DNA from: Thermoproteota archaeon
GTDB lineage: Archaea; Korarchaeota; Korarchaeia; Korarchaeales; Korarchaeaceae
Length of the DNA: 64,000 nt
NCBI GenBank assembly: GCA_027491435.1
Contig: JAOZFG010000004.1
Span: 32,001 to 96,000 of the forward strand
Direction of reading: 5' to 3'
A program made the position numbers and the translations under genes. The notes under the pieces were generated by a model. That model had not been told where the DNA came from. It worked only from the letters and a program-made list of their open reading frames with translations, and made no database searches. Positions 1 to 64,000 of this stretch are shown one piece after another. Each line of letters opens with the position of its first letter. Positions within the stretch are counted from its first letter, which is position 1.

Positions 1-1330
1 CCTTTACAGAGAAGCCTTATCAGAATTAAAGGAGCCTAGAGAGGTGGCTATCTTGTTTTACTCTTCAGACGGTTGGGAGTACTCATTACTGGCCTCTTAC
101 ATGGCTTTAATTAAGGGAGGAAAGCCTGTTGACCTCACGTACTTTGAAGACAATTTAACTGATGTTTTGAGGGGCTCCAAGTACTTGGTGCTGGTCACAC
201 CCCCCATCCATAAGGCTAACTTGGGTAGAGTTAAGCGGCTGATACGCCTGGCATCGTCGTTCGATGAGGACCCATACATAGACGTACCCTACGGAATAAT
301 GACCGGCCTTTCGGTGAGCGATGTATACAATATGGTTCTGCTGTCTGACCTCTACGCTAGAGAAAGGGAGATGGGAGGGATCTCCCTATACGACTCCATC
401 CCGCTGTTGAATAAACTCTCCTATATAGCTAGATCTGCCGGTCTTATCGTTAAAACTTTAAAATCAGATCCGCAGAACAGGAACATAAGTTATGCAGATC
501 TGAGGGGGTTTATGGAGGGGCGCTCCGGCATACTCTACGTGAACCTCCATGGAAACCCACAGGCTATGGCTCTAACTCAGACGGGTCCCCTTGTACTAGA
601 CTACTCCAACGTTCCGAACCTTAAAGGAGCTGTAGTTCTAACATTCTCATGTAACACGCTTAAATTCGAGGAAATAGAAGATCCTACAGCGTCCATAGCC
701 TACAACTTCGTGGCTAAGGGTGCGTCAGCTTATGTCGGTTCCAATAGGCTAGAATACCTCTACGGCAGGGAAGTAGGTACCAGCTATCCCGACATGTTGC
801 TCCTCCTCACTCTCAGGATGAACTATACGTTAGGAGAGGCCGTCATGATACTGAACAACATGCACATTAGGGAGCTCATGATGAAGGGGGTGAATAACAT
901 AGATGCGGCCTACGAAGTTCTAATTGGCGACCCAACTCTAAGGCTTTTCAGGGGGAAGAGAGCTCTAATTGAGGTCAGCCTCATAAGCCCCAACGAGTTT
1001 AAGGCAGTTCTGAAGGAGGAGCTCCCCTCCATCTACTTAAGCTTCGACACAAGGGTTAACTGGGACTCTATCAAGCCAAGAGTTGAGGTGAAAGGCTTAC
1101 CTTCAGTCTACGTAGCTTGGTATTCTGAGAAAGCAGGAGAAAAATCCCGTGTTCACATCTACCTAACCACATCCCTTTATGACTACCTCGGGAACTTAGA
1201 TCCTACTAACTTAATTTTTGTAAAAATAATTGAGGAAAGTCCAATAATTAATGTTCTACCATATGCTATAATACTCATTACGGTATTGTTAGTTGGGTTA
1301 AAAGTGAGTAGGGACGACCTTAAAAGTTAA
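1..1330 (+). CDS. C25 (gingipain-like) cysteine peptidase, membrane-anchored; 5' end outside the window
   Basis: NLHGNP (His), FSCNT (Cys) and IGDPTL motifs; C-terminal hydrophobic helix; frame open from base 2. Confidence 0.65.
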   Translation, partial: LYREALSELKEPREVAILFYSSDGWEYSLLASYMALIKGGKPVDLTYFEDNLTDVLRGSKYLVLVTPPIHKANLGRVKRLIRLASSFDEDPYIDVPYGIMTGLSVSDVYNMVLLSDLYAREREMGGISLYDSIPLLNKLSYIARSAGLIVKTLKSDPQNRNISYADLRGFMEGRSGILYVNLHGNPQAMALTQTGPLVLDYSNVPNLKGAVVLTFSCNTLKFEEIEDPTASIAYNFVAKGASAYVGSNRLEYLYGREVGTSYPDMLLLLTLRMNYTLGEAVMILNNMHIRELMMKGVNNIDAAYEVLIGDPTLRLFRGKRALIEVSLISPNEFKAVLKEELPSIYLSFDTRVNWDSIKPRVEVKGLPSVYVAWYSEKAGEKSRVHIYLTTSLYDYLGNLDPTNLIFVKIIEESPIINVLPYAIILITVLLVGLKVSRDDLKS

Positions 1331-1357
1331 ATAAGGGGAGGGGTTTACTTGAACTGA

Positions 1358-1431
1358 GCCCCGGTAGCTCAGCTGGTCAGAGCGCCGCCTTGGTAAGGCG
1401 GAGGTCGCGGGTTCGAATCCCGCCCGGGGCT
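1358..1431 (+). tRNA. tRNA-Thr(GGT)
   Basis: GCCCCGG/CCGGGGC acceptor stem, CCGCC-ttGGTaa-GGCGG anticodon arm, GTTCGAATCC T-loop; TTAAATA TATA-like box about 30 nt upstream; CCA not encoded. Confidence 0.97.
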
Positions 1432-1459
1432 CTCTTAAATTGAGTATGGGGTGTAAATT

Positions 1460-2062
1460 TTGGTTTTAGCCACGGCCCTCGGAGTAAAGTATAAGGAGGG
1501 AGTTGTGCTAGCTGCTGATAGGAGAGTAGCCTATGGCACGTTTATCTTAAGCAAGGCTGCTCGTAAGGTATTTTCAATCAACGATAAGGTGGGAATTTCC
1601 ACCGCCGGTCTACCCGGCGATTTTCAGGAGCTCGTAGATGCCATCAAATATAACATCTTTATGTATGAAATGGATGCTGAGAAGAAAGCCTCACCAACAA
1701 ACGTGGCAAAATTATTAAGCCTACTGCTCTATCAGGGCAGGTTCAGGGGCATCTACTACGCTGAGCTGATAGTCGGGGGAATTGAAGGCGGAGTTCCAAA
1801 AATATACGTGTTAGATCCAGCTGGCGGTCTCCTGGAGGAAGATTACGTGGCTGTAGGAACTGGAGCTCAAGTAGCAACTGGGATACTCGAGAGGTGGTAT
1901 AAGAGAGACATGGATAAGGCCGAGGCTGAAGACTTAGCAGTTAAGGCCATGAAAGAGGCGATAGAAAGGGATGCCCTCTCGGGAGATGGCATCGACCTCC
2001 TGATTATTGATAAATCCGGTAAGGAGGAGAAGTACGTACCCCTGAGATCAGTCTTGCAATGA
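1460..2062 (+). CDS. psmB: Proteasome beta subunit, probably the non-catalytic paralog
   Basis: GVVLAADRR, KVFSIND, AVGTG, RDALSGDG; N-terminus ATALG instead of TTTVG. Confidence 0.92.
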   Translation: MVLATALGVKYKEGVVLAADRRVAYGTFILSKAARKVFSINDKVGISTAGLPGDFQELVDAIKYNIFMYEMDAEKKASPTNVAKLLSLLLYQGRFRGIYYAELIVGGIEGGVPKIYVLDPAGGLLEEDYVAVGTGAQVATGILERWYKRDMDKAEAEDLAVKAMKEAIERDALSGDGIDLLIIDKSGKEEKYVPLRSVLQ

Positions 2063-2075
2063 GGGGGGGATTTGA

Positions 2076-3194
2076 ATAGATATAGACGAGGGAAGGCTTA
2101 AATCAATTCTGATAGACCTGGTAGGCATAAAGAGCTTCAGGGGCATGGAGGGGGAGGTTGTCTATTACTTAATGGGTAAGCTTTCAAAGTACTCCAGCAG
2201 GATACAGCATCAGCCTGTAAAGGACTGTGCAGGTAATGTAGTAGCCTACCTTAACGGTGATACAAAGGAATCCATACTATTCCTGGCCCATATGGATACA
2301 TTTGAGATATTCTCCAACTGGAAGAGGAACCCTTGGGGTGAGATAGAGGGGGACCGCCTCTACGGACTGGGCGCGTACGACGCCAAAGCCGGATTGGCAG
2401 CCATGGTAGAGGCCTTCATTACTCTGAATTCTATGAATCCGAGGCCTTCCCTCATCCTAGCCGCTGTCTGTGACGCTGAGGGGTTTAGCAGAGGCGCTTA
2501 CGAGCTGGTTAAGAGTGGTGTCCTGTCCAATGTGAAAGCGGCGATAGTGTCTGGCCCTACTAACATGAAAGTTATGAGAGGAGCTTACGGGAGGTTCGTC
2601 TTCGACGTGGACGTTAAGGGAGCAGCGGCTATAGGTACTGAGGAGGCGGGAATAAACGCTATAATAGAGGCGGCGAAGATAATACTTTGGGCTGTGAAGA
2701 TACCCAAACTTGACGGCATTGGCGGCAGCGTTGCTCCCCTTAACGTGAAGTCTCCCGAGCTTATAATCGCCCACCCTGACAGGTGTATGATCAGGCTTGA
2801 CAGGCACTACCCACCCGGTCAGGAGCCGGGCGTGGTTAGGAGGAAGTTCACTAACCTACTCAGGAAAACGCCTGAGCTGGCCGCTAAGGTGACTGTGAAT
2901 CTAATGAAAAGGCCCACTCCATTCATGGAACCCTTCGAGCTACCTGAGGACCACGAGTGGGTCGTTAAAGTAGCTGAAGCCGTAAAAGAGATTACTGGGG
3001 AAACTCCCAAGCTGGAGGTCTACCGTACGGTGTCAGACGCCAATTACCTCTACACTTTAGGCAACGTACCAGCTGTCATACTGGGGCCTAGAGGAGGGAA
3101 CCACCACTCATCGGACGAGTTCGTCGAACTGAGCAGTGTGTATGATTTAGCCAGATCTTTGGTCTCCTTAACCTCATCCGAACTTGAGGAGTGA
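2076..3194 (+). CDS. M20 (ArgE/DapE-like) metallopeptidase family protein with degenerate active site
   Basis: HMDT, LYGLGAYDAKAG, GP-x3-NHHSSDE; family-like N-terminus extends upstream of the ORF-track start 2145 to ATA at 2076. Confidence 0.8.
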   Translation: MDIDEGRLKSILIDLVGIKSFRGMEGEVVYYLMGKLSKYSSRIQHQPVKDCAGNVVAYLNGDTKESILFLAHMDTFEIFSNWKRNPWGEIEGDRLYGLGAYDAKAGLAAMVEAFITLNSMNPRPSLILAAVCDAEGFSRGAYELVKSGVLSNVKAAIVSGPTNMKVMRGAYGRFVFDVDVKGAAAIGTEEAGINAIIEAAKIILWAVKIPKLDGIGGSVAPLNVKSPELIIAHPDRCMIRLDRHYPPGQEPGVVRRKFTNLLRKTPELAAKVTVNLMKRPTPFMEPFELPEDHEWVVKVAEAVKEITGETPKLEVYRTVSDANYLYTLGNVPAVILGPRGGNHHSSDEFVELSSVYDLARSLVSLTSSELEE

Positions 3195-3208
3195 AGGGAG
3201 AAGAGTAG

Positions 3209-4318
3209 ATGTCGTCTGACGTCCTCTTAGGGATTCTATCATTTTGGGCGGTTCTCTACCTAATAACCCTTCCCCTAAGGTCCAAAGGGGTTAAAGTTTC
3301 CCTCTTTTACGTGGAGGTATCAACTAAGCCTGAAAGGTTGCCTGGAGTCTCCTTACTCACCAAGCGGGTAGGGCGTTTAACTAAGTACAGTCCAGCTATT
3401 TTGGTCGCCTTGATGTTTCTCTCAGCTTACTTCCTGTTTGACGTAACCTTTAGGTCCCTGATGAAACCCTCAGAAGCCACTCCGGCAGTGGTGCCAGTGA
3501 TACCAGGGGTTACGGTCTCGTTAGACGTTCCTATCCTCCTTTCTATATTCCTAACTTTATTTCCTCACGAGCTTGGACACGTCATATCCTCTCTAAAAAA
3601 CGGAATTTCTGTAAAAAGAATATCGTTTTTCATGCTATTTATAATCCCCGGGGCTTTTGTAGAACCAGATGAGCCAGCCATGAAAAGCTTGAATTGGAGA
3701 AGGAGGGTGGACATCTTCTCGTCAGGCGTATTAATGAACGTGCTTGTAGCAATTTTGGCTGCCTTACTGACTATAGGCATGTTCCCTGGATTTCCCAACA
3801 ACCCTTCAGGGGTATACGTGATAGAAGTTCAGAAGGGAGGGCCATCATATGGAATCCTGCCTAATCACGTTGTGATAACATCAATTGATCAATACGAAGT
3901 GAGGAACTTGGAGGACCTGCACGAGGCCCTTAAGAAGTACTCCCCAGGCGACGTAGTAACTATTAAGACGAATCGAGGGAACTTTAGGGTAAAGCTAGGT
4001 AAAAGTCCATATAAGGAGGGAATGCCCTGGATAGGGATAAAGCTCTCCCCATTCCCGTACTACAAGCCCCTAGTTCCTTTACCTCCCAACCTGTCCCTGG
4101 AGATCCTAAGGACTCTGATCCTCATCTCATTATTCAACATAAGCGTTGGAGGGCTCAACTCTTTGCCAATGTATCCACTGGATGGATATCATGTGGCTAA
4201 AGAGCTTCTAATCAAAAAGATAGGGAATGAGGACGTGGTTAAGGGCATACTGTGGTCATCTAGCATGCTATTTCTGTTATTGCTTGTGTACAACGCCCTG
4301 TTATTCTTCATAAGGTGA
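3209..4318 (+). CDS. Site-2 (M50) intramembrane metalloprotease with PDZ domain
   Basis: HELGH, GAFVEP, NSLPMYPLDG; PDZ-like segment; several TM helices. Confidence 0.92.
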   Translation: MSSDVLLGILSFWAVLYLITLPLRSKGVKVSLFYVEVSTKPERLPGVSLLTKRVGRLTKYSPAILVALMFLSAYFLFDVTFRSLMKPSEATPAVVPVIPGVTVSLDVPILLSIFLTLFPHELGHVISSLKNGISVKRISFFMLFIIPGAFVEPDEPAMKSLNWRRRVDIFSSGVLMNVLVAILAALLTIGMFPGFPNNPSGVYVIEVQKGGPSYGILPNHVVITSIDQYEVRNLEDLHEALKKYSPGDVVTIKTNRGNFRVKLGKSPYKEGMPWIGIKLSPFPYYKPLVPLPPNLSLEILRTLILISLFNISVGGLNSLPMYPLDGYHVAKELLIKKIGNEDVVKGILWSSSMLFLLLLVYNALLFFIR

Positions 4319-5325
4319 CTCTGATGACTAACCCCTACAAAGAGGCTTCCCCACCACTGAGAACGGATAAGCTAATAGATCTGGCCTTCAGAAGGGCCTT
4401 TAAGAGAAAACACAGTGTTAAGGGATCGAATATAGTTGAAATAGCTAGGGAGAGGGAGATAGCCAGAATAAGGTCCATGACTGACACTGTCGTTAGCAGG
4501 CTCCTAAACGTAGTCAAGTCCTTCCCAACGGTGGACAACTTACATCCCTTTTACAAGGAGCTGGCTCACGTGTTGGTTGACGTGGACAAGCTTAGAAAGT
4601 CCTTGGCAGCCGCTCAGTGGGCGGCCCAGACAATAAGCAGAGTCTCCAAGGTCTATATAAGGAGAATTGCCAGATCAGACGATCCAGACGTTATGGCTAA
4701 GCTTAGAAAGGAGTTTACCGGCAGGTTCTCATCGATACTTAAGCAAGTTTCAGAGAACATAGACTACTTGGCGGGCTCGGTGAACACCCTGAAGGATTTG
4801 CCAGACATTGACACGAACTTGCCCACGGTGGTCTTAGCAGGCATGCCAAATACAGGTAAGAGTACGATAATAAGGCATCTTTCATCGGCTGAGCCAGAGA
4901 TAGCGCCTTATCCATTCACCACGAAGGGCCTAGTGGTGGGCCATAGCGAGTTTCCAGGCGTAGGTAAGGTTCAGTTTATAGACACTCCTGGCCTCCTGGA
5001 CAGGCCACTGGCTAAGAGGAACTGGATAGAGAGGCAGGCCATACTAGCCCTTAGGTACTTAGGACGGCTTATCGTTTACGTTTTCGACCCGACGGAAACC
5101 TGTGGTTACACCGTGGAGAGTCAACTTTCCCTCTACAGGGAGATCTTAGAAGAGTTTGAGGTATCAGTGGTTAAAGTCGCAAATAAATCCGATATTTCGG
5201 AATTATTTTACAAAAAATTACATAAAATTGTTAGGGAGGCCGGGGACGTCATCGAAATGTCCGCCGAGCTCGGGGAGGGGGTTGACGAACTGAGGAGAGC
5301 CATATGGAGAGAGTTAAGAAAATAG
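4315..5325 (+). CDS. NOG1-family ribosome biogenesis GTPase
   Basis: LHPFY N-domain, GMPNTGKS, YPFTT, DTPG, NKSD. Confidence 0.93.
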   Translation: MTLMTNPYKEASPPLRTDKLIDLAFRRAFKRKHSVKGSNIVEIAREREIARIRSMTDTVVSRLLNVVKSFPTVDNLHPFYKELAHVLVDVDKLRKSLAAAQWAAQTISRVSKVYIRRIARSDDPDVMAKLRKEFTGRFSSILKQVSENIDYLAGSVNTLKDLPDIDTNLPTVVLAGMPNTGKSTIIRHLSSAEPEIAPYPFTTKGLVVGHSEFPGVGKVQFIDTPGLLDRPLAKRNWIERQAILALRYLGRLIVYVFDPTETCGYTVESQLSLYREILEEFEVSVVKVANKSDISELFYKKLHKIVREAGDVIEMSAELGEGVDELRRAIWRELRK

Positions 5326-6200
5326 CCTTCTTACTAGTTAAGGGGAGCGAGTTACCTAAGCTGGAAGTGAGCAGCTTACTGTCCAGGAAGGGCGGTAAAG
5401 TGATCTTCTCAGGTGATTTGGTAATAGCTGAAGCCCCTCACACACAATTTCATGAACTAGCCCTGGTGAAACTCGTTGGAGAGGTCCTACAAATATTTAA
5501 TAATATATCAGAAATAAACATAAAATTAAATGGAACATTCAGAGTTAGAGTCAAAAAGATGGTGAAGATTAGCGAGCCCTCTCCTAGTATTGAGAGAAGG
5601 GTCGCCGTTCGCATAATGGAAGTTAATCCGGGCATTAAAGTAGACCTTAAACGCCCGACAAACGACCTGCTTTTGATCATAACTGAAGAGTTCTCCGTGA
5701 TAATTAGGAAACTGTATGAGATCGACAGGTCTTGGTTCATCTTGAAGGACGTCTTCTTTAAACCATACAGAGAGGGACCTTTAGACTCCGAGACCTCTAG
5801 GGCCATCCTCAACTTGCTGGGGGTAACTCCTGGGTCCAGTGTGCTGATAACATCTAACTCCCCACAAGTGGCTCATGAGGTTATAGAGCTAGGGGCGTCC
5901 CCCTATCTATACGTAGACAGGCCTAAAGACGTCCATAACTCTTTAATTAAAGCAGGAGACGTAGACATGTTCACCGTGCTAAAGCGCATAGAGGGAAGCT
6001 ACGACTTCTTAATTTCCGAAAAGGTTAACGAAGAAGTCCTCTCATTGATAGACTCAGAGGGATTTGGTATGTGGGCCCTGATCTCCCAAAGTAAGCTAAA
6101 ATTAAATGCCTACCAGCGACACCTCCAGATCAAGATAAGGGGTAAGCCCATCAACTTGTACGTGGGTGGTCATGATGAGGATAAAATTCCTAGGCACTAG
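5304..6200 (+). CDS. THUMP-domain Trm11/Trm-G10-like protein with degenerate methyltransferase domain
   Basis: TFRVRV...KVDLKRP THUMP pattern; PLDSETSRAILNL resembles Trm11; DPFxGxG and DPPY absent. Confidence 0.55.
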   Translation: MERVKKIAFLLVKGSELPKLEVSSLLSRKGGKVIFSGDLVIAEAPHTQFHELALVKLVGEVLQIFNNISEINIKLNGTFRVRVKKMVKISEPSPSIERRVAVRIMEVNPGIKVDLKRPTNDLLLIITEEFSVIIRKLYEIDRSWFILKDVFFKPYREGPLDSETSRAILNLLGVTPGSSVLITSNSPQVAHEVIELGASPYLYVDRPKDVHNSLIKAGDVDMFTVLKRIEGSYDFLISEKVNEEVLSLIDSEGFGMWALISQSKLKLNAYQRHLQIKIRGKPINLYVGGHDEDKIPRH

Positions 6201-7086
6201 CTCAGCTGTACCTACTAGTGAGAGGGGGCTTTCAGCGATACTTGTCAAGGTCAGCAGGGATACAATACTCATGGATTGTGGTGACGGCACTCAAAGGCAA
6301 ATGATAAGGTCTAGGGAGAGCCCAGTGAGAATAAACAAGATATTCATCACACACCTGCACGGCGATCACTTCTTCGGCCTGTTCTCCCTTTTACAGTCGT
6401 TAAACATATTGAAGAAGAGGGACGATCTAGAGATATACGCCCCGGAGGGTCTCCAGGATCTGATTCATAAGGTTAACGAGATCACCATGTCTAGGGAGAG
6501 CCCCTTTGACATACACTTCTTTTCCATAAAATCAGATAAAGAATACGAGTTTTCAGGATATAAAGTTAAATTCTTTAAAGTAGATCACGCCGGCTTTGAG
6601 ACGTATGGGGTCAGAATAGAGGAGTCTCAGAAACCCGGAAGATTTGATCCGGAGAAAGCCGATGAATTGGGCGTTCCTGTGATAATGAGGGGGCTTCTTC
6701 AGAAAGGATTTTCGATAAAATTGCCCGACGGCAGGATAGTTAGGCCAGAAGACGTCATGGGCCCTCCCAGGAGGGGGGCGGTAGTAGTCTACTCATCTGA
6801 TACCCGTCCCACAGATAGCGTCGTCAGGGAGTCCAGGGGAGCTGACCTCCTAATCCACGAAGCCACTTACCTCGACGACCTTAAAGACAGGGCTATAGCT
6901 ACCGGACATAGCACTGCGTTGGAAGCGGGTAGGGTGGCTAGAGAAGCCGGTGTCAAGAAACTCGTGCTAACTCACTTCAGCGCCAGGTACAGAAAAGACG
7001 ACATGCCTAAGTTCTTGGAGGAAGCATTCCAGGAGTTTAAGGGAGAGGTGAAGACAGCAGAAGACTTTATGACGTTAGACGTTTGA
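6166..7086 (+). CDS. rnz: Ribonuclease Z
   Basis: FLGTSSAVPT, DCGDGTQ, THLHGDH, flexible arm, HEAT, THFSARY. Confidence 0.96.
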   Translation: MVMMRIKFLGTSSAVPTSERGLSAILVKVSRDTILMDCGDGTQRQMIRSRESPVRINKIFITHLHGDHFFGLFSLLQSLNILKKRDDLEIYAPEGLQDLIHKVNEITMSRESPFDIHFFSIKSDKEYEFSGYKVKFFKVDHAGFETYGVRIEESQKPGRFDPEKADELGVPVIMRGLLQKGFSIKLPDGRIVRPEDVMGPPRRGAVVVYSSDTRPTDSVVRESRGADLLIHEATYLDDLKDRAIATGHSTALEAGRVAREAGVKKLVLTHFSARYRKDDMPKFLEEAFQEFKGEVKTAEDFMTLDV

Positions 7087-7566
7087 TTCTTCCAACCTCT
7101 TACCGTATATGAGCTCCTGAGTGGAAGCTTCTCTGACTATCCTGCCCTTCTCGGTTCGGGGAGTTAACCAGTCGGCCAAGACAAAGGGATCCCCTTCATA
7201 CCTTATCTTCAACCTTATCGTGCCTAAAGGGGACATGGCGTCATCATCACACAACCTAACCTTCCCCACATAAGCTGCCTGCTTGTGAAAGAGCAATGTC
7301 TTAAGCCTACCTCTGGATGTTATGAGTAATGATCTAGCGGTGTCCAAGACCCTGTTGTTTCTAAACGAGCTTCTAAGCTTTATCAGGCTCTCATATCCCT
7401 CCTTCCTCACCACCACCTCCTTAATAACGTCCCCATATACCTCCACGTCCTCTTCCCTGAAGGGTATGATTGTCTGCATCGCTTTGATGACCTTGCCCTC
7501 ATCCTCAGTAGGGTAGACTAGGGCAGACATCTCTACCTCAATGAGAAGTTCCTTATCTCCCCCCAA
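7075..7566 (-). CDS. UPF0201/DUF54 putative RNA-binding protein
   Basis: VYPTEDEGKV, HKQAAYVG, SPLG, WLTPRT. Confidence 0.85.
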   Translation of the reverse strand: MGGDKELLIEVEMSALVYPTEDEGKVIKAMQTIIPFREEDVEVYGDVIKEVVVRKEGYESLIKLRSSFRNNRVLDTARSLLITSRGRLKTLLFHKQAAYVGKVRLCDDDAMSPLGTIRLKIRYEGDPFVLADWLTPRTEKGRIVREASTQELIYGKRLEESNV

Positions 7567-7946
7567 TGCCCAACCCTCTTCCTCACGAAATTATAGCTCT
7601 CTTCCACTCTTGGGGGTAGGCCTATGCGCCTATAACCTTTTCTAACACGTTCTACAACTTTAGCTCCTTTAGATTGTAGTTCACTTTTCAACATATTATG
7701 TATTTTAATTCCTTCATCATCAAAATCTGTTAATAATATAAAGATATATCCAATAAGATCACTCCTTGATATGATTAAAGATTTAATCTCATTTACGGTT
7801 ATTATGTTACCATATACACCAAGATTTCTCAGAGAAGACAAATCATTCCTCCCCTCTACCACCAATATGGCGCCTGACCTCAAGAGCTCATTGACTTCGT
7901 TGATCCAGGATACTAAGGCCTCAACGTCCAACTTATATTTCGTCAT
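7533..7946 (-). CDS. Small stand-alone TOPRIM-domain protein
   Basis: VVEGRND and LTDFDDEG motifs. Confidence 0.85.
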   Translation of the reverse strand: MTKYKLDVEALVSWINEVNELLRSGAILVVEGRNDLSSLRNLGVYGNIITVNEIKSLIISRSDLIGYIFILLTDFDDEGIKIHNMLKSELQSKGAKVVERVRKGYRRIGLPPRVEESYNFVRKRVGHWGEIRNFSLR

Positions 7947-8030
7947 TCTCCCAATTATGCTAGAGTCGAAGTATTCTTAATATAAGGCCCTTGACCTTAC
8001 ACGCGAAAGGGTCCTGCTGGAGGGGCCTAA

Positions 8031-9164
8031 ATGAGAATAGCATGTGTACTAGCCATAGCGCTGGCCGTTTTGCTACTAATGCCGCTACAGGCCGTAGTCT
8101 CATCACCTAAAGCTCAAACTCAGGCGGTTATCACAAATTTATTAATCCAAATGGAGTTGTTTGAAAATTCCACGGCCAACGTGGTGATAAAAGCAACCCT
8201 GACAGTAGATAAGAATTACACTGGTGAGATTAAGTCAATTGTTTTTCCTGTTGTTCCGTTAGGGCGTTATATGATGCTAGGACACATAGGTATAGCAAGA
8301 TATTTTAACATTTCATCCAATATAGAGTTGGAGAAGGTGGAGTATGAGGCGTTTGCAGAGGCCCTCTTGGTCAAGTTCAGAGAACCTGTCAAGCCCGGAT
8401 CAACGATCACTTTTAGATTCTTCTTCAGTTTAAAGCCTGATACGGTATTGTCCAGGGTAAAGGGCTCCAATAACTTCTATACATTCGCTTACATGTTCTA
8501 CAAACCTAACGTTACGGTAATCTCCGAAAAAGCCGCCATGAAGGTCTTCCTCCCACCAAGTTCGGCGGTTTACAGGACCAAAAGCGACAACTTGTTACTT
8601 CAGAACGATCCACTGTCTAGAAGACTTGTCGCTGTATGGAAGCCCTTTGGGGCCCCTTCAGGGGATGGCTGGAACTTTCAGCTGGAGTTCTTCCTGAATC
8701 CGGGATCGCTTAACAACAACATAACGGTGATAACCCCTTCGGGCGATAACGAGAGGGAGAAGCAACCGAACATCACTCTGTTAGAATTGACGCTTATCGT
8801 CCTAGTTAGTAATTCGGTCACCGGAGGCCTTGTCTACCTGGTGTTAAGGAGGAAGTTACCCCCTGAACCAGGTAAGTGGACGGACGAGGGGAACGACGTA
8901 ACCGAGGACGACATACTTAGGGCTTACGATTTACTCGAAAAATTTGATAAGGACGAGGAGACTATAATTAAAGTTATAGCCGAAAGGGGCGGTAGAATAG
9001 AGCAAAAGGAACTTCCAGACCTGACAGGATTCTCAAAGAGCAAGGTTTCAAGGGTTCTGAAGAGGCTCGATTCCTTAGGGGCCGTTAGGAGGGTCTCCTC
9101 AGGTAAGACCAAGATAGTCGAGCTAAACCCAGCCATACTGACCGTGCTCAATAAGGGGCAGTGA
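8031..9164 (+). CDS. Membrane-tethered winged-HTH protein (signal peptide, ectodomain, one TM helix, cytoplasmic wHTH)
   Basis: Hydrophobic N-terminus; several N-x-S/T sequons; TM ending VLRRK; GGRIEQKELPDLTGFSKSKVSRVLKRL. Confidence 0.8.
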   Translation: MRIACVLAIALAVLLLMPLQAVVSSPKAQTQAVITNLLIQMELFENSTANVVIKATLTVDKNYTGEIKSIVFPVVPLGRYMMLGHIGIARYFNISSNIELEKVEYEAFAEALLVKFREPVKPGSTITFRFFFSLKPDTVLSRVKGSNNFYTFAYMFYKPNVTVISEKAAMKVFLPPSSAVYRTKSDNLLLQNDPLSRRLVAVWKPFGAPSGDGWNFQLEFFLNPGSLNNNITVITPSGDNEREKQPNITLLELTLIVLVSNSVTGGLVYLVLRRKLPPEPGKWTDEGNDVTEDDILRAYDLLEKFDKDEETIIKVIAERGGRIEQKELPDLTGFSKSKVSRVLKRLDSLGAVRRVSSGKTKIVELNPAILTVLNKGQ

Positions 9165-9165
9165 G

Positions 9166-9250
9166 TGCGGGGGGTGGGATTTGAACCCACGCACCCCTAA
9201 GGGAGCGGATCTTGAGTCCGCCGCCTTTGACCTGGCTCGGCCACCCCCGC
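9166..9250 (-). tRNA. tRNA-Leu(CAA)
   Basis: Reverse strand GCGGGGG...GCGGA-ctCAAga-TCCGC, long variable arm, GTTCAAATCC. Confidence 0.96.
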
Positions 9251-9276
9251 CCTGCTATCTACTCCCTTGACCGATT

Positions 9277-10143
9277 TTAAAACTTTAGTTCCTTTGATGG
9301 GGTAAGGCCAGTTTCAAGGTAATTCATTATACCGGTTAACGGTTTTGGAGACATTCTTCTGACTATCCTTCTGTAAAAGTTGCTTGGATCTTCGGACATT
9401 CGGACGAATTTAGCACTAATCTCTGGAGCGACCCTTACCTTTATCGGGGGGCTAACCTTAACCGGGTTAAGTCCATCAGAAACCATGTAAACCTCAGATG
9501 AGGGATCCCAAACTTCAACGATCGATTCCTCTGGAATGACCAGGGATTTGAAGAAGACTTGAAGGCTAGGTGGCCAGGGGGCCACCATGGAGACTATCAT
9601 GCCCCTAACCCTGGGATCGAGTACCGGTCCCTCTGTGGCCAGAGAGTAGGCGAGAGACCCTGTGGGAGTCGATATTAACAGTCCGTCGCATATACACTCA
9701 TTGACAGGAGTTCCATCTACACCAAACCCTATCCTAGACGACTTACCTATCTTCCCAGACCTAATTAAGAACTCGTTTAGAGCGATCAGATTAACTGGCT
9801 CTACCGTCTCCAATACCAAAGCCATCTCCACCCAGTACTCTCCTGTAGTGAGCTTGTGTAGGGAGAGATCCACCTTACTCCTCTCCACCTCCATGAGCGT
9901 GCCGAAGGTGCCGTTAACCACCCCGAGCAGCGGATACTCTCCATGAGTTAAGTGAAAAGCTCTTAGTAGGGTTCCGTCGCCTCCCACAACTACTAAGACG
10001 TCTGGGGCGTCATTAAGATCTATGATCCTAATTCCGTGTTTTTTTGCCAATGCTTTTAACTCATTAGCCAACTTCCTGGCCTTTGGGTTGGTATTGTTGT
10101 ACATTAGAGATATGGCGTTCGCTGGCCTTCCCTTTTCCATCAT
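9277..10143 (-). CDS. nadK: NAD kinase
   Basis: GGDGTLL, LNE, DGLLISTPTGSLAYSLA. Confidence 0.93.
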   Translation of the reverse strand: MMEKGRPANAISLMYNNTNPKARKLANELKALAKKHGIRIIDLNDAPDVLVVVGGDGTLLRAFHLTHGEYPLLGVVNGTFGTLMEVERSKVDLSLHKLTTGEYWVEMALVLETVEPVNLIALNEFLIRSGKIGKSSRIGFGVDGTPVNECICDGLLISTPTGSLAYSLATEGPVLDPRVRGMIVSMVAPWPPSLQVFFKSLVIPEESIVEVWDPSSEVYMVSDGLNPVKVSPPIKVRVAPEISAKFVRMSEDPSNFYRRIVRRMSPKPLTGIMNYLETGLTPSKELKF

Positions 10144-10207
10144 GTTTATACCCCGTTCATCAAGCTAATAACTTGGGCAGTATTTAATTAAGCGATGGTG
10201 GGCGGTT

Positions 10208-10696
10208 TTGATCTCCAGGAGGACATCTAAAATACTGAGCTGGTCATGTGATGTTAAAATAATACCGAAAATAGACGTGTCTTCCGAAATATTGGGGATA
10301 AGGTTGTACAGGGACGTCGAAACGGAGGTTCCCAATTGGGTAGCCGAGGTTCTAATAAGGGAGGGCTTAGCTGACCCCGTCCCTCCCGAAGAAGACATCG
10401 GGAAACTTTTATTTAAGGAAAAAACCAGCATAACCTTATCCAAAGTTCCGTGTAATCTATATCAAATTATAAGGAAAGCTCTCATTGAAGGTGATGAGCT
10501 TAAGGAGAGAGACGCCAAGGAGCTCGTCAACAGAAGGCTTCACAAGATACTGACCTACTTGAGGATGTCTTTAATGCTGGAGGACCGGACTCCACCCAAA
10601 AACATACTACCAGAAGAGATGGTACTATACAAATTCTTGAGGGAGGCTATATTAGCCTGGCTCGACTCGTTTGTCGGGGAGAGAGGAGGAAAATGA
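10208..10696 (+). CDS. GINS complex subunit (Gins23 type)
   Basis: EVPNWVA...GL B-domain first, R-LHKI...NILPEE; ATGA overlap with mcm. Confidence 0.8.
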   Translation: MISRRTSKILSWSCDVKIIPKIDVSSEILGIRLYRDVETEVPNWVAEVLIREGLADPVPPEEDIGKLLFKEKTSITLSKVPCNLYQIIRKALIEGDELKERDAKELVNRRLHKILTYLRMSLMLEDRTPPKNILPEEMVLYKFLREAILAWLDSFVGERGGK

Positions 10697-13600
10697 GCGT
10701 AGCCGAATCTCTAAGGCCGGATGAGCTCGAAAGAAGATATAAGGAATTCATACTAAACTTCGTTGATAATGATGGCGAAGCCATATATCGCAAAAAGGTA
10801 GCCGACTTACTCGAGGAGAAAAGAAGGTCCTTATCTATAGATTGGTGGCACCTATACTCCACTTCATCTACCAGGGACTTGGCGGAGGACTTAATAGTCC
10901 ACCCCTCCACACACGTGGAGGCCGCCTCTAAGGCCCTGAGGTCCATAGTGATGGAGCAGTTAGGGGACCTCATATCGGAAGATCCATACAAATTATACAC
11001 GAAAATGCAATTTCACGTCAGATTTTACAATCTACCCTCCGAAATAACCATCAGGGAACTGTCTAAGTACAGCGTCGGACGACTAGTTGAGATAGAGGGT
11101 ATAGTGACTAGGACTTCGGACATATACGACATGCTGGTGAAAGCCGTCTACGTCTGTAACGTTTGTGGAAATGAAGAAGTCATAGATGTGGCTAAGGTAG
11201 GTAAATTCAAACCCCCTGATAAGTGCAGCGTATGTGGGGCAGAGAGGTCATTCAGGTTTGACCCCGAAAAAAGCGAGTTCATTAGATGGCAGGTGATAAG
11301 GGTTCAAGAGAGGCCAGAAGACCTTCCCCCTGGAATGATGCCAAAGCACGTTGATGCCATCCTCTATGACGACTTGGTAGACGAAGTAAAGCCCGGCGAC
11401 AGGGTCAAGCTCTCGGCCATTATTAAGCTGATGCCCGCCCGCGTGAAGGAAGATAAGACGGCTATGGGCCCCATATTCAAGAGATATCTGGAAATAGTTC
11501 ATATAGAGGTTCCGAATAAGGTTTACGAGAAGTTGGAGATAACTCCAGAGGATGAGGAGAGGATATTTGAACTATCCAAGAGGAGCGACCTAGAAGACCT
11601 CATAATAAAGTCGATAGCCCCGTCGATTCACGGGTGGGAACACGTCAAGAGAGCCATAGCTTACTCGCTCTTTGGCGGCAATCCTCAAGTGCTTCCAGAC
11701 GGTACTAAGGTGAGAGGGGAGATCAACATACTGCTGGTCGGAGATCCGGGCGTGGCCAAATGCATTTCCGGAGGGGAATACGTGATCACGGAAAAGGGCC
11801 TGATTTCGGCAGAAGACTTGTTCTCTTCATCCCCTGGTGACTTAAAAGAGTTAGATGACGGGGTGGCGAAGGAGGTCTCCTTCAAAGTGCTATCCCTAAA
11901 TGGTGAGGGGGAATTAGCTTGGACCAAGGCGAGAGCCATAGCTAAGAGGAGGCCCCTCACAGGGATGGTGGAAGTCCTAACTGATAGGGGCCTAAAGCTA
12001 AAGGTAACGACGACCCATCCTTTCCTAACTATAAGGGAAGGGAGATTGGTGTACGTAAGCGCCCAAGATCTGAAGAAGGGGGACTACATAGCCTCCATAG
12101 GTTACTTCAAGAGCTTAAATGGAGAAGAGGGGTCCCCTGAGGAGGAGGGCCTGTCCGCCCTCCTGGGGTTCTTAATAACCTCTAGGGTAAAGCACAACAG
12201 CTTCTACCTAACAATTAATGAAGAAGCTGCGGATTATCTGGAAAAAATTATAGATAAACTGAGGAAATTCGGGTATAAATTTAAGATAAGTAGGAGGAGG
12301 GAAGGGACCCGGTGTAAAGTAACTGTCCACTTACAGTCAGGTCACGAGCTGTCGCGTTTCCTCTCCTCATCGAACAGGTATAACAGAGCCATCCCGCTGG
12401 ATCTGCTACTTAAAAATAAAAGAAATGCATATAATTTCGTTAAGTCTCTAATAATATCTGCTGGTAAGAGGAGAAGACGTTCGATAATTCTACCTTCATT
12501 CGGTAGGAAGGGGGCTTTACAGATCTATATTGTTTCATCCTTCTTGGGGCTGCTCCCCAAGTTGGAGAGGGCCGGGTCTCTGTATAGGGTCAAGTTTTCT
12601 CTGAAGGGCGATGGTCTAGACATATCCAGCATAAGGTCAATCGACGATTCCAAGATCCCTGGGATAGGTGAAGCCATAAGAAGTGTCAGGAGAGCCTTAG
12701 GGCTCAGTCACAGGGACCTAGGCGTGAGCAGGTCCCAGCTCTCCCGGATTGAGCGAAATCTGTCCACACCTAGCAGGTCATTTATAGTAAACTTCCTTAA
12801 TAAAGTAATGGTAACATCCAAAGAAATTAAAGATTTAAAGGGAGAATTAATAACAATCATGGCAGCCAGCTCGCCATCCATCGTCTGGGATAAAGTGGTG
12901 GAGGTGAAGAGCGCCCCTGAGGAGAGCTGGGTGTATGACGTGGAGGTGAGAAATTACAACAACTTCGCGGCGTCCGGTTTAATAGTGCACAACAGTCAGC
13001 TCCTTAAATACGTCGCTCAGATATCGCCTAGAGGCCTTTACACAACTGGTAAGGGGTCAACGGCGGCCGGGTTAACGGCAGCAGTTGTAAGGGACTCCTC
13101 TACAGGGGGATGGACCTTAGAGGCAGGGGCACTCGTTCTAGCCGATAGGGGGGTTGCCTGTATCGACGAGTTTGACAAGATGAGCGAAGATGACAGGAGG
13201 GCCATTCACGAGGCCATGGAGCAACAGACTATATCTATAGCAAAGGCAGGCATAGTGGCCACGCTCAACGCCAGGACCACCGTAATTGCTGCATCCAACC
13301 CTAAGAAAGGTAGGTACGACCCCTACGAAAGTGTTGCAGACAACATAAACCTGCCCCCGACCATACTGTCCAGGTTTGACCTAGTCTTCATAATGAGGGA
13401 CATACCTGATAAGATGAGGGACAAGAGCATAGCTGAGCATATACTGGACACTAGGAGAGGCAAAAATCCCGAAGCGAAACCCCCGATAGAGATTGAGTTG
13501 CTTAAGAAGTATATAGCCTACGCAAAACAAAACATCAGGCCTATCCTGACTGAGGAGGCCGCAGATGAGATAATGAAGTTTTACATAGAGATGAGAGAGA

Positions 13601-14061
13601 AGAGCGGGAAGATCTCCAGCGAGGAGGGGATAATAGGCGAGACCATAGCGATAACCCCTAGACAGCTTGAGGCCCTCATCAGACTGAGTGAGGCCAGGGC
13701 TAAGTTACATCTAAGGAATGAGGTCACCGCTAACGACGCCAAGGCGGCCATAGAGCTTATGATGCACATGCTCTCTCAGGTAGGCTACGATTTCGCCTCT
13801 GGAGCCTATGATATAACGGGCTTCATGACAGGGGTCTCTTACTCTAAAGTTAAGAGAAAAGAGCTCCTCGTTAAGATAATAAACGAGTTATCCGATCAGT
13901 TCGAAGACGGGCTAATAGACAGGGACGTTCTCGTCAAGGAGGCTTCGGAAAGGTTATCTCTGCCAGGCGAGGTAGTGGAACAAATGCTAGGGGAGCTAAA
14001 GGGCGACGGTGTGATATATGAGCCTGAACCCGGAAGAGTAAAGCTTCTGGAGAGGGAGTAA
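10693..14061 (+). CDS. mcm: Replicative helicase MCM containing one intein
   Basis: Zn finger CxxC...CxxC, GDPGVAK|SQLL Walker A split by the intein, IDEFDKM, SRFD, C-terminal wHTH. Confidence 0.97.
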   Translation: MSVAESLRPDELERRYKEFILNFVDNDGEAIYRKKVADLLEEKRRSLSIDWWHLYSTSSTRDLAEDLIVHPSTHVEAASKALRSIVMEQLGDLISEDPYKLYTKMQFHVRFYNLPSEITIRELSKYSVGRLVEIEGIVTRTSDIYDMLVKAVYVCNVCGNEEVIDVAKVGKFKPPDKCSVCGAERSFRFDPEKSEFIRWQVIRVQERPEDLPPGMMPKHVDAILYDDLVDEVKPGDRVKLSAIIKLMPARVKEDKTAMGPIFKRYLEIVHIEVPNKVYEKLEITPEDEERIFELSKRSDLEDLIIKSIAPSIHGWEHVKRAIAYSLFGGNPQVLPDGTKVRGEINILLVGDPGVAKCISGGEYVITEKGLISAEDLFSSSPGDLKELDDGVAKEVSFKVLSLNGEGELAWTKARAIAKRRPLTGMVEVLTDRGLKLKVTTTHPFLTIREGRLVYVSAQDLKKGDYIASIGYFKSLNGEEGSPEEEGLSALLGFLITSRVKHNSFYLTINEEAADYLEKIIDKLRKFGYKFKISRRREGTRCKVTVHLQSGHELSRFLSSSNRYNRAIPLDLLLKNKRNAYNFVKSLIISAGKRRRRSIILPSFGRKGALQIYIVSSFLGLLPKLERAGSLYRVKFSLKGDGLDISSIRSIDDSKIPGIGEAIRSVRRALGLSHRDLGVSRSQLSRIERNLSTPSRSFIVNFLNKVMVTSKEIKDLKGELITIMAASSPSIVWDKVVEVKSAPEESWVYDVEVRNYNNFAASGLIVHNSQLLKYVAQISPRGLYTTGKGSTAAGLTAAVVRDSSTGGWTLEAGALVLADRGVACIDEFDKMSEDDRRAIHEAMEQQTISIAKAGIVATLNARTTVIAASNPKKGRYDPYESVADNINLPPTILSRFDLVFIMRDIPDKMRDKSIAEHILDTRRGKNPEAKPPIEIELLKKYIAYAKQNIRPILTEEAADEIMKFYIEMREKSGKISSEEGIIGETIAITPRQLEALIRLSEARAKLHLRNEVTANDAKAAIELMMHMLSQVGYDFASGAYDITGFMTGVSYSKVKRKELLVKIINELSDQFEDGLIDRDVLVKEASERLSLPGEVVEQMLGELKGDGVIYEPEPGRVKLLERE
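11761..12993 (+). mobile_element. Intein (411 aa) in MCM Walker A, with decayed LAGLIDADG endonuclease and a Cro/XRE HTH
   Basis: Starts CISGG; block B TTTHPF; ends VYDVEV...NF...VHN followed by Ser+1. Confidence 0.93.
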
Positions 14062-14062
14062 C

Positions 14063-16171
14063 TTGTCTCTAGAGCTAGTAGCTCCTTTACTGGAAAGGCT
14101 AGGGGTTAAGGAGCTATATCCCACTCAGAGAGAGATCCTGGAGAGGGGCTTGATTGATTCGGGGAACTTTGTACTGGCAGCGCCCACAGCTTCCGGAAAA
14201 ACGCTCGTTGCGGAAATGATAATGTACAGAGAGCTCGTTAAAGGGGGAAAGGTAATATACTTATCCCCTCTTAGGGCGTTAGCTTCAGAGAAGTATGAGG
14301 AATTCAGCTCTATATTCGAACATCCTGTTAGGCTCTCCATAGGGGATTACGACTCGTCTGAGAAACCCCTATCTAAGTACGACGTCATAGTGATGACTTA
14401 CGAGAAGTTTGACTCGCTAATAAGACACTCCCCTAAGTGGTTAGACGACGTCTCCCTGCTGGTAATGGACGAAATACATTATGTGGGGGACCCTCACAGG
14501 GGTCCAGCTATAGAGATGTCCATATCTACCTTCATGACGGATCACCCGAGTTCTAGGAGGGTGGCCTTAAGCGCTACCATCTCCAACTTGGAGGAGATCA
14601 GTGAATGGCTCAGAGCGGTTCCGATAAAGGTTGAGTGGAGGCCTGTACCCCTAAGGGTGGGCGTATACGTACCGGGAGGATTGCTCTACAGGGATGGCTC
14701 TTTTGAGAGCTTAGGTCCAGGAGAGCCGACCTTATCAATAACCCAGAGGAGCCTGTCCAACGGAGGTCAAGTCATAATATTCTATAATAGGCGCTCAGAT
14801 ACGATATCAGCGGCCAGTAAACTGGCTCAAAAGTTAAAAATAAGCACGGATAGTGTTAGGGCCTTCGAGCTGTCCGAGAGGATAAAGTCGACGGATCCCG
14901 GGTCTAAGTTGGTATCCAAGCTAGCTGAATTAGTCAAGTCAGGAGTTGCCTTCCACCACGCCGGTCTCAGCCATGAGGCCAGGAGGATCGTTGAAGTCGG
15001 GTTTAGGGAGGGGACGATAAAGGTGATAACAGCGACGCCGACTCTGGCAGCCGGAGTCAACCTACCGGCCAGGACTGTGATAATAAGGTCTTACATGAGG
15101 TATGACAGGCATTTGGGCAGGATGGCCCCTATTTCCGTTATGGAGTTTTGGCAAATGGCGGGGAGGGCGGGAAGGCCTAGGTTCGACGAGTATGGTGAGG
15201 CTTTTCTGATATCCAAAAGTCCCGAAGAGGCCGACGAGTTATTCAGAATGTACGTCAACTCTGAGCCTGAACCCGTTAAATCTTCTCTACAAGAGTTCAG
15301 TAATTTATTGTCCCACATACTCGCACTGATATCGGTTAAAGGGCCCATAACCCTGGAGGGCATAATTGAAGTGTTTAACAGGACCCTCCTGGCGGTGCAG
15401 GGGGGTGTAGAGAGAGTAAAGGATGTCATACCTAGAGCGATAAATGAACTAGAAGCCGATGAGTTCGTGAGACACGATAATAACTTTTATGAGCCTACCA
15501 AGGTTGGAAAGAGAGTATCTGAACTCTACATAGATCCTAAGACAGCTAAGCTGATGATAAAAGCCCTCAATAAGGTGGAATACGTGGAAGAGAGGCCCGT
15601 ACTCCTGTTTATCTCCACACTGCAGGAGATGCCTAGGGTCTCTCTGTCCAGGTCAAGAGCAGATTTCCTGGAGGAAGAAGCCGATTCCACAGAATTACTC
15701 ATCCCCCTGTACGATTTGCCCATCTCAACCTTAAGGGAGCTGCTACAAGCCATGAAATCCGCTCTATCTCTTGAGATGTGGATAGAGGAGGAACCCGAAG
15801 GTAGGATAGAGGAGAGGGTTGGGGTGGAGCCTGGGGATCTTAGGGTGATAGTGGACACCGCTACCTGGCTAACTTACTCCTTCTCTGAAATAGCTAGGAT
15901 TTTAGGCTATGATAACTCCTCTAAAATCCTAAAGAAGCTAGCTAAGAGGATAAAACACGGGATAAGAGAGGAGCTCATAGAGTTAGTTCAAATAGAGGGG
16001 GTAGGAAGGAGGAGGGCCAGGGTCTTGTTTGAAGCTGGATATCAGACGATTAAAGACCTATGTGAAGCTGACCCCGCGAGCTTGGCCGGCCTTCCCCTTA
16101 TAGGGGTTAAGCTAGCTGAGAAGATTGTCGAAGGGGCGAGGTCGATGTGCCATGCCGGTTCATCCAATTGA
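14063..16171 (+). CDS. hel308: Ski2-like DNA helicase Hel308/Hjm
   Basis: APTASGKT, DEIH, SAT, FHHAGL, TPTLAAGVNLPA, QMAGRAGR, C-terminal HhH (GVGRRRAR). Confidence 0.94.
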   Translation: MSLELVAPLLERLGVKELYPTQREILERGLIDSGNFVLAAPTASGKTLVAEMIMYRELVKGGKVIYLSPLRALASEKYEEFSSIFEHPVRLSIGDYDSSEKPLSKYDVIVMTYEKFDSLIRHSPKWLDDVSLLVMDEIHYVGDPHRGPAIEMSISTFMTDHPSSRRVALSATISNLEEISEWLRAVPIKVEWRPVPLRVGVYVPGGLLYRDGSFESLGPGEPTLSITQRSLSNGGQVIIFYNRRSDTISAASKLAQKLKISTDSVRAFELSERIKSTDPGSKLVSKLAELVKSGVAFHHAGLSHEARRIVEVGFREGTIKVITATPTLAAGVNLPARTVIIRSYMRYDRHLGRMAPISVMEFWQMAGRAGRPRFDEYGEAFLISKSPEEADELFRMYVNSEPEPVKSSLQEFSNLLSHILALISVKGPITLEGIIEVFNRTLLAVQGGVERVKDVIPRAINELEADEFVRHDNNFYEPTKVGKRVSELYIDPKTAKLMIKALNKVEYVEERPVLLFISTLQEMPRVSLSRSRADFLEEEADSTELLIPLYDLPISTLRELLQAMKSALSLEMWIEEEPEGRIEERVGVEPGDLRVIVDTATWLTYSFSEIARILGYDNSSKILKKLAKRIKHGIREELIELVQIEGVGRRRARVLFEAGYQTIKDLCEADPASLAGLPLIGVKLAEKIVEGARSMCHAGSSN

Positions 16172-17519
16172 TTACAGGTATGGGAGCGATGAGATTAGAA
16201 GAATCTTCGACGTGGAGAACCGGATTAAGCTGATGGCCAGAGTAGAGGCGGCACTAGCCCAGGCTCAAGCAGAACTAGGAATAATCCCTCATGAGGCGGC
16301 CGAAGAGATAAGAAAAGCCGCTGAGCAGGTCACCTACGAAGAGGTCAAGGAGGTAGAGAGGGTCATAGGTCATGAAACCATGGCGCTGGTGAAGGTGTTG
16401 TCGAAGAAGTCAGGAGAGTACGGGAAATACGTCCACTTGGGGGCTACCTCGAACGATATACTGGACACGGCGATGGCCATTCAGATAAAGGATGCCGGTT
16501 GCGTCCTAGTAAGGAAAGCCCTCGATCTCCTAAAGGTCATCGTGAAAAGGGGACGAGAATCCTATGATGTCGTTCAGCTAGGCAGGACTCACGGTATGGC
16601 AGCAGACCCAATAACTTTCGGCTTTAAGATGGCCTATTGGTCTTACATGATCCGAAACTCCATAGGTAGGCTAGTTGAGGCCGTTAAGGCCGCATCCAAG
16701 GGCAAGATGTCGGGGGCTGTAGGAACAATGGCAGCTTTCTCCCTCTTGTGCAGGGACCCGAGGAGGATTCAAAGCAGAGTGATGGAAATTCTAGGGATTG
16801 AAGCTGCCGACGTATCTACACAGATAGTGCCCAGAGACGGACTAGCCCAATTAATAACCTCGATTGCGATATTCTCCTCGGTCTTGGACGCCATAGCTAA
16901 TGAGATAAGGAACCTGCAGAGGGTTGAAATAGGTGAAGTACAAGAGCCATTCAGAGCAGAGTCACAAGTTGGATCGAGCACGATGCCCCATAAGAGGAAC
17001 CCGGTCATGAGCGAGAAGGTATGCGGTCTAGCTAAAGTGATCAGGGGGTTAGTCCTAACCTCCTTAGAGAATGTAGTGCTTGAACATGAGAGAGATCTTA
17101 CCAACAGCTCCGCGGAGAGGTGCATGTTACCGGAGGTAATGCTACTCTTCGACGAACAACTAACTACCTTGACTAAGGTGATAAAGGGACTCAAAATTAA
17201 CGAGGATAAAATGAGGGAAAACCTGATAAAATTCGGTGAGATGGCCACAGCCGAGAGGGTTATGATGGAACTTTTTAGGAAAGGCTTGGGCAGACAAGAG
17301 GCACATGAATTAGTGAGACGTGCCGCCATGAGGGCCTACGAATCAGGTAAGTCATTTAAGGATTCGTTGCTTGAGGAGAAGGTGGTATCGAAGTACTTGG
17401 ATGAAGAGAGGCTGAGGAAGCTCACAGACCCGACAAATTATCTAGGGATCAGCAAGGAGATTGCCCTAGAGGAGTTCGAGAGGGCGGACGAATTCATCAA
17501 GGGTGTTTCATGTGAATGA
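16152..17519 (+). CDS. purB: Adenylosuccinate lyase
   Basis: HPIDYRY, HLGATSND, GRTHG, GSSTMPHKRNP; start placed at ATG 16152. Confidence 0.96.
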   Translation: MPVHPIDYRYGSDEIRRIFDVENRIKLMARVEAALAQAQAELGIIPHEAAEEIRKAAEQVTYEEVKEVERVIGHETMALVKVLSKKSGEYGKYVHLGATSNDILDTAMAIQIKDAGCVLVRKALDLLKVIVKRGRESYDVVQLGRTHGMAADPITFGFKMAYWSYMIRNSIGRLVEAVKAASKGKMSGAVGTMAAFSLLCRDPRRIQSRVMEILGIEAADVSTQIVPRDGLAQLITSIAIFSSVLDAIANEIRNLQRVEIGEVQEPFRAESQVGSSTMPHKRNPVMSEKVCGLAKVIRGLVLTSLENVVLEHERDLTNSSAERCMLPEVMLLFDEQLTTLTKVIKGLKINEDKMRENLIKFGEMATAERVMMELFRKGLGRQEAHELVRRAAMRAYESGKSFKDSLLEEKVVSKYLDEERLRKLTDPTNYLGISKEIALEEFERADEFIKGVSCE

Positions 17520-18840
17520 CGGACTGTACTTGAGGTTTTTGGGCGCCGCTAGAGAAGTCGGCAGATCTAGCGTGGAGCTCTATTACCGCGGTACCAGGGT
17601 AATCCTGGACTCTGGGGTGAACTTAGGGGCTTCCTTGGAAGACCGATTTCCAGTGGACCCGGAAGGGCCAGTGGATGCAGTTTTACTGACTCATGCCCAC
17701 CTAGATCACTCCGGATACACCCCTAAGCTGGTTAAGGAGAACGATTGCCCAATATACGCCACTCCCCCCACTAGAGACGTCTCAGAGATACTGTTGATAG
17801 ATTACCTGAACCTTTACCCCAAGGAAGAGGGCAAGCCTTTTGAGCACAGGGACATAATGGCTCTAAGGAAGAAGGAGAAGCTCATCCAATACTATGCTCC
17901 CTCTCAGGTGGGCGACGTCGAATTCATTCCATTCAGCGCAGGTCACGTTCTAGGCTCAGCTATGTTCCTGATAAAGACTGACCATGGGAATATACTTTAC
18001 ACAGGAGATATAAACACAACTGGCACTAGGACGCTTAGGGGGGCCGACACCAACCTTCCGGAAGTGAACTACTTGATAATAGAGTCCACCTACGGCGGGA
18101 ACCAGGACATCCACCCATCTAGGAAGAAGGTAGAGAAGCAGTTTGTGGAGAACATAAGGGAGACGTTGTTATCTGGAGGCGTGGTTATCATACCAGCATT
18201 TGCCTTGGGAAGGGCTCAGGAGGTTATTCTGACGCTAATCCACTACCTGGAGTCGGGTAAACTTCCAGAAGTTCCCATCTTCGTCGATGGGATGATAAGG
18301 GAGGTAAGCAAGATATACTCCCTATACTGGTCCTGGTTGCGCCCCGAGCTACAAAGGAGGGTAAGACAGAGCAAGAGGAGCGTATTTGACCACAAGGCCA
18401 TAGAAGAGGTGAGGAACAGAGACGAGATCCTGGAGCTCACAGAACCCTTCATAGTGGTTACTACCTCGGGCATGCTTCAAGGGGGGCCAGTGATCATATA
18501 TCTGAAGAAGTTCGCAGGGGATAAGAGAAACCTGATCTATCTTACCGGTTATCAGGTTAAGGGGACGAGGGGGAGGATGCTCCTGGACGGGATTAGGGAG
18601 ATACCCCTGTCGGATGACGAGAAGATAGTGGTAGAGGCCAGGGTGGAGTTCGCCGACTTCTCCGCTCACTCAGATCAATCAGGCCTATTAGGATTCATAT
18701 CTAAGCTTAAAGGACTTAAAGAGGTTATTCTAGTCCACGGAGAGTATTCCAAGATGATAGACCTCAGGGAGAAACTCAGGAGGAGGGGGATAGCCACCTT
18801 CATACCCTCCATAGGGGAAAAGGTATACCTCAACTACTAA
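17503..18840 (+). CDS. MBL/beta-CASP ribonuclease (aCPSF-type, no KH domains)
   Basis: GAAREVGRS, THAHLDH, AGHVLGS, ESTYG, FSAHSD, VHGE. Confidence 0.92.
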   Translation: MFHVNDGLYLRFLGAAREVGRSSVELYYRGTRVILDSGVNLGASLEDRFPVDPEGPVDAVLLTHAHLDHSGYTPKLVKENDCPIYATPPTRDVSEILLIDYLNLYPKEEGKPFEHRDIMALRKKEKLIQYYAPSQVGDVEFIPFSAGHVLGSAMFLIKTDHGNILYTGDINTTGTRTLRGADTNLPEVNYLIIESTYGGNQDIHPSRKKVEKQFVENIRETLLSGGVVIIPAFALGRAQEVILTLIHYLESGKLPEVPIFVDGMIREVSKIYSLYWSWLRPELQRRVRQSKRSVFDHKAIEEVRNRDEILELTEPFIVVTTSGMLQGGPVIIYLKKFAGDKRNLIYLTGYQVKGTRGRMLLDGIREIPLSDDEKIVVEARVEFADFSAHSDQSGLLGFISKLKGLKEVILVHGEYSKMIDLREKLRRRGIATFIPSIGEKVYLNY

Positions 18841-18902
18841 CCACTTATTACGTCTGGAACCCTTGCATTTTATCGTGAGAGGAGGGTTCAACACGAGAGA
18901 GA

Positions 18903-19556
18903 ATGATAATAGAAACTAGGAAGAACGGGTTCCTCCAGAAATTATTCGGTGGACTGTTCAAGAAGAGTAAGAAGATAAGGCTGGGGATCTACGGACCGGT
19001 CAACTCAGGGAAGACCACCTTGGCTAATAGGATATGCATGGACTTCGTCGGGGAGAAGCTGGGTACAGTTAGCAGGATACCACACGAAACTAGGAGCGTT
19101 AACGTAAAGGAAAATGTAGTACTTAGGCTGAAAAACGGGAACACCCTCACAATGGACGTGATAGACACCCCTGGAATAGCCACCAGGATAACTTACAGGA
19201 CCTTCCTCAGGTACGGCTTCAAGAAGGAGGAAGCCATGAGGAGGGCCTCTGAAGCCGCTAAGGGGGTTGTAGAGGCCATAAGGTCTATGGATCAAGTTGA
19301 TATGGCTCTTTTAGTTATAGACTCGTCTAAAGATCCAACCTCTCAGATAAACTGGGTCATAGCAGGGAACTTAAAGGCTAAAGGGGTGCCTCACATAATA
19401 GTCGCGAATAAGATAGATTTACCCTACTCCAAGCCCAGGAGAGTTTCCTTGGCCTTTCCGGACACCCCAGTAGTTCCTATATCCGCCCTTCTTGGAGATA
19501 ACATGGAGTTGCTTTACAGGGAGATTTACGAGATGGCCACGAGGGGAAGGAGATGA
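18903..19556 (+). CDS. oapA: Era-like GTPase of the origin-associated protein A family
   Basis: RLGIYGPVNSGKTTLANRI, PHETR, DTPG, EAAKGVVEAI, ANKIDL. Confidence 0.85.
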   Translation: MIIETRKNGFLQKLFGGLFKKSKKIRLGIYGPVNSGKTTLANRICMDFVGEKLGTVSRIPHETRSVNVKENVVLRLKNGNTLTMDVIDTPGIATRITYRTFLRYGFKKEEAMRRASEAAKGVVEAIRSMDQVDMALLVIDSSKDPTSQINWVIAGNLKAKGVPHIIVANKIDLPYSKPRRVSLAFPDTPVVPISALLGDNMELLYREIYEMATRGRR

Positions 19557-19885
19557 TAAGAACCCTAATGATCTGCAGGTCCTGTGGCTATAGCATGGAG
19601 ATATCCATAGACAACACCCCAGAAGTCTGTCCCAGATGTGGATCAACTAGGCTGGAAATATTGGCCTATAGGAGCATAAACATGGAAGATCTCTTTGAAG
19701 AGTCACAGGAAGAAGCCTCAGGAGAAAGGCCTCTACTAGCTGAAGATGAGCATGTGTTCATAACTAAAGTTTCGGAGGGGGAGTGGGAAGTCGATCTAGG
19801 TAAGGTTTTCTCGGATGACGTCTCAATAGCCGAGCTTGAGCCCGGGGAGTATGAGATAGTGTTCTATAAGATTAAGAGGATTTAA
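19553..19885 (+). CDS. oapC: Zn-ribbon protein, OapC/DUF2072-like
   Basis: CRSCG...CPRCG ribbon plus GEWEVDL...GEYEI tail; ATGA overlap with oapA. Confidence 0.7.
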   Translation: MIRTLMICRSCGYSMEISIDNTPEVCPRCGSTRLEILAYRSINMEDLFEESQEEASGERPLLAEDEHVFITKVSEGEWEVDLGKVFSDDVSIAELEPGEYEIVFYKIKRI

Positions 19886-20652
19886 GAAAGTTTCCTTCCT
19901 ATTATGATGAAGCCCGTGTGAGCTATCATTCTGGGCATAGGCCTCGTCCTCTTCTCATTAACCTCATACTGTCTATCCAGTATCTCGTGCACCTCAATAA
20001 GTCCGAAATCAAGCTCTCTGGCCTTCAGGACAGTTTTAGGGATCTGCTCACAAGATGGGACGAATGCGACGAAGGTCCCGCCGTCCTTCAAGGCCTCTCT
20101 TACGACTGCCAAGAACTCCCAAGGGTCTGGAACGTCCATGATCACGCAATCCAAATCCCTCTCGTCAATTCCCTGCTTGGCATCCCTGAGTTTAAACTCC
20201 ACGTTCTTAACACCTAGTTTTTCTAGGTTGGACTTAGCAACGCGCAGGGATTTCTCACTTATGTCGTAGGTCACCAACTTGTTCTTCACTAGAAACGTGG
20301 CTAAAACCAAGGTCATGGCCCCAGAGCCAGTCCCTATCTCCACAACCTTGCTGTCAGGCCTTATTCCACACTTTACTAGGATGAATCCGGAGTCCTTAGG
20401 GTAGATTATCTGGGTACCCCTGCCTATCTTCTCTATTAGGTCAGATAGGCTGGGTTTGTGGACTTCAACTGGGATTCCCTTATTAGTCTCTATAACAGTT
20501 CCCCAGTTCCTTCCGATGAGCTTGTTTAGATCAACAGTACCCTTATGAGTGTGGAAAACCTTACCAGACTTAACCTTAACTAGGAACTTTTTAGGCCTCC
20601 CTCTCTTGTCGTAGAGCGTGAGGAGGGCAAGGTCGCCCTCCTGAATGGGCAA
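19882..20652 (-). CDS. trmI: tRNA (adenine-57/58-N1)-methyltransferase
   Basis: TQIIYPKD, EIGTGSG, DVPDPW, AHTGF; start placed at TTG 20652 after GAGGTG. Confidence 0.93.
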   Translation of the reverse strand: MPIQEGDLALLTLYDKRGRPKKFLVKVKSGKVFHTHKGTVDLNKLIGRNWGTVIETNKGIPVEVHKPSLSDLIEKIGRGTQIIYPKDSGFILVKCGIRPDSKVVEIGTGSGAMTLVLATFLVKNKLVTYDISEKSLRVAKSNLEKLGVKNVEFKLRDAKQGIDERDLDCVIMDVPDPWEFLAVVREALKDGGTFVAFVPSCEQIPKTVLKARELDFGLIEVHEILDRQYEVNEKRTRPMPRMIAHTGFIIIGRKLS

Positions 20653-20662
20653 TAAAAACACC

Positions 20663-21811
20663 TCACAGAAGGGCTTTAGCGACCTTAGCTGCAAGTACTG
20701 GATGCTTTAACAATTTCTTAGCCACTGACTTTATATCTATGCCATTAGCTAGTCTTATTACGTCCTCGTAATCTAGGACTTCAGCTAACTTGTTCAGGTC
20801 GTCATCGCCTAGCTTCTCAAAGACCCTCATAGCCTTCAAGCTATCGTTTATCCTCTTCACCCAATCGTCGTACTTCTCTAGGAATCTCCTCTCCAGGAAT
20901 TCCTTTGAAAGGTCGCCCCTCTCTATTCCCTCTGACACAGTCTCAGCCGCCTTTATGCCGGCAGCTATTGATGAGTGGATGCCCGCCCCGGTAAACGGGA
21001 TAACGGTTCCAGCTGCATCTCCGATGATTAAAACTCCATCCTTACTTATCTCCTTTGACATTCCTCCTATGGGAACCGCTGACCCGCCTACCCCTATGAC
21101 CTTGGCCTTGGAGAAGAGTTCAGGCCTATCCTTTATGAACTTATCCAGATAAACCTTGGGGGCTCCAGGCCTGACCCCTATACCAACGTTAGCTATTTCC
21201 TCGTCCTTAGGGAATATCCAAGCGTAGCCTCCCGGGGCCATAGATCCTACATAGATGTGGCCCGTTTTATAGGAGTCCAGCTCAACGCCGACCATCTTGT
21301 ACTGGAACACCGGTATGAGCTCGGTCTTATTGTCGATCCCAGCAGTCTTAGCTACCACCGAGTTGTACCCGTCGGCACCGATCACCGCCTTCGCTCTTAT
21401 TACCTCTCCCTTTACCGTCTTTACTCCGACAATCCTGCTGTTTTCCATGACCACGGATTCCACTCTCTCCCCTACTCTGATCTCGGCTCCTGCTTTGACG
21501 GCTATCTTTGCCATCTCCTGTAGGAATAAGTCCTTATTTATGGCATATCCGTGCAGGGGAATCTCAACGTACTTGCCAGAGGGGGCGTACACCCTCATGT
21601 TAAGCTCGTTACTAACGACCCCTGCCTTCTCAGGAACCCCTGCCGTCTGAAAGGTTTCCTTACTCACGCCCTCGCCGCAAGGCTTCCAAGCCTTTATTTC
21701 CTGATAAGCTTCTAGTATGACCACATTCCTTCCAAGCTCAGCTAACCTCTTACCGGCAGCGAGCCCCCCAGGCCCAGCGCCCACGACAACGGCATCCAAC
21801 GACTCAGCCAT
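20663..21811 (-). CDS. Geranylgeranyl reductase family flavoprotein
   Basis: GAGPGG, KPCGEG, GADG, PGGYAWIFP, GDAAG; likely ATG at 21811. Confidence 0.88.
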   Translation of the reverse strand: MAESLDAVVVGAGPGGLAAGKRLAELGRNVVILEAYQEIKAWKPCGEGVSKETFQTAGVPEKAGVVSNELNMRVYAPSGKYVEIPLHGYAINKDLFLQEMAKIAVKAGAEIRVGERVESVVMENSRIVGVKTVKGEVIRAKAVIGADGYNSVVAKTAGIDNKTELIPVFQYKMVGVELDSYKTGHIYVGSMAPGGYAWIFPKDEEIANVGIGVRPGAPKVYLDKFIKDRPELFSKAKVIGVGGSAVPIGGMSKEISKDGVLIIGDAAGTVIPFTGAGIHSSIAAGIKAAETVSEGIERGDLSKEFLERRFLEKYDDWVKRINDSLKAMRVFEKLGDDDLNKLAEVLDYEDVIRLANGIDIKSVAKKLLKHPVLAAKVAKALL

Positions 21812-21999
21812 ATTAGCACCAATGGAAACTATTGTGTTAAGTATATCAGCTTTCCTTCCCATCAATTCGTCATATGACGAATTAAAGGAGCTCAGAGTTC
21901 TTCCATCGAGTAAAGTTTTAAATTCGTGAAATATTACGATACCTAGGGGGATTTCCCCTCGTCGTCATTCACCGGCCCCGGGCCGGATGACGGCGAAAG

Positions 22000-22245
22000 G
22001 TGAAAAAATTGAGGGCGATCATGGAAGCTCATCTACGAATTCTTAAGAAGCTCGAAAAGGCCGGTAAAGATGGTGTAGTGGCCTCGGAACTAGTGCCAGA
22101 CAGGGTCGCCAGGGAATTTGTACTGAAATACCTTGCCAGTAATGGTCTAATTGCTAGAAGGAGGAGGTTCAGGGGAGAAAGGATCTTTATTACATCAAAG
22201 GGATTAAACTTATTGAGATCATTTGAGAGCTCCCGAAATCTATAA
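22000..22245 (+). CDS. Small winged-helix DNA-binding protein (start may be ATG 22021)
   Basis: LKYLASNGLI...IFITSKGLNLL wing motif. Confidence 0.7.
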   Translation: MKKLRAIMEAHLRILKKLEKAGKDGVVASELVPDRVAREFVLKYLASNGLIARRRRFRGERIFITSKGLNLLRSFESSRNL

Positions 22246-22260
22246 TCTCCCTTTTTTCCT

Positions 22261-24021
22261 TTGGGTGATTACGTGTTCAGAGTCAGGAGATGGGACGCTT
22301 CAGCGAGGTTAGGGGAGCTTCAAACGAAGTCGGGCATTTTGAAGACTCCTGCATTCTTTCCAGTTTACAACCCCAACAAGCCCGTGGTTAGTTTGAGGGA
22401 AATGGAGGAGATGGGGGTTGACGCTATAATAACTAATTCCTACATAATATACAGAAATAAAGAGCTGAGGGAGGAGGTCTTGGAGAAGGGAATACATGAA
22501 GCATTGGGATTTGATGGAATAATATTTACCGATTCAGGGGCCTATCAACTCTACCGATATGGGCGCGTTGAGGTGAGCAACAAGGAAATTATGGAGTTTC
22601 AACACAAGATAGGCTCCGACATAGCCTCTATACTCGACGTGCCCATGGCAAGTGACGCTACTAGGGCCGAGGTAGAAAAGGGGGTTGAAATAACTGTAAG
22701 GAACGCTAAGGAGTGGTATGAGCTGAGAGATGAGTTAAGGCCGACTCTCTGGGTTGGCACACCTCAAGGGTCAACATATGAAGACCTAGTCACTAAATCA
22801 GCGAAGTTGATAAGGGAGCTGGACTTCGACTACAACGGCGTGGGCTCGCTAAAGGTAGGGCTGGAGAAATACGATTTTTGGACACAAGCCAGGCACTTCA
22901 TGATCATAAGGAGAATACTAAAGGCTGGTAAACCATTCCACTTCTGGGGAATTGGTCATCCATCGACTTTCGCTTTTTTCGTTGCGTTAGGCGCTGACTC
23001 GTTTGACTCCGCATCCTACGCGCTCTACGCCAAGGAGGGCAGGTACATGACCCCTGAAGGGACTCTTTCACTGGAGGATCTCGATGAATTTCCCTGTAGT
23101 TGTCCAGTCTGCAGTAAATACACGCCAAAGGAGGTGAAATCTCTTCCCAGAGACGAGAGGGAGAGGCTTCTGGCCAAGCACAACCTGTACGTTATGCTGT
23201 CCGAGATGAAGAAGGTTAGAGAGGCCATCAGGGGAGAATGGCTTTGGGAACTCGTTCAAGAAAAGGCTAGGTTTCACCCCAAGCTACTACACGCGTTGTT
23301 AGAGTCGCTCAAGGACAGCAACTACTTCCTCCTAAGGGAGCCAGAAACCAAATCCTCTGGGCTATTTTACTCCGGCCCCGAGACTGAACTAAGGCCAGAG
23401 GTTGTAAGAGCTAGATATAAGCTGAAAAGGGTGAAGATAAAGCAAGAAACGTTTTACAGAAAGCTTTACGGAGAAGTCCCCGTAGGCCTTAGGTACACTT
23501 ATCCCTTCGGTCAAACGATCTACCCCGGAGAGGAAGACCCCCCCTTAAGCCCGGACGATTCGAGCATTATAGAGGCGGTCTTGAGGTACCACGTGGGTGA
23601 TAAATTCTATGAAAGCATAGAGGGAGAGCTTAGCCTGAAGAGGTCTAAAAGGACGGGCATGCCCAGGGAGATACTATTAAACGGGGAGAGCATCGGGTCC
23701 ATAAGGTCCAGCGATGGGATGTACGTCCCAAACCTAAAGGGGGCTAGCCTGATACTGAAGTACACCTCCCCTCCCAAGATGAGGGTCATAGTGAAGGGAG
23801 CTTTCTCTAAGGCAGTGGCCAAGGGAACGACGGTCTTCGTAAAATTCGTAAAAGACCTAGATCCAGAGATAAGGCCCAAGAGCGAGGTGGTAGTGGTAAG
23901 CGAGAAGGATGAGTTGCTCGCCACGGGCAGGGCCATACTGCCGGCTAGCGAGTACAAGGATTACGATCCAAATCACCCGTTCGTCCTGATTAGGAGACAT
24001 GTTTTACCTAGAGAGGGGTGA
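22261..24021 (+). CDS. tgtA: Archaeosine tRNA-guanine(15) transglycosylase
   Basis: TPAFFPV, TDSGAYQ, DSFDSASY, CSCPVC...HN Zn site, C-terminal PUA domain. Confidence 0.95.
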   Translation: MGDYVFRVRRWDASARLGELQTKSGILKTPAFFPVYNPNKPVVSLREMEEMGVDAIITNSYIIYRNKELREEVLEKGIHEALGFDGIIFTDSGAYQLYRYGRVEVSNKEIMEFQHKIGSDIASILDVPMASDATRAEVEKGVEITVRNAKEWYELRDELRPTLWVGTPQGSTYEDLVTKSAKLIRELDFDYNGVGSLKVGLEKYDFWTQARHFMIIRRILKAGKPFHFWGIGHPSTFAFFVALGADSFDSASYALYAKEGRYMTPEGTLSLEDLDEFPCSCPVCSKYTPKEVKSLPRDERERLLAKHNLYVMLSEMKKVREAIRGEWLWELVQEKARFHPKLLHALLESLKDSNYFLLREPETKSSGLFYSGPETELRPEVVRARYKLKRVKIKQETFYRKLYGEVPVGLRYTYPFGQTIYPGEEDPPLSPDDSSIIEAVLRYHVGDKFYESIEGELSLKRSKRTGMPREILLNGESIGSIRSSDGMYVPNLKGASLILKYTSPPKMRVIVKGAFSKAVAKGTTVFVKFVKDLDPEIRPKSEVVVVSEKDELLATGRAILPASEYKDYDPNHPFVLIRRHVLPREG

Positions 24022-24556
24022 AACCCCTCAACAGAAGGCCTAAGGCCTCTCTCTTAACATCCTCCTCCACTCTCACAACAACAGCACCTTCATTCGGTTG
24101 TCCGTAAATTAGAGTGGAGCCCAAAGGTGCGAATATCACCGCTGGAAATCCGAGCAGATCCTCCTCACCCTGTACGAGGAGCGCCGTCTTTAGGCCCATT
24201 CTGGCCAGGTCTATAGAGGCCCTAATCGAGACCCAAGCTTCCCTTGTTATCGTGCCTGCTGGGTTAAAGGTTGACAACATGAGCCTGCCCCTAAATAACC
24301 TTTCTCCGTAGCTAACGGCGGACCTCCTTTCCACCAGATCTACCACAATTACGTCTGGGTCAAACCCCCTGGCTATGGCTTCGAGGGATACCCTATCCCC
24401 CACAGTTATAAGAAAGCCCTCTATATCTTTAATATCCTTCATGATAGGGCCTTTAGGTCTAGATATTTCATCTTTATAATCCGGATTCATTCTAAGATCA
24501 ACCAGTAAATCCAGCGAGAGATCGAGAACGTTATATAGCTCGTCCATGGTCATCAC
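24008..24556 (-). CDS. GTP-dependent dephospho-CoA kinase (DUF359); true start probably near 24505-24490
   Basis: TVGD, NPAGTI, GEEDL, YGQPNEG. Confidence 0.88.
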   Translation of the reverse strand: MMTMDELYNVLDLSLDLLVDLRMNPDYKDEISRPKGPIMKDIKDIEGFLITVGDRVSLEAIARGFDPDVIVVDLVERRSAVSYGERLFRGRLMLSTFNPAGTITREAWVSIRASIDLARMGLKTALLVQGEEDLLGFPAVIFAPLGSTLIYGQPNEGAVVVRVEEDVKREALGLLLRGFTPL

Positions 24557-24564
24557 ATGGATTT

Positions 24565-26121
24565 TTGATGGGCAAGATTCTAATACTAGACGCTTTGGCT
24601 GCAGGAAAAGGGGCTAAGAGGTCTGCCATAGACGTCATAGGTGCTGGGCCAAGGACCATAGCGGGAGTGCTCGAATCCCACGGAGTCGAGTACAGGGTAG
24701 CCCGAATCGAAGAATACCTGAACAAGCCCCACAAGTTTGATGGGTACACCGCCCTTCTAGTAAGCGCTATGACCATGGACCTACCATCGGTTAAGAGGGC
24801 CTCCAAGAGGTTCAGGGGGATTAAAGTAGTTGGGGGGCCTATAACCTCGGATCCTCTTGTAGTTCCAAGGGCTGGCTTTGACTTGGGCGTGTGGGGGGAA
24901 GGAGAAAGAGCCCTAGATGAGTTGGTGAAGAGAGGGTTCCTAGAAGGCCTCAGCGAGGACGTGTCAAACCTGGAAAACGTAATTACCAGGGACGGATCCC
25001 TCTCAAAGACCAGGCACTTAACCAAGGAGGAGTACAACAGATATAAACCATCCTCCGTGGCCGTCACCTTCTACAGAAATCCCAGCTACAAAATAGCTAG
25101 GATATACGTGGAAGTGGTCAGGAGCTGCTCTAACTTTAATAGGCCCAAAATAAGGGCGAAGGAGTCGATGTGTCTCATCTGCAACGCTTGCTACGAGCTC
25201 GACCTAAGGAAGAGGCTAATATGCCCACAAGGAATCCCTCCAGGTTGCGGATACTGCTCAATTCCAAGCGTTTATGGCCCACCTAAGTCCCGAAACCTGA
25301 CAATCTTACTGGAAGAGGTAGAAAGCCTGATCAGTTTAGGGGTTAAAAGGCTAGTTCTGAGCGGAGCTGACTTCCTGGAGTACGAACGGGAGTCCCTGGT
25401 TAAAGGCCCCCTAACTCATCCCTCAAATCCGAGACCCAATTTGGAGGCCATAGAGGAGCTGTTATCCTCAATATTCTCCTTAGATGCCGTCTCTAATGGG
25501 GAAGTAAGCATTGAGGTGGAAAATGTAAAGCCATGCTTGGTCGATAAAGAGGTAGCTGATCTGCTGGGGAAGTACTTGGCGGACTCCACTATACACATAG
25601 GTGTAGAGACTGGAGACCCCCATCACGCAGAATTGATCGGCAGGCCGTGCGGCCCGGATAAATCCTTAGAGGCTATAAAGTTGCTTAAGGAGGCTGGGCT
25701 GAGGCCTTATGCATACTTTATCCATAGTCTGCCAGGCCAGACCAAATTAGTTGCTGAGAGAACAATGCACGCTATGAAAAAGGCTTATGAACTTGGGGCA
25801 GAGAAGATAACAGTATACAGGTTCTCTCCGCTGCCTGGGTCAGCATTCCATAAAGAGAGGGTTGTGTACGACGATAACTCTAGAAAAATAGCCAAGTTGG
25901 CCATGACGTTAAACAGAAGACGGAAGGAGGAAATGGTAGGTAAAATCGTGGAGGTGCTGGTGTCCCCCTCCTTGAGGGGCAGAGGGTATTACGGCTATCC
26001 CCTGAGGGGAGGGCCTGCTATACGGATTATCACCAAAAGGAAGCTGAGGGCTGGCGATAAGCTAAGGATAAGGGTGGTGGGCGTATTATCAGATAGGCTC
26101 CTCCTCGGGAAGTTGGATTGA
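24565..26121 (+). CDS. B12-binding-like radical SAM protein with split Cys motif and C-terminal TRAM domain
   Basis: VVGGP, GEGE, EVVRSC...GCGYC, GVETG; TRAM-like C-terminus. Confidence 0.8.
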   Translation: MMGKILILDALAAGKGAKRSAIDVIGAGPRTIAGVLESHGVEYRVARIEEYLNKPHKFDGYTALLVSAMTMDLPSVKRASKRFRGIKVVGGPITSDPLVVPRAGFDLGVWGEGERALDELVKRGFLEGLSEDVSNLENVITRDGSLSKTRHLTKEEYNRYKPSSVAVTFYRNPSYKIARIYVEVVRSCSNFNRPKIRAKESMCLICNACYELDLRKRLICPQGIPPGCGYCSIPSVYGPPKSRNLTILLEEVESLISLGVKRLVLSGADFLEYERESLVKGPLTHPSNPRPNLEAIEELLSSIFSLDAVSNGEVSIEVENVKPCLVDKEVADLLGKYLADSTIHIGVETGDPHHAELIGRPCGPDKSLEAIKLLKEAGLRPYAYFIHSLPGQTKLVAERTMHAMKKAYELGAEKITVYRFSPLPGSAFHKERVVYDDNSRKIAKLAMTLNRRRKEEMVGKIVEVLVSPSLRGRGYYGYPLRGGPAIRIITKRKLRAGDKLRIRVVGVLSDRLLLGKLD

Positions 26122-26124
26122 ATG

Positions 26125-26198
26125 TGGGGCCGCCGGGATTTGAACCCGGGACCACCAGCGCCCCAGGCTGGCATCCTACCAAGCTAGACCACGGCCCC
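26125..26198 (-). tRNA. tRNA-Pro(GGG)
   Basis: Reverse strand GGGGCCG...CCAGC-ctGGGgc-GCTGG...GTTCAAATCC. Confidence 0.96.
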
Positions 26199-26295
26199 CT
26201 GGTAGAGGGATCTACCTCACTTTTTAAACACTCACTAATATTTATTAGCTAACAAAGTTAACAAAATTTTTAGAGGGTAATGATGGATCCCATCG

Positions 26296-27003
26296 ATGGA
26301 CCTAAAGATCTCCGTAGTGGTTCCCACATATAACGAGGAAGAAACAATCGGAAGGTGTCTTAACGCTTTACTTAAGCAGGGAATTCATGAGATAATAGTT
26401 GTTGACGGTGGCAGCTCAGATAGGACTGTGGAAATAGCGGAGGAATTAGCAACTAAAGTGGTCTCATCAGAGGAATATGACTCAGTATCCAAGGCCAGGA
26501 AGGAGGGTATAAGGTTGGCTACAGGAGATGTGATAGCCTTTGTCGATGCGGACACTGTCGTCTCCACCACTTGGAGGAAAGGGGTAATAGAAGCTTTCTC
26601 AGACGAGGAGGTCGTAGCAGCTACGGGACCCGCCTACCCGCTCGAGGGAGGGGGGCTCTTAATAAACTTGGGTTACATAATTTCCTACGATTACCTAGTT
26701 AGATTAACCTTACTAATAGGAAGACCCCATTTTATGGGATTTAACTCAGCTTATAGGCATGAAATTATAAGGAATATTGACATTCCTGAGGTTAAGGTCT
26801 CTGAGGACGCCCTGATGTCGATGGCCGCTTACCCAATGGGTAAGATGGTGTTCAATCATAAGATGTCCGTCTACACGTCTTATAGGAGGATAAAGAAAAG
26901 GGGCTGGTCGGAAGCCCTCTTTTACCTGCTCTACAATGGTGTGAAGGTTACCCTGACCGGCAGGCCGTTTCACGAGTACGTGAAGGTCAGCAAGTCGAAA
27001 TAA
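26296..27003 (+). CDS. Family 2 glycosyltransferase
   Basis: SVVVPTYNEE, VDGGSSDRT, FVDAD, SED. Confidence 0.92.
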   Translation: MDLKISVVVPTYNEEETIGRCLNALLKQGIHEIIVVDGGSSDRTVEIAEELATKVVSSEEYDSVSKARKEGIRLATGDVIAFVDADTVVSTTWRKGVIEAFSDEEVVAATGPAYPLEGGGLLINLGYIISYDYLVRLTLLIGRPHFMGFNSAYRHEIIRNIDIPEVKVSEDALMSMAAYPMGKMVFNHKMSVYTSYRRIKKRGWSEALFYLLYNGVKVTLTGRPFHEYVKVSKSK

Positions 27004-27086
27004 GTTCGATAAAAGTTATACGTAACATTTATATACATGGACTGTGTAGGTGCTTTCGACGATCTATTAAAGGGGTGGTGGGCTAA

Positions 27087-28070
27087 CTGGCTGAGAAGGT
27101 AGACTCCTCCTCGGGAGAGTATGAAGAGGAGATTAGGTGTCCTAGGTGTGGTAGCACTAATATAGCCGAGGATCCCGATACTGGAAGTTTAGTGTGTCAA
27201 GACTGTGGCCTCATTATAGACGCTTCATCCCTAGACCTTTCCAAGGACTGGAGGGCCTTTGACGCTGAAGAGTACATAGACAGGTCTAGGGCTGGAGCTC
27301 CGGTCACTCCCCTCAGGCCGAGTTATGGTCTAGACACTGACATAACCCTTAGAAGGGGAATAAGCAAGAAGATGGTAAACCAACTCAAGAGGACACAGAA
27401 ACACGTGGCAGACTCCAGGGAGAAGACCGTAGAACCCGCACTAAGGAAGATAAGGGATGCTGCCGAGGCGTTAAACCTTCCTCAAGAGACCGTAGAGGAC
27501 GCCGCTACGCTCTACAGGATGGCTGCCAGGGCCGGATTGGTCAAGGGCAGGAGCATGGACGCCATGGTGGCAGCTACCATATACGCCGCCTGCAGGAGGA
27601 CTGACGTGCCAAGGACACTAGAAGAGGTGTCTCAGTACTTCTCCCTAGAGGAGAAGGAGGTAGGGAGGAGCTTCAGGTTCCTGTTCAGAAAATTAGGGAT
27701 AAAGATACCTCCCCCCAAACCGGAGAACTTCGTCTACCTGATATGCTCCAAGCTAAACCTGCCTGAAGAAATAGCCACACAGGCCATCAGGATAATAAGA
27801 ATAGCCAGAGAAAATGGGGCTACCATGGGTAGGGAGCCTGTAGGCGTTGCAGCCGCTGCGGTGTACATGGCCTGTCAGGAGTTCGGCATACACAGGACTC
27901 AGAGGGAACTCGCTCAGGCGGCTAACGTGACAGAAGTCACCGTTAGGAACAGGTACAAAGAGCTGTTGAACAAAGCTAGGAAAAAATGGCTCGAAGAGCT
28001 CTCAGAAGAGAAGATAAAGATGATAAAAGAGAGAATTTCAAGCAAAATGGGCACCTCTACGGAGACCTAA
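27087..28070 (+). CDS. tfb: Transcription initiation factor B (probable CTG start)
   Basis: Zn ribbon CPRCG...VCQDCG begins upstream of the ORF-track start; WRAF B-reader; two cyclin folds; TEVTVRNRYKE. Confidence 0.95.
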   Translation: MAEKVDSSSGEYEEEIRCPRCGSTNIAEDPDTGSLVCQDCGLIIDASSLDLSKDWRAFDAEEYIDRSRAGAPVTPLRPSYGLDTDITLRRGISKKMVNQLKRTQKHVADSREKTVEPALRKIRDAAEALNLPQETVEDAATLYRMAARAGLVKGRSMDAMVAATIYAACRRTDVPRTLEEVSQYFSLEEKEVGRSFRFLFRKLGIKIPPPKPENFVYLICSKLNLPEEIATQAIRIIRIARENGATMGREPVGVAAAAVYMACQEFGIHRTQRELAQAANVTEVTVRNRYKELLNKARKKWLEELSEEKIKMIKERISSKMGTSTET

Positions 28071-28110
28071 ACTTTTTTATTGCCGCAGCCCGGCCAACTG
28101 AAGGGGAACC

Positions 28111-28254
28111 ATGTACAAGTGCCTCAGGTGCGGTTACGTCTTCACCAAGAAGGAGATGGAAGATTACTTCAAGGATTTCAAGTGCCCTAGATGTGGGTAC
28201 CGAATACTGATGAAGGTTAGGAGCGAGGAGCCTAAGGTGGTAAAGGCGATCTAA
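28111..28254 (+). CDS. rpoP: RNA polymerase subunit P (Rpo12); not in the ORF track
   Basis: MYKCLRCGYVFTKKEMEDYFKDFKCPRCGYRILMKVRSEEPKVVKAI, preceded by AAGGGG. Confidence 0.93.
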   Translation: MYKCLRCGYVFTKKEMEDYFKDFKCPRCGYRILMKVRSEEPKVVKAI

Positions 28255-28255
28255 A

Positions 28256-28822
28256 TTGGAGGAGGCAGAGGAGACCCCCAACAAGTGGTTGGTTAAGGAG
28301 ATCGGCTGGTTCCTGATAGCCCTAGCCGTGCTCTTCGTCTTTATAAAGGTTGGATTACCGCTAATCTTGGGTGTCGAATCCCCGCTTACCGTGGTCACCT
28401 CAAGTTCAATGGAGCCAACTTACAACAAGGGAGACCTACTCATAGTGGTGAAGGCAGATCCTCAGAAGCTTAAGGTTGGTGACGTAATCGTCTTCAACGC
28501 CCCTTGGTCCTCCAAGCCGGTAGTTCATAGGATAGTCAGGATAGAGAATAGGGGAGGGGTTCTCCGATTCTACACTAAGGGGGATAATAACATAGTTCCT
28601 GATCCGGGTTACAGGACGCCTAACGACCTGTATGGGGTGGTTATCTTCCACGTGCCCTTTGTGGGCCAGATCCTGGATTTCACCAAGACCTTAGTCGGCA
28701 GGGCGATCATTATCTCTTTAATAGCTTTTGCCTTTATATACGATTACATAAAGAAGAGGCTTGAGTGGGAGAGTAAAAAGTATACTGTAAAAAGCGAACA
28801 AAGACAGGATGATTTGACCTAA
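28256..28822 (+). CDS. Signal peptidase I (Sec11 type)
   Basis: VTSSSMEP, GD, VVHRI, TKGDNN...D; flanking TM helices. Confidence 0.93.
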   Translation: MEEAEETPNKWLVKEIGWFLIALAVLFVFIKVGLPLILGVESPLTVVTSSSMEPTYNKGDLLIVVKADPQKLKVGDVIVFNAPWSSKPVVHRIVRIENRGGVLRFYTKGDNNIVPDPGYRTPNDLYGVVIFHVPFVGQILDFTKTLVGRAIIISLIAFAFIYDYIKKRLEWESKKYTVKSEQRQDDLT

Positions 28823-28888
28823 ACTGGGGAGCTAGTATCCATCAGGTACCCTTTTTATATACCCGCAGGTCATTACCAGGGGACTTAA

Positions 28889-29497
28889 ATGTCTAACTCG
28901 GAGCCAGAGCACTCGGATGAGGTCGAAGAGCTCCTTAAAAAACTTCCTGAACCGGAGATTAATATACAAAATGTTGTATCATCAGCAGATATAAAACAGA
29001 AACTTGATCTTAAGGAGATATCCAGGAAAATAAAGAAGTCTAGGTATGATCCGGATAAGTTTCCCGGCCTAGTCCTCAAGTTAGAACAGCCTAAGGCAGC
29101 TCTCCTCTTGTTTAGTAGCGGTAAATTTGTCTGTACTGGCACTAAATCGGTTGAAGAATCTGCAAAGGCCATAATGGCTGCCATAGAGACCCTGAAGAAG
29201 CATGGGATACCCATAACTAGGAAGCCCCTGATCAAGGCCGAGAACATAGTGGCCTCCGCTAAACTTCACGTTAAGGTGAACATAGAGAAGCTAGCCTTAG
29301 ACCTGCCAAATACCCTTTATGAACCTGAGCAGTTTCCGGGTCTCATATTCAGGATGAAAGACCCCGACGTGGTTTTCTTGATATTCGCATCAGGAAGCTT
29401 AGTTTGTACAGGGGCCAAGAAGGAAGCGGACGTAAAAAAGGCGGTATACAAGCTCAGGAGGATTCTAGCTGAAGGCGGCTACCTTATGCTTGATTAA
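28889..29497 (+). CDS. tbp: TATA-box binding protein
   Basis: Two repeats NVVSS/NIVAS, YDPDKFPGL/YEPEQFPGL, FSSGK...TG. Confidence 0.97.
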   Translation: MSNSEPEHSDEVEELLKKLPEPEINIQNVVSSADIKQKLDLKEISRKIKKSRYDPDKFPGLVLKLEQPKAALLLFSSGKFVCTGTKSVEESAKAIMAAIETLKKHGIPITRKPLIKAENIVASAKLHVKVNIEKLALDLPNTLYEPEQFPGLIFRMKDPDVVFLIFASGSLVCTGAKKEADVKKAVYKLRRILAEGGYLMLD

Positions 29498-29559
29498 TGG
29501 TAGCGGCTTTCAATTCAATTTTTTATTGGGAACCTCCGGAACTCCAATGGTGATTTCTC

Positions 29560-30657
29560 ATGGTAAAGACTACAATCTCCGTTATAAAGGCGGATATAGG
29601 GGGTTTAGCAGGCCACCACGTAGTCCACCCCAGGCTTAAGGAAGTATCTGTAGCAGAACTTACTGCCGCCAAGAAGGACGGGCTCATAGAGGACTTCTAC
29701 GTGACTGCTGTAGGTGATGACCTGCAACTGATCATGACTCATAGGAAGGGAGTAGATAACCCTGAAATACACGAACTGGCCTGGAACGTCTTCAGCAAGG
29801 GCACAGAAGTTGCTAAACAACTTGGTCTATACGGGGCAGGTCAGGACCTATTGAAGGACGCTTTCTCAGGTAACTTAAAGGGGATGGGCCCTGGAGTGGC
29901 CGAGATGGAGTTTGAAGAAAGGCCATCCGATCCAGTGATAGTGTTCATGGCCGATAAAACGGAACCTGGGGCGTTTAACCTGCCTATCTTCAGGACCTTT
30001 GCCGACCCCTTTAATACGGCGGGCCTAGTCATAGATCCCCGGCTTCATGAAGGATTCATTTTCGAAATAATGGACGTGTTTGAGGACAAAGTGGTGGAGA
30101 TGTCCTCTCCTGAGGAGATGTACGATATATTAGCCCTAATAGGCACTACTGGAAGGTACGTCATCAGGAGGGTCTTTAGGAAGTCTGACAGGGAAATAGC
30201 AGCGGTGGTCAGCACCACAAGGCTTAGCCTAATAGCCGGTAAATACGTGGGTAAGGACGATCCAGTCGCCATAGTTAGGGCTCAAAGCGGTTTTCCAGCG
30301 CTAGGTGAAGTATTAGAGCCCTATACTCTCCCCCACCTGGTGGCTGGGTGGATGAGAGGGTCGCACAATGGCCCCTTAATGCCTGTGGGGGAGAAGGACG
30401 CTAGGCCAACTAGGTTCGACGGTCCTCCCAGAGTGATAGCCCTAGGATTCCAGATAAAGAACTCTAAGCTTATAGGACCCAGCGATCTCTTCTCAGATGT
30501 GGCCTTTGATGAGGCCAGAAGGCTGGCAAACGTAATAGCTGACTACATGAGGAGACATGGGCCTTTCATGCCTCACAGGCTTGGGCCCGAGGAGATGGAG
30601 TATACAACCCTACCTAAGGTCCTAGAGAAAATAAAGGAAAGGTTGAAAGAAGCCTAA
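29560..30657 (+). CDS. fbp: Fructose-1,6-bisphosphate aldolase/phosphatase
   Basis: SVIKADIG, GLYGAGQDLL, YVGKDDP, GWMRGSH. Confidence 0.96.
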   Translation: MVKTTISVIKADIGGLAGHHVVHPRLKEVSVAELTAAKKDGLIEDFYVTAVGDDLQLIMTHRKGVDNPEIHELAWNVFSKGTEVAKQLGLYGAGQDLLKDAFSGNLKGMGPGVAEMEFEERPSDPVIVFMADKTEPGAFNLPIFRTFADPFNTAGLVIDPRLHEGFIFEIMDVFEDKVVEMSSPEEMYDILALIGTTGRYVIRRVFRKSDREIAAVVSTTRLSLIAGKYVGKDDPVAIVRAQSGFPALGEVLEPYTLPHLVAGWMRGSHNGPLMPVGEKDARPTRFDGPPRVIALGFQIKNSKLIGPSDLFSDVAFDEARRLANVIADYMRRHGPFMPHRLGPEEMEYTTLPKVLEKIKERLKEA

Positions 30658-31349
30658 ATTTTTACGAAAGGCTCGACTAATTCCTCAATTTTTCTTAATG
30701 GATTAGAGCTCTTTGCAACAGCTGAAGCCACTAGAACGCCATAACTTCCTAACCTAACGGCGGCTGAGACGTCCTCTTCACTGGTAATTCCGGCCCCACA
30801 CAAGACCTTGACGCTAGGATTCACGTCCATAACTGCTTTAACACTTTCAGTAATCACTTCTGGCTTTGCCCTAGATACAGGAATGCCCGTCCCTATAAGC
30901 TCCGGTGGTTCTATCGCCACTGCGTCAGGACCAAAAACTGCTACAGAGGCGCTCTCTTCAGGAGTAGGCGCGCAGACCACCGAAGTAAGGCCAGCTTTTT
31001 TTAAAAGGTCCACAGAGGCCTTTATGTCTTTTAACATCAATTGCCTCTCAGAATGGTTAATTATTGATCCTCGGGCGCCTACAAATTTAATTAGTTCCGG
31101 GGAAATGTGTCCTGTGTGCGCTCCAGGATCCACCGGATCTACGTGTTGAGCGAATATAGGCAAGTCTGTTCTAGAGGCCAGAAAGGTTAGATCGATAAGG
31201 TTGGGAGCTATGCCTATAAGAACGCCCGTTTCCTTCCAGACCCTCTCGGCCTGCCTTACAATGCCTAAAGCCCTCTCACCTACGGCCTGGGGGTAAGCCT
31301 TTAGGTTTATCAAGAGCCTAGGAACCTGCATAGGTTTGGGATCTACCAC
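30654..31349 (-). CDS. tpiA: Triosephosphate isomerase (archaeal type; start possibly ATG 31331)
   Basis: INLKAY, AQHVD, NHSE, EPPELIG, GAGI. Confidence 0.96.
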   Translation of the reverse strand: MVDPKPMQVPRLLINLKAYPQAVGERALGIVRQAERVWKETGVLIGIAPNLIDLTFLASRTDLPIFAQHVDPVDPGAHTGHISPELIKFVGARGSIINHSERQLMLKDIKASVDLLKKAGLTSVVCAPTPEESASVAVFGPDAVAIEPPELIGTGIPVSRAKPEVITESVKAVMDVNPSVKVLCGAGITSEEDVSAAVRLGSYGVLVASAVAKSSNPLRKIEELVEPFVKI

Positions 31350-31361
31350 AAATTTAATAAG

Positions 31362-32228
31362 GTGATTGGCTTGAGGATTAGGCCGGAATGCTTTTATTGT
31401 ATTTTCAGGGTCTTGAACAAAGAAGCCAGGCTTTTCAACTTGGATGGCGTGAACTTTGCCAAAAAATTCTTGAAGGAGGCTGCAAAGACCATAGATTCAG
31501 TGGTCACGCCGGCTGACATTGCTTACTTAAGGGAGTCCGTCCTCAAGGAAATACTCAACGAGGAAGACCCCTTCAAAGAGATAAAAAAAGAGAGATTGAG
31601 GAAGGTCTCCAAAGAGATAGCCCCAATTATAGAAAGGGAGCTAAAAAATCTGCCTGAGGGCTTCCACAGGTTTAGGTGGCTGGCCCTGAATGCAGCGTCC
31701 ATCAACGGGTACGAAGTCCCGTTGCACAGCGAGGGACCCGTAGAAACTTTTATCAACACCGTGAAAAAGGGATTGGCCATAGATAACACAGAAGAAGCCT
31801 TTGACATCCTCACTAGAACCTCTAGAGGGGAGTACGTGGTATACATACTCGATAACGCCCACGAATTCCCGGTGGACAGGTTGCTGATTAGGTACGTCAT
31901 GGGCTTAGGGAAGTCGGTTTACGTCTTCGCAAGAGGCAAGCCCGTGGCCGATGATATAACAAAAAGGGAAGTGCTCGAGCTGGATCCTGGACTAGAGGTC
32001 TTTTCCCTGTCAAGTCCATTGGGAGTGAGGCTAGAATTGGAGCACGAAACCAACAGAAGAATACTTCAGAACGCCAACCTAATTATAGCCAAGGGGATGG
32101 CCAACTACGAGACGTTAACTGAGTATGAACTAGATCCTCCGGTTCTCTACCTACTGACCGCCAAGTGCACGCCGATCGCTGAGGACTTAGGGATAAATAA
32201 GGGATCTCCTGTAGCCTTAATGGGGTGA
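31362..32228 (+). CDS. DUF89/ARMT1-like damage-control phosphatase
   Basis: PECFYC, DPF, LDNAHE, AKGMANYE, AKC. Confidence 0.85.
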   Translation: MIGLRIRPECFYCIFRVLNKEARLFNLDGVNFAKKFLKEAAKTIDSVVTPADIAYLRESVLKEILNEEDPFKEIKKERLRKVSKEIAPIIERELKNLPEGFHRFRWLALNAASINGYEVPLHSEGPVETFINTVKKGLAIDNTEEAFDILTRTSRGEYVVYILDNAHEFPVDRLLIRYVMGLGKSVYVFARGKPVADDITKREVLELDPGLEVFSLSSPLGVRLELEHETNRRILQNANLIIAKGMANYETLTEYELDPPVLYLLTAKCTPIAEDLGINKGSPVALMG

Positions 32229-32854
32229 TATTTATGCCTTACATAAGCGATGAGGAGGGAGAATACCTCGTAAAGACGGCGAGAAAGTCCATAGAGTACG
32301 CATTTAAAGGAAGGAACGTCGAAGACGTGTTGGTTGATTTCCCGCCGAGATCAGAGAAGCTACTAAGGCCATCAGGAGCCTTCGTAACCCTCAACACTTA
32401 CCCTAAGAAGGAGTTAAGGGGGTGCATAGGATATCCAGAACCTTCATTGCCGTTAATAGGCGCCGTAGTTCGAGCCGCTAGGGCGGCAGCGTTTGAGGAT
32501 CCGAGGTTCCCTCCCCTAAGCAGGTATGAGCTAGATAGGGTGATAGTGGAAGTATCAGTTCTAACTCCGCCGGAGAAAGTAACTGGAGTGCCTAGGGAGG
32601 AGCTGCCCTCTAGAATAGTGATAGGGGTCCACGGGCTCATAGTCAGGTTCGGCCCCTACAATGGGCTGTTGCTTCCTCAGGTGGCGGTGGAGTACGACAT
32701 GTCACCCTCCGAGTTCTTGGATCACACGTGCCTTAAGGCGGGCCTGAGGCCTGGGTGCTGGAAGGATGAGGACGTCGAGGTGTACACCTTTTCGGCCGAG
32801 GTATTCACAGAGACATCTCCTAACGGAAGGGTAGTAAGAGAAAAGCTGGTGTAG
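32225..32854 (+). CDS. AMMECR1-domain protein
   Basis: GAFVTL, LRGCIG, EDPRF, GLLLPQV, KAG. Confidence 0.93.
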   Translation: MIFMPYISDEEGEYLVKTARKSIEYAFKGRNVEDVLVDFPPRSEKLLRPSGAFVTLNTYPKKELRGCIGYPEPSLPLIGAVVRAARAAAFEDPRFPPLSRYELDRVIVEVSVLTPPEKVTGVPREELPSRIVIGVHGLIVRFGPYNGLLLPQVAVEYDMSPSEFLDHTCLKAGLRPGCWKDEDVEVYTFSAEVFTETSPNGRVVREKLV

Positions 32855-32857
32855 GGC

Positions 32858-34045
32858 TTGAAAGCCTACTTATCTGCCCTAGGAATAGGGCTTGGTCATG
32901 TATCTAGAAGCCTAGCACTAGCTAGGAGATTGACCAGAGCGGGCTTATCTGTAGCGATCTCCTCCTATGGAGACGCGCTAGAGTACGTTAAAATACATGG
33001 CGACGATATACTCGTATTTGATGGGGGTAGGGAGATTTCTTGGGTCATGGGCCCTTACGGTTCCCCTGACCTGATCAGGACCTTGAGAAATGTCCGGGAG
33101 ATACCGAAGTTCATAGAGCACGTAAGGGTGGAGATGTCCAACATAAGTAATTACGCCCCAGACGTAGTGATCTCTGACTCCAGGATATCCGCTGTCATAG
33201 CAGCTAAGGTGTTGGACGTCCCGGTGGTCGTCCTGCTGAACCAGCCCAAGCTTCTAATATCTCCTCTGATAACAGAAGCCATCTACAGGATAATCAAGGG
33301 TTTTTACTCGGACAGGATGATGAAGATTCCAGAAATTGTGGAGAGGGCGCTTAACACTGCCATGACCACCCTGTGGGCAGCTTCGGAGTTCGCCCTTATA
33401 GTGGACTTCCCCCCGCCGGATAACATATCCAGAGCTCAGACCAGCAACTTACCTAGGAGGATTCTGTCCAAAGCCGTCTTTACAGGCCCCCTAATAGAGG
33501 TGCCCTGTGAGCCCTCAGAGGAGGACCTCATCTTGATAATAGTTTCAGGCCCGGGGGCTGAGAGGAGGTCCTTGGCTGAAGATTTGCTAAAGATATCTGA
33601 TGATTTAGCTAGGGAGTTCCCAGAGTACGAGGTGGTTATATCCCTGGGAGAGCCGGGGTCTGATGAGGTTGTCGAGAGGGGAAATCTGAAGATCTACGGT
33701 TGGCTGCCAGATTCCGAGAAGTGGGAATACATGTCCAGGGCTAGCTTAGTGGTCTCTAGGGCTGGCCACACCACAATATCTGAAGCGTTGTTGTGTGGAA
33801 AGCCTTTAGTGCTCATCCCAACTCCAAAACACACTGAGAAGATTGAAAACGCCAAATCGGTCAGGGACAAGGGATTGGGCGTAGTAGTTGATCAGGTACA
33901 CGTCAGACAACAGTTAATAGGCGCGATAAAGAGAGTTCTAAGGGATCGAAACATGAAGGAGGGAGCGCTGAAGTTTAGGGAAAGGTACAAGGATTGGGAC
34001 TTTTTAGACAGGGCAGTCGGCCCTGTACTGGCTGCCCCCCGGTAG
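32858..34045 (+). CDS. GT-B glycosyltransferase (GT28/MurG-like)
   Basis: GLGHVSR, SRAGHTTISE, P-x2-HTE...NA. Confidence 0.85.
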   Translation: MKAYLSALGIGLGHVSRSLALARRLTRAGLSVAISSYGDALEYVKIHGDDILVFDGGREISWVMGPYGSPDLIRTLRNVREIPKFIEHVRVEMSNISNYAPDVVISDSRISAVIAAKVLDVPVVVLLNQPKLLISPLITEAIYRIIKGFYSDRMMKIPEIVERALNTAMTTLWAASEFALIVDFPPPDNISRAQTSNLPRRILSKAVFTGPLIEVPCEPSEEDLILIIVSGPGAERRSLAEDLLKISDDLAREFPEYEVVISLGEPGSDEVVERGNLKIYGWLPDSEKWEYMSRASLVVSRAGHTTISEALLCGKPLVLIPTPKHTEKIENAKSVRDKGLGVVVDQVHVRQQLIGAIKRVLRDRNMKEGALKFRERYKDWDFLDRAVGPVLAAPR

Positions 34046-34546
34046 CTATACCAAGGACCTCTCCACGGCCCACCTGAGCATCCTAAGGAAGTCGTTAAGT
34101 TCCTTCGACTTCAGGCCCTCGATTTCTAAGTATTCTAAGGTACCATCATCTTTAACCTTTAATTCGTACCTAGCGTTCGAAGACTCTTCGAATTCCTTCA
34201 TCTTCTTCAGCAGGAATGACTTGATTGGTTTGGACTCAGCGTCCACTAAGAGGCCCTCAGCAGGGGTGAACCTGAGGTAACCTTTAGCCCTATCTACCTC
34301 AACGATTCCGAGCGAATTCCCTCCCTTGCTGGTCAATTGAACCCTCTCCAGTTTTTTAGGCCCTTTTTCCACCTTTTTTCTCTCCAATTTATCCGCGGTA
34401 GTTAAGGTCTGCTCCAAGAGGGTCTCCTCTAGGGCCTCCAACATCTGTCTCAATCTGATAAGCTCATTCTCTAGCTTATTTATCCTCTTCTTGAGCAGTT
34501 CTCTAAGTTCTAGAAGCCTCTTTATCCTCTCATCATCCTGGGACAA
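34046..34546 (-). CDS. Hypothetical protein with N-terminal coiled coil
   Basis: Heptad-rich N-terminus; overlaps the lysS stop. Confidence 0.7.
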   Translation of the reverse strand: MSQDDERIKRLLELRELLKKRINKLENELIRLRQMLEALEETLLEQTLTTADKLERKKVEKGPKKLERVQLTSKGGNSLGIVEVDRAKGYLRFTPAEGLLVDAESKPIKSFLLKKMKEFEESSNARYELKVKDDGTLEYLEIEGLKSKELNDFLRMLRWAVERSLV

Positions 34547-36140
34547 TTTTACCTTCCTCCACGAGTTCCCTAAACATCTTCCTGAACCTCGACGGGCCGA
34601 CCCTCTGTATAAGGTTGCCCAGCCTCGGCCCGCCGTCCTGTCCCAGTATGGCCCTGTATATCGACCTGAAGAACTCTTTAGACTTTATCCCCTTCTCCTT
34701 TATCACTTGAAAGGCCAAGTTCTGTATGTCCTCTGCGTTCATGTCGTCTGTTATTCTGTCTAGGAATTCCTCTATGGCTGCGAGTACTTGCTGAGGTATG
34801 ACGACCCTTCCTTCCTCTTCTGAGAAGGAATCCACGTAATTCTTAGCGTACTCCACGTACTTAATGAACCATTCATCATCTAGAAGCCGTTCCAATGGTA
34901 GGTCGTAATATCTGGATATGATATCTCCAACGAACTTAATGAGTTCCTCCCTAGACAGGTCCCTGGGCGCCATCCTAGCTACCTTGAGCACCGCGGAGTA
35001 CTCGTAGGGTGGCGGAGGGGGCACCCCTTCAAGTAAAAACGTGTACTCTACCAGTCTTTTCAGAGATATTCTATCTCTTTCACTCTTTATTTTGTCAAGA
35101 TTATGATACAATTTAAGGTTTCTCTCAAACTCATTTATGTATTGAGGCGTATTCTGGAGGGAAATGTTTCTGGTGCCGTGGTACCTCTTGAACATGAGCA
35201 TCCTCAAGGTCTCAGGGGGGGAGTACTTCATCCACATCTGCGGGGTTATCACGTTACCCTTAGACTTGCTTATCTTCCCTCCAGTGGCGTCTAGAAACAT
35301 CTCGTACATAACTGTCATAGGGGGCTCATAAGAGAGAACCTCCTTAGCTATCCTGGCGTTTACTCTGAACGAATCAGTTATGTCCTTTCCGTGAGGCTCA
35401 AATACTATGCCTAAAGCAGCCCACCTGGCGGCGAATTCCCCTTTCCAGGAGAGTTTACCTTCGCCCCTCACGTAAGAGGCCTCTCCAACGTGACCACAGC
35501 CCTTAACACCCTTAAATTCCTGGTCACAGGCGTAGATAACCTTCTTCTCCTCTGGTATCACTTTGATGACCCTAGTAGTGTATATTCTGCCGCACTTCTC
35601 GCACCTAGGCCAGTAGTAGACCCACCCCTCCGGCTTACTGGATCCCACCTCTTCCCTCACTATTTTATCCACTTTATGGCTGTTCTCGATTAGCTTAGCA
35701 ACCTGTTCATCTAACAAACCCGAATTATAGGCTTCAGTCCCGGATATGAAGGTGAATTCGATGCCCAATTTCTCCAAAGCGTCTATAAGCATGCTACTCA
35801 TGTGTTCTCCGTAACTGGAGTGGCACCCCCATGGGTCGGGTATCTCGCTCACTGGCATGCCTAAATACTTCCTGTAATCCTCGGGAACTCCTGCGGGGAC
35901 CTTTCTCAACCCATCCCTGTCATCGCTATAAGCAATGAGTTCGCTCTTGAGGCCTCTAGCCTCTATCCCCAACTTTACCCCGTAGGCCCTCAAGGAGTCG
36001 CCTACTGAACCTATGTGTGGAAAGCCGCTAGCTCCTATCCCAGATTCCACCCTGAGCACGGTAAAATTTCTGCCCAACTTCTCCTCTCGCTCTATAATTT
36101 CTCTGGCTATCTTATCTATCCAGAACTCCGCCTTCCCTAT
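34533..36140 (-). CDS. lysS: Lysine--tRNA ligase, class I (probable ATA start)
   Basis: SGFPHIG, KISKSKGN, GPRL; FWIDKIA N-terminal motif lies upstream of the ORF-track start 36077. Confidence 0.95.
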   Translation of the reverse strand: MGKAEFWIDKIAREIIEREEKLGRNFTVLRVESGIGASGFPHIGSVGDSLRAYGVKLGIEARGLKSELIAYSDDRDGLRKVPAGVPEDYRKYLGMPVSEIPDPWGCHSSYGEHMSSMLIDALEKLGIEFTFISGTEAYNSGLLDEQVAKLIENSHKVDKIVREEVGSSKPEGWVYYWPRCEKCGRIYTTRVIKVIPEEKKVIYACDQEFKGVKGCGHVGEASYVRGEGKLSWKGEFAARWAALGIVFEPHGKDITDSFRVNARIAKEVLSYEPPMTVMYEMFLDATGGKISKSKGNVITPQMWMKYSPPETLRMLMFKRYHGTRNISLQNTPQYINEFERNLKLYHNLDKIKSERDRISLKRLVEYTFLLEGVPPPPPYEYSAVLKVARMAPRDLSREELIKFVGDIISRYYDLPLERLLDDEWFIKYVEYAKNYVDSFSEEEGRVVIPQQVLAAIEEFLDRITDDMNAEDIQNLAFQVIKEKGIKSKEFFRSIYRAILGQDGGPRLGNLIQRVGPSRFRKMFRELVEEGKIVPG

Positions 36141-36243
36141 GTTCCCACCGGGCTAACCACGTGCAAGGAGGAATAAGAAGTTTTTGTTGAGGAACCGCTT
36201 ACCCTCAACAAAAATTTTAGAGGGGGCTTTTCCCCCTCCAGGC

Positions 36244-36534
36244 TCAGACCTGGGTAAGCTCTATCTCTATTACGCTTATGTCCCTCCTGTTACCCTCTTC
36301 GTCAAGGATCTCCTCAGTGCCAGTCCTGAGGTCGGTTATCTTGATCTTCCCAGGGAAGTACTTGAGCCTGGTTATCTCGGCGACGTCAACGGCCCTTGAT
36401 ATGGACCTGCCCCTGGCCTTGAGGATGATTTTCTTCACTCCCCTGTTTATCTGGAGGGTAGTAGCCATCACATAATTGATAGCGGGTTTCTTACCTACAT
36501 AGACGATTCCTTCCTCAGCCACCATAGTACTCAC
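36244..36534 (-). CDS. albA: Chromatin protein Alba
   Basis: VGKKPAINYV, KARGRSISRAVDVAE, SVIEIEL. Confidence 0.96.
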   Translation of the reverse strand: MSTMVAEEGIVYVGKKPAINYVMATTLQINRGVKKIILKARGRSISRAVDVAEITRLKYFPGKIKITDLRTGTEEILDEEGNRRDISVIEIELTQV

Positions 36535-36615
36535 CTCTTGCCCGCCACTTGTTCAGTTATAGAGCCGGGAGGGCGAGCTGATATAACCAACCCTCCCCAA
36601 TTAAAAATGTTATCA

Positions 36616-36879
36616 TCACTCGTTGATGAGCTCGGAGAGCGGGAGTAGCACTACTTCCTTACCCGCTTTCCGCTCTACCAGTATAGGAAGCTTGCCCTTC
36701 CTTATCTCGAGTTTGGCCAGTTCTATCGGGTCATCTAAGCCTTCAGGTATCTCCTCTTCATCTAAAAATAAGGGAGAACCAGCAGCGATCTGCTGGGCCC
36801 TTATCGATATTATCCTGACCAGCTCGTACTTGGTTAATCTCTTTGGGCCCAGCAGACCGCCCTCACTCAAGGCCATCAC
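36616..36879 (-). CDS. rpoK: RNA polymerase subunit K (Rpo6)
   Basis: LTKYELVRIISIRAQQI...DPIELA...LPILVER. Confidence 0.93.
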   Translation of the reverse strand: MMALSEGGLLGPKRLTKYELVRIISIRAQQIAAGSPLFLDEEEIPEGLDDPIELAKLEIRKGKLPILVERKAGKEVVLLPLSELINE

Positions 36880-38516
36880 TCCTCCTTTTTCCCTCCTTTC
36901 TCTTCAAACTTCTTGCCGGCGGCAGCTATTATATCGTCTATCTTCAATATAGTCGTGGCGAACTCTGTGGCTGAGGTAATGGCCCTTCTAGTTACTCTCT
37001 CAGGCTCTATTATGTCCTTCTCTAACATGTTCTCAACTTCTCCGGTGTATATGTTGAACCCGTACTCCTTCTTACCCTCTGAGTGGGCCTTCCTGAGCTC
37101 AGACAGCTTGATAATCGGGTCATGACCGGCATTCTCAATCAAGGTCTTGGGTATTGACTCCACAGCCTCGGCGTACTTGAGCACCACGTTCTGCTCCTTA
37201 CCTCCTAAGGTCTTGGCGAACTCCTGAAGTTTGAGGGCAAGATCCATCCAGACGGCTCCAGCCCCCACAACTATCTTGCCATCTTCTATAACGTTTCTTA
37301 CTACGCTTAAGGCGTCATGTAAGTTCCTTTCAGCCTCGTCTATGACCTGTTTCTCTCCTCCCCTTATCAGTATGCTGACAGCCTTTGGGTTCTTGCAACC
37401 TTCAACGAACACCATCTTGTCCTCCCCAACTCTTCTTTCCTCAACTATTTCAGCGTATCCTAGGTCTGCTTCTGTTATCTCCTTGACGTTAACTACTATC
37501 TTGGCTCCAGTAGCCTTGGCGAGCTTCTCCATGTCGGACTTTCTGACCCTCCTCACGGCCAGTATGCCGTGCTTAGCTAGGAAGTGCTGGGCCACGTCGT
37601 CTATGCCCTTCTGGCAGAATACCACGTTGGCCCCGGTTGCGGCTATCTTCTCAACTAGCTCGGCTAGCATCTTCTTCTCCTGCTCTATGAACTCTTTGAC
37701 TTGAGCAGGTGAGGTTACCCTAATCTTTGACGAGATCTCAGGCTTCTTAACCTCAAGGGCACTCTCTATAAGTGCTATCTTGGCCCCGACAACCCTTCTG
37801 GGCATCCTTGGATGGACTACCTCCTTGTCCAGCACTATTCCCTGAATTAGCTTAGTGTCAAACAGGGAACCGCCCTCCTTCTTTTCTATCTTTATGTTAT
37901 CCAAGTCGACAACTCTCCTCCCGTCCTTTTCCTCAACAACCTGGAGAGCAGCGTCTACTACGAGCTCAGCCAGGTAATCTTTTGCTACAGCCACGGACTT
38001 AGAGCCCATAGCGATCTTAGCTACCTTTTTAAGGACCTCCTTGTCGTTCCAATCTACCTTAATGGCCACCTCATCCAGTATCTCCTTAGCCCTCTCCACA
38101 GCCTTTCTGTAACCCGATATTATGACGGTTGGGTGTATTCCCAGGTCCAATAGGTCCTCCGCTTTGGCTAGTAACTCACCAGCCAATATAACCACGGTGG
38201 TAGTACCATCGCCAGCCTCCTGCTCCTGAGACTTGGCTAGATCGACCATCATCTTAGCGGTAGGGTGCTCAACCTCTATCTCCTTCATTATGGTGGCTCC
38301 ATCGTGTGTTATGATCACATCGCCAAAGGGATCAACTAGCATCTTCTGCATGCCCTTGGGACTCAGGGTAGTTCTAATGGTGTCAGCAATTGCCTTAGCA
38401 ACGGTTATGTTGAGCCTCAATGCCTCCCTTCCTTTGGTTCTAGAAGTCCCCTCCTTGAGTATAAGGACGGGAATAGCTCCAGCTCCGGCACCTGCTCCAC
38501 CAGCTTCCATGGCCAT
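36876..38516 (-). CDS. ths: Thermosome (group II chaperonin) subunit
   Basis: TLSPKGMQK, ITHDGATI, GDGTTT, ILKIDDII; start placed at ATG 38516 after GGGGTG. Confidence 0.97.
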   Translation of the reverse strand: MAMEAGGAGAGAGAIPVLILKEGTSRTKGREALRLNITVAKAIADTIRTTLSPKGMQKMLVDPFGDVIITHDGATIMKEIEVEHPTAKMMVDLAKSQEQEAGDGTTTVVILAGELLAKAEDLLDLGIHPTVIISGYRKAVERAKEILDEVAIKVDWNDKEVLKKVAKIAMGSKSVAVAKDYLAELVVDAALQVVEEKDGRRVVDLDNIKIEKKEGGSLFDTKLIQGIVLDKEVVHPRMPRRVVGAKIALIESALEVKKPEISSKIRVTSPAQVKEFIEQEKKMLAELVEKIAATGANVVFCQKGIDDVAQHFLAKHGILAVRRVRKSDMEKLAKATGAKIVVNVKEITEADLGYAEIVEERRVGEDKMVFVEGCKNPKAVSILIRGGEKQVIDEAERNLHDALSVVRNVIEDGKIVVGAGAVWMDLALKLQEFAKTLGGKEQNVVLKYAEAVESIPKTLIENAGHDPIIKLSELRKAHSEGKKEYGFNIYTGEVENMLEKDIIEPERVTRRAITSATEFATTILKIDDIIAAAGKKFEEKGGKKEE

Positions 38517-38650
38517 CTTTATCACCCCTTTATAATGTGGATTGCTCCGGAGCATCAGGCCATGAGCGAGTTAAAAACCTTATCTAGGGGTAAAGCCCGA
38601 TCAAGCCTGGCAGAAAGTGTGATCTCAAACGTGAGGGGGAATCTAGGATA

Positions 38651-41500
38651 ATGAATAGGTCATTAGAACAAATTAAATTTACTGAATGCTTAAGAAAAGC
38701 CATCAAAGATAAAGGTATCGCCACGTTAACTAAAATACAAGAGAAGGCCATTCCCATAGTTAGCTCCGGTATAAACGCCCTTCTAATGGCCCCCACAGGT
38801 TCAGGAAAAACGGAAGCTGCCCTATGGCCAATAATTGAGAAATCTGCCAACTTTAGAGGGGAGAAAGGGTTTAAGGTAATCTACGTGACCCCACTAAGGG
38901 CGCTAAACAGGGATTTAGAGGAGAGGATAAAGTACTGGGCATCTGCCTGCGAACTTAGGGTCGGCGTGAGACATGGGGACACCTCAAAGGGAGAGAGAGC
39001 CTCCCAATCAAGAAATCCGCCTGACCTAATGATAACTACTCCAGAAACCCTACAAATAATGTTGACTGGGCCTAAACTATCCTCGCATATGAAATCAGTT
39101 AGGTGGTTGATTATAGACGAGGTCCACGAGCTGTTAGACGATAAGAGGGGAGTTCAACTCTCCTTGTTGGTCAAGAGAGTTGAGGAGTTATCCAATCACA
39201 GGGTCCAGAAGGTGCTAATATCGGCCACTCTGGGCAACCCGGAGCTGGCCTTACGATTCTTCTTAGGAGATGAGGAGGGGGCTATAATAAGGGCTGAAGA
39301 AGATAGGCCCGTGGAACTGGAGATACTCTATCCTACGCCGGAAAAGGAGGATTACGAACTATCTAAAAGGACACTACTAGAACCAGGCGTGGTAGCTAGG
39401 CTAAGGGCCCTTGAACGGAGCATAAGGTCAGCGAAATCGTCGATAGTTTTCACTAACACGAGGTCAATGGCCGAAGCCCTTGGCTACAGGATATCCACAC
39501 TCAGGGATTTGAAGGTTCACGTCCACCACAGCTCTCTATCTAAGGAGGCAAGGGTGGAGAGTGAAACGCTCCTCAGGGAGGGAAAGCTAGCAGCTGTCAT
39601 AAGCACCAGCAGTCTAGAGTTGGGGATAGACATAGGGCACGTAGACCTTGTAGTCCAGTACGGATCTCCAAGACAGGCGACTAAACTTGCTCAGAGGGTG
39701 GGTAGGTCCGGTCACGGGCCTGGAAGGAAGGCTAGAGGGATCATAATAACATTAGATTCAGATGACTTCTTGGAATCTTTAGTATTGGCCAGAAGGGTAA
39801 TCAGCAAGGAGATCGAGCCCATCAAACCTCTGTCTAAGCCTTACGACGTGCTCTTCCACTTCATAATGGGCCTCCTTATAAGAGAGAGGAGGGTCAGTTT
39901 AAGCAGAGTTCTGGAATTGGTCAGGAGAGCCTGGCCTTACAAAAGCTTGGAATATGAGGAGTTGAGGGCCCTCCTGGAGTTCATGTCCAAGTCTTGGCCT
40001 AGGCTGTTCTGGCTCAACGAAGATGACACATTATCCATAAACAGGGTGTATAGGAATACCTACGCCTATTTCTTCGAACACCTATCCACAATACCCGAGT
40101 CCACCAGCTATCCAGTCATAGATGACGAGACTGGATTTTACGTCGGTCAGCTGGATGAAGCCTTTGTCTTAGAGCACGTTCATCCTGGAGTTAAATTCGT
40201 CTTCAGAGGGGCCGTATGGAGGGTAAAAAGGGTGGAAGGAGGGAGGATATACGTAGAACAGTCGCCGGATCCTTTAGGGGCCATCCCGAGCTGGGTAGGG
40301 GAACAACTTCCCGTCCCCTTTGAGGTCAGTCAAGAGGTCGGCAGACTTAGGAGACGCTTCGAGGATCTCTACAGAAGGGGTCTTAGCTTAGAGGAGATAG
40401 CATCTGAGCTTAGAGACGAATACCCTTTCTTCAAGCTGGAAGAAGGCGTTAAGGCCCTTGAAACTTTGCAGAGCCATTTGAACAGGGGTTATCCTATGCC
40501 AACGGATGAAAGGATAGTCGTAGAGGAGGTACCCCCTGACGGGGTAGTGGTTCACTCTTGTCTGGGCACCCTGATCAACAGGACCGTCTCTAAGTACCTC
40601 TCCAAGGCGATACTAGACAGGTATAAGGTGAGAGTTCACACGTTTGACGACCAATGCAGGATAGTCGTTGTAGGGACTACTAAGGGCGTGGTGATGGAAG
40701 CTCTATCTGCTTTGGAGGTGGTTAGTCACTCCTACCTGGTTAAGGCCGTTGAAGATTCCTCCTTCTTTAGAATAAGGTTGCTTAATGTGGCTAAGAGGCT
40801 AGGCTTGATCAGGACTGGAACTAGTTCTAGGATAATAAGCCTGAGCAAACTAGCTAAGGCCTACGAGGGAACTCCTGTTTACAAAGAGGCCATAAGGGAA
40901 ACTCTAGTGAAGGATTTTGACGTAGAGGGCACTATCTCCTTCTTCAGGAGGGGAGTCACGTTACAACTATCTGAAGTCAAGGGCCCAAGCCCTCTATCCA
41001 TGATTGGCCTAAATAGATCTGCGGTCCTGTTGGAAATACTCCCCGAGGACAAGTTGAGCGAGAGGCTTTTAACAGACTTCAAGTACAGGCTGCTCAGACA
41101 ACAGATCTTCCTAACATGTTCTAAATGTTGGTCCTGGGGCTCCGACTTCACCGTGTCCTCTCTATTGGAATTGGATGAGGTAAGGTGTCCCAAGTGCGGG
41201 AGCTCCAGGGTAGTGGCTCTATCGGGCAAGTGGATCAGGAGAGCTAAAGGAGCATTAGAAGAAGCTAAGAGAGTAGGTAAGCCAATAGTAAGGGATTGGG
41301 AGTTGGCCAACAGGGTATATGAGTTGGGAAGGCTCGCTGAGAGGTACGGAAAGCTGGCGTTGGTGGCCATGTCCGTGAGGGGGCTAGACCCTATGGACGT
41401 CAGGGAGCTCATGATGAGACATAAAGAGTTGTCTGATGAGTTCCTAAAGGATCTGGCTAAAGCTGAAACCGAAGCCATAAAAAGAAAATTATTGAGTTAA
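38651..41500 (+). CDS. lhr: Lhr-family SF2 helicase with C-terminal Zn finger
   Basis: APTGSGKT, RHGDT, DEVH, HHSSLS, LELGIDIG, QRVGRSGH, IPSWVGE, CSKC...CPKC. Confidence 0.92.
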   Translation: MNRSLEQIKFTECLRKAIKDKGIATLTKIQEKAIPIVSSGINALLMAPTGSGKTEAALWPIIEKSANFRGEKGFKVIYVTPLRALNRDLEERIKYWASACELRVGVRHGDTSKGERASQSRNPPDLMITTPETLQIMLTGPKLSSHMKSVRWLIIDEVHELLDDKRGVQLSLLVKRVEELSNHRVQKVLISATLGNPELALRFFLGDEEGAIIRAEEDRPVELEILYPTPEKEDYELSKRTLLEPGVVARLRALERSIRSAKSSIVFTNTRSMAEALGYRISTLRDLKVHVHHSSLSKEARVESETLLREGKLAAVISTSSLELGIDIGHVDLVVQYGSPRQATKLAQRVGRSGHGPGRKARGIIITLDSDDFLESLVLARRVISKEIEPIKPLSKPYDVLFHFIMGLLIRERRVSLSRVLELVRRAWPYKSLEYEELRALLEFMSKSWPRLFWLNEDDTLSINRVYRNTYAYFFEHLSTIPESTSYPVIDDETGFYVGQLDEAFVLEHVHPGVKFVFRGAVWRVKRVEGGRIYVEQSPDPLGAIPSWVGEQLPVPFEVSQEVGRLRRRFEDLYRRGLSLEEIASELRDEYPFFKLEEGVKALETLQSHLNRGYPMPTDERIVVEEVPPDGVVVHSCLGTLINRTVSKYLSKAILDRYKVRVHTFDDQCRIVVVGTTKGVVMEALSALEVVSHSYLVKAVEDSSFFRIRLLNVAKRLGLIRTGTSSRIISLSKLAKAYEGTPVYKEAIRETLVKDFDVEGTISFFRRGVTLQLSEVKGPSPLSMIGLNRSAVLLEILPEDKLSERLLTDFKYRLLRQQIFLTCSKCWSWGSDFTVSSLLELDEVRCPKCGSSRVVALSGKWIRRAKGALEEAKRVGKPIVRDWELANRVYELGRLAERYGKLALVAMSVRGLDPMDVRELMMRHKELSDEFLKDLAKAETEAIKRKLLS

Positions 41501-42121
41501 TAGTCCAGCAGCTTTCAAAATCCTCTTAGCCGCTTCCTCAGGGTCGCCGGCCTTGGTGATGGCCCTGCCGACCATGACGAAGTCAGCCACCTCTCTGACC
41601 TTGGGTAAGCTATCCTCGTTGATCCCTCCAGCCACGCCCACCTTTATGCCAAATTCCCTCAGCTTGTCAACGAGCTCAAAGTCGGAGAATATTCCCTCAT
41701 CCACTCCCTTATGCAAACAGATCCTGTGAACCCCCAGCTTCATGAGCTCCCTCACTCTACTCTCTACATCCCTAACCCCCAGGGTATCTGCTAGGACCTC
41801 CTTTCCCCACTTATCCGCTTCTTTAACCGCTGAAAGTATGGTCTCATTAGGAGCCGCTGCCATAACGCTCATGATGTCTCCCCCTGACTTGAAGACCAAC
41901 TCGGCCTCTAGGGAGCCGGTGTCCATGGTTTTAGTGTCGGCGAAGATCGTGAGTTCAGGGAATTTCCTCCTAAACTCCTTTACAGCCCTCATACCCTCGC
42001 TCTTTATCAGGGGAGTGCCTATCTCCAGCTGTTTAAAACCTGCTTTAACAGCTTTCTCTGCTATCTGTAACGCATCGGTCAAGCTTATGAGGTCTAATGA
42101 GAGGAAAACTTCACGCAGCAT
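41489..42121 (-). CDS. hps: 3-hexulose-6-phosphate synthase (HPS/KGPDC family), stand-alone
   Basis: EIGTPLIKSEG, ADTKTMDTG, H-x-GVD, VAGGI, VGRAIT. Confidence 0.85.
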   Translation of the reverse strand: MLREVFLSLDLISLTDALQIAEKAVKAGFKQLEIGTPLIKSEGMRAVKEFRRKFPELTIFADTKTMDTGSLEAELVFKSGGDIMSVMAAAPNETILSAVKEADKWGKEVLADTLGVRDVESRVRELMKLGVHRICLHKGVDEGIFSDFELVDKLREFGIKVGVAGGINEDSLPKVREVADFVMVGRAITKAGDPEEAAKRILKAAGLLTQ

Positions 42122-42389
42122 AAAACCCCTCCAAGTACTTTTTCAACAGATATATAAAGGCAATCAGGATCAAGAGGGAGATTATGATCAGGGTGAAGGC
42201 CGTTAAAGGGGAGACGTCCCTCCCAACCGCCACGAAGAACGGTCCAACTACTACTATGACGTTACTTCCTTCCGGAGATTTAACTTGAGAGAAGCCTATT
42301 ATCATTATGCCGAACATGATCAGGGATGCTCCTACGAAGAGGAGGAAGGACCTGTAAAGATAAGCCCTTTCATCCTCCATGAAGGGCAC
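42111..42389 (-). CDS. Small DUF131-like membrane protein
   Basis: Two TM helices around VIVVVGPFFVAVG. Confidence 0.65.
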   Translation of the reverse strand: MPFMEDERAYLYRSFLLFVGASLIMFGIMIIGFSQVKSPEGSNVIVVVGPFFVAVGRDVSPLTAFTLIIISLLILIAFIYLLKKYLEGFYAA

Positions 42390-42615
42390 CCACCAGGATG
42401 AGCATGCTTATAGTCATTAGAAGGGCCATTCCCGCCAGCAATATGAGCCAAGTCACCTTAACGTTCTTACCAAACACTATAGGTATAGGGCCTATCAGGA
42501 TTATCCCGGCAACGGAACTCTCACTGGACTTAACTTTAATAGGCTTTATAAGGGCTAGCACTATCATGACGAGCCCTACGACTATTAACAGAACGCCTAG
42601 CAGGGTCAGCTCCAT
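42370..42615 (-). CDS. DUF131 (TIGR00304) small membrane protein
   Basis: AGIILIGPIPIVFG signature between two TM helices. Confidence 0.85.
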   Translation of the reverse strand: MELTLLGVLLIVVGLVMIVLALIKPIKVKSSESSVAGIILIGPIPIVFGKNVKVTWLILLAGMALLMTISMLILVGALHGG

Positions 42616-42616
42616 A

Positions 42617-43981
42617 CTAGCTTAGGATAAGTCTCTTCAGCTTTTTAATCATTCTCTTCTCCCCCCTGATCCTAACCTTATGGCCTTTCACCAGGGGGGT
42701 TGATAAGTTGAAACTGTAAGGCATGCCGGAGTTATCATAAATTGAGATGACCTCCACGCCAAATTCGTCCATGAGTTTGGCGACCGTGTAGTCCTGCATC
42801 CTTCCTGACACGACGAAGGAGTAGTAGTAGGGAGAACCCTCATCAAACCTAGGAGAGTCATATGGGTTAATTAAATCAACTCCTTCCAATATCTTGACTA
42901 TTCTCTTCGCAGCATTACCGTCCCCGAATGGATTAGTATAATCCTTCTTGGATAATTGATGTTCTTCCCTGTAGAAGAAATCCCTCACAGAGGCTATGAT
43001 CGTCGATGGATTGGTTCCAGCTATCTTGCCTAATCCTAAATCGATTACCTCAGGTCTCTCCGTGTTGTTCCTCAGTATAACACATGGAACCCTTAACGTC
43101 GCAGCTTCCTCCTGAACCCCGCCTGAGTCCGTAGCCACTATCTGAGATGAGGATAGAAGCTTTAGAAAATCTAAGTAACTAAGGGGCTCAGTTAAGATAA
43201 CGTGCTTAGTAGACAGCAGGTCATCCAGTAAATTGAATCCCTTCAAGGCAGCCTCAGTCCTGGGATGCAGCGGCCAAACCACGACGAACTCATCTAACTC
43301 CTTTATAGCCTTGACTATACCCCCCAACCTGTATTCCTTTTCGACGTTCTCTCTACGATGCACTGTCACAAGGAGTATGGGATCTTCCTCGGTCAAGTCG
43401 AGCTCCTCCATAACCCTGGATCTATTGGCGAGGGGTAGCATCCTATTAACGGCATCTACCACAGTATTTCCTGTGAGGAAGACTTTAGAGGGGCTTACCC
43501 CCTCTTCCAGCAAGTTAACCTTGGCCCTCTCGGTGGGGGCCATGTTAAAGGAGGCTATGTGATCGGCAATTCTCCTATTAATCTCCTCGGGCATGGAGAA
43601 ATCGTAACTCCTTAAGCCGGCCTCCACGTGGACGAAAGGTACCTCCTCCTTCACGGACGCCATTGCAGTGCCTACGACGGAATTAGTGTCGCCTACGGAG
43701 ATTACCAGATCCGGCCTATACTTCTCAAGAACGTCCTCGATTCCCACCATGACAGCTGCCGTCTGCCTGGATTGAGATCCGGAGCCCACGCCCAGGTGCA
43801 TGTCTGGCTCAGGCAGGTTAAACTCTTTGAAAAAGATGCCGCTCATGTTCCAGTCGTAGTGTTGCCCGGTGTGGACTAAAACGACGTCAAAAGTCTTTTT
43901 CCTATAGAGCACCTCCAGTATGGGAGCCATCTTTATTATCTCAGGTCTGGTGCCTACCGTCGCTAGGAGCCTCACTTCCAA
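42617..43981 (-). CDS. wecB: UDP-N-acetylglucosamine 2-epimerase with C-terminal extension
   Basis: GTRPEIIKM, HTGQHY, HVEAGLRS, PEEINR, TDSGGVQEE, TERPE, FGDG. Confidence 0.94.
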   Translation of the reverse strand: MEVRLLATVGTRPEIIKMAPILEVLYRKKTFDVVLVHTGQHYDWNMSGIFFKEFNLPEPDMHLGVGSGSQSRQTAAVMVGIEDVLEKYRPDLVISVGDTNSVVGTAMASVKEEVPFVHVEAGLRSYDFSMPEEINRRIADHIASFNMAPTERAKVNLLEEGVSPSKVFLTGNTVVDAVNRMLPLANRSRVMEELDLTEEDPILLVTVHRRENVEKEYRLGGIVKAIKELDEFVVVWPLHPRTEAALKGFNLLDDLLSTKHVILTEPLSYLDFLKLLSSSQIVATDSGGVQEEAATLRVPCVILRNNTERPEVIDLGLGKIAGTNPSTIIASVRDFFYREEHQLSKKDYTNPFGDGNAAKRIVKILEGVDLINPYDSPRFDEGSPYYYSFVVSGRMQDYTVAKLMDEFGVEVISIYDNSGMPYSFNLSTPLVKGHKVRIRGEKRMIKKLKRLILS

Positions 43982-44033
43982 TCACTCAACGCTATATGTA
44001 ACTGTTTTTAATAATCCCTAGCCGGGTGTCGGG

Positions 44034-46448
44034 GTGCAGGTGGTCATTATGCTCAAACCTGAGAGGGTTGTCAAGGCTTACATGTACACGACTAGGCTTC
44101 ATGCAGACTCGCTGGCAGAGGCTATAGTTGAATTTGATGACATACACGTTGATATCCCTGAGGGAGTTCCCGGGGTGAAGCCTCCCGAGGAGGTAAATAC
44201 GGCGACCCTCATGGAATACGAGAACATAGTCAGGGCGCTTGAAAGAATGAGTTCACTTACAGGGATATCTCTAGACGCGGTAATTTCAGAGCTCGTTAAG
44301 TTAGATCAGGGGATTAACGTAGAAAGTGAAATAAAAGAGTTAGACGACTTAGTCGGCAGGTATCTATCCCTCAGAAGGGAGCTGGATCTCGCTAAAAAGG
44401 TCAAATATCTTCTGAGGGAGAGGAGTAAGAGGATAGAGGAGCTAGAGGAAGAACTACTCAACCTGGAGTTAAAAATAAAAGAGTATTACAGCGCTACTCT
44501 GGAAATAACAGAAGAGGACCCAGCCAAGCTCAGATTAGGGAGGAACCTCATAGAAATAGGTAGGGGAATAATTAGACTCACCTCGTTGATCGAGACCTGT
44601 TTAGACAAATCCATGACCATGGATAACATCAAAGAAGTGTTAAAGAACGCCGCCGAAATTGTTGAGGAAATTTACACTAAAGTGAACTCTATAGAGGGGG
44701 AGGTGGGCAGCGACAGGGTTGCTGAGATGAAATCTATAATTGAGGAGCTAAAGGAAGATCTATACAACATAGTGAGCAAGATAGACGAATACTTGCTAAA
44801 CAAGGATAAGTTGGATGAGTTGAAGGCCGTAGAATCCATGTGGCTTAAGATGAAGGAGAGGGTAAGGAGGGTACCAGAACTTACGCCATTACTCGCTGAG
44901 AAAGAGCCAGCCATAGCTAAAGTTTCGCAACAGATATCTGAGTTATCCCAGGAGCTTGATGCAGCTGAACTCACGATAAGGAACGAGATATCTTCCTTGA
45001 GAGCAAAAGTAGGGGAGTTAGAGAACAAATTTGTAGATTTGAGGGACTCCCTCATTTCAATAAAGGTCGTTGCTGCTGGAGAAGCAGAGAAGAGGGTTGT
45101 GGAGCTCCTAGAAGAGGCCAAACCTCTGATAATAGAACTGGGGAAGTTGAGGGAGGAGGTGCAAAAGCTTTCTAAATTATCCGATAAGAAAGAACAAGAG
45201 AAAATGATTAAAGAGCTAAATGAATTAAAGGAAAAGATATTAGAAAAGTCGAGGAGGCTGGCATCCTACGCTCTCTCAATTAAGAGAGAAGCCGCTGTAC
45301 AGAAGGTTCGCACTATGATCTACGAAGGTGAAGAAGTTGCCATAGCTACGGGCTGGGTTCCGGCTAGGAAGACAGATGAGTTTGAAAAAGCTCTTAAGGA
45401 CAAGCTGGGGAATTACCTAGCCGTTGAATACGAAGAACCTAAAGAGGAAAGTAAAGCCCCTTCTAAAATAAAAATACCGAATATTTTAAAACCAGTCAGC
45501 TTGTTAGTGCACGACTTATATGGATTACCCTCTATATTTGAGATTGATCCAACGGTAATAACGTCAATTCTCTTCCCCCTAATGTTCGGGATGATGTACG
45601 GCGACATCGGTCATGGACTTACTATGGCCCTATTCGGCCTCTTCCTCTACATCAAGTTCTCTGGATCAATAAAGAAGCTGGGAGGACTAATGGTATATAT
45701 GGGAGTAGCTGCGGCATTCTTCGGGTATCTGTACGGTATGATGTTTTTCGTGGAAGTAATGGATCCCATTATAAGCCCAGTCCATGACACGATGAAGCTA
45801 ATGGCATTGGCTTTGGAGCTAGGAGCAGTTGCCATGATGATAGGGTTCTTCATAAACTCTGTTAACCGAGTCATTAAGGGGGAGATATTAGAGGCAATAT
45901 TCGAGCATGGGGGCATTGCCACGTTGCTCATGTATCTCTTCGCCGTAATAGCCGCTATAAGAAATGAAGCAGACATAGGGGCAACCGTGAAGGATCCCTT
46001 AATGATACCTGGTGCAGTCACCCTGTTGCTAGTCACAATAGTATTCCCCATAATTAAGGCGAAGATCCACAATCACCCGGTGGGCGAGGGGGTATCAGAG
46101 GCCATAGTGACCTTCTTAGAGAGTGTACTTGCCTTATTCAGCAACTCACTTTCCTTCATTAGGTTAGCAGCTTTCGCCGTCATACATGAGGTCTTTGGGG
46201 TGCTGGCCGCAACTTCCTTAATAGGGAAAGAAGTTGTAAAAATAAGCGACCTTCACTTGCTAATGAATCCTTTAATCCTGGTGGCTTGGATATTAATCAA
46301 CGTAGCTGTCATGGGGTTAGAGGGTATGCTCTCCTTCATACAATCCACCAGGTTGACCTTTTATGAGTTCTTTACCAAGTTCTACAGCGCTATAGGCAGG
46401 AGGTTCAAGAGAGTCTCGGAGCTCCTGGCCCTTACGACCTACTCATAA
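44034..46448 (+). CDS. atpI: A/V-type ATPase subunit I (a), elongated
   Basis: GWVP, YGLP...EIDPT, FGMMYGDIGHG, SFIRLAA (essential Arg), RLTFYEFFTKFY. Confidence 0.92.
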   Translation: MQVVIMLKPERVVKAYMYTTRLHADSLAEAIVEFDDIHVDIPEGVPGVKPPEEVNTATLMEYENIVRALERMSSLTGISLDAVISELVKLDQGINVESEIKELDDLVGRYLSLRRELDLAKKVKYLLRERSKRIEELEEELLNLELKIKEYYSATLEITEEDPAKLRLGRNLIEIGRGIIRLTSLIETCLDKSMTMDNIKEVLKNAAEIVEEIYTKVNSIEGEVGSDRVAEMKSIIEELKEDLYNIVSKIDEYLLNKDKLDELKAVESMWLKMKERVRRVPELTPLLAEKEPAIAKVSQQISELSQELDAAELTIRNEISSLRAKVGELENKFVDLRDSLISIKVVAAGEAEKRVVELLEEAKPLIIELGKLREEVQKLSKLSDKKEQEKMIKELNELKEKILEKSRRLASYALSIKREAAVQKVRTMIYEGEEVAIATGWVPARKTDEFEKALKDKLGNYLAVEYEEPKEESKAPSKIKIPNILKPVSLLVHDLYGLPSIFEIDPTVITSILFPLMFGMMYGDIGHGLTMALFGLFLYIKFSGSIKKLGGLMVYMGVAAAFFGYLYGMMFFVEVMDPIISPVHDTMKLMALALELGAVAMMIGFFINSVNRVIKGEILEAIFEHGGIATLLMYLFAVIAAIRNEADIGATVKDPLMIPGAVTLLLVTIVFPIIKAKIHNHPVGEGVSEAIVTFLESVLALFSNSLSFIRLAAFAVIHEVFGVLAATSLIGKEVVKISDLHLLMNPLILVAWILINVAVMGLEGMLSFIQSTRLTFYEFFTKFYSAIGRRFKRVSELLALTTYS

Positions 46449-46506
46449 TACCATAAATTTTTATTAGTAATGGGTTGAAGTAACGAAGCTCCGTTGGAGG
46501 CTTGGG

Positions 46507-46839
46507 GTGGTATGGATGTCCATGAAGGCTAAGAGGCTTATAGCCCGTGTAATACTTGCTATGCCCCTGCTCCTACTACCCGTATCGATAATGGTAGCTG
46601 CTGCTCCGGGAGAGGCCGGGACTGGAGATGCGGCTGGCCTTAAGTACATAGGGGCTGGCATCTCAATAGTAGGAAGTACGATCGCCGCAGGCATTGCACT
46701 TTACGGTATAGGCATAGGGGGTAGCGCTCTATTGGCTGAGAATCCCAACGCTTTCACTCAGGTCCTCATATTGGCTGGCTTGGCCGAAGGTGTGGCCGTT
46801 TACGGTATATTGATAGCCTTTATGATTCTTGGAGCTTAA
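46507..46839 (+). CDS. atpK: A/V-type ATPase proteolipid subunit K (c)
   Basis: Gly-rich helix, ENP loop, GLAEGVAVYG with ion-carrying Glu. Confidence 0.92.
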   Translation: MVWMSMKAKRLIARVILAMPLLLLPVSIMVAAAPGEAGTGDAAGLKYIGAGISIVGSTIAAGIALYGIGIGGSALLAENPNAFTQVLILAGLAEGVAVYGILIAFMILGA

Positions 46840-46898
46840 ACCCCCTTCCCATATTTTAATAAAAAGTATTTGCTTTCCGTCTACTCAGCTTTTTAAGG

Positions 46899-47801
46899 TT
46901 GGATGTTCCTCAAATGATGATGAGGCGCTCAACAGCGGTGGCACTTGCCACGTCCCTATTAGTCGTCTTTCACCTTAACGCTTTAGCTTTGACGGCATCT
47001 CCAATCAAGGCCAACGTCCCGATTTTCGTTCCAGCGGACGTTCCAGTATCTGGTTGGGTGTGTCTACCCAACGAGATGGCCGCTGGGCTTAAGGCCAAAC
47101 TTTACGTGGATGGGGATTACTTAACTGAAGGAGAAGCTAATGAGACGGGTTGCTACAGGGTGACCCTACCCCCTCTATCTCCAGGAAAACACGATCTATT
47201 TACGGAGATTTACAAGGGGCCATTGGAAGTAGCCACCATTTCGGCGGAGGTAACGGCAATTCCTAACATGATATACGTAGGTCCCAACCCTCTGACTGAA
47301 ATCCCTTTAGGCAGTCGCGTTAACGCTACCCTGATACTGATGAATAAATCGCCCATAGATCTGGAGGACGTCATCGTGGAGATAGAATCTCCAGTGCCTG
47401 CCTTCGGCGTTGGGATGACTAGGAGAGATAACGTATTAAAGGGAAGCTTTGGGAACGTTCCTGTGAACAGCACGCTGAAAATACCGTTAACGTTAGCTGT
47501 ACCTAGGACGTTTTCACTCAGAACTGGTGAGCTAAATATCAAAATAATTTACAAAATAGGGGATTTCACCTACGAGATAAAAAAGGTTGTGACGTTCACG
47601 GTAACGAAGGGAGGGACGGCGCAGATCGAGGCGAAGTTAACTACCTCCCAACCCACGACATCTACCAGCCAGACAGTGAGGCCCGATCTTGGAAGCAAGC
47701 CCAGCTTGGAGCTACCCTTAATTATACTGCTAATTGCGCTAATTGCCATGATGCTTGGCTTCATAGCTTTGATGAGGAGGAAGGGTAAAATTGAAGGATA
47801 A
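46899..47801 (+). CDS. Secreted, C-terminally anchored protein with Ig-like beta domains
   Basis: Signal-peptide-like N-terminus, beta-rich repeats, S/T-rich linker, TM plus RRK tail. Confidence 0.7.
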   Translation: MDVPQMMMRRSTAVALATSLLVVFHLNALALTASPIKANVPIFVPADVPVSGWVCLPNEMAAGLKAKLYVDGDYLTEGEANETGCYRVTLPPLSPGKHDLFTEIYKGPLEVATISAEVTAIPNMIYVGPNPLTEIPLGSRVNATLILMNKSPIDLEDVIVEIESPVPAFGVGMTRRDNVLKGSFGNVPVNSTLKIPLTLAVPRTFSLRTGELNIKIIYKIGDFTYEIKKVVTFTVTKGGTAQIEAKLTTSQPTTSTSQTVRPDLGSKPSLELPLIILLIALIAMMLGFIALMRRKGKIEG

Positions 47802-48330
47802 TAGAGGCAACAAAGTCATTCTAGTTGCTCACTGTCTCCTAAACCAAAACTCAGTAGTTTTAGGCAGGGCTAGGAGAAAGGGACCAGTTAAGGAGCTTCT
47901 AGATGAGCTAATTAAGGAGGAAGTGGGGATAATACAACTTCCCTGCCCTGAACTGATCCACTTTGGGGTTAGGAGATTCTGGCAGGTCAAGGAACAAATG
48001 GATAGCGTTGGCTTCAGGGAGACCTGTCGCAAGCTAGCTAACGAGGTAGCTAAAGCGGTGAGAGAGCTGGAAAGAGGAGGAGTCGAAATACTGGGAGTGA
48101 TAGGGGTAAAAGGAAGCCCTTCCTGCGCTGTTACTGAAGTTAACTCGGGCAATTGGGCCGGCCCTCCTCTAGAGGCCAAGGAAAAACGTAAAGTTCCTGG
48201 GATGGGCGTTTTCATGGAGGAGCTGTCCTTACTACTGGAGGAAGTTCCTTTTATAGATTGGGACTGGGATAACATAGACAGCTCCCTAAATGAGGTCAAG
48301 TCCATGCTGAGAGGTCAGCTCGGGGGGTGA
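47791..48330 (+). CDS. DUF523/TudS-related putative Fe-S desulfidase
   Basis: AHCLLNQN, QLPCPE, GSPSC, GVFMEEL. Confidence 0.85.
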   Translation: MKDNRGNKVILVAHCLLNQNSVVLGRARRKGPVKELLDELIKEEVGIIQLPCPELIHFGVRRFWQVKEQMDSVGFRETCRKLANEVAKAVRELERGGVEILGVIGVKGSPSCAVTEVNSGNWAGPPLEAKEKRKVPGMGVFMEELSLLLEEVPFIDWDWDNIDSSLNEVKSMLRGQLGG

Positions 48331-48334
48331 CCTT

Positions 48335-49690
48335 ATGGTCGAAATTGAGGAGGTGAGCGGCTCAAGCCCATTTGAGAGAGTCGGCGCCCACAGTCATATA
48401 AGAGGGTTAGGGCTGGACAAAGACGGCAAAGCGCGGCCCGTGGCCGATGGACTCGTAGGCCAGATAAGGGCCAGGGAAGCTGCTGGCCTAGTCGTAAAGA
48501 TGGCTAAGGAGGGCAAGCTAAGCGGAAAGGCCATACTCTTAGCAGGCCCTCCGGGAACTGGCAAGACAGCAATAGCTGTGGGGATTGCCAGGGAACTGGG
48601 GGAGGACGTGCCTTTCATACAGCTGAGTGGCGCTGAGATATACAGCACTGAGAGGAAAAAGACGGAAGTCCTCATGGAGGCCATGAGGAAGGCGATAGGG
48701 GTTAGGATAAGGGAGTTCAGGAGGGTCTACGAGGGAGAAGTCATGTCATTGGACGTGAAGATGGGCTCTAGCGTTTACAACCCGTTCATAAAGGTTCCAC
48801 AGTCAGCTACCATCAAGTTGAAGACTAGGGACGATGAGAAGACGCTTAAGGTAGGTCCAAATGTAGCCAGACAGCTCGTTGAACTGGGGATATCTGAGGG
48901 AGACGTGATAATGATAGACTCGGAGGACGGCAGGGTATCTAAGGTGGGAGTTTCGAAGGAAGCTGTGATGTTTGACTTGACCTCCGAGAGCGTGGTGCCC
49001 AGGCCGGAGGGCCCAGTCCTCAAGGATAAGGAGTTCACATACATAGTCACCCTAGACGACTTGGATAGGATGGTCTCCAGGAGGAGGGGAGGCGGCCTCT
49101 TTTCCCTGATACTGGGCGTTGAGACTAAGGAGATAGATCCTGAGGTTAGGGCGATGGTAGATAAACAGGTCAGGGAGTGGGTGGAGCAGAACAAGGCAGA
49201 GATAATTCCCGGGGTCATGTTCATTGATGACGCTCATCTAATGGATATAGAGGCCCTCAGCTTCATCAGCAGGGCCATGGAAGGGGAGCTAGTCCCCATA
49301 ATAATCATGGCCACTAACAGGGGGATCACGAACATCAGAGGGACCGACGTTAAGGCCCCGTTTGGCATGCCCCTGGACCTGTTAGATAGGCTCGTCATAA
49401 TAACGACGGACAAGTACACTAGAGACGAAGTAGGGGAAATCCTAAAAATAAGGGCCGCTGAGGAGGGCATAGATATAGACGATAAGGCCCTAGAGATACT
49501 AAAGGACGAAGGGGAGAGAAGGTCTCTCAGGTACGCCGTCCAGATATTGGGAATAGCTGGAGTTAAGGCTAGATCTGAGGGGAGAGATAAGATAACTGAG
49601 GAGGACGTGAAGGAGGTGGCAGAGAGGTTCAGTGACGTGAAGGACGCCATACAACACCTGAAGAAATACGAAGGCGAGTTACTAACTTAA
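48335..49690 (+). CDS. TIP49/RuvB-like (pontin/reptin-type) AAA+ ATPase
   Basis: AHSHIRGLGL, GPPGTGKT, FIDDAH, ATNRG, DLLDRL, SLRYA. Confidence 0.95.
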   Translation: MVEIEEVSGSSPFERVGAHSHIRGLGLDKDGKARPVADGLVGQIRAREAAGLVVKMAKEGKLSGKAILLAGPPGTGKTAIAVGIARELGEDVPFIQLSGAEIYSTERKKTEVLMEAMRKAIGVRIREFRRVYEGEVMSLDVKMGSSVYNPFIKVPQSATIKLKTRDDEKTLKVGPNVARQLVELGISEGDVIMIDSEDGRVSKVGVSKEAVMFDLTSESVVPRPEGPVLKDKEFTYIVTLDDLDRMVSRRRGGGLFSLILGVETKEIDPEVRAMVDKQVREWVEQNKAEIIPGVMFIDDAHLMDIEALSFISRAMEGELVPIIIMATNRGITNIRGTDVKAPFGMPLDLLDRLVIITTDKYTRDEVGEILKIRAAEEGIDIDDKALEILKDEGERRSLRYAVQILGIAGVKARSEGRDKITEEDVKEVAERFSDVKDAIQHLKKYEGELLT

Positions 49691-49784
49691 CCTTTTAGAT
49701 GTAAGGTGAACCAGTTAGCGGCCCAACGCGTCAATCCTAGGGTAACGTGTTTAAAGGCTTCCATCAGGAAAGGAGGGTGTTCTC

Positions 49785-51263
49785 ATGAAAAAAGTGGGCT
49801 TAACATTGGCCCTGTTTATCTTACTCCTGCTACCACCTCTATCGGTCTTAGCGACCCGAAAAGAGCCTTACTGGGTGGATCCCCTGGAGATACCCCAGCT
49901 GGCCAACTTAGACGTAAAATACCTCGGAGTTACCGGCTCCGATGGCAACTACACCGTGAGAATAGGATTTTACGGGAAGGTGCCTGAGAGGTTCCTGGGG
50001 AACATATACCTTAACGACTTCAAGGTGGGAACTGGGGTCGACTCCGGGCCATTCAAGGGAGCTGACTTGCTGATTTCCTTCTACTCCCCCAACCTGTGTA
50101 GCGCCATGCCCTACGACCCTCTAAAGAAAGGATTCAGTCAAACGACCTTAATAAAGTGCAGTTCTGAGGTTAAGGGAGATGAAATCATCGTTAAGCTACC
50201 TAACGTCAAGGCGCTAGGCTTCCCCGAGACATTCGGGGTTAAGGCAGTTGTATGGTCATCTATCTTGGACGAATTAGGAAGCGGCGTGTACACGCTCGTC
50301 CCCTCTAAGGTAGAGCCAAAAGTCGACGGCAATATGGTCGAATGGAAGGGCTTATCCCCCATAATCGTAGATGAGGATGAGAGCCTGCCTAAGGTTACCG
50401 ACTTCAAGGAGTTATACGGGCTGGTGAAGAAGACCTCCTTCTACTTCGCAGTGGTTCCACATGATAAGCTCGCTTGCGATATAAAGGGGAGAGGGGCTGA
50501 CATAGAGTGGTACTTGAACGTAGAGATAGACGCTGACATGAATCCAAACACTGGGCTTAACGGGAAAGAGTTGGGAGCCTCCTTCCTTTATTCATGTGGA
50601 TGGGACGGCAGAGTGTGGGCTTACATCTCTGGGTTCCCGAATTACTTCTACACCCACAGATACGGGAGTAGTGCGGCAGGAGACGTCCTGGAGGGTTTCA
50701 TCTTCATAAACCCAATATACCCAACTGTTATGAAGGACAAGAAGTTCGAAGTCACGGCCTCGGTCCTGACCAGGGTGAAGGACAGGGTGCCTGACAGCGG
50801 GTGGATAATCGTCGGTTCAAGCGGGTTGAAGTTATCAGAGTTCACAGTTGTCGGCTCAAAGGTCGACAAGGAGATGTCCCCAGACTTAATTTCCAAGTTC
50901 AAAGGCGAGGGAGAGTCTACCAGAGTAGTTAGGTTAGGAGGTCCCAACGTAAACGACAAGTATAGTGCCCCAATCTCATTCGTGAAGAACTCCCAGGGAC
51001 TTTACGCCGGCGTGGAGGTAAACGGCAGGAAGTACTGGTCAACCTACGGCAGCGTAGACTTTGCAGTAGTTAACGTCAAAAAGCTCTCTCAGGGGTACGA
51101 GATTACTGTGGCCGGAATTACCAGGTACGGAACTAGGGCCGGTCTGATGTGGCTGATCGAACACCAGAACTTCTTAAGACAGGGAACCTACGTACTTAGT
51201 TGGTTTGATGATGGGGATGGCGTCGTAGAGCTTAGTGAGATAGGGGAGGTCATAGCTCCATGA
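49785..51263 (+). CDS. Secreted surface protein with beta-sandwich domains and an S-layer-like C-terminal domain
   Basis: Signal peptide; IDADMNPNTG; GGPNVN...AGITRYGTRAG; DDGDGVVELSEI. Confidence 0.65.
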   Translation: MKKVGLTLALFILLLLPPLSVLATRKEPYWVDPLEIPQLANLDVKYLGVTGSDGNYTVRIGFYGKVPERFLGNIYLNDFKVGTGVDSGPFKGADLLISFYSPNLCSAMPYDPLKKGFSQTTLIKCSSEVKGDEIIVKLPNVKALGFPETFGVKAVVWSSILDELGSGVYTLVPSKVEPKVDGNMVEWKGLSPIIVDEDESLPKVTDFKELYGLVKKTSFYFAVVPHDKLACDIKGRGADIEWYLNVEIDADMNPNTGLNGKELGASFLYSCGWDGRVWAYISGFPNYFYTHRYGSSAAGDVLEGFIFINPIYPTVMKDKKFEVTASVLTRVKDRVPDSGWIIVGSSGLKLSEFTVVGSKVDKEMSPDLISKFKGEGESTRVVRLGGPNVNDKYSAPISFVKNSQGLYAGVEVNGRKYWSTYGSVDFAVVNVKKLSQGYEITVAGITRYGTRAGLMWLIEHQNFLRQGTYVLSWFDDGDGVVELSEIGEVIAP

Positions 51264-51892
51264 AGGATCCAAGGCTTGCAGTGGCGGAGATAGCTTTAGG
51301 CCTCCTCAAGGAAGTTCCCCAGAAGATGATTCGATCAATAGACCTTAAAGGATTAGCTGCCGAGGTAAAAACCCTCTCCTTCAGTTTTATGTCATTGGAG
51401 GAACTCAACGATCAGGGAATGCTCGTTGGACTTGTGAGCTATGGGCAGAAGCTCAAAGAGGTGTGGGAGGAATGGAAGGACAGGGCTAAAACTCCAGGGG
51501 ACAGGCTGGCCCTGGCTAAGGTTAGGTTCGCCTCCATAATATTCGGTGGCATTCAAGAGAGGGTAGGCAGAAGGGCGGAGATATTCTATGGGACTGATTC
51601 CTACTGGGGAAGGCTAGTTGACGTGAAGGAGTTCAATGGACTGAGGAAGACTGTAGTGGAGGCTAAGGAAAGGTTTGACGTTGTCACCAACATGACGGTG
51701 TCTAGGGGTGACTTGTTAGCGTTCGCCATACTCCCTCCCAAGAGGTTCGGCGACTACGTGAGTGAAGGCATGTTCTTTGAGGCTGAGGGAGAGGGTCAAC
51801 CGGGATCGGTTCCTATACCTACTGGGAGAGGGGCTAAAAGCGTTGAATCGGTTCTCAGAGAGGAAGCTGCTAGGCTTAACATCAAGATCTAA
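51260..51892 (+). CDS. tRNA-binding protein with C-terminal EMAP/OB fold
   Basis: DPRL start; VVTN...LPP..FG..SEGMF. Confidence 0.8.
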   Translation: MKDPRLAVAEIALGLLKEVPQKMIRSIDLKGLAAEVKTLSFSFMSLEELNDQGMLVGLVSYGQKLKEVWEEWKDRAKTPGDRLALAKVRFASIIFGGIQERVGRRAEIFYGTDSYWGRLVDVKEFNGLRKTVVEAKERFDVVTNMTVSRGDLLAFAILPPKRFGDYVSEGMFFEAEGEGQPGSVPIPTGRGAKSVESVLREEAARLNIKI

Positions 51893-53012
51893 CCGATTCT
51901 ATTATGGAAAGCCAGATATCAGTAACCTCCCTGGCCCTGGGCAACTCTGACTTCGCTCCCGCCCTTATTAAGTAGCTATCCCACTTTTTTGCGTATTCTA
52001 AGAGAGCTGGAACGTTCTCAACCTTTCCTAGGTAGTAGAGAAGCCTTATGTGTAGCCTATGGTACCTCTCGTTCGCCTTACCGTGTTTTGGTGAGTAGAG
52101 CGACCAGCTACCGCAATCGTACTCGGGGAGTATCTTTATCAGGGTAGCAATGCCCTCTTCAAGGTGCTTCTTAGCGATGGGATCTTCTACTAACTTAGTG
52201 TATATGGAAAGCCCTTTTAGGGATAACATGAACCCGTTGAGGACGTGATCGTCCGACGCGTGAGAGTACTCCAAGTAGAAGGGACCCTCAGGCAAACTAA
52301 TCCTGAACCCGCCCTTACTAAGGGGGGTTCCAAAGCTCTTGGCTAGGCCTCTAGCGACCTCTAAATAGGTCTCATTTCCCGTCTTGAGATAGGCTAAGGC
52401 GTAATAGCCGGCCCCTATTCCCTGGGATATGGAGCTCACCCACGGTATCTTGGCCGTCTCCCAGGCAAAGTAGAACTTAAAGAAGGCGACGTCCCCCTGG
52501 AACTCGAGGTATCTGAGCATGCCATCAAGTATTCCCAGGAACTCGCTCCAATTGTTCCTGTAGATGAGGGCTGCCGTTGCCAAGTTTAGGGAGTTTATGT
52601 GGTGAACGTTGAACCCTTGATTGTTTAAGTAGACCAGGGGGACTCTAACTCCAGGCGGACGGTAGTTCTCGAAGAGGCTCGGGTTACCTGAGTAGTGGAC
52701 GTCCGAATTTAATGAGTCAACAAGCTGGTAGAAGGCTTGTCTAGTGAGGTTCACAGAGGAATACCTCTTGAGTAGGTCTAAGATCTCATCCCTGAACTCC
52801 GACCTGTTGCAGGCCTCTCTAGTCAACTTCAGGAAGTTATCCACCTCCCTGTAGGCGACTCCAGCGTCTACAGCCTTATCAGCCAAGGACCTGATCTGAT
52901 CATCAGGCAGATAGCAGTTAGCAACCTCGTAACTCCTCCTCATCATAAACGCGTGGATGGCCAGAAGGGCTAAGATCAACGTTGAAACGAAGAGAATCTT
53001 AAGGACTTTCAC
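51882..53012 (-). CDS. Exported D-glucuronyl C5-epimerase family protein
   Basis: WVSSISQG, YLEY, VLNGFM, YDCGSWSLY, YHRLHIRLL; N-terminal signal anchor. Confidence 0.85.
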   Translation of the reverse strand: MKVLKILFVSTLILALLAIHAFMMRRSYEVANCYLPDDQIRSLADKAVDAGVAYREVDNFLKLTREACNRSEFRDEILDLLKRYSSVNLTRQAFYQLVDSLNSDVHYSGNPSLFENYRPPGVRVPLVYLNNQGFNVHHINSLNLATAALIYRNNWSEFLGILDGMLRYLEFQGDVAFFKFYFAWETAKIPWVSSISQGIGAGYYALAYLKTGNETYLEVARGLAKSFGTPLSKGGFRISLPEGPFYLEYSHASDDHVLNGFMLSLKGLSIYTKLVEDPIAKKHLEEGIATLIKILPEYDCGSWSLYSPKHGKANERYHRLHIRLLYYLGKVENVPALLEYAKKWDSYLIRAGAKSELPRAREVTDIWLSIIESVRS

Positions 53013-54666
53013 TGGATACTACCCCCACAGTGGCCCTGCTGTAATAAGAGAGGGGACATACCTCATTACAAAGCCCGCAAGAAGTGCACCTCTCAGCGTT
53101 CACCCTGATGCCCTCGCTCAAGTAGAGGGCATCGCAGTAAGTGGTACAGACCCCGCACTCGGTGCAAGAGCTTACCCTCACGTATATCCTAGCGAGCTCC
53201 TTTAGGGCTTTACCCTCGAACTCAACGGCGTTCTCCTTGAAGATGAGTCGGCCCTTCTCCAGGTTCAACTTACCGTCATCTGGTTTACCTAAGGTGATCG
53301 AGAGCTCCTTCACCCTGCTGGTAAAGTTACCTGTTAAGGCCAAGTTCTCCCTGATTTTTAAGGTGGTTAAAGGGGGCCTCTTGTATATGCCGAGCCTTCT
53401 GAAGCCCTTGGGTGGCTTAATCCACCTCCAAAGTCCTAGCTTCACCCACTCCTCACTGTAACCCCTTTCGCCAGCGTACTTCCTCAGAAAGGATTCCCAC
53501 CTATCCCAGAGATCTGGATACCTCTCCTTAACCATGAGGTAATCTGCTATCTTAGCCGCGGGGCACAGATAACAGCCTAACCTCTTAAATCCTTGGTAGT
53601 ACAGGGGGTTGAGCTCGACGCCCCTGCTCCAAGCGTAGAGCCACACAGACAAGGCGGTCCAATCGTTAATCGGTGAGGCCGACAGGAACCCGGGCATCCA
53701 AGGGTTTCTCCAGATTGGCGGAGACTTGGATCTAGCGATGGACTCGAACTTCCTCTGTCCTACCAATGTGAGGGCTGGCATGAAGGGCTTCAAAGCCCTG
53801 AACGTAGGTGCTAGTTTAATTACTTTGCAGCACCACCTATAATCCCTAGCAGGCGGTCCAAACTTACCCACATACCTCCAAAAGGAGTCCCCAGCATCCC
53901 CTACTATGTCCACACCCACCTTCTCGACGAACTTTAGGGTTTCAGGTAGTTCTAGCCCGGTGTCGTTGAAATAGACCTTGAAGTCCACGTCGCTCCTGCT
54001 CACCAAGTCGAGCAGAGTGGAGCTGTCCTTTCCCCCGGAAAACGAGAGAATAAGCCTTCTCTTTTTAGCTAATCTCCTAATAAAAAGTATAGATTTACCC
54101 ATTAAAGAGTTTAGACAGTATTCATTTAACTTGATCATCCTCTTCCTGTCGTGAGGGACTTCCAATGGCTCGGGGCCCGGCTTAAAGACCTTTACCTGAA
54201 CGTATTTATTGCCTTGTCTCTCAGCTAACCCGTTTTTAGTGAGTACAAATTTAGGGTCATCCTCCTTGGCCTCTCCAATGACGGTTCCTTTATCGCCAGA
54301 GGCATTTATCTTGTCCAAGTAACTTCTAAGCCTCTCCGCTCCCGCTCGAGAGGGCTTGAAGTACCACCTAAAGTCGAAGATGTCGAAGAACAAGTGACCT
54401 AAAACGACTCCGTCAGCAATGATCTCATAGGATAGATCCAAGTACGGGACCTTTCCCATCAAGATTACTTGATCACCGTTGGGGAGAAGTTTCTGATAAC
54501 TGCCGGTCCCAAATTGATCTTCTAAAACGCTCTTTAACAATTTTAGATCGAAGTCTGTGGCTGGAGAGGGATCGCTCCACTTCGAAGTTCTGATAACCCT
54601 GACCTCCTCCCCTGAGCAGCCCTTAAGTAGGGGCACGTTGTTTTCAACGTCCCAGAGGAGCATCAA
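52999..54666 (-). CDS. PAPS-reductase-family PP-loop protein with C-terminal ferredoxin domain
   Basis: SFSGGKDS, DTGLE, RWCCKVIK, RLGCYLCP, two CxxCxxCxxxC motifs. Confidence 0.88.
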   Translation of the reverse strand: MMLLWDVENNVPLLKGCSGEEVRVIRTSKWSDPSPATDFDLKLLKSVLEDQFGTGSYQKLLPNGDQVILMGKVPYLDLSYEIIADGVVLGHLFFDIFDFRWYFKPSRAGAERLRSYLDKINASGDKGTVIGEAKEDDPKFVLTKNGLAERQGNKYVQVKVFKPGPEPLEVPHDRKRMIKLNEYCLNSLMGKSILFIRRLAKKRRLILSFSGGKDSSTLLDLVSRSDVDFKVYFNDTGLELPETLKFVEKVGVDIVGDAGDSFWRYVGKFGPPARDYRWCCKVIKLAPTFRALKPFMPALTLVGQRKFESIARSKSPPIWRNPWMPGFLSASPINDWTALSVWLYAWSRGVELNPLYYQGFKRLGCYLCPAAKIADYLMVKERYPDLWDRWESFLRKYAGERGYSEEWVKLGLWRWIKPPKGFRRLGIYKRPPLTTLKIRENLALTGNFTSRVKELSITLGKPDDGKLNLEKGRLIFKENAVEFEGKALKELARIYVRVSSCTECGVCTTYCDALYLSEGIRVNAERCTSCGLCNEVCPLSYYSRATVGVVSSESP

Positions 54667-54719
54667 CTCCGGCCCACCCCCTAGTCGGCAGAACGCCTTT
54701 TAAGCGTAGTGTTCTATGT

Positions 54720-54739
54720 CCGAACACGAAAATGTTCGG
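54720..54739. promoter_or_regulatory. Inverted repeat CCGAACA-N6-TGTTCGG, candidate transcription-factor site
   Basis: Perfect 7-bp arms just upstream of the TATA-like box of the 54666 minus-strand operon. Confidence 0.4.
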
Positions 54740-54834
54740 TCAAGTTTAGTCACGCGAGGACGTTGGAGCGAGGGCTCAGGACGTCTGGGTGAGAGGGAGA
54801 GCGGTTATCCTTTGAACCCTTAACAACCCGCCCA

Positions 54835-55398
54835 TCACCTCATAGCCATGAGTTTGAACAGCTTCTCTAGACAGGAGTTGCAAGGCCTCCAGTCCTTACG
54901 ATCTACCTCTTCTATGGTCTCACTGAAGCTCATTACGCACTTCGGGTTGAAGCAGTGATCTAATCCAAAAAGGTGTCCAAGCTCATGAGATACCTCCTTT
55001 AGAGCTCTGACGTAAAGTAGCTCATCGTCCTGCTCGTAGGGCCTCAACCTTGCCAAATAGACCACGCCAAATTTCCCATTGACCTCAGCCTGCCCGAATA
55101 TGAAATTAGTGTTAGTTGCGTACCCATCGTCATCTACGATGATTATAACCTTTTCATCGAGCCTCCACCTATCTACTGCCCTTAGATAAGTTATCAGTTT
55201 TTCACTCTTTATCATTCCGTCTCTCTCTTTATCATAAACGTGCGGCGGTACCCTTATGCCCCTCTCATCAATTCTAACGTTGACTGGATAAGCTTCTGGT
55301 AACCTCTCACCGATGAACTCCAGCAGAGAGATCTCGATGAAGTTAGCAGGCACTAGCACCACGTTCACGGGCTCCATGAAGGATCGAGTAATCATCAC
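54835..55398 (-). CDS. amzA: Archaemetzincin (M54 zinc metalloprotease)
   Basis: NFIFGQA, HELGHLFGLDHC...CVMSFS...D-x-K...C-x2-C. Confidence 0.92.
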   Translation of the reverse strand: MMITRSFMEPVNVVLVPANFIEISLLEFIGERLPEAYPVNVRIDERGIRVPPHVYDKERDGMIKSEKLITYLRAVDRWRLDEKVIIIVDDDGYATNTNFIFGQAEVNGKFGVVYLARLRPYEQDDELLYVRALKEVSHELGHLFGLDHCFNPKCVMSFSETIEEVDRKDWRPCNSCLEKLFKLMAMR

Positions 55399-55413
55399 AA
55401 CGGATTATTTAAG

Positions 55414-55587
55414 TTAACGCGGTCCGCCTATTAAATATGAAAGCAGGATAGTGCTTAAATTAACGTAGTAGGCGGAGCCCATCCAGATCGGCCTTAACTG
55501 GAATCTGGCGACGTAGAACCCGGCTAGGACGGCCATTATGATCAGGAATATCAGGCCTATGAGCCTACTAACACGCACCCTTCTCAT
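55414..55587 (-). CDS. Small membrane protein (57 aa); not in the ORF track
   Basis: MRRVRVSRLIGLIFLIIMAVLAGFYVARFQLRPIWMGSAYYVNLSTILLSYLIGGPR; ATGA overlap with the nth stop; fills the gap to amzA. Confidence 0.6.
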   Translation of the reverse strand: MRRVRVSRLIGLIFLIIMAVLAGFYVARFQLRPIWMGSAYYVNLSTILLSYLIGGPR

Positions 55588-56246
55588 TCCCTCACACCTA
55601 TTTTAGGGCATATATCGCTTAGCGGGCATGATTCGCATTTAGGATTTCTGGCCTTACAGTAAGTCCTGCCCAACTTTATCAGCAAAAGATGTCCCTTCAA
55701 GTAATCTTCTGGACTGAAGAACTCCATCAGAAATCTCCTAGCTTCCTCGTAGTTAGCGTCCTCGGGAACTAAGCCGAGCCTCTTGCTGACCCTCATCACG
55801 TGAGTGTCAACTGGGAAGGTCGGGTAGTTAGCGGTCATCAAGAGGACCACGTCAGCAGTTTTAGGTCCCACTCCTCTGAGGGACTTCAGGACTTCTCTAG
55901 CAGATTCCCCGTCCATGCTCAGGATTTTGTTCAGCTTACCGTTGGTCAAGTTAACTGCTAACTCCTTAATAACCCTGGCCTTTTGGCGGTATAGTCCGGC
56001 TGGTCGGATGGCTTGCTCAATCTCCTTAACGTCAGCCTTGGCCAGGGCTTCTGGGGTTATCTTGTAGATCTTCTTCAAGTTGTTCAGGGCCCTGAAGGAG
56101 TTCTTGTCAGTGGTATTCTGGGATAACACCGTGGCGACTAAGACCTCGAAGGGGTTTTTGGTTTTAGACGCCTTTAAGGCTATAAATTCCTCATCTCTTA
56201 TCTCAAAGGCCTTCTGAAGTCTACTTATCAACTCTTTTGGACTCAC
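55584..56246 (-). CDS. nth: Endonuclease III (HhH-GPD, 4Fe-4S)
   Basis: LSQNTTD, GVGPKTA, PVDTHV, C-x6-C-x2-C-x5-C. Confidence 0.94.
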   Translation of the reverse strand: MSPKELISRLQKAFEIRDEEFIALKASKTKNPFEVLVATVLSQNTTDKNSFRALNNLKKIYKITPEALAKADVKEIEQAIRPAGLYRQKARVIKELAVNLTNGKLNKILSMDGESAREVLKSLRGVGPKTADVVLLMTANYPTFPVDTHVMRVSKRLGLVPEDANYEEARRFLMEFFSPEDYLKGHLLLIKLGRTYCKARNPKCESCPLSDICPKIGVRE

Positions 56247-56622
56247 TTATGGCACCTCTGACTTTGTTCAGGAACTTCTCCAGGTTAACGATGTATCTCT
56301 CGTGCTCTCCCTCGCCTATGAGCACATCCCTCCAGTAAGCCTCCACCCTGAAGGTGAGCTTTCTCCCGCTCACGTCAACCAGCTTAACTCGAACCCTCAC
56401 TACCTCTCCTACTGGAGCCGGCGCTTTATGAGAGACGCACACTTTGGTTCCCACAGTGGTGTGTCCCTCGGGTATCCTGTCCTGCACGAGCCTGTGGGAG
56501 GAGATCTCCATTAGGCCTATCATGGACGGAGTTGACAGCACCTTCACTTCCCTTATGTGACCTGCAGCCATCTCCTCGCTAACTTCGTAAGAGAACTCGC
56601 CTTCTAAACCCCTTTCAAGCAT
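56221..56622 (-). CDS. FlK-like hot-dog thioesterase
   Basis: VLSTPSMIGLME, TVG...H-x-AP, GEHER. Confidence 0.88.
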   Translation of the reverse strand: MLERGLEGEFSYEVSEEMAAGHIREVKVLSTPSMIGLMEISSHRLVQDRIPEGHTTVGTKVCVSHKAPAPVGEVVRVRVKLVDVSGRKLTFRVEAYWRDVLIGEGEHERYIVNLEKFLNKVRGAISESKRVDK

Positions 56623-56680
56623 AACATCACCACCTAGAGACCCTAGAAACGTTTATATATCCTTCTAAAAGTCAAGACCT

Positions 56681-56992
56681 ATGAGCTCATGGGAGTCCGG
56701 GGTAAAAAAGGCCATCGAGAGATTTAACGAGATGAGGAGCCCGGAGGCTGTGGCCGAGATATTGCTGTTGGAGGGCGATAACCTCATAATAAGGATAAGT
56801 GGGCCATTCTGTGCATCATGTGGACTCTTTGACTACTTTGATGACTTGGCCTTCCTCTTAGAAGAGGAGTTAGGCGTCCTGGTCTCAGTAGAAGAGGTTG
56901 AGGAGCTGGAGGACTCATCCTACCTGGCCTTGTACAAGATAGGGGTTAAGGAGAAGAAGGACAGGAGGCTGGAACCTGTCTTCAACCCCTGA
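56681..56992 (+). CDS. Hypothetical protein with NifU-C-like CxxC motif
   Basis: ISGPFCASCG...DYFDD; TTTATATA about 25 nt upstream. Confidence 0.65.
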   Translation: MSSWESGVKKAIERFNEMRSPEAVAEILLLEGDNLIIRISGPFCASCGLFDYFDDLAFLLEEELGVLVSVEEVEELEDSSYLALYKIGVKEKKDRRLEPVFNP

Positions 56993-58022
56993 CGTTCCAG
57001 TACTTGGAGAAAACCTTCTTACCCTCATCTATCAGGGCCCTCGTCCTCCTGATAACCCGATCATCTTCTATTTCAGGGGATCCGTCAACCTCCCTGGGGT
57101 CCTTGGGAAGTACCTCACCCATGAACCCATAAGATAAAGCCAGCCACCCCCAGTTCCTTATCTCCTCGTTGTACCCGCTGATCAGAAGGTTCACCTTGCT
57201 TTTTGACTTAAGAGAGGAGGCCCATCCACCAAGCTCCCACAGGCCCTCAATGGTCTGACCTAAGTTGGTTAGCGGGTCTGAGTAGTGGGGGTCGCTCCCC
57301 CCATGAGCGATCACGAGGTCTGCATCGAAGCTCTCAGTTATGGGCACCACAAGCTCCTCTATAGCTATCTTGTAGGACTCGGGCCCCGCTTTAGGGGGTA
57401 GGGGGACGTTAACCGTGTACCCTTCGCCCTTACCCCTTCCAACCTGGTGTAGAAATCCAACTCCAGGGTAAATAGTTGCTGGATCCTGATGGAGGCTTAC
57501 GTACAAGACGCTATCGTCTTCATAAAATATTTCCATAGTCCCGTTACCGTGATGGGCGTCGTGGTCGAATATTAGGACTCTATCAACTCCCTGAGATTGG
57601 GCCCATCTGGCAGCTACCGCAACGTCGTTGATCAGGCAAAAGCCTCCCCCCTCTCTCACGCCCGCGTGATGGGCGCCCCCAAATCCTAAAGAAGATCCCT
57701 CTCGAAGGGCGACCCTTATAGCCGATAGCGCCGAGTACACTAAACTTAGGGAAGCTTCCCACATACCCTTAAAAGCGGGGGTATCTAGGGAAATCAGCCC
57801 AAACCCCTTGCGGCTCATCTCAATTAGTTTATCTAAGTACCCCTTGTCGTGAACCCTCAATAAATCTTGAAAGGTGGGAGGTTCTCCTACGGGGTCTATG
57901 ATCTCTATTGGAGCGCCTAATCTTCTAATGAACCTAACAAATTTGGGGAATCGATCACCCCGGAAGGGGTGACCGTACCCAAAGTCATAGTCCTTAACTC
58001 CTGGTACGTATGGGAACTTCAT
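56982..58022 (-). CDS. Zn-dependent histone-deacetylase-family (AcuC-like) protein
   Basis: GHP, GGAHHA, GFC..ND, DAHHGNGT, SLH, D...DPL. Confidence 0.92.
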   Translation of the reverse strand: MKFPYVPGVKDYDFGYGHPFRGDRFPKFVRFIRRLGAPIEIIDPVGEPPTFQDLLRVHDKGYLDKLIEMSRKGFGLISLDTPAFKGMWEASLSLVYSALSAIRVALREGSSLGFGGAHHAGVREGGGFCLINDVAVAARWAQSQGVDRVLIFDHDAHHGNGTMEIFYEDDSVLYVSLHQDPATIYPGVGFLHQVGRGKGEGYTVNVPLPPKAGPESYKIAIEELVVPITESFDADLVIAHGGSDPHYSDPLTNLGQTIEGLWELGGWASSLKSKSKVNLLISGYNEEIRNWGWLALSYGFMGEVLPKDPREVDGSPEIEDDRVIRRTRALIDEGKKVFSKYWNVRG

Positions 58023-59674
58023 GGTATCTCAAGCAATTTCCTGACCTCTATCTTGTAAATAAGCTGTCTGTAATATGAGGGCTTACCCCCAACGGCCACT
58101 CCATAAGCCCCCTCCATTATTGCGGCCTCTATAAATTTAGGCGTCAAGGGGCCGTGTTTAACGCTGACTATGAACTTCTTACCTTTCATGCTGGATAGAA
58201 GTCTGTTTATGTAGACAACCTTGCCCATCTCGCTGCTAAATGGTTTTATCAGAGAGGGCACGTCCAGTATTACCTTATCCCAATCTAAGGTGATTGCTGC
58301 ACCGGGGTTTCTCATGACAGCCCACAGGTCTTTTACGCCATATCCCTTCAACAAGCTTAAGTAGAGTTCTATCTCATCCGTGGTCTCAGCTATTATAGCG
58401 TAAGACCTGTACACGGATCTGCTGATCTTATTCTCCTCGAAAGGCACGCCTCTTGGCAGTAGGGCTATAACCTCTTTCCCTTGTATTGAAGGGGCTTTGT
58501 CCAGAGTGGTGATAACGCCGTCGAACCTGTCAACGTTCTTAGGCGATGAGCTCCTGAGAAACAGCCTGGTTCCCGTGACCACGCTCACCACGATGGGCTT
58601 TCTGTAATGCTTCTCCTCCACCACAACCTCCTTGGCCTTCTCCACTTCGGCCTTCTCCTTATTCACCTCAACCTCCCTACTCAAGCGCTGTACGGGCTGA
58701 CTCAAGAATTCTAAAACCCTCTTCTCCACGGCTCTCACCGGAGGTCTCTCAGGCTCCTTGTGAGCCTGTATAACGTATAGGTCAGAGGTCCCATCTTGAA
58801 CTATCCACTCCACCCTTGTCGGGGTGCCGAAGACCTTCGATAGGTTGACAGAGGTCCTAGTTATCTCTATTATTTTGGCCTCATCTAGGGACGAGTTAAC
58901 CCAGAGGTTCTGAGGGACCTCCTCCCTTTTAATCCCCTGCGGGGTGGGAACTGCCCTGAACCTCTTCTCCTCAACCTCGCTTTCAACGACCCTCATGTCT
59001 TCCACTAACACCTTAAACCTGTCTTTAGCGGAATCTGCTGCCATTAACCCCCAAGTGGACTCTATAAGAACTTCTCCAGCCCTTCTAGATGGACAACATA
59101 CAGCTATGCCAGAGGAGAGTGGATAAATAACCTTCTGAATGATGGCAGCTATGCTTATGTCTTCCGGAGGAATACCCAGATCAATTAACCTGGCTATCAA
59201 CCTTAGGGAAAAGGCCTCAAGCCAGAGGTTGGTGAGAGCTCGCTTTATCCCTTCCTTATTAGCTCTATCAAACCAGACCCTAGTCCTACCCTCTAGATCT
59301 CCGTCTTTAAGGCCCATGGCATATGGAGACGGCCTGACCACTATGAACTTGGCTGATAGGTCATCCAATTTCTCTAAGATCCCCTCTATGAGCTCATCAG
59401 GCACCTCCATCGACTGGGCTTTCCTGAACACCCTGTCAAGCCATTCCTTAACTTTCGCCAGGTTTGCCTCATCTTCTCTCAAGTAGCGGGCTAGCCTGAA
59501 GATCTCATGCCTGAGGCCCTCCCTCTGCAACCACCTGTTGAACTGACTTGTAGTCACCACCAGCCCAGGAGGAACCCTAATGCCGCTCTCTATAACCCTG
59601 TAGAGGTTCTTTGCTTTAAAACCGACGTCTTCCTCCGGAGCTCCCCTCAAATCACTCAGGTACAGGATAGTCAA
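58019..59674 (-). CDS. PEP synthase-like protein lacking the phospho-His swivel domain (probable pseudoenzyme)
   Basis: VGFKAKNL, VPPGLVVT, IIQK...SGIA, IESTWGL, VEW...LYVIQA ATP-grasp motifs; no TSHAAI motif. Confidence 0.7.
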   Translation of the reverse strand: MTILYLSDLRGAPEEDVGFKAKNLYRVIESGIRVPPGLVVTTSQFNRWLQREGLRHEIFRLARYLREDEANLAKVKEWLDRVFRKAQSMEVPDELIEGILEKLDDLSAKFIVVRPSPYAMGLKDGDLEGRTRVWFDRANKEGIKRALTNLWLEAFSLRLIARLIDLGIPPEDISIAAIIQKVIYPLSSGIAVCCPSRRAGEVLIESTWGLMAADSAKDRFKVLVEDMRVVESEVEEKRFRAVPTPQGIKREEVPQNLWVNSSLDEAKIIEITRTSVNLSKVFGTPTRVEWIVQDGTSDLYVIQAHKEPERPPVRAVEKRVLEFLSQPVQRLSREVEVNKEKAEVEKAKEVVVEEKHYRKPIVVSVVTGTRLFLRSSSPKNVDRFDGVITTLDKAPSIQGKEVIALLPRGVPFEENKISRSVYRSYAIIAETTDEIELYLSLLKGYGVKDLWAVMRNPGAAITLDWDKVILDVPSLIKPFSSEMGKVVYINRLLSSMKGKKFIVSVKHGPLTPKFIEAAIMEGAYGVAVGGKPSYYRQLIYKIEVRKLLEIP

Positions 59675-60450
59675 GCTATCACCTCTACCACATCTCCTAC
59701 GCCGGCCCCCGATAACTTCGCGGCGTTGCCCCTAGCCACTGAGATTTCCATAAGGTTCGTGCTTCCCCTTATTATAAGGAACCCCCTTCCCTCGTAATAA
59801 GGTGACCTATAGGCCTGTAGAACGGCCCTTCCCACCTTTATGAAAGCCCTTTTAAGGTTCTTAACCTCTCTCCATGGGATGTTGGTCACCAGGTTGCCAA
59901 ACCTATCGACGTTCATTATCTCGCCGATTATCCTGTTGCCGGATCTTCTATAGTTCCATATGTTTAGCTTGATCAGGTCCTGTATTGACTTAGGGAATCC
60001 GAAGCTTTCTATATTCCTTCCACACGAGATCATACCAGCTATCGGGGCAAACACGTCCCTGCCATCGAAGGTGCCAGTTCTCCTGAAGGCTAGTCCCGTC
60101 GACTCTAAGTCTATCTTGTAGGCTTTGTAGGACCTACCCTCTATAGAGGGCCAGAAGAGCCCGTTATCAGGTCCGACGAAGGTGAACTCCCCGGTAAGCA
60201 CTATAGGATCCCTATCGGACCCAACCCCCGGGTCAACCACCCCCACCACTATAGCTCCCTTAGGGATGGCCGTTAGGGATTGCCATATAAGAAAGGATCC
60301 ATGTTTGACGTTGAACGGGAGAACCTTGTGCGTTATATCGTACACGTTGGCGCCTGGGCACTCCCTCTTTATGGCTCCCTTAAGAGCTCCAACGTAATAG
60401 CTCTCATCTCCGAAGTCGGTTATCAGGAAAATTGGGGCACTCATCATCAT
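59671..60450 (-). CDS. SAM hydroxide adenosyltransferase (DUF62)
   Basis: LITDFG, DITH, VVDPGVG, GPDNG, TFDGRDVFAP, VDRFGN; start placed at ATG about 60450. Confidence 0.9.
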   Translation of the reverse strand: MMMSAPIFLITDFGDESYYVGALKGAIKRECPGANVYDITHKVLPFNVKHGSFLIWQSLTAIPKGAIVVGVVDPGVGSDRDPIVLTGEFTFVGPDNGLFWPSIEGRSYKAYKIDLESTGLAFRRTGTFDGRDVFAPIAGMISCGRNIESFGFPKSIQDLIKLNIWNYRRSGNRIIGEIMNVDRFGNLVTNIPWREVKNLKRAFIKVGRAVLQAYRSPYYEGRGFLIIRGSTNLMEISVARGNAAKLSGAGVGDVVEVIA

Positions 60451-60506
60451 AACCACTCCTAACCCTTTATAAGGTCCCGCGCTCACCTGCCCTTGAGGGA
60501 AAGAGG

Positions 60507-60725
60507 ATGGATAGATCACGTGGCCTAACCATTAAGGCCATCGTCATCATGGCCTTCGGCGTGGCCCTAGTTGTATCGTCCTTTTTAGTCATGGTAATGG
60601 ACATCAGCTCCCTCCTTCTAGTCCTGAGGGTAACCACTTTCTCTTGGATGTTCTTACTGGGCCTGGTTCTCATACTAATATCGTATAAGCTGATGACTCT
60701 CAGGCCTCCTCCCCCTCAAGAGTGA
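60507..60725 (+). CDS. Small two-TM membrane protein
   Basis: Hydrophobic 72 aa ORF filling the gap; purine-rich leader and TTTATAA box upstream. Confidence 0.55.
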   Translation: MDRSRGLTIKAIVIMAFGVALVVSSFLVMVMDISSLLLVLRVTTFSWMFLLGLVLILISYKLMTLRPPPPQE

Positions 60726-61278
60726 GCGGGAAGGAGTGCAGCGTCTCGTAAATGGGCCCCTTAGGCGTTAACGTGCTCTTCTTAAGTCTAACTTCCCTCA
60801 CCTCAATCTCGCCGATCTCCACGTTCTCAACTCTAGTTATTAGGCTGGGCAGGTCAGAAGACCTGTACTTAACCCTGGCTATTGTCAAATGAGGTTCGAA
60901 GGACCTCTTCTCCTTAGGAAACCCGACCTTCCTCAAGGCGTCCTCTACTAGGTTGGCGAGCCTAATCAGCGAATCCCTCCCGTCGCTGACCCCCACCCAT
61001 ATTACGTTGGGCCTGCTTACCCTAGGGAAGGCGCCCACCCTCTCTAGCCTAATCCTGAACGGGTCAACTCCCTTAAGGGCTCCCTCTAGGGCCTTCACTA
61101 TCACGGGTATTCTAGTCTCCTCTACCTCTCCCAGGAATTTCAGGGTTATGTGGAGATTCTCTGGCTCAACCAGCTTTATCCTGGCCGAGGAGGAAGATAT
61201 CTCTCTCTGTATATCAACTATCTTACCCCTTACGAGCTCGTCCTCTAAATCAACGGCTACGAAAGTCCTCAGCCTCAT
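60700..61278 (-). CDS. thpR: RNA 2',3'-cyclic phosphodiesterase (2H family)
   Basis: HITLKF and PHLTIAR motifs; STLTPKGPIY. Confidence 0.94.
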   Translation of the reverse strand: MRLRTFVAVDLEDELVRGKIVDIQREISSSSARIKLVEPENLHITLKFLGEVEETRIPVIVKALEGALKGVDPFRIRLERVGAFPRVSRPNVIWVGVSDGRDSLIRLANLVEDALRKVGFPKEKRSFEPHLTIARVKYRSSDLPSLITRVENVEIGEIEVREVRLKKSTLTPKGPIYETLHSFPLTLEGEEA

Positions 61279-61279
61279 T

Positions 61280-61633
61280 TCACCTCAGCTCTGGCGGAAC
61301 CCCCTCATTGGGTATCATGCAGAGGAACGTCACTTCCTCGTAGGCCTCGTAGGAGTGGGGAAGGTTGGGAGGTATGAAGATCGCGTCGCCTTCCTTAACT
61401 TCGTAATCTTCTCCTCCTATGGTTATCTTACCCCTCCCCTTCAGTATTAGGATTTCATGCTCCCAGGGGTGCTTGTGTTCGGGTATCTTGCCCCCTTCAT
61501 CCATCCTGAATATCCTCATCGAGAAGTTGGGGACACCGTCCTTTGGGGAGAAGACCCACTTTATCCAGGTCTTCTCTGCTATTTCAACTGGTTTGAACTC
61601 TAGCTCCTCCAAACTCTTGATGATCGGTTTCAT
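61280..61633 (-). CDS. Cupin-domain protein
   Basis: HKHPWEHE...G-x-G...IPPNLPH. Confidence 0.9.
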   Translation of the reverse strand: MKPIIKSLEELEFKPVEIAEKTWIKWVFSPKDGVPNFSMRIFRMDEGGKIPEHKHPWEHEILILKGRGKITIGGEDYEVKEGDAIFIPPNLPHSYEAYEEVTFLCMIPNEGVPPELR

Positions 61634-61677
61634 ATAACGTTATAACGACGACAGGGTATTAAATTTAGCGAGGTAGC

Positions 61678-62568
61678 ATGAGGGCCCTGGTAACAGGAGC
61701 GAGCGGCATGCTCGGCTTGAACCTAACAGAGCTTCTACTGAAAGAAGGGTGGGATCTAACCTTCTTGGTGAATCCAGGGAGCTTAAAGAAGAGGCCTTGG
61801 GCGAAAAGCCTCCTTAAGGGGAGAATAGTAGAGTCTAGAGTGGAGGAATTCGGGGAAAGGTTGGACGTAGATGTGGTGTTTCATCTAGCGGCGGTGATGA
61901 GGGGCCCCACCTGGAGGATCAACTATCAGGGAACGAAAAACGTCCTAGAAAGGGTCTCATTCGATAAGTTCGTACTGGTTAGCAGCATTCTAGCCTTAGG
62001 GGACTCCCTGAATCAAAATGCGTCAGAAGACACTCTATGCAGGCCTAGAACTGGTTATGAGAAGTCCAAGTGTGAGGCTGAAAGGGAAGTGTCTAAGCTG
62101 GAGGACTTCGTTATAGTCAGGCCCGGTTGGATATACGGCAAGTATTCCATCAACCCAGACATACTTAGCATCGTCAGGTTAGTTAAGCGGGGGATCGCAC
62201 CGGTGTTGATTGATGAAGAGCTGCCTTTAGCTATGGTCAACGCTAAGGACGTGGCTAGGGCCATTTTACACCTGGTAAAGATAGGGGCTAAAGGGACGTT
62301 CAACGTGAGAGGGCCTAGGATGTACTCTATGGGGGAGCTAATTGATGTTATATCCTCTGTCTTAGGTAAGAAGCCCATTAAAGTTAGGTTGCCAAAGCTA
62401 GCTGTAAGCCTGTATTCCAAGAGGGTGGACGTAGCTAGATACCTGTTGCTAGCACCGAGAGACGTTCCTATAGACAGGTTAAGGGAAACAGGCTTCAACC
62501 CTTCTGTGGAACTCGATGAAGGGATGGAAGAGGCCATATCTTGGATGAGGGGGCAGGGGATAATCTAG
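61678..62568 (+). CDS. NAD-dependent epimerase/dehydratase (extended SDR)
   Basis: TGASGMLG, FHLAA, SS, YEKSK, RPGWIYG. Confidence 0.9.
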   Translation: MRALVTGASGMLGLNLTELLLKEGWDLTFLVNPGSLKKRPWAKSLLKGRIVESRVEEFGERLDVDVVFHLAAVMRGPTWRINYQGTKNVLERVSFDKFVLVSSILALGDSLNQNASEDTLCRPRTGYEKSKCEAEREVSKLEDFVIVRPGWIYGKYSINPDILSIVRLVKRGIAPVLIDEELPLAMVNAKDVARAILHLVKIGAKGTFNVRGPRMYSMGELIDVISSVLGKKPIKVRLPKLAVSLYSKRVDVARYLLLAPRDVPIDRLRETGFNPSVELDEGMEEAISWMRGQGII

Positions 62569-62610
62569 ATCAAAGTTTATAAATGGGCAAGCCCCTCCCA
62601 TTCTCTGGGA

Positions 62611-62720
62611 GCCGGGGTAGCTCAGCCTGGTTAGAGCACCGGACTCATAAGCTGGATGGGCCCACGGTGCTCTGCTGGGAAATCCGGGGGTCCCGGGTTC
62701 AAATCCCGGCCCCGGCACCA
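62611..62720 (+). tRNA. tRNA(CAT), probably elongator Met, with a 32-nt intron (62650-62681) at 37/38
   Basis: GCCGGGG/CCCCGGC acceptor, CCGGA-ctCATa^a-TCCGG; BHB with CTCA:TGGG helix and TAA/AAA bulges; CCA encoded; TTTATAAA upstream. Confidence 0.93.
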
Positions 62721-62722
62721 CT

Positions 62723-63493
62723 TCAAGTTAAGTCTCCGCAGTTACAGTAGACCTCGTGTATTATGTCATAAAGCTCGTCGAACCCGCTTCCAGATAGGGC
62801 TGAGACCCTGACCAGCCTGGTCGCTTGTCTGTAGTCGTCCATGACCTGAACCAGGGACTGAGCCAGGTCTGCCCTTACTCCAGCTTCCCTGCTCAACGCT
62901 TCCATCAGAACGAGCTCCTCCTCCAAGGATCTGGCCACCTCATCTGAGATCTCAACGTCCGCCTTGTTGAGTATGGGTATGCTGTCCACGTCCAACCTGA
63001 GCTGTATTACTGTGGCCATCAGCTTGAGAGCTACTAAGTCAGAAGGTTTCTTAGCTAGCAGGGGGTCAAAAACAACTATAGCGACTGGAAAGCCTATCCT
63101 CTTCAAAATGCCCAGGAGCTCGGGTCCATTTTCCCTGAAAACGAACAGCTCCATCTGACCGGGGGTGTCCACTAGCACGTAGTCTGATGGTATCCTCACA
63201 AGCTCTCTATATATCTGATCGCCAAGCTCCAGCATTAAGTCAGCGCTCTTGATGAAGGCCCCATTAGGGCCCAAGTTGTATTTCTTCATGACGTCGGTGA
63301 CTCTGATGTACTTCCTGATGTCAAAGTCTGGCTTGTAAGGGAGGTAGTCTGCACCAGGATCCAAGTTAACGTACCCAACTTTCACGCCCCTGCTCTCCAA
63401 CCATCTGCCGTAACTGCCAACAAGGGTGGTCTTTCCAGATCCAGCCGGGCCCAGCACCACTACAAACTGCTTTGACAGGAGGAACTCAAACAT
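62723..63493 (-). CDS. GPN-loop GTPase
   Basis: GPAGSGKT, NLDPG, LGPNGA, DTPGQME, NKAD, VSA. Confidence 0.94.
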   Translation of the reverse strand: MFEFLLSKQFVVVLGPAGSGKTTLVGSYGRWLESRGVKVGYVNLDPGADYLPYKPDFDIRKYIRVTDVMKKYNLGPNGAFIKSADLMLELGDQIYRELVRIPSDYVLVDTPGQMELFVFRENGPELLGILKRIGFPVAIVVFDPLLAKKPSDLVALKLMATVIQLRLDVDSIPILNKADVEISDEVARSLEEELVLMEALSREAGVRADLAQSLVQVMDDYRQATRLVRVSALSGSGFDELYDIIHEVYCNCGDLT

Positions 63494-63504
63494 TTTTGAC
63501 CCCC

Positions 63505-63894
63505 CTAAGGGAGAACCTCCACTCCCCTTCTTAAGGCTTTTACCCTTAATTCCTCATCAAAAGTTACTATAGGAGCTCTATAATCTTCAGAAATTATGAG
63601 TATGACCTCATCTTCCCAGTTACCTATACCTTTAAGCAGGCCTTCGATTAAAGACTCTGGGCTAGGACAGATGACGCTAGCCCTCCTATCGGATAAAACC
63701 CTGACAACAGCGGAGATGGCATCTTTATCTCCGAGGCCGGCTCCCCTTAAGAACCATATAAGCTCGTGGATAACCACGTCTGGGATTATCCACTCACTTG
63801 CCTTGTTTAGGACTGTCTTGGCTTTCTCGTGAAGTTTTTGATCTTCAAACAAGTAGTAGATTACAGCGTTAGTGTCGACAACGACCCTCCTCAA
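63505..63894 (-). CDS. vapC: PIN-domain (VapC-like) toxin
   Basis: VVDTN, VIHE, ED, TFDEEL. Confidence 0.88.
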   Translation of the reverse strand: MRRVVVDTNAVIYYLFEDQKLHEKAKTVLNKASEWIIPDVVIHELIWFLRGAGLGDKDAISAVVRVLSDRRASVICPSPESLIEGLLKGIGNWEDEVILIISEDYRAPIVTFDEELRVKALRRGVEVLP

Positions 63895-64000
63895 CTCTTG
63901 GCACCGTGGGCTATTAGCTCTTTTATCTCATTAACGTTGACCTCCCTGCCCAGCGCAAGCCTGTTGTGAGCCTCAATGGGTCGAATCACTACAGCCTCAC
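63891..64000 (-). CDS. C-terminal part of a probable AbrB/MazE-type antitoxin (start outside the window)
   Basis: ...EAVVIRPIEAHNRLALGREVNVNEIKELIAHGAKS*; TTGA overlap with the PIN start. Confidence 0.6.
   Translation of the reverse strand, partial: EAVVIRPIEAHNRLALGREVNVNEIKELIAHGAKS

Follow-up and report, generated by a model that had tools for sequence, protein, structure and literature searches.

Introduction

Phosphoenolpyruvate (PEP) synthase is a central enzyme of hyperthermophilic archaea and is very abundant in them. Both PEP synthase (PpsA) and PPDK pass phosphate through the histidine of a swivel domain. The same relay is described for other members of this ATP-grasp branch, namely rifampin phosphotransferase (RPH; PMC4844700) and HpeHI, CreHI, and PpsAB (PMC12167813). 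RPH-Lm (5hv1, 5fbs) has a rifampin-binding domain in addition to its swivel His domain. In the two-component dikinases the parts are divided between chains; HpeI (9goj), CreI, and PpsB of phenylphosphate synthase are ATP-grasp subunits with no His domain on the chain, and a partner carries the swivel histidine together with the substrate site. By the description given in PMC12167813, the nucleotide-binding motif of HpeI-type subunits resembles that of PEP synthase.

The protein described here is encoded in a window of 64,000 nucleotides from a member of the Korarchaeaceae (assembly GCA_027491435.1, contig JAOZFG010000004.1, positions 32,001 to 96,000). It resembles the archaeal multimeric PEP synthases (9dae, 8a8e; TIGR01418) in the fold and family of its ATP-grasp domain, in the position of its gene after a DUF62 gene, in the structure of its barrel, and in a C-terminal helix with the motif E-x-R-x-L-L-E, but it has no swivel histidine, a barrel of ~185 rather than ~300 aa, and none of the PEP-, pyruvate-, or metal-binding motifs. 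With HpeI, CreI, and PpsB it shares an ATP-grasp domain of the same branch and the absence of a His domain from the chain; unlike these subunits, it has a C-terminal barrel, and no partner of their kind was found in its genome. Searched with the whole model, Foldseek ranks RPH first (E 8.1e-22, 320 columns), yet the protein has neither of the two further RPH domains, and nothing suggests that it modifies antibiotics.

Domain Architecture

The protein is 551 aa long and is encoded on the reverse strand at window positions 58019–59674. Its start codon is TTG, with which the first methionine of its relatives aligns. Pfam, an AlphaFold model, and structural matching together divide it into three parts: an ATP-grasp domain of the PEP synthase type (residues 1–326; 58697–59674, reverse strand), supported by Pfam, Foldseek, and invariant alignment columns; a disordered linker rich in Glu, Lys, and Val (residues 327–367; 58574–58696, reverse strand); and a miniature TIM barrel (residues 368–551; 58022–58573, reverse strand), recognized by structure matches, a profile hit, and hhalign. 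The sole Pfam domain is PPDK_N (PF01326; residues 15–309; E 1.7e-41; score 143 bits, cut-off 27), and the PEP synthase model TIGR01418 reaches 90.9 bits against a curated cut-off of 739.75, covering model positions 2–329 of 784. Neither the His domain PEP-utilizers (PF00391) nor PEP-utilizers_C (PF02896) gave a Pfam match in the protein. The 41-residue linker, modeled with pLDDT below 50 and variable in both length and sequence across the family, occupies the place of the phospho-His swivel domain, and no such domain is present in the AlphaFold model. The initial annotation, made from the sequence alone, had recognized an ATP-grasp domain with RSS changed to RPS, a charged linker replacing the swivel domain, and a shrunken PEP barrel. 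This outline is borne out by the Pfam, AlphaFold, and structural results, and a divergent His domain, which would have spoken against it, is hidden in neither the model nor the Pfam matches.

The ATP-Grasp Domain

The closest Foldseek matches of this part are the ATP-grasp domains of rifampin phosphotransferase and PEP synthase (E 8e-22 to 3e-21). In an alignment of 21 family sequences, whose members are 29–84% identical to the window protein, 62 columns are invariant, 58 of them in the ATP-grasp domain and four in the barrel, and the window protein keeps all 62 residues. Among these are K20, R114, and E289, which align with K22, R117, and E297 of RPH-Lm, residues whose roles are taken from PMC4844700, and Q303, the aligned counterpart of the Gln in QxRP; all four correspond to Mg and phosphate ligands. 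Their retention suggests that the domain still binds a Mg-adenine nucleotide.

The catalytic loops, by contrast with these ligands, have been remodeled, and now read RPSPY, DGDLxGR, DLGxPED, SSGxAVCCP, ESTWG, and VEW...IQAH/YK. The canonical VRSSA is VRPSP in the window protein, SFAGQ has become DLKGR, the GLGExxVxG loop is four residues shorter, and QxRP has become QAH/YK, such that its Arg is His or Tyr in the family. The position of RPH T136 is occupied by Val, leaving that residue without an equivalent, and Val or Met replaces the Asp of DIEW. Invariant residues specific to the family are R55-H56, D126, R130, D165, E171-D172, and C193-C194. A distant relative of 477 aa (P0036) has Ser at the position of the Mg-binding Glu.

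The C-Terminal Barrel

Residues ~368–549 are modeled as an eight-stranded β/α barrel. Among 48,161 chains, its top structural match is 9dae_A, the PEP-binding domain of the PEP synthase from Staphylothermus marinus (Z 14.4, rmsd 2.9 Å, 188 residues), followed at ranks 2 and 3 by pyruvate kinases (Z 14.2 and 14.0). These three place the domain in the PEP/pyruvate-domain TIM-barrel superfamily, by a modest margin, as generic TIM barrels score Z 11–12.8. Pyruvate kinases as a whole score Z 12.3–14.2 and PTS enzyme I Z 11.9–12.0, and Foldseek returned pyruvate kinase and HpcH/HpaI aldolases at about 1e-5. Compared with the barrels of pyruvate kinase, enzyme I, and HpcH/HpaI, it is much smaller, has no conserved metal or substrate ligands, and has only its four invariant columns. 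In a search of 1.84 billion proteins, a profile of the barrel matched the final 54 residues of a PpsA-like protein with the canonical three domains (E 8.3e-4), and hhalign paired residues 91–196 of the C-terminal segment of the family alignment, which begins near protein residue 355, with positions 654–784 of a 790-aa PpsA (E 0.043). These sequence matches, although faint, are colinear, and together with the structural ones they mark the barrel as a derivative of PEP-utilizers_C, in agreement with the earlier reading of the C-terminal half as a relative of the PEP barrel.

None of the PEP, pyruvate, or metal motifs (RTE, E, ND, and CGQ/CGE) is present at its aligned position in the barrel: the GIGLxRTE position reads VDGxxx and that of SIGSNDL reads GAVLPI, CGQ has given way to VDL or VKH, and the residues found in place of MxEvP are non-acidic. 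What has mainly been retained is the motif of the C-terminal helix, in which invariant E543 and R545 and conserved L548 match the canonical ...ERRI(L/M)LE... (residues 795–803 of 8a8e), a region described in a preprint (bioRxiv 10.1101/2022.08.11.503304) as a C-terminal α-helical oligomerization motif. The protein may thus form oligomers through this helix. In the family, Leu stands at the position of Met-799, which coordinates Fe in the Pyrococcus furiosus 24-mer, so the mode of assembly may differ. Most family members have an extra helical extension at the C terminus; that the clade of the window protein lacks it also counts against the oligomeric reading.

Gene Neighborhood and Descent From ppsA

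Directly upstream of the gene, on the same strand, lies a DUF62 gene (59671–60519) of the SAM hydroxide adenosyltransferase, or (R)-SAM hydrolase, family (Pfam SAM_HAT_N E 2.7e-42, SAM_HAT_C E 1.5e-12), which scores 160 and 138 bits with the NCBIfam (R)-SAM hydrolase models, below the cut-off of each. Downstream is a gene of the histone deacetylase family (56982–58022, reverse strand; Pfam Hist_deacetyl E 4.7e-63). As first annotated, the intact frame shares 4 nt with each neighbor, TTGA joining the DUF62 stop to its TTG start and ATGA joining its own stop to the deacetylase ATG. Further upstream, also on the reverse strand, are a LigT-type 2',5' RNA ligase/cyclic phosphodiesterase (60700–61278; Pfam) and a cupin (61280–61633; a Pfam assignment made in a relative and linked to the window ORF through BLASTP), both conserved neighbors of the pair.

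The DUF62 gene directly precedes the truncated gene in all 18 loci of relatives, and LigT is found in 17 of these, the remaining locus being too short to show it. The deacetylase adjoins the gene in 0/18. In the five relatives searched, its orthologue lies elsewhere in every case, at a distance of over 200 kb or on a different contig (63–64% identity in G002 and G020); its adjacency is specific to the lineage of the window.

In sister genera, the slot after DUF62 is filled by a three-domain PpsA of 793–842 aa (PPDK_N E about 1e-121, PEP-utilizers E about 1e-28 to 1e-30, and PEP-utilizers_C), directly and on the same strand in four of five loci and with one ORF between in the fifth. Throughout the genus studied here, the truncated form fills the slot in 18/18 loci; 18 of 20 other genomes carry it, the exceptions being 70% and 83% complete, and so do all 13 genomes of high quality. 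The family forms one clade within archaeal PpsA (support 100/100) on a stem of ~2.4–2.6 changes per site, and a constraint grouping it with the DUF62-linked PpsAs was not rejected (lnL 0.31 above the free tree, p-AU 0.53). Paths within the family reach ~1.5 changes per site in the one genus, versus ≤0.6 for canonical PpsA across three sister genera. The gene is thus an in-place descendant of ppsA. In the ancestor of the genus, ppsA shed the phospho-His swivel domain and ~40% of the PEP/pyruvate barrel, including all catalytic motifs.

Partner Proteins and Gluconeogenesis

The genome of the window carries no second PPDK_N, no PEP-utilizers_C, and no PPDK, absences that rest on an assembly of 43 contigs that is 99.46% complete and may have a gap. 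The best candidate for a swivel domain (PF00391; E 0.36) fell short of the cut-off and was interrupted by a stop. A separate canonical ppsA was likewise sought and not found in this genome, and with it falls the earlier proposal of an accessory PpsA subunit. One full-length PEP-utilizing enzyme is encoded elsewhere in 19 of 20 relatives of the genus; the copy in G012 is a PPDK (TIGR01828, 1253 bits). A gluconeogenic FBP aldolase/phosphatase and a PEPCK-like gene are both present in the genome of the window, and since neither PpsA nor PPDK was found, gluconeogenesis from pyruvate must use another route.

Selection and Maintenance

All 15 complete copies of the gene have an open frame, and three more are cut by contig ends. 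Across nine genome pairs, with values drawn from the genes of relatives rather than from the window's gene and with dS above 1 in several pairs, dN/dS is 0.05–0.11 for the ATP-grasp domain and 0.09–0.26 for the barrel, compared with 0.06–0.19 for the adjacent DUF62 gene. Both domains are under purifying selection. With the swivel domain and every catalytic motif of the barrel lost, the protein cannot make PEP, and the fact that selection keeps so stripped a protein intact implies that it now has some other job.

Possible Functions of the Truncated Protein

The reading we favor, at about even odds, is that of an oligomeric protein that would bind a Mg-adenine nucleotide outside PEP synthesis, in a non-ancestral and most likely regulatory or sensing role, with the barrel as its assembly module. 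Its mode of action would be non-catalytic. The Lys, Arg, Glu, and Gln kept in the ATP-grasp domain would bind Mg2+ and the phosphates of the nucleotide, the loops by which ATP was once presented to the histidine have been rebuilt into new invariant motifs, and the best-kept segment of the dead barrel is the helix that forms the oligomer core in hyperthermophile PEP synthases. It is fair to describe the protein, as was done initially, as a pseudoenzyme that has been retained, a nucleotide sensor, or a scaffold, in light of the lost catalytic parts, the invariant columns, and the low dN/dS. A long stem followed by tight constraint, with enzyme-like dN/dS in the ATP-grasp domain, nonetheless fits new catalysis as much as a sensor. 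It is possible, albeit with a chance well short of even, that the protein is a neo-functionalized enzyme whose rebuilt cleft (RPSPY, DGDLKGR, DLGxPED, CCP, and the invariant R55-H56) would use Mg-ATP directly, with no phospho-His carrier, on a new acceptor, either a small molecule or a protein, the barrel only holding the oligomer together; a slightly slimmer prospect is a catalyst of direct phosphate or pyrophosphate transfer from ATP, or of ligation, in which the family-specific residues from R55-H56 to C193-C194 would stand in for the swivel domain and the barrel would persist solely to form a large oligomer's core. New catalysis would accord with the invariant Mg/phosphate ligands, with the many charged residues among the 58 invariant columns in loops replacing the canonical catalytic ones, with a dN/dS equal to or below that of the DUF62 enzyme, and with the burst of change that preceded constraint. 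It is opposed by the swivel-His relay described for its branch, the replacement of RPH T136, the QxRP Arg, and the DIEW Asp, the Ser at the Mg-binding Glu position in P0036, and a neighborhood that was inherited from the PpsA ancestor and offers no candidate substrate.

The remaining explanations are much less likely. Stand-alone ATP-grasp subunits do exist, HpeI being a structural match (9goj, E 1.3e-17), and nearly all relatives own a full-length PEP-utilizing enzyme, such as PPDK, whose swivel His the protein might phosphorylate as one half of a split dikinase; this is improbable given that the gene is kept, none of its 62 invariant residues lost, in a genome where no swivel domain, PEP-utilizers_C, or PPDK was found, and that the loops meeting the His domain have been rebuilt. 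Still less probable is the coupling first proposed, in which a non-catalytic PEP synthase subunit would tie SAM status (DUF62) and acetylation (deacetylase) to gluconeogenic flux. The 4-nt overlaps with both neighbors, the FBP aldolase/phosphatase, and the lysine acetylation that is described as stabilizing the P. furiosus PpsA 24-mer (preprint 10.1101/2022.08.11.503304) are in its favor, but it is largely refuted, as the genome offers no PpsA or PPDK to regulate, the deacetylase is not a conserved neighbor, and the DUF62 link predates the truncation. The homologues show no decay and are syntenic with DUF62, although not with the deacetylase; since DUF62 already preceded an intact PpsA in the ancestor, its position is poor evidence of a new role tied to SAM. 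Least credible of all is a ppsA pseudogene still open by chance, a reading to which the loss of the ancestral catalytic parts, the faster evolution relative to canonical PpsA, and the lack of PPDK as well in the same genome would lend themselves, but which is contradicted by the selection data, by the open frame of every complete copy, by columns invariant down to 29% identity, and by the presence of the gene in every high-quality genome of the genus.

Implications

In these heat-loving archaea, ppsA can be traced within one chromosomal slot from the intact three-domain enzyme of the sister genera to a descendant whose His domain is gone and whose barrel is dead. Held under strong selection across the genus, the truncated gene provides a clean natural experiment on what a lone ATP-grasp domain and an oligomer core can do. 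Annotation of this gene as "phosphoenolpyruvate synthase" would wrongly credit the organisms that carry it with the step from pyruvate to PEP.

Domain Organization

The protein under study is encoded by an intact 551-aa ORF with a TTG start at window positions 58019–59674 on the minus strand. The TTG, which occupies the same column of the family alignment as the first Met of the relatives, overlaps the stop codon of an upstream SAM hydroxide adenosyltransferase gene (DUF62; Pfam SAM_HAT_N and SAM_HAT_C; gcTTGAct), and the ATG of a downstream histone-deacetylase-family gene (Pfam Hist_deacetyl) overlaps its stop codon (ccATGAag). Its single Pfam domain is PPDK_N (residues 15–309, E = 1.7e-41), and the NCBIfam PEP synthase model scores 90.9 bits against a cut-off of 739.75, matching only at model positions 2–329 of 784. 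An AlphaFold model of the whole protein, built with 11 family sequences (mean pLDDT 78.6), consists of an ATP-grasp domain, a linker rich in Glu, Lys and Val (residues 327–367, pLDDT < 50), and a C-domain of eight strands alternating with helices. The initial annotation had read this anatomy correctly, with its N-terminal ATP-grasp domain, E/K/V-rich linker, C-terminal barrel, and TTGA and ATGA overlaps. Structures matched by the whole model include three ATP-grasp domains, from rifampin phosphotransferase (5hv1) at E = 8.1e-22, from Neisseria PEP synthase (2ols) at E = 3.3e-21, and from HpeI (9goj) at E = 1.3e-17.

The ATP-Grasp Domain

In an alignment of the grasp domains of nine family members and seven canonical sequences, the family keeps K20 (Lys of GGK), R114 (Arg of RSS), Q180 (Gln of the vQxMv strand), E289 (Glu of DIEW), and Q303 (Gln of QxRP), each invariant in all 21 sequences. 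By phmmer alignment to 5hv6, K20, R114, and E289 equate to K22, R117, and E297 of RPH-Lm, which a study of that enzyme (PMC4844700) assigns to the alpha and beta phosphates and Mg2+, the K22A mutant being dead. RPH T136, an alpha-phosphate residue, corresponds to V133. Other canonical features are altered: RSS becomes RPS, as the initial annotation had noticed, SATAED....SFAGQ becomes SPYA....DGDLKGR, the GLGExxVxG loop has lost four residues, FT becomes CC, the Asp of DIEW is Val or Met, and the Arg of QxRP is His or Tyr. We take this last Arg to be R337 of Clostridium PPDK, a phosphate ligand; the PPDK mutants R337A and K22A are named in PDB titles among the structural matches. The replacement residues are themselves invariant in the family (G125, D126, L127, G129, R130, D165, L166, G167, P170, E171, D172, and C193), as is the R55-H56 pair, and the grasp domain holds 58 of the family's 62 invariant columns.

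The C-Terminal Barrel and Terminal Helix

The C-terminal half had initially been taken for a shrunken PEP/pyruvate barrel, and modelling bears this out by a modest margin. When the C-domain was modelled alone (16 sequences, pLDDT 72.9, pTM 0.70) and compared, without the Foldseek prefilter, with 48,161 representative chains, the top match was to the PEP synthase of Staphylothermus marinus, in its PEP-binding domain (9dae_A; Z 14.4, rmsd 2.9 Å over 188 residues), followed by two pyruvate kinases (Z 14.2 and 14.0) and PTS enzyme I (Z 12.0); since unrelated TIM barrels reach Z 12.8, the structure alone separates these only modestly. Foldseek concurs, with pyruvate kinase at 2e-6, 9dae_A at 5.8e-6, and HpaI/HpcH at about 1e-5.

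A search of 1.84 billion representative proteins with the C-domain profile (alignment A3) returned seven at E ≤ 0.001. Five are family members; the others are P0036 (477 aa, no Pfam domain, E = 7.5e-4) and P0037 (782 aa, all three PpsA domains, E = 8.3e-4), the latter matched at its last residues, 724–777. The family alignment was also trimmed to its C-terminal piece, beginning near residue 355 in the window protein, and compared by hhalign with an alignment of seven canonical sequences. The single match paired piece residues 91–196 with residues 654–784 of a 790-aa PpsA (E = 0.043, low nominal probability), a sequence tie that is weak but colinear and end-to-end. Kinship becomes visible when the canonical C-terminus (...ICGQAPSVYP..FLV.aGIDSISVNPDaV..tRRLVArIERRilLEk...) and that of the family (...VDLkEevPsVDLI..LL.aGv.GF.L.......Q...I.RAEmR.LLEK...) are set side by side. 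Canonical CGQ has become VDL (VKH in the window protein), the Glu of MxEvP has given way to non-acidic residues, SIGSNDL is replaced by GAVLPI, and the N-terminal xDGxGLxRxE motif of the barrel retains only its DG (D385, G386), which with E543 and R545 make up the only four invariant columns of the C-domain. With E values up to 10 allowed, Pfam gave the 16 sequences of the C-domain only chance matches, and an ESM Atlas search with residues 345–551 returned no usable match. Response regulators (E = 0.012) and KDPG aldolase (E = 0.07), matched by the C-domain profile among PDB sequences, were taken as a generic alpha/beta signal.

E543, R545, and L548 align with E-R-x-x-L of the canonical ERRI(L/M)LE segment (residues 795–803 of 8a8e). 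This segment lies where a preprint on the P. furiosus 24-mer (10.1101/2022.08.11.503304) places a C-terminal alpha-helical oligomerisation motif; the preprint also reports that removal of the last 20 residues of the S. marinus enzyme abolishes its oligomerisation. The Fe-binding Met-799 of P. furiosus PpsA is Leu in the family; the Met of RAEMR was ruled out as its equivalent, as alignment through a canonical PpsA pairs Met-799 with the first Leu of LLE. P0036, a distant family relative (hhalign probability 93.5%, E = 2.2e-7), likewise keeps the mini-barrel with its terminal helix, but its ATP-grasp domain has degenerated further, with no Pfam match and a Ser at the position of the Mg-binding Glu.

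Distribution and Gene Neighbourhood

A word-indexed search recovered nine other full-length clusters (542–561 aa) and one 395-aa fragment, all remaining matches being canonical PpsA-like at E = 1e-15 or weaker. Of the 20 other members of the genus among species-representative genomes, 18 encode the protein (E = 1e-68 to 1e-102, 32–46% identity), and the two in which it was not found have completeness values of 83% and 70%. All 13 high-quality genomes of the genus have it. In genomes from other genera this query matched only canonical ORFs of about 760–1110 aa, at E = 1e-26 or weaker.

Of the two neighbours named by the initial annotation, only the upstream one is conserved. DUF62 lies directly upstream on the same strand in all 18 genus loci, overlapping or within 10 nt, LigT lies upstream in 17 (the 18th locus is too short to show it), and a cupin gene precedes LigT in every locus of sufficient reach. 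The deacetylase gene adjoins the target in none of the 18. In its place, in the 12 loci that reach far enough, stands a gene of about 355–372 aa with no Pfam match, followed by geranylgeranyl reductase and radical-SAM genes on the opposite strand. As this trio is about 100 kb from the target in its own genome, a rearrangement must have broken the locus immediately downstream of the target and placed there the deacetylase gene, whose orthologue (63–64% identity) is more than 200 kb away in one relative (G002) and on another contig in a second (G020). No conserved evidence ties the target functionally to the deacetylase, and the coupling first proposed between them is unlikely, given its absence from the relatives' loci.

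The Pfam-less gene (about 340–370 aa, hydrophobic N-terminus; L010:1288–2307 (+) in the own genome, L003:7641–8759 and equivalents in relatives) always adjoins the geranylgeranyl reductase and radical-SAM (HMPTM zinc-ribbon) genes, and this constancy beside them, about 100 kb from the target in the own genome, ruled it out as the target's partner. On the other side of the deacetylase gene, a 103-aa ORF (56681–56992, plus strand), which has no Pfam match but carries a CxxC pair, converges on it, sharing 11 nt at the 3' ends (56982–56992). Downstream of this ORF, a minus-strand gene run (52999–56622) comprises a FlK-type thioesterase identified by Pfam and, named from reading the sequence, an endonuclease III-like ORF, an archaemetzincin-like ORF (HELGHLFGLDHC), and a 555-aa PAPS-reductase-like protein with 4Fe-4S motifs. 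An ORF at 62479–62721 resembled antisense tRNA sequence, but ARAGORN detected no tRNA in 55000–64000.

Origin of the Truncated Gene

Three sister genera within the same family supplied five genomes in which a canonical three-domain PpsA (793–842 aa) is encoded downstream of DUF62 on the same strand, directly adjoining it in four and separated by a 239-aa ORF in the fifth (locus L031); the truncated gene thus occupies the place of ppsA. No DUF62-PpsA link is seen in two genomes that are more distant. A maximum-likelihood tree of 25 grasp domains (11 of the 21 family sequences, eight PpsAs from the loci, and six database proteins) recovers the family as a single clade (100/100) whose stem measures 2.59 changes per site, within an archaeal PpsA group of unresolved branching. 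Constraining the family to join the DUF62-linked PpsAs gave a tree 0.31 log-likelihood units above the unconstrained one (p-AU 0.53), a result that is compatible with descent in place but is not proof, and long branches are involved. The description that fits the gene best is an orthologue of ppsA that has lost domains and whose product cannot make PEP; its tie to DUF62 was inherited from the intact ancestor.

PEP Metabolism in the Genus

The target gene is the only PPDK_N match in its own genome (1.64 Mb, 43 contigs, 99.46% complete), in which searches found no swivel domain (best E = 0.36) and no PEP-utilizers_C domain. A relative's PPDK (TIGR01828, 1253 bits) matched there over a 31-residue stretch only, which is the complementary strand of a conserved gene next to it; this region (L039, G000:C30:6159–9251) is rearranged and holds PPDK's neighbour genes without PPDK. 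Among the other 20 genomes of the genus, 19 have one PEP-utilizers_C enzyme, encoded by ORFs of 865–946 aa in 15, by shorter or split ORFs in three, and by an 822-aa ORF of PpsA type in G003. Among high-quality members of the genus, only the own genome lacks any such enzyme (12 of 13 having a match). In G003 the truncated gene coexists with a gene for a canonical 819-aa PpsA located away from DUF62 (L029:3500–5959, on contig C7), and no PPDK-type match was found. Sister genera g2 and g3 encode a second PEP-utilizers_C protein (frames of about 570–610 aa, E about 1e-115 to 1e-120). In size it resembles PTS enzyme I, an unusual protein for these archaea if it is one.

The own genome encodes pyruvate kinase (E = 3e-103), a bifunctional FBP aldolase/phosphatase (PF01950, E = 1e-188; window 29566–30645 (+), G000:C5:61566–62645), and a PEPCK_ATP-like ORF (57 bits, 598-aa frame; G000:C11:18564–19328); GTP-PEPCK was not found in it. 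The presence of the aldolase/phosphatase indicates that gluconeogenesis is kept although no PpsA or PPDK was found.

Selective Constraint and Possible Function

Across nine pairs of relatives, a set outside which the window's own gene lies, dN/dS (Nei-Gojobori, Jukes-Cantor correction) was 0.05–0.11 for the grasp domain, 0.09–0.26 for the barrel, 0.06–0.19 for the adjacent DUF62 gene, and 0.10–0.19 for the Pfam-less gene, likewise under purifying selection. In the four pairs with dS < 0.5 the target's values were 0.05–0.09 (grasp) and 0.09–0.18 (barrel), the other pairs being near or beyond saturation. The retention assumed by the initial annotation agrees with this constraint of 0.05–0.26 on the family, and the window's protein, to which P0003 and P0004 are 83% and 62% identical, keeps all 62 invariant columns. 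A decaying relic is hardly credible beside these values.

We favour, at about even odds, the reading that the protein is now oligomeric and binds Mg-nucleotide, in a role that differs from the ancestral one and is probably regulatory. Such a role is favoured because characterised relatives with a described mechanism need the His carrier, because several phosphate-positioning residues are gone, and because P0036 has lost the Mg-binding Glu. The main rival, a new His-independent enzyme, would draw on the enzyme-like constraint and on the invariance of the rebuilt loops; it is a possibility to which we give less credence. The initial annotation had also envisaged a non-catalytic subunit; the protein is not a subunit of PpsA here, as the own genome has no second PPDK_N, swivel or PEP-utilizers_C domain, and a split dikinase, its domains borne by separate proteins, is improbable there. 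The wider model of the initial annotation, coupling SAM status and protein acetylation to gluconeogenic flux, is more doubtful still, the adjacency to DUF62 being older than the truncation and the deacetylase gene a local neighbour.

Our literature search found no description of a PEP synthase without the His domain, and gluconeogen, phosphoenolpyruvate, ppsA, PEPCK and pyruvate kinase are all absent as terms from the main text of a recent Korarchaeota genomics paper (PMC12787533). The family has moderate interest because the conversion of an enzyme to a non-enzyme, or to a new enzyme, can be traced in it, and it is an annotation trap for metabolic reconstructions.
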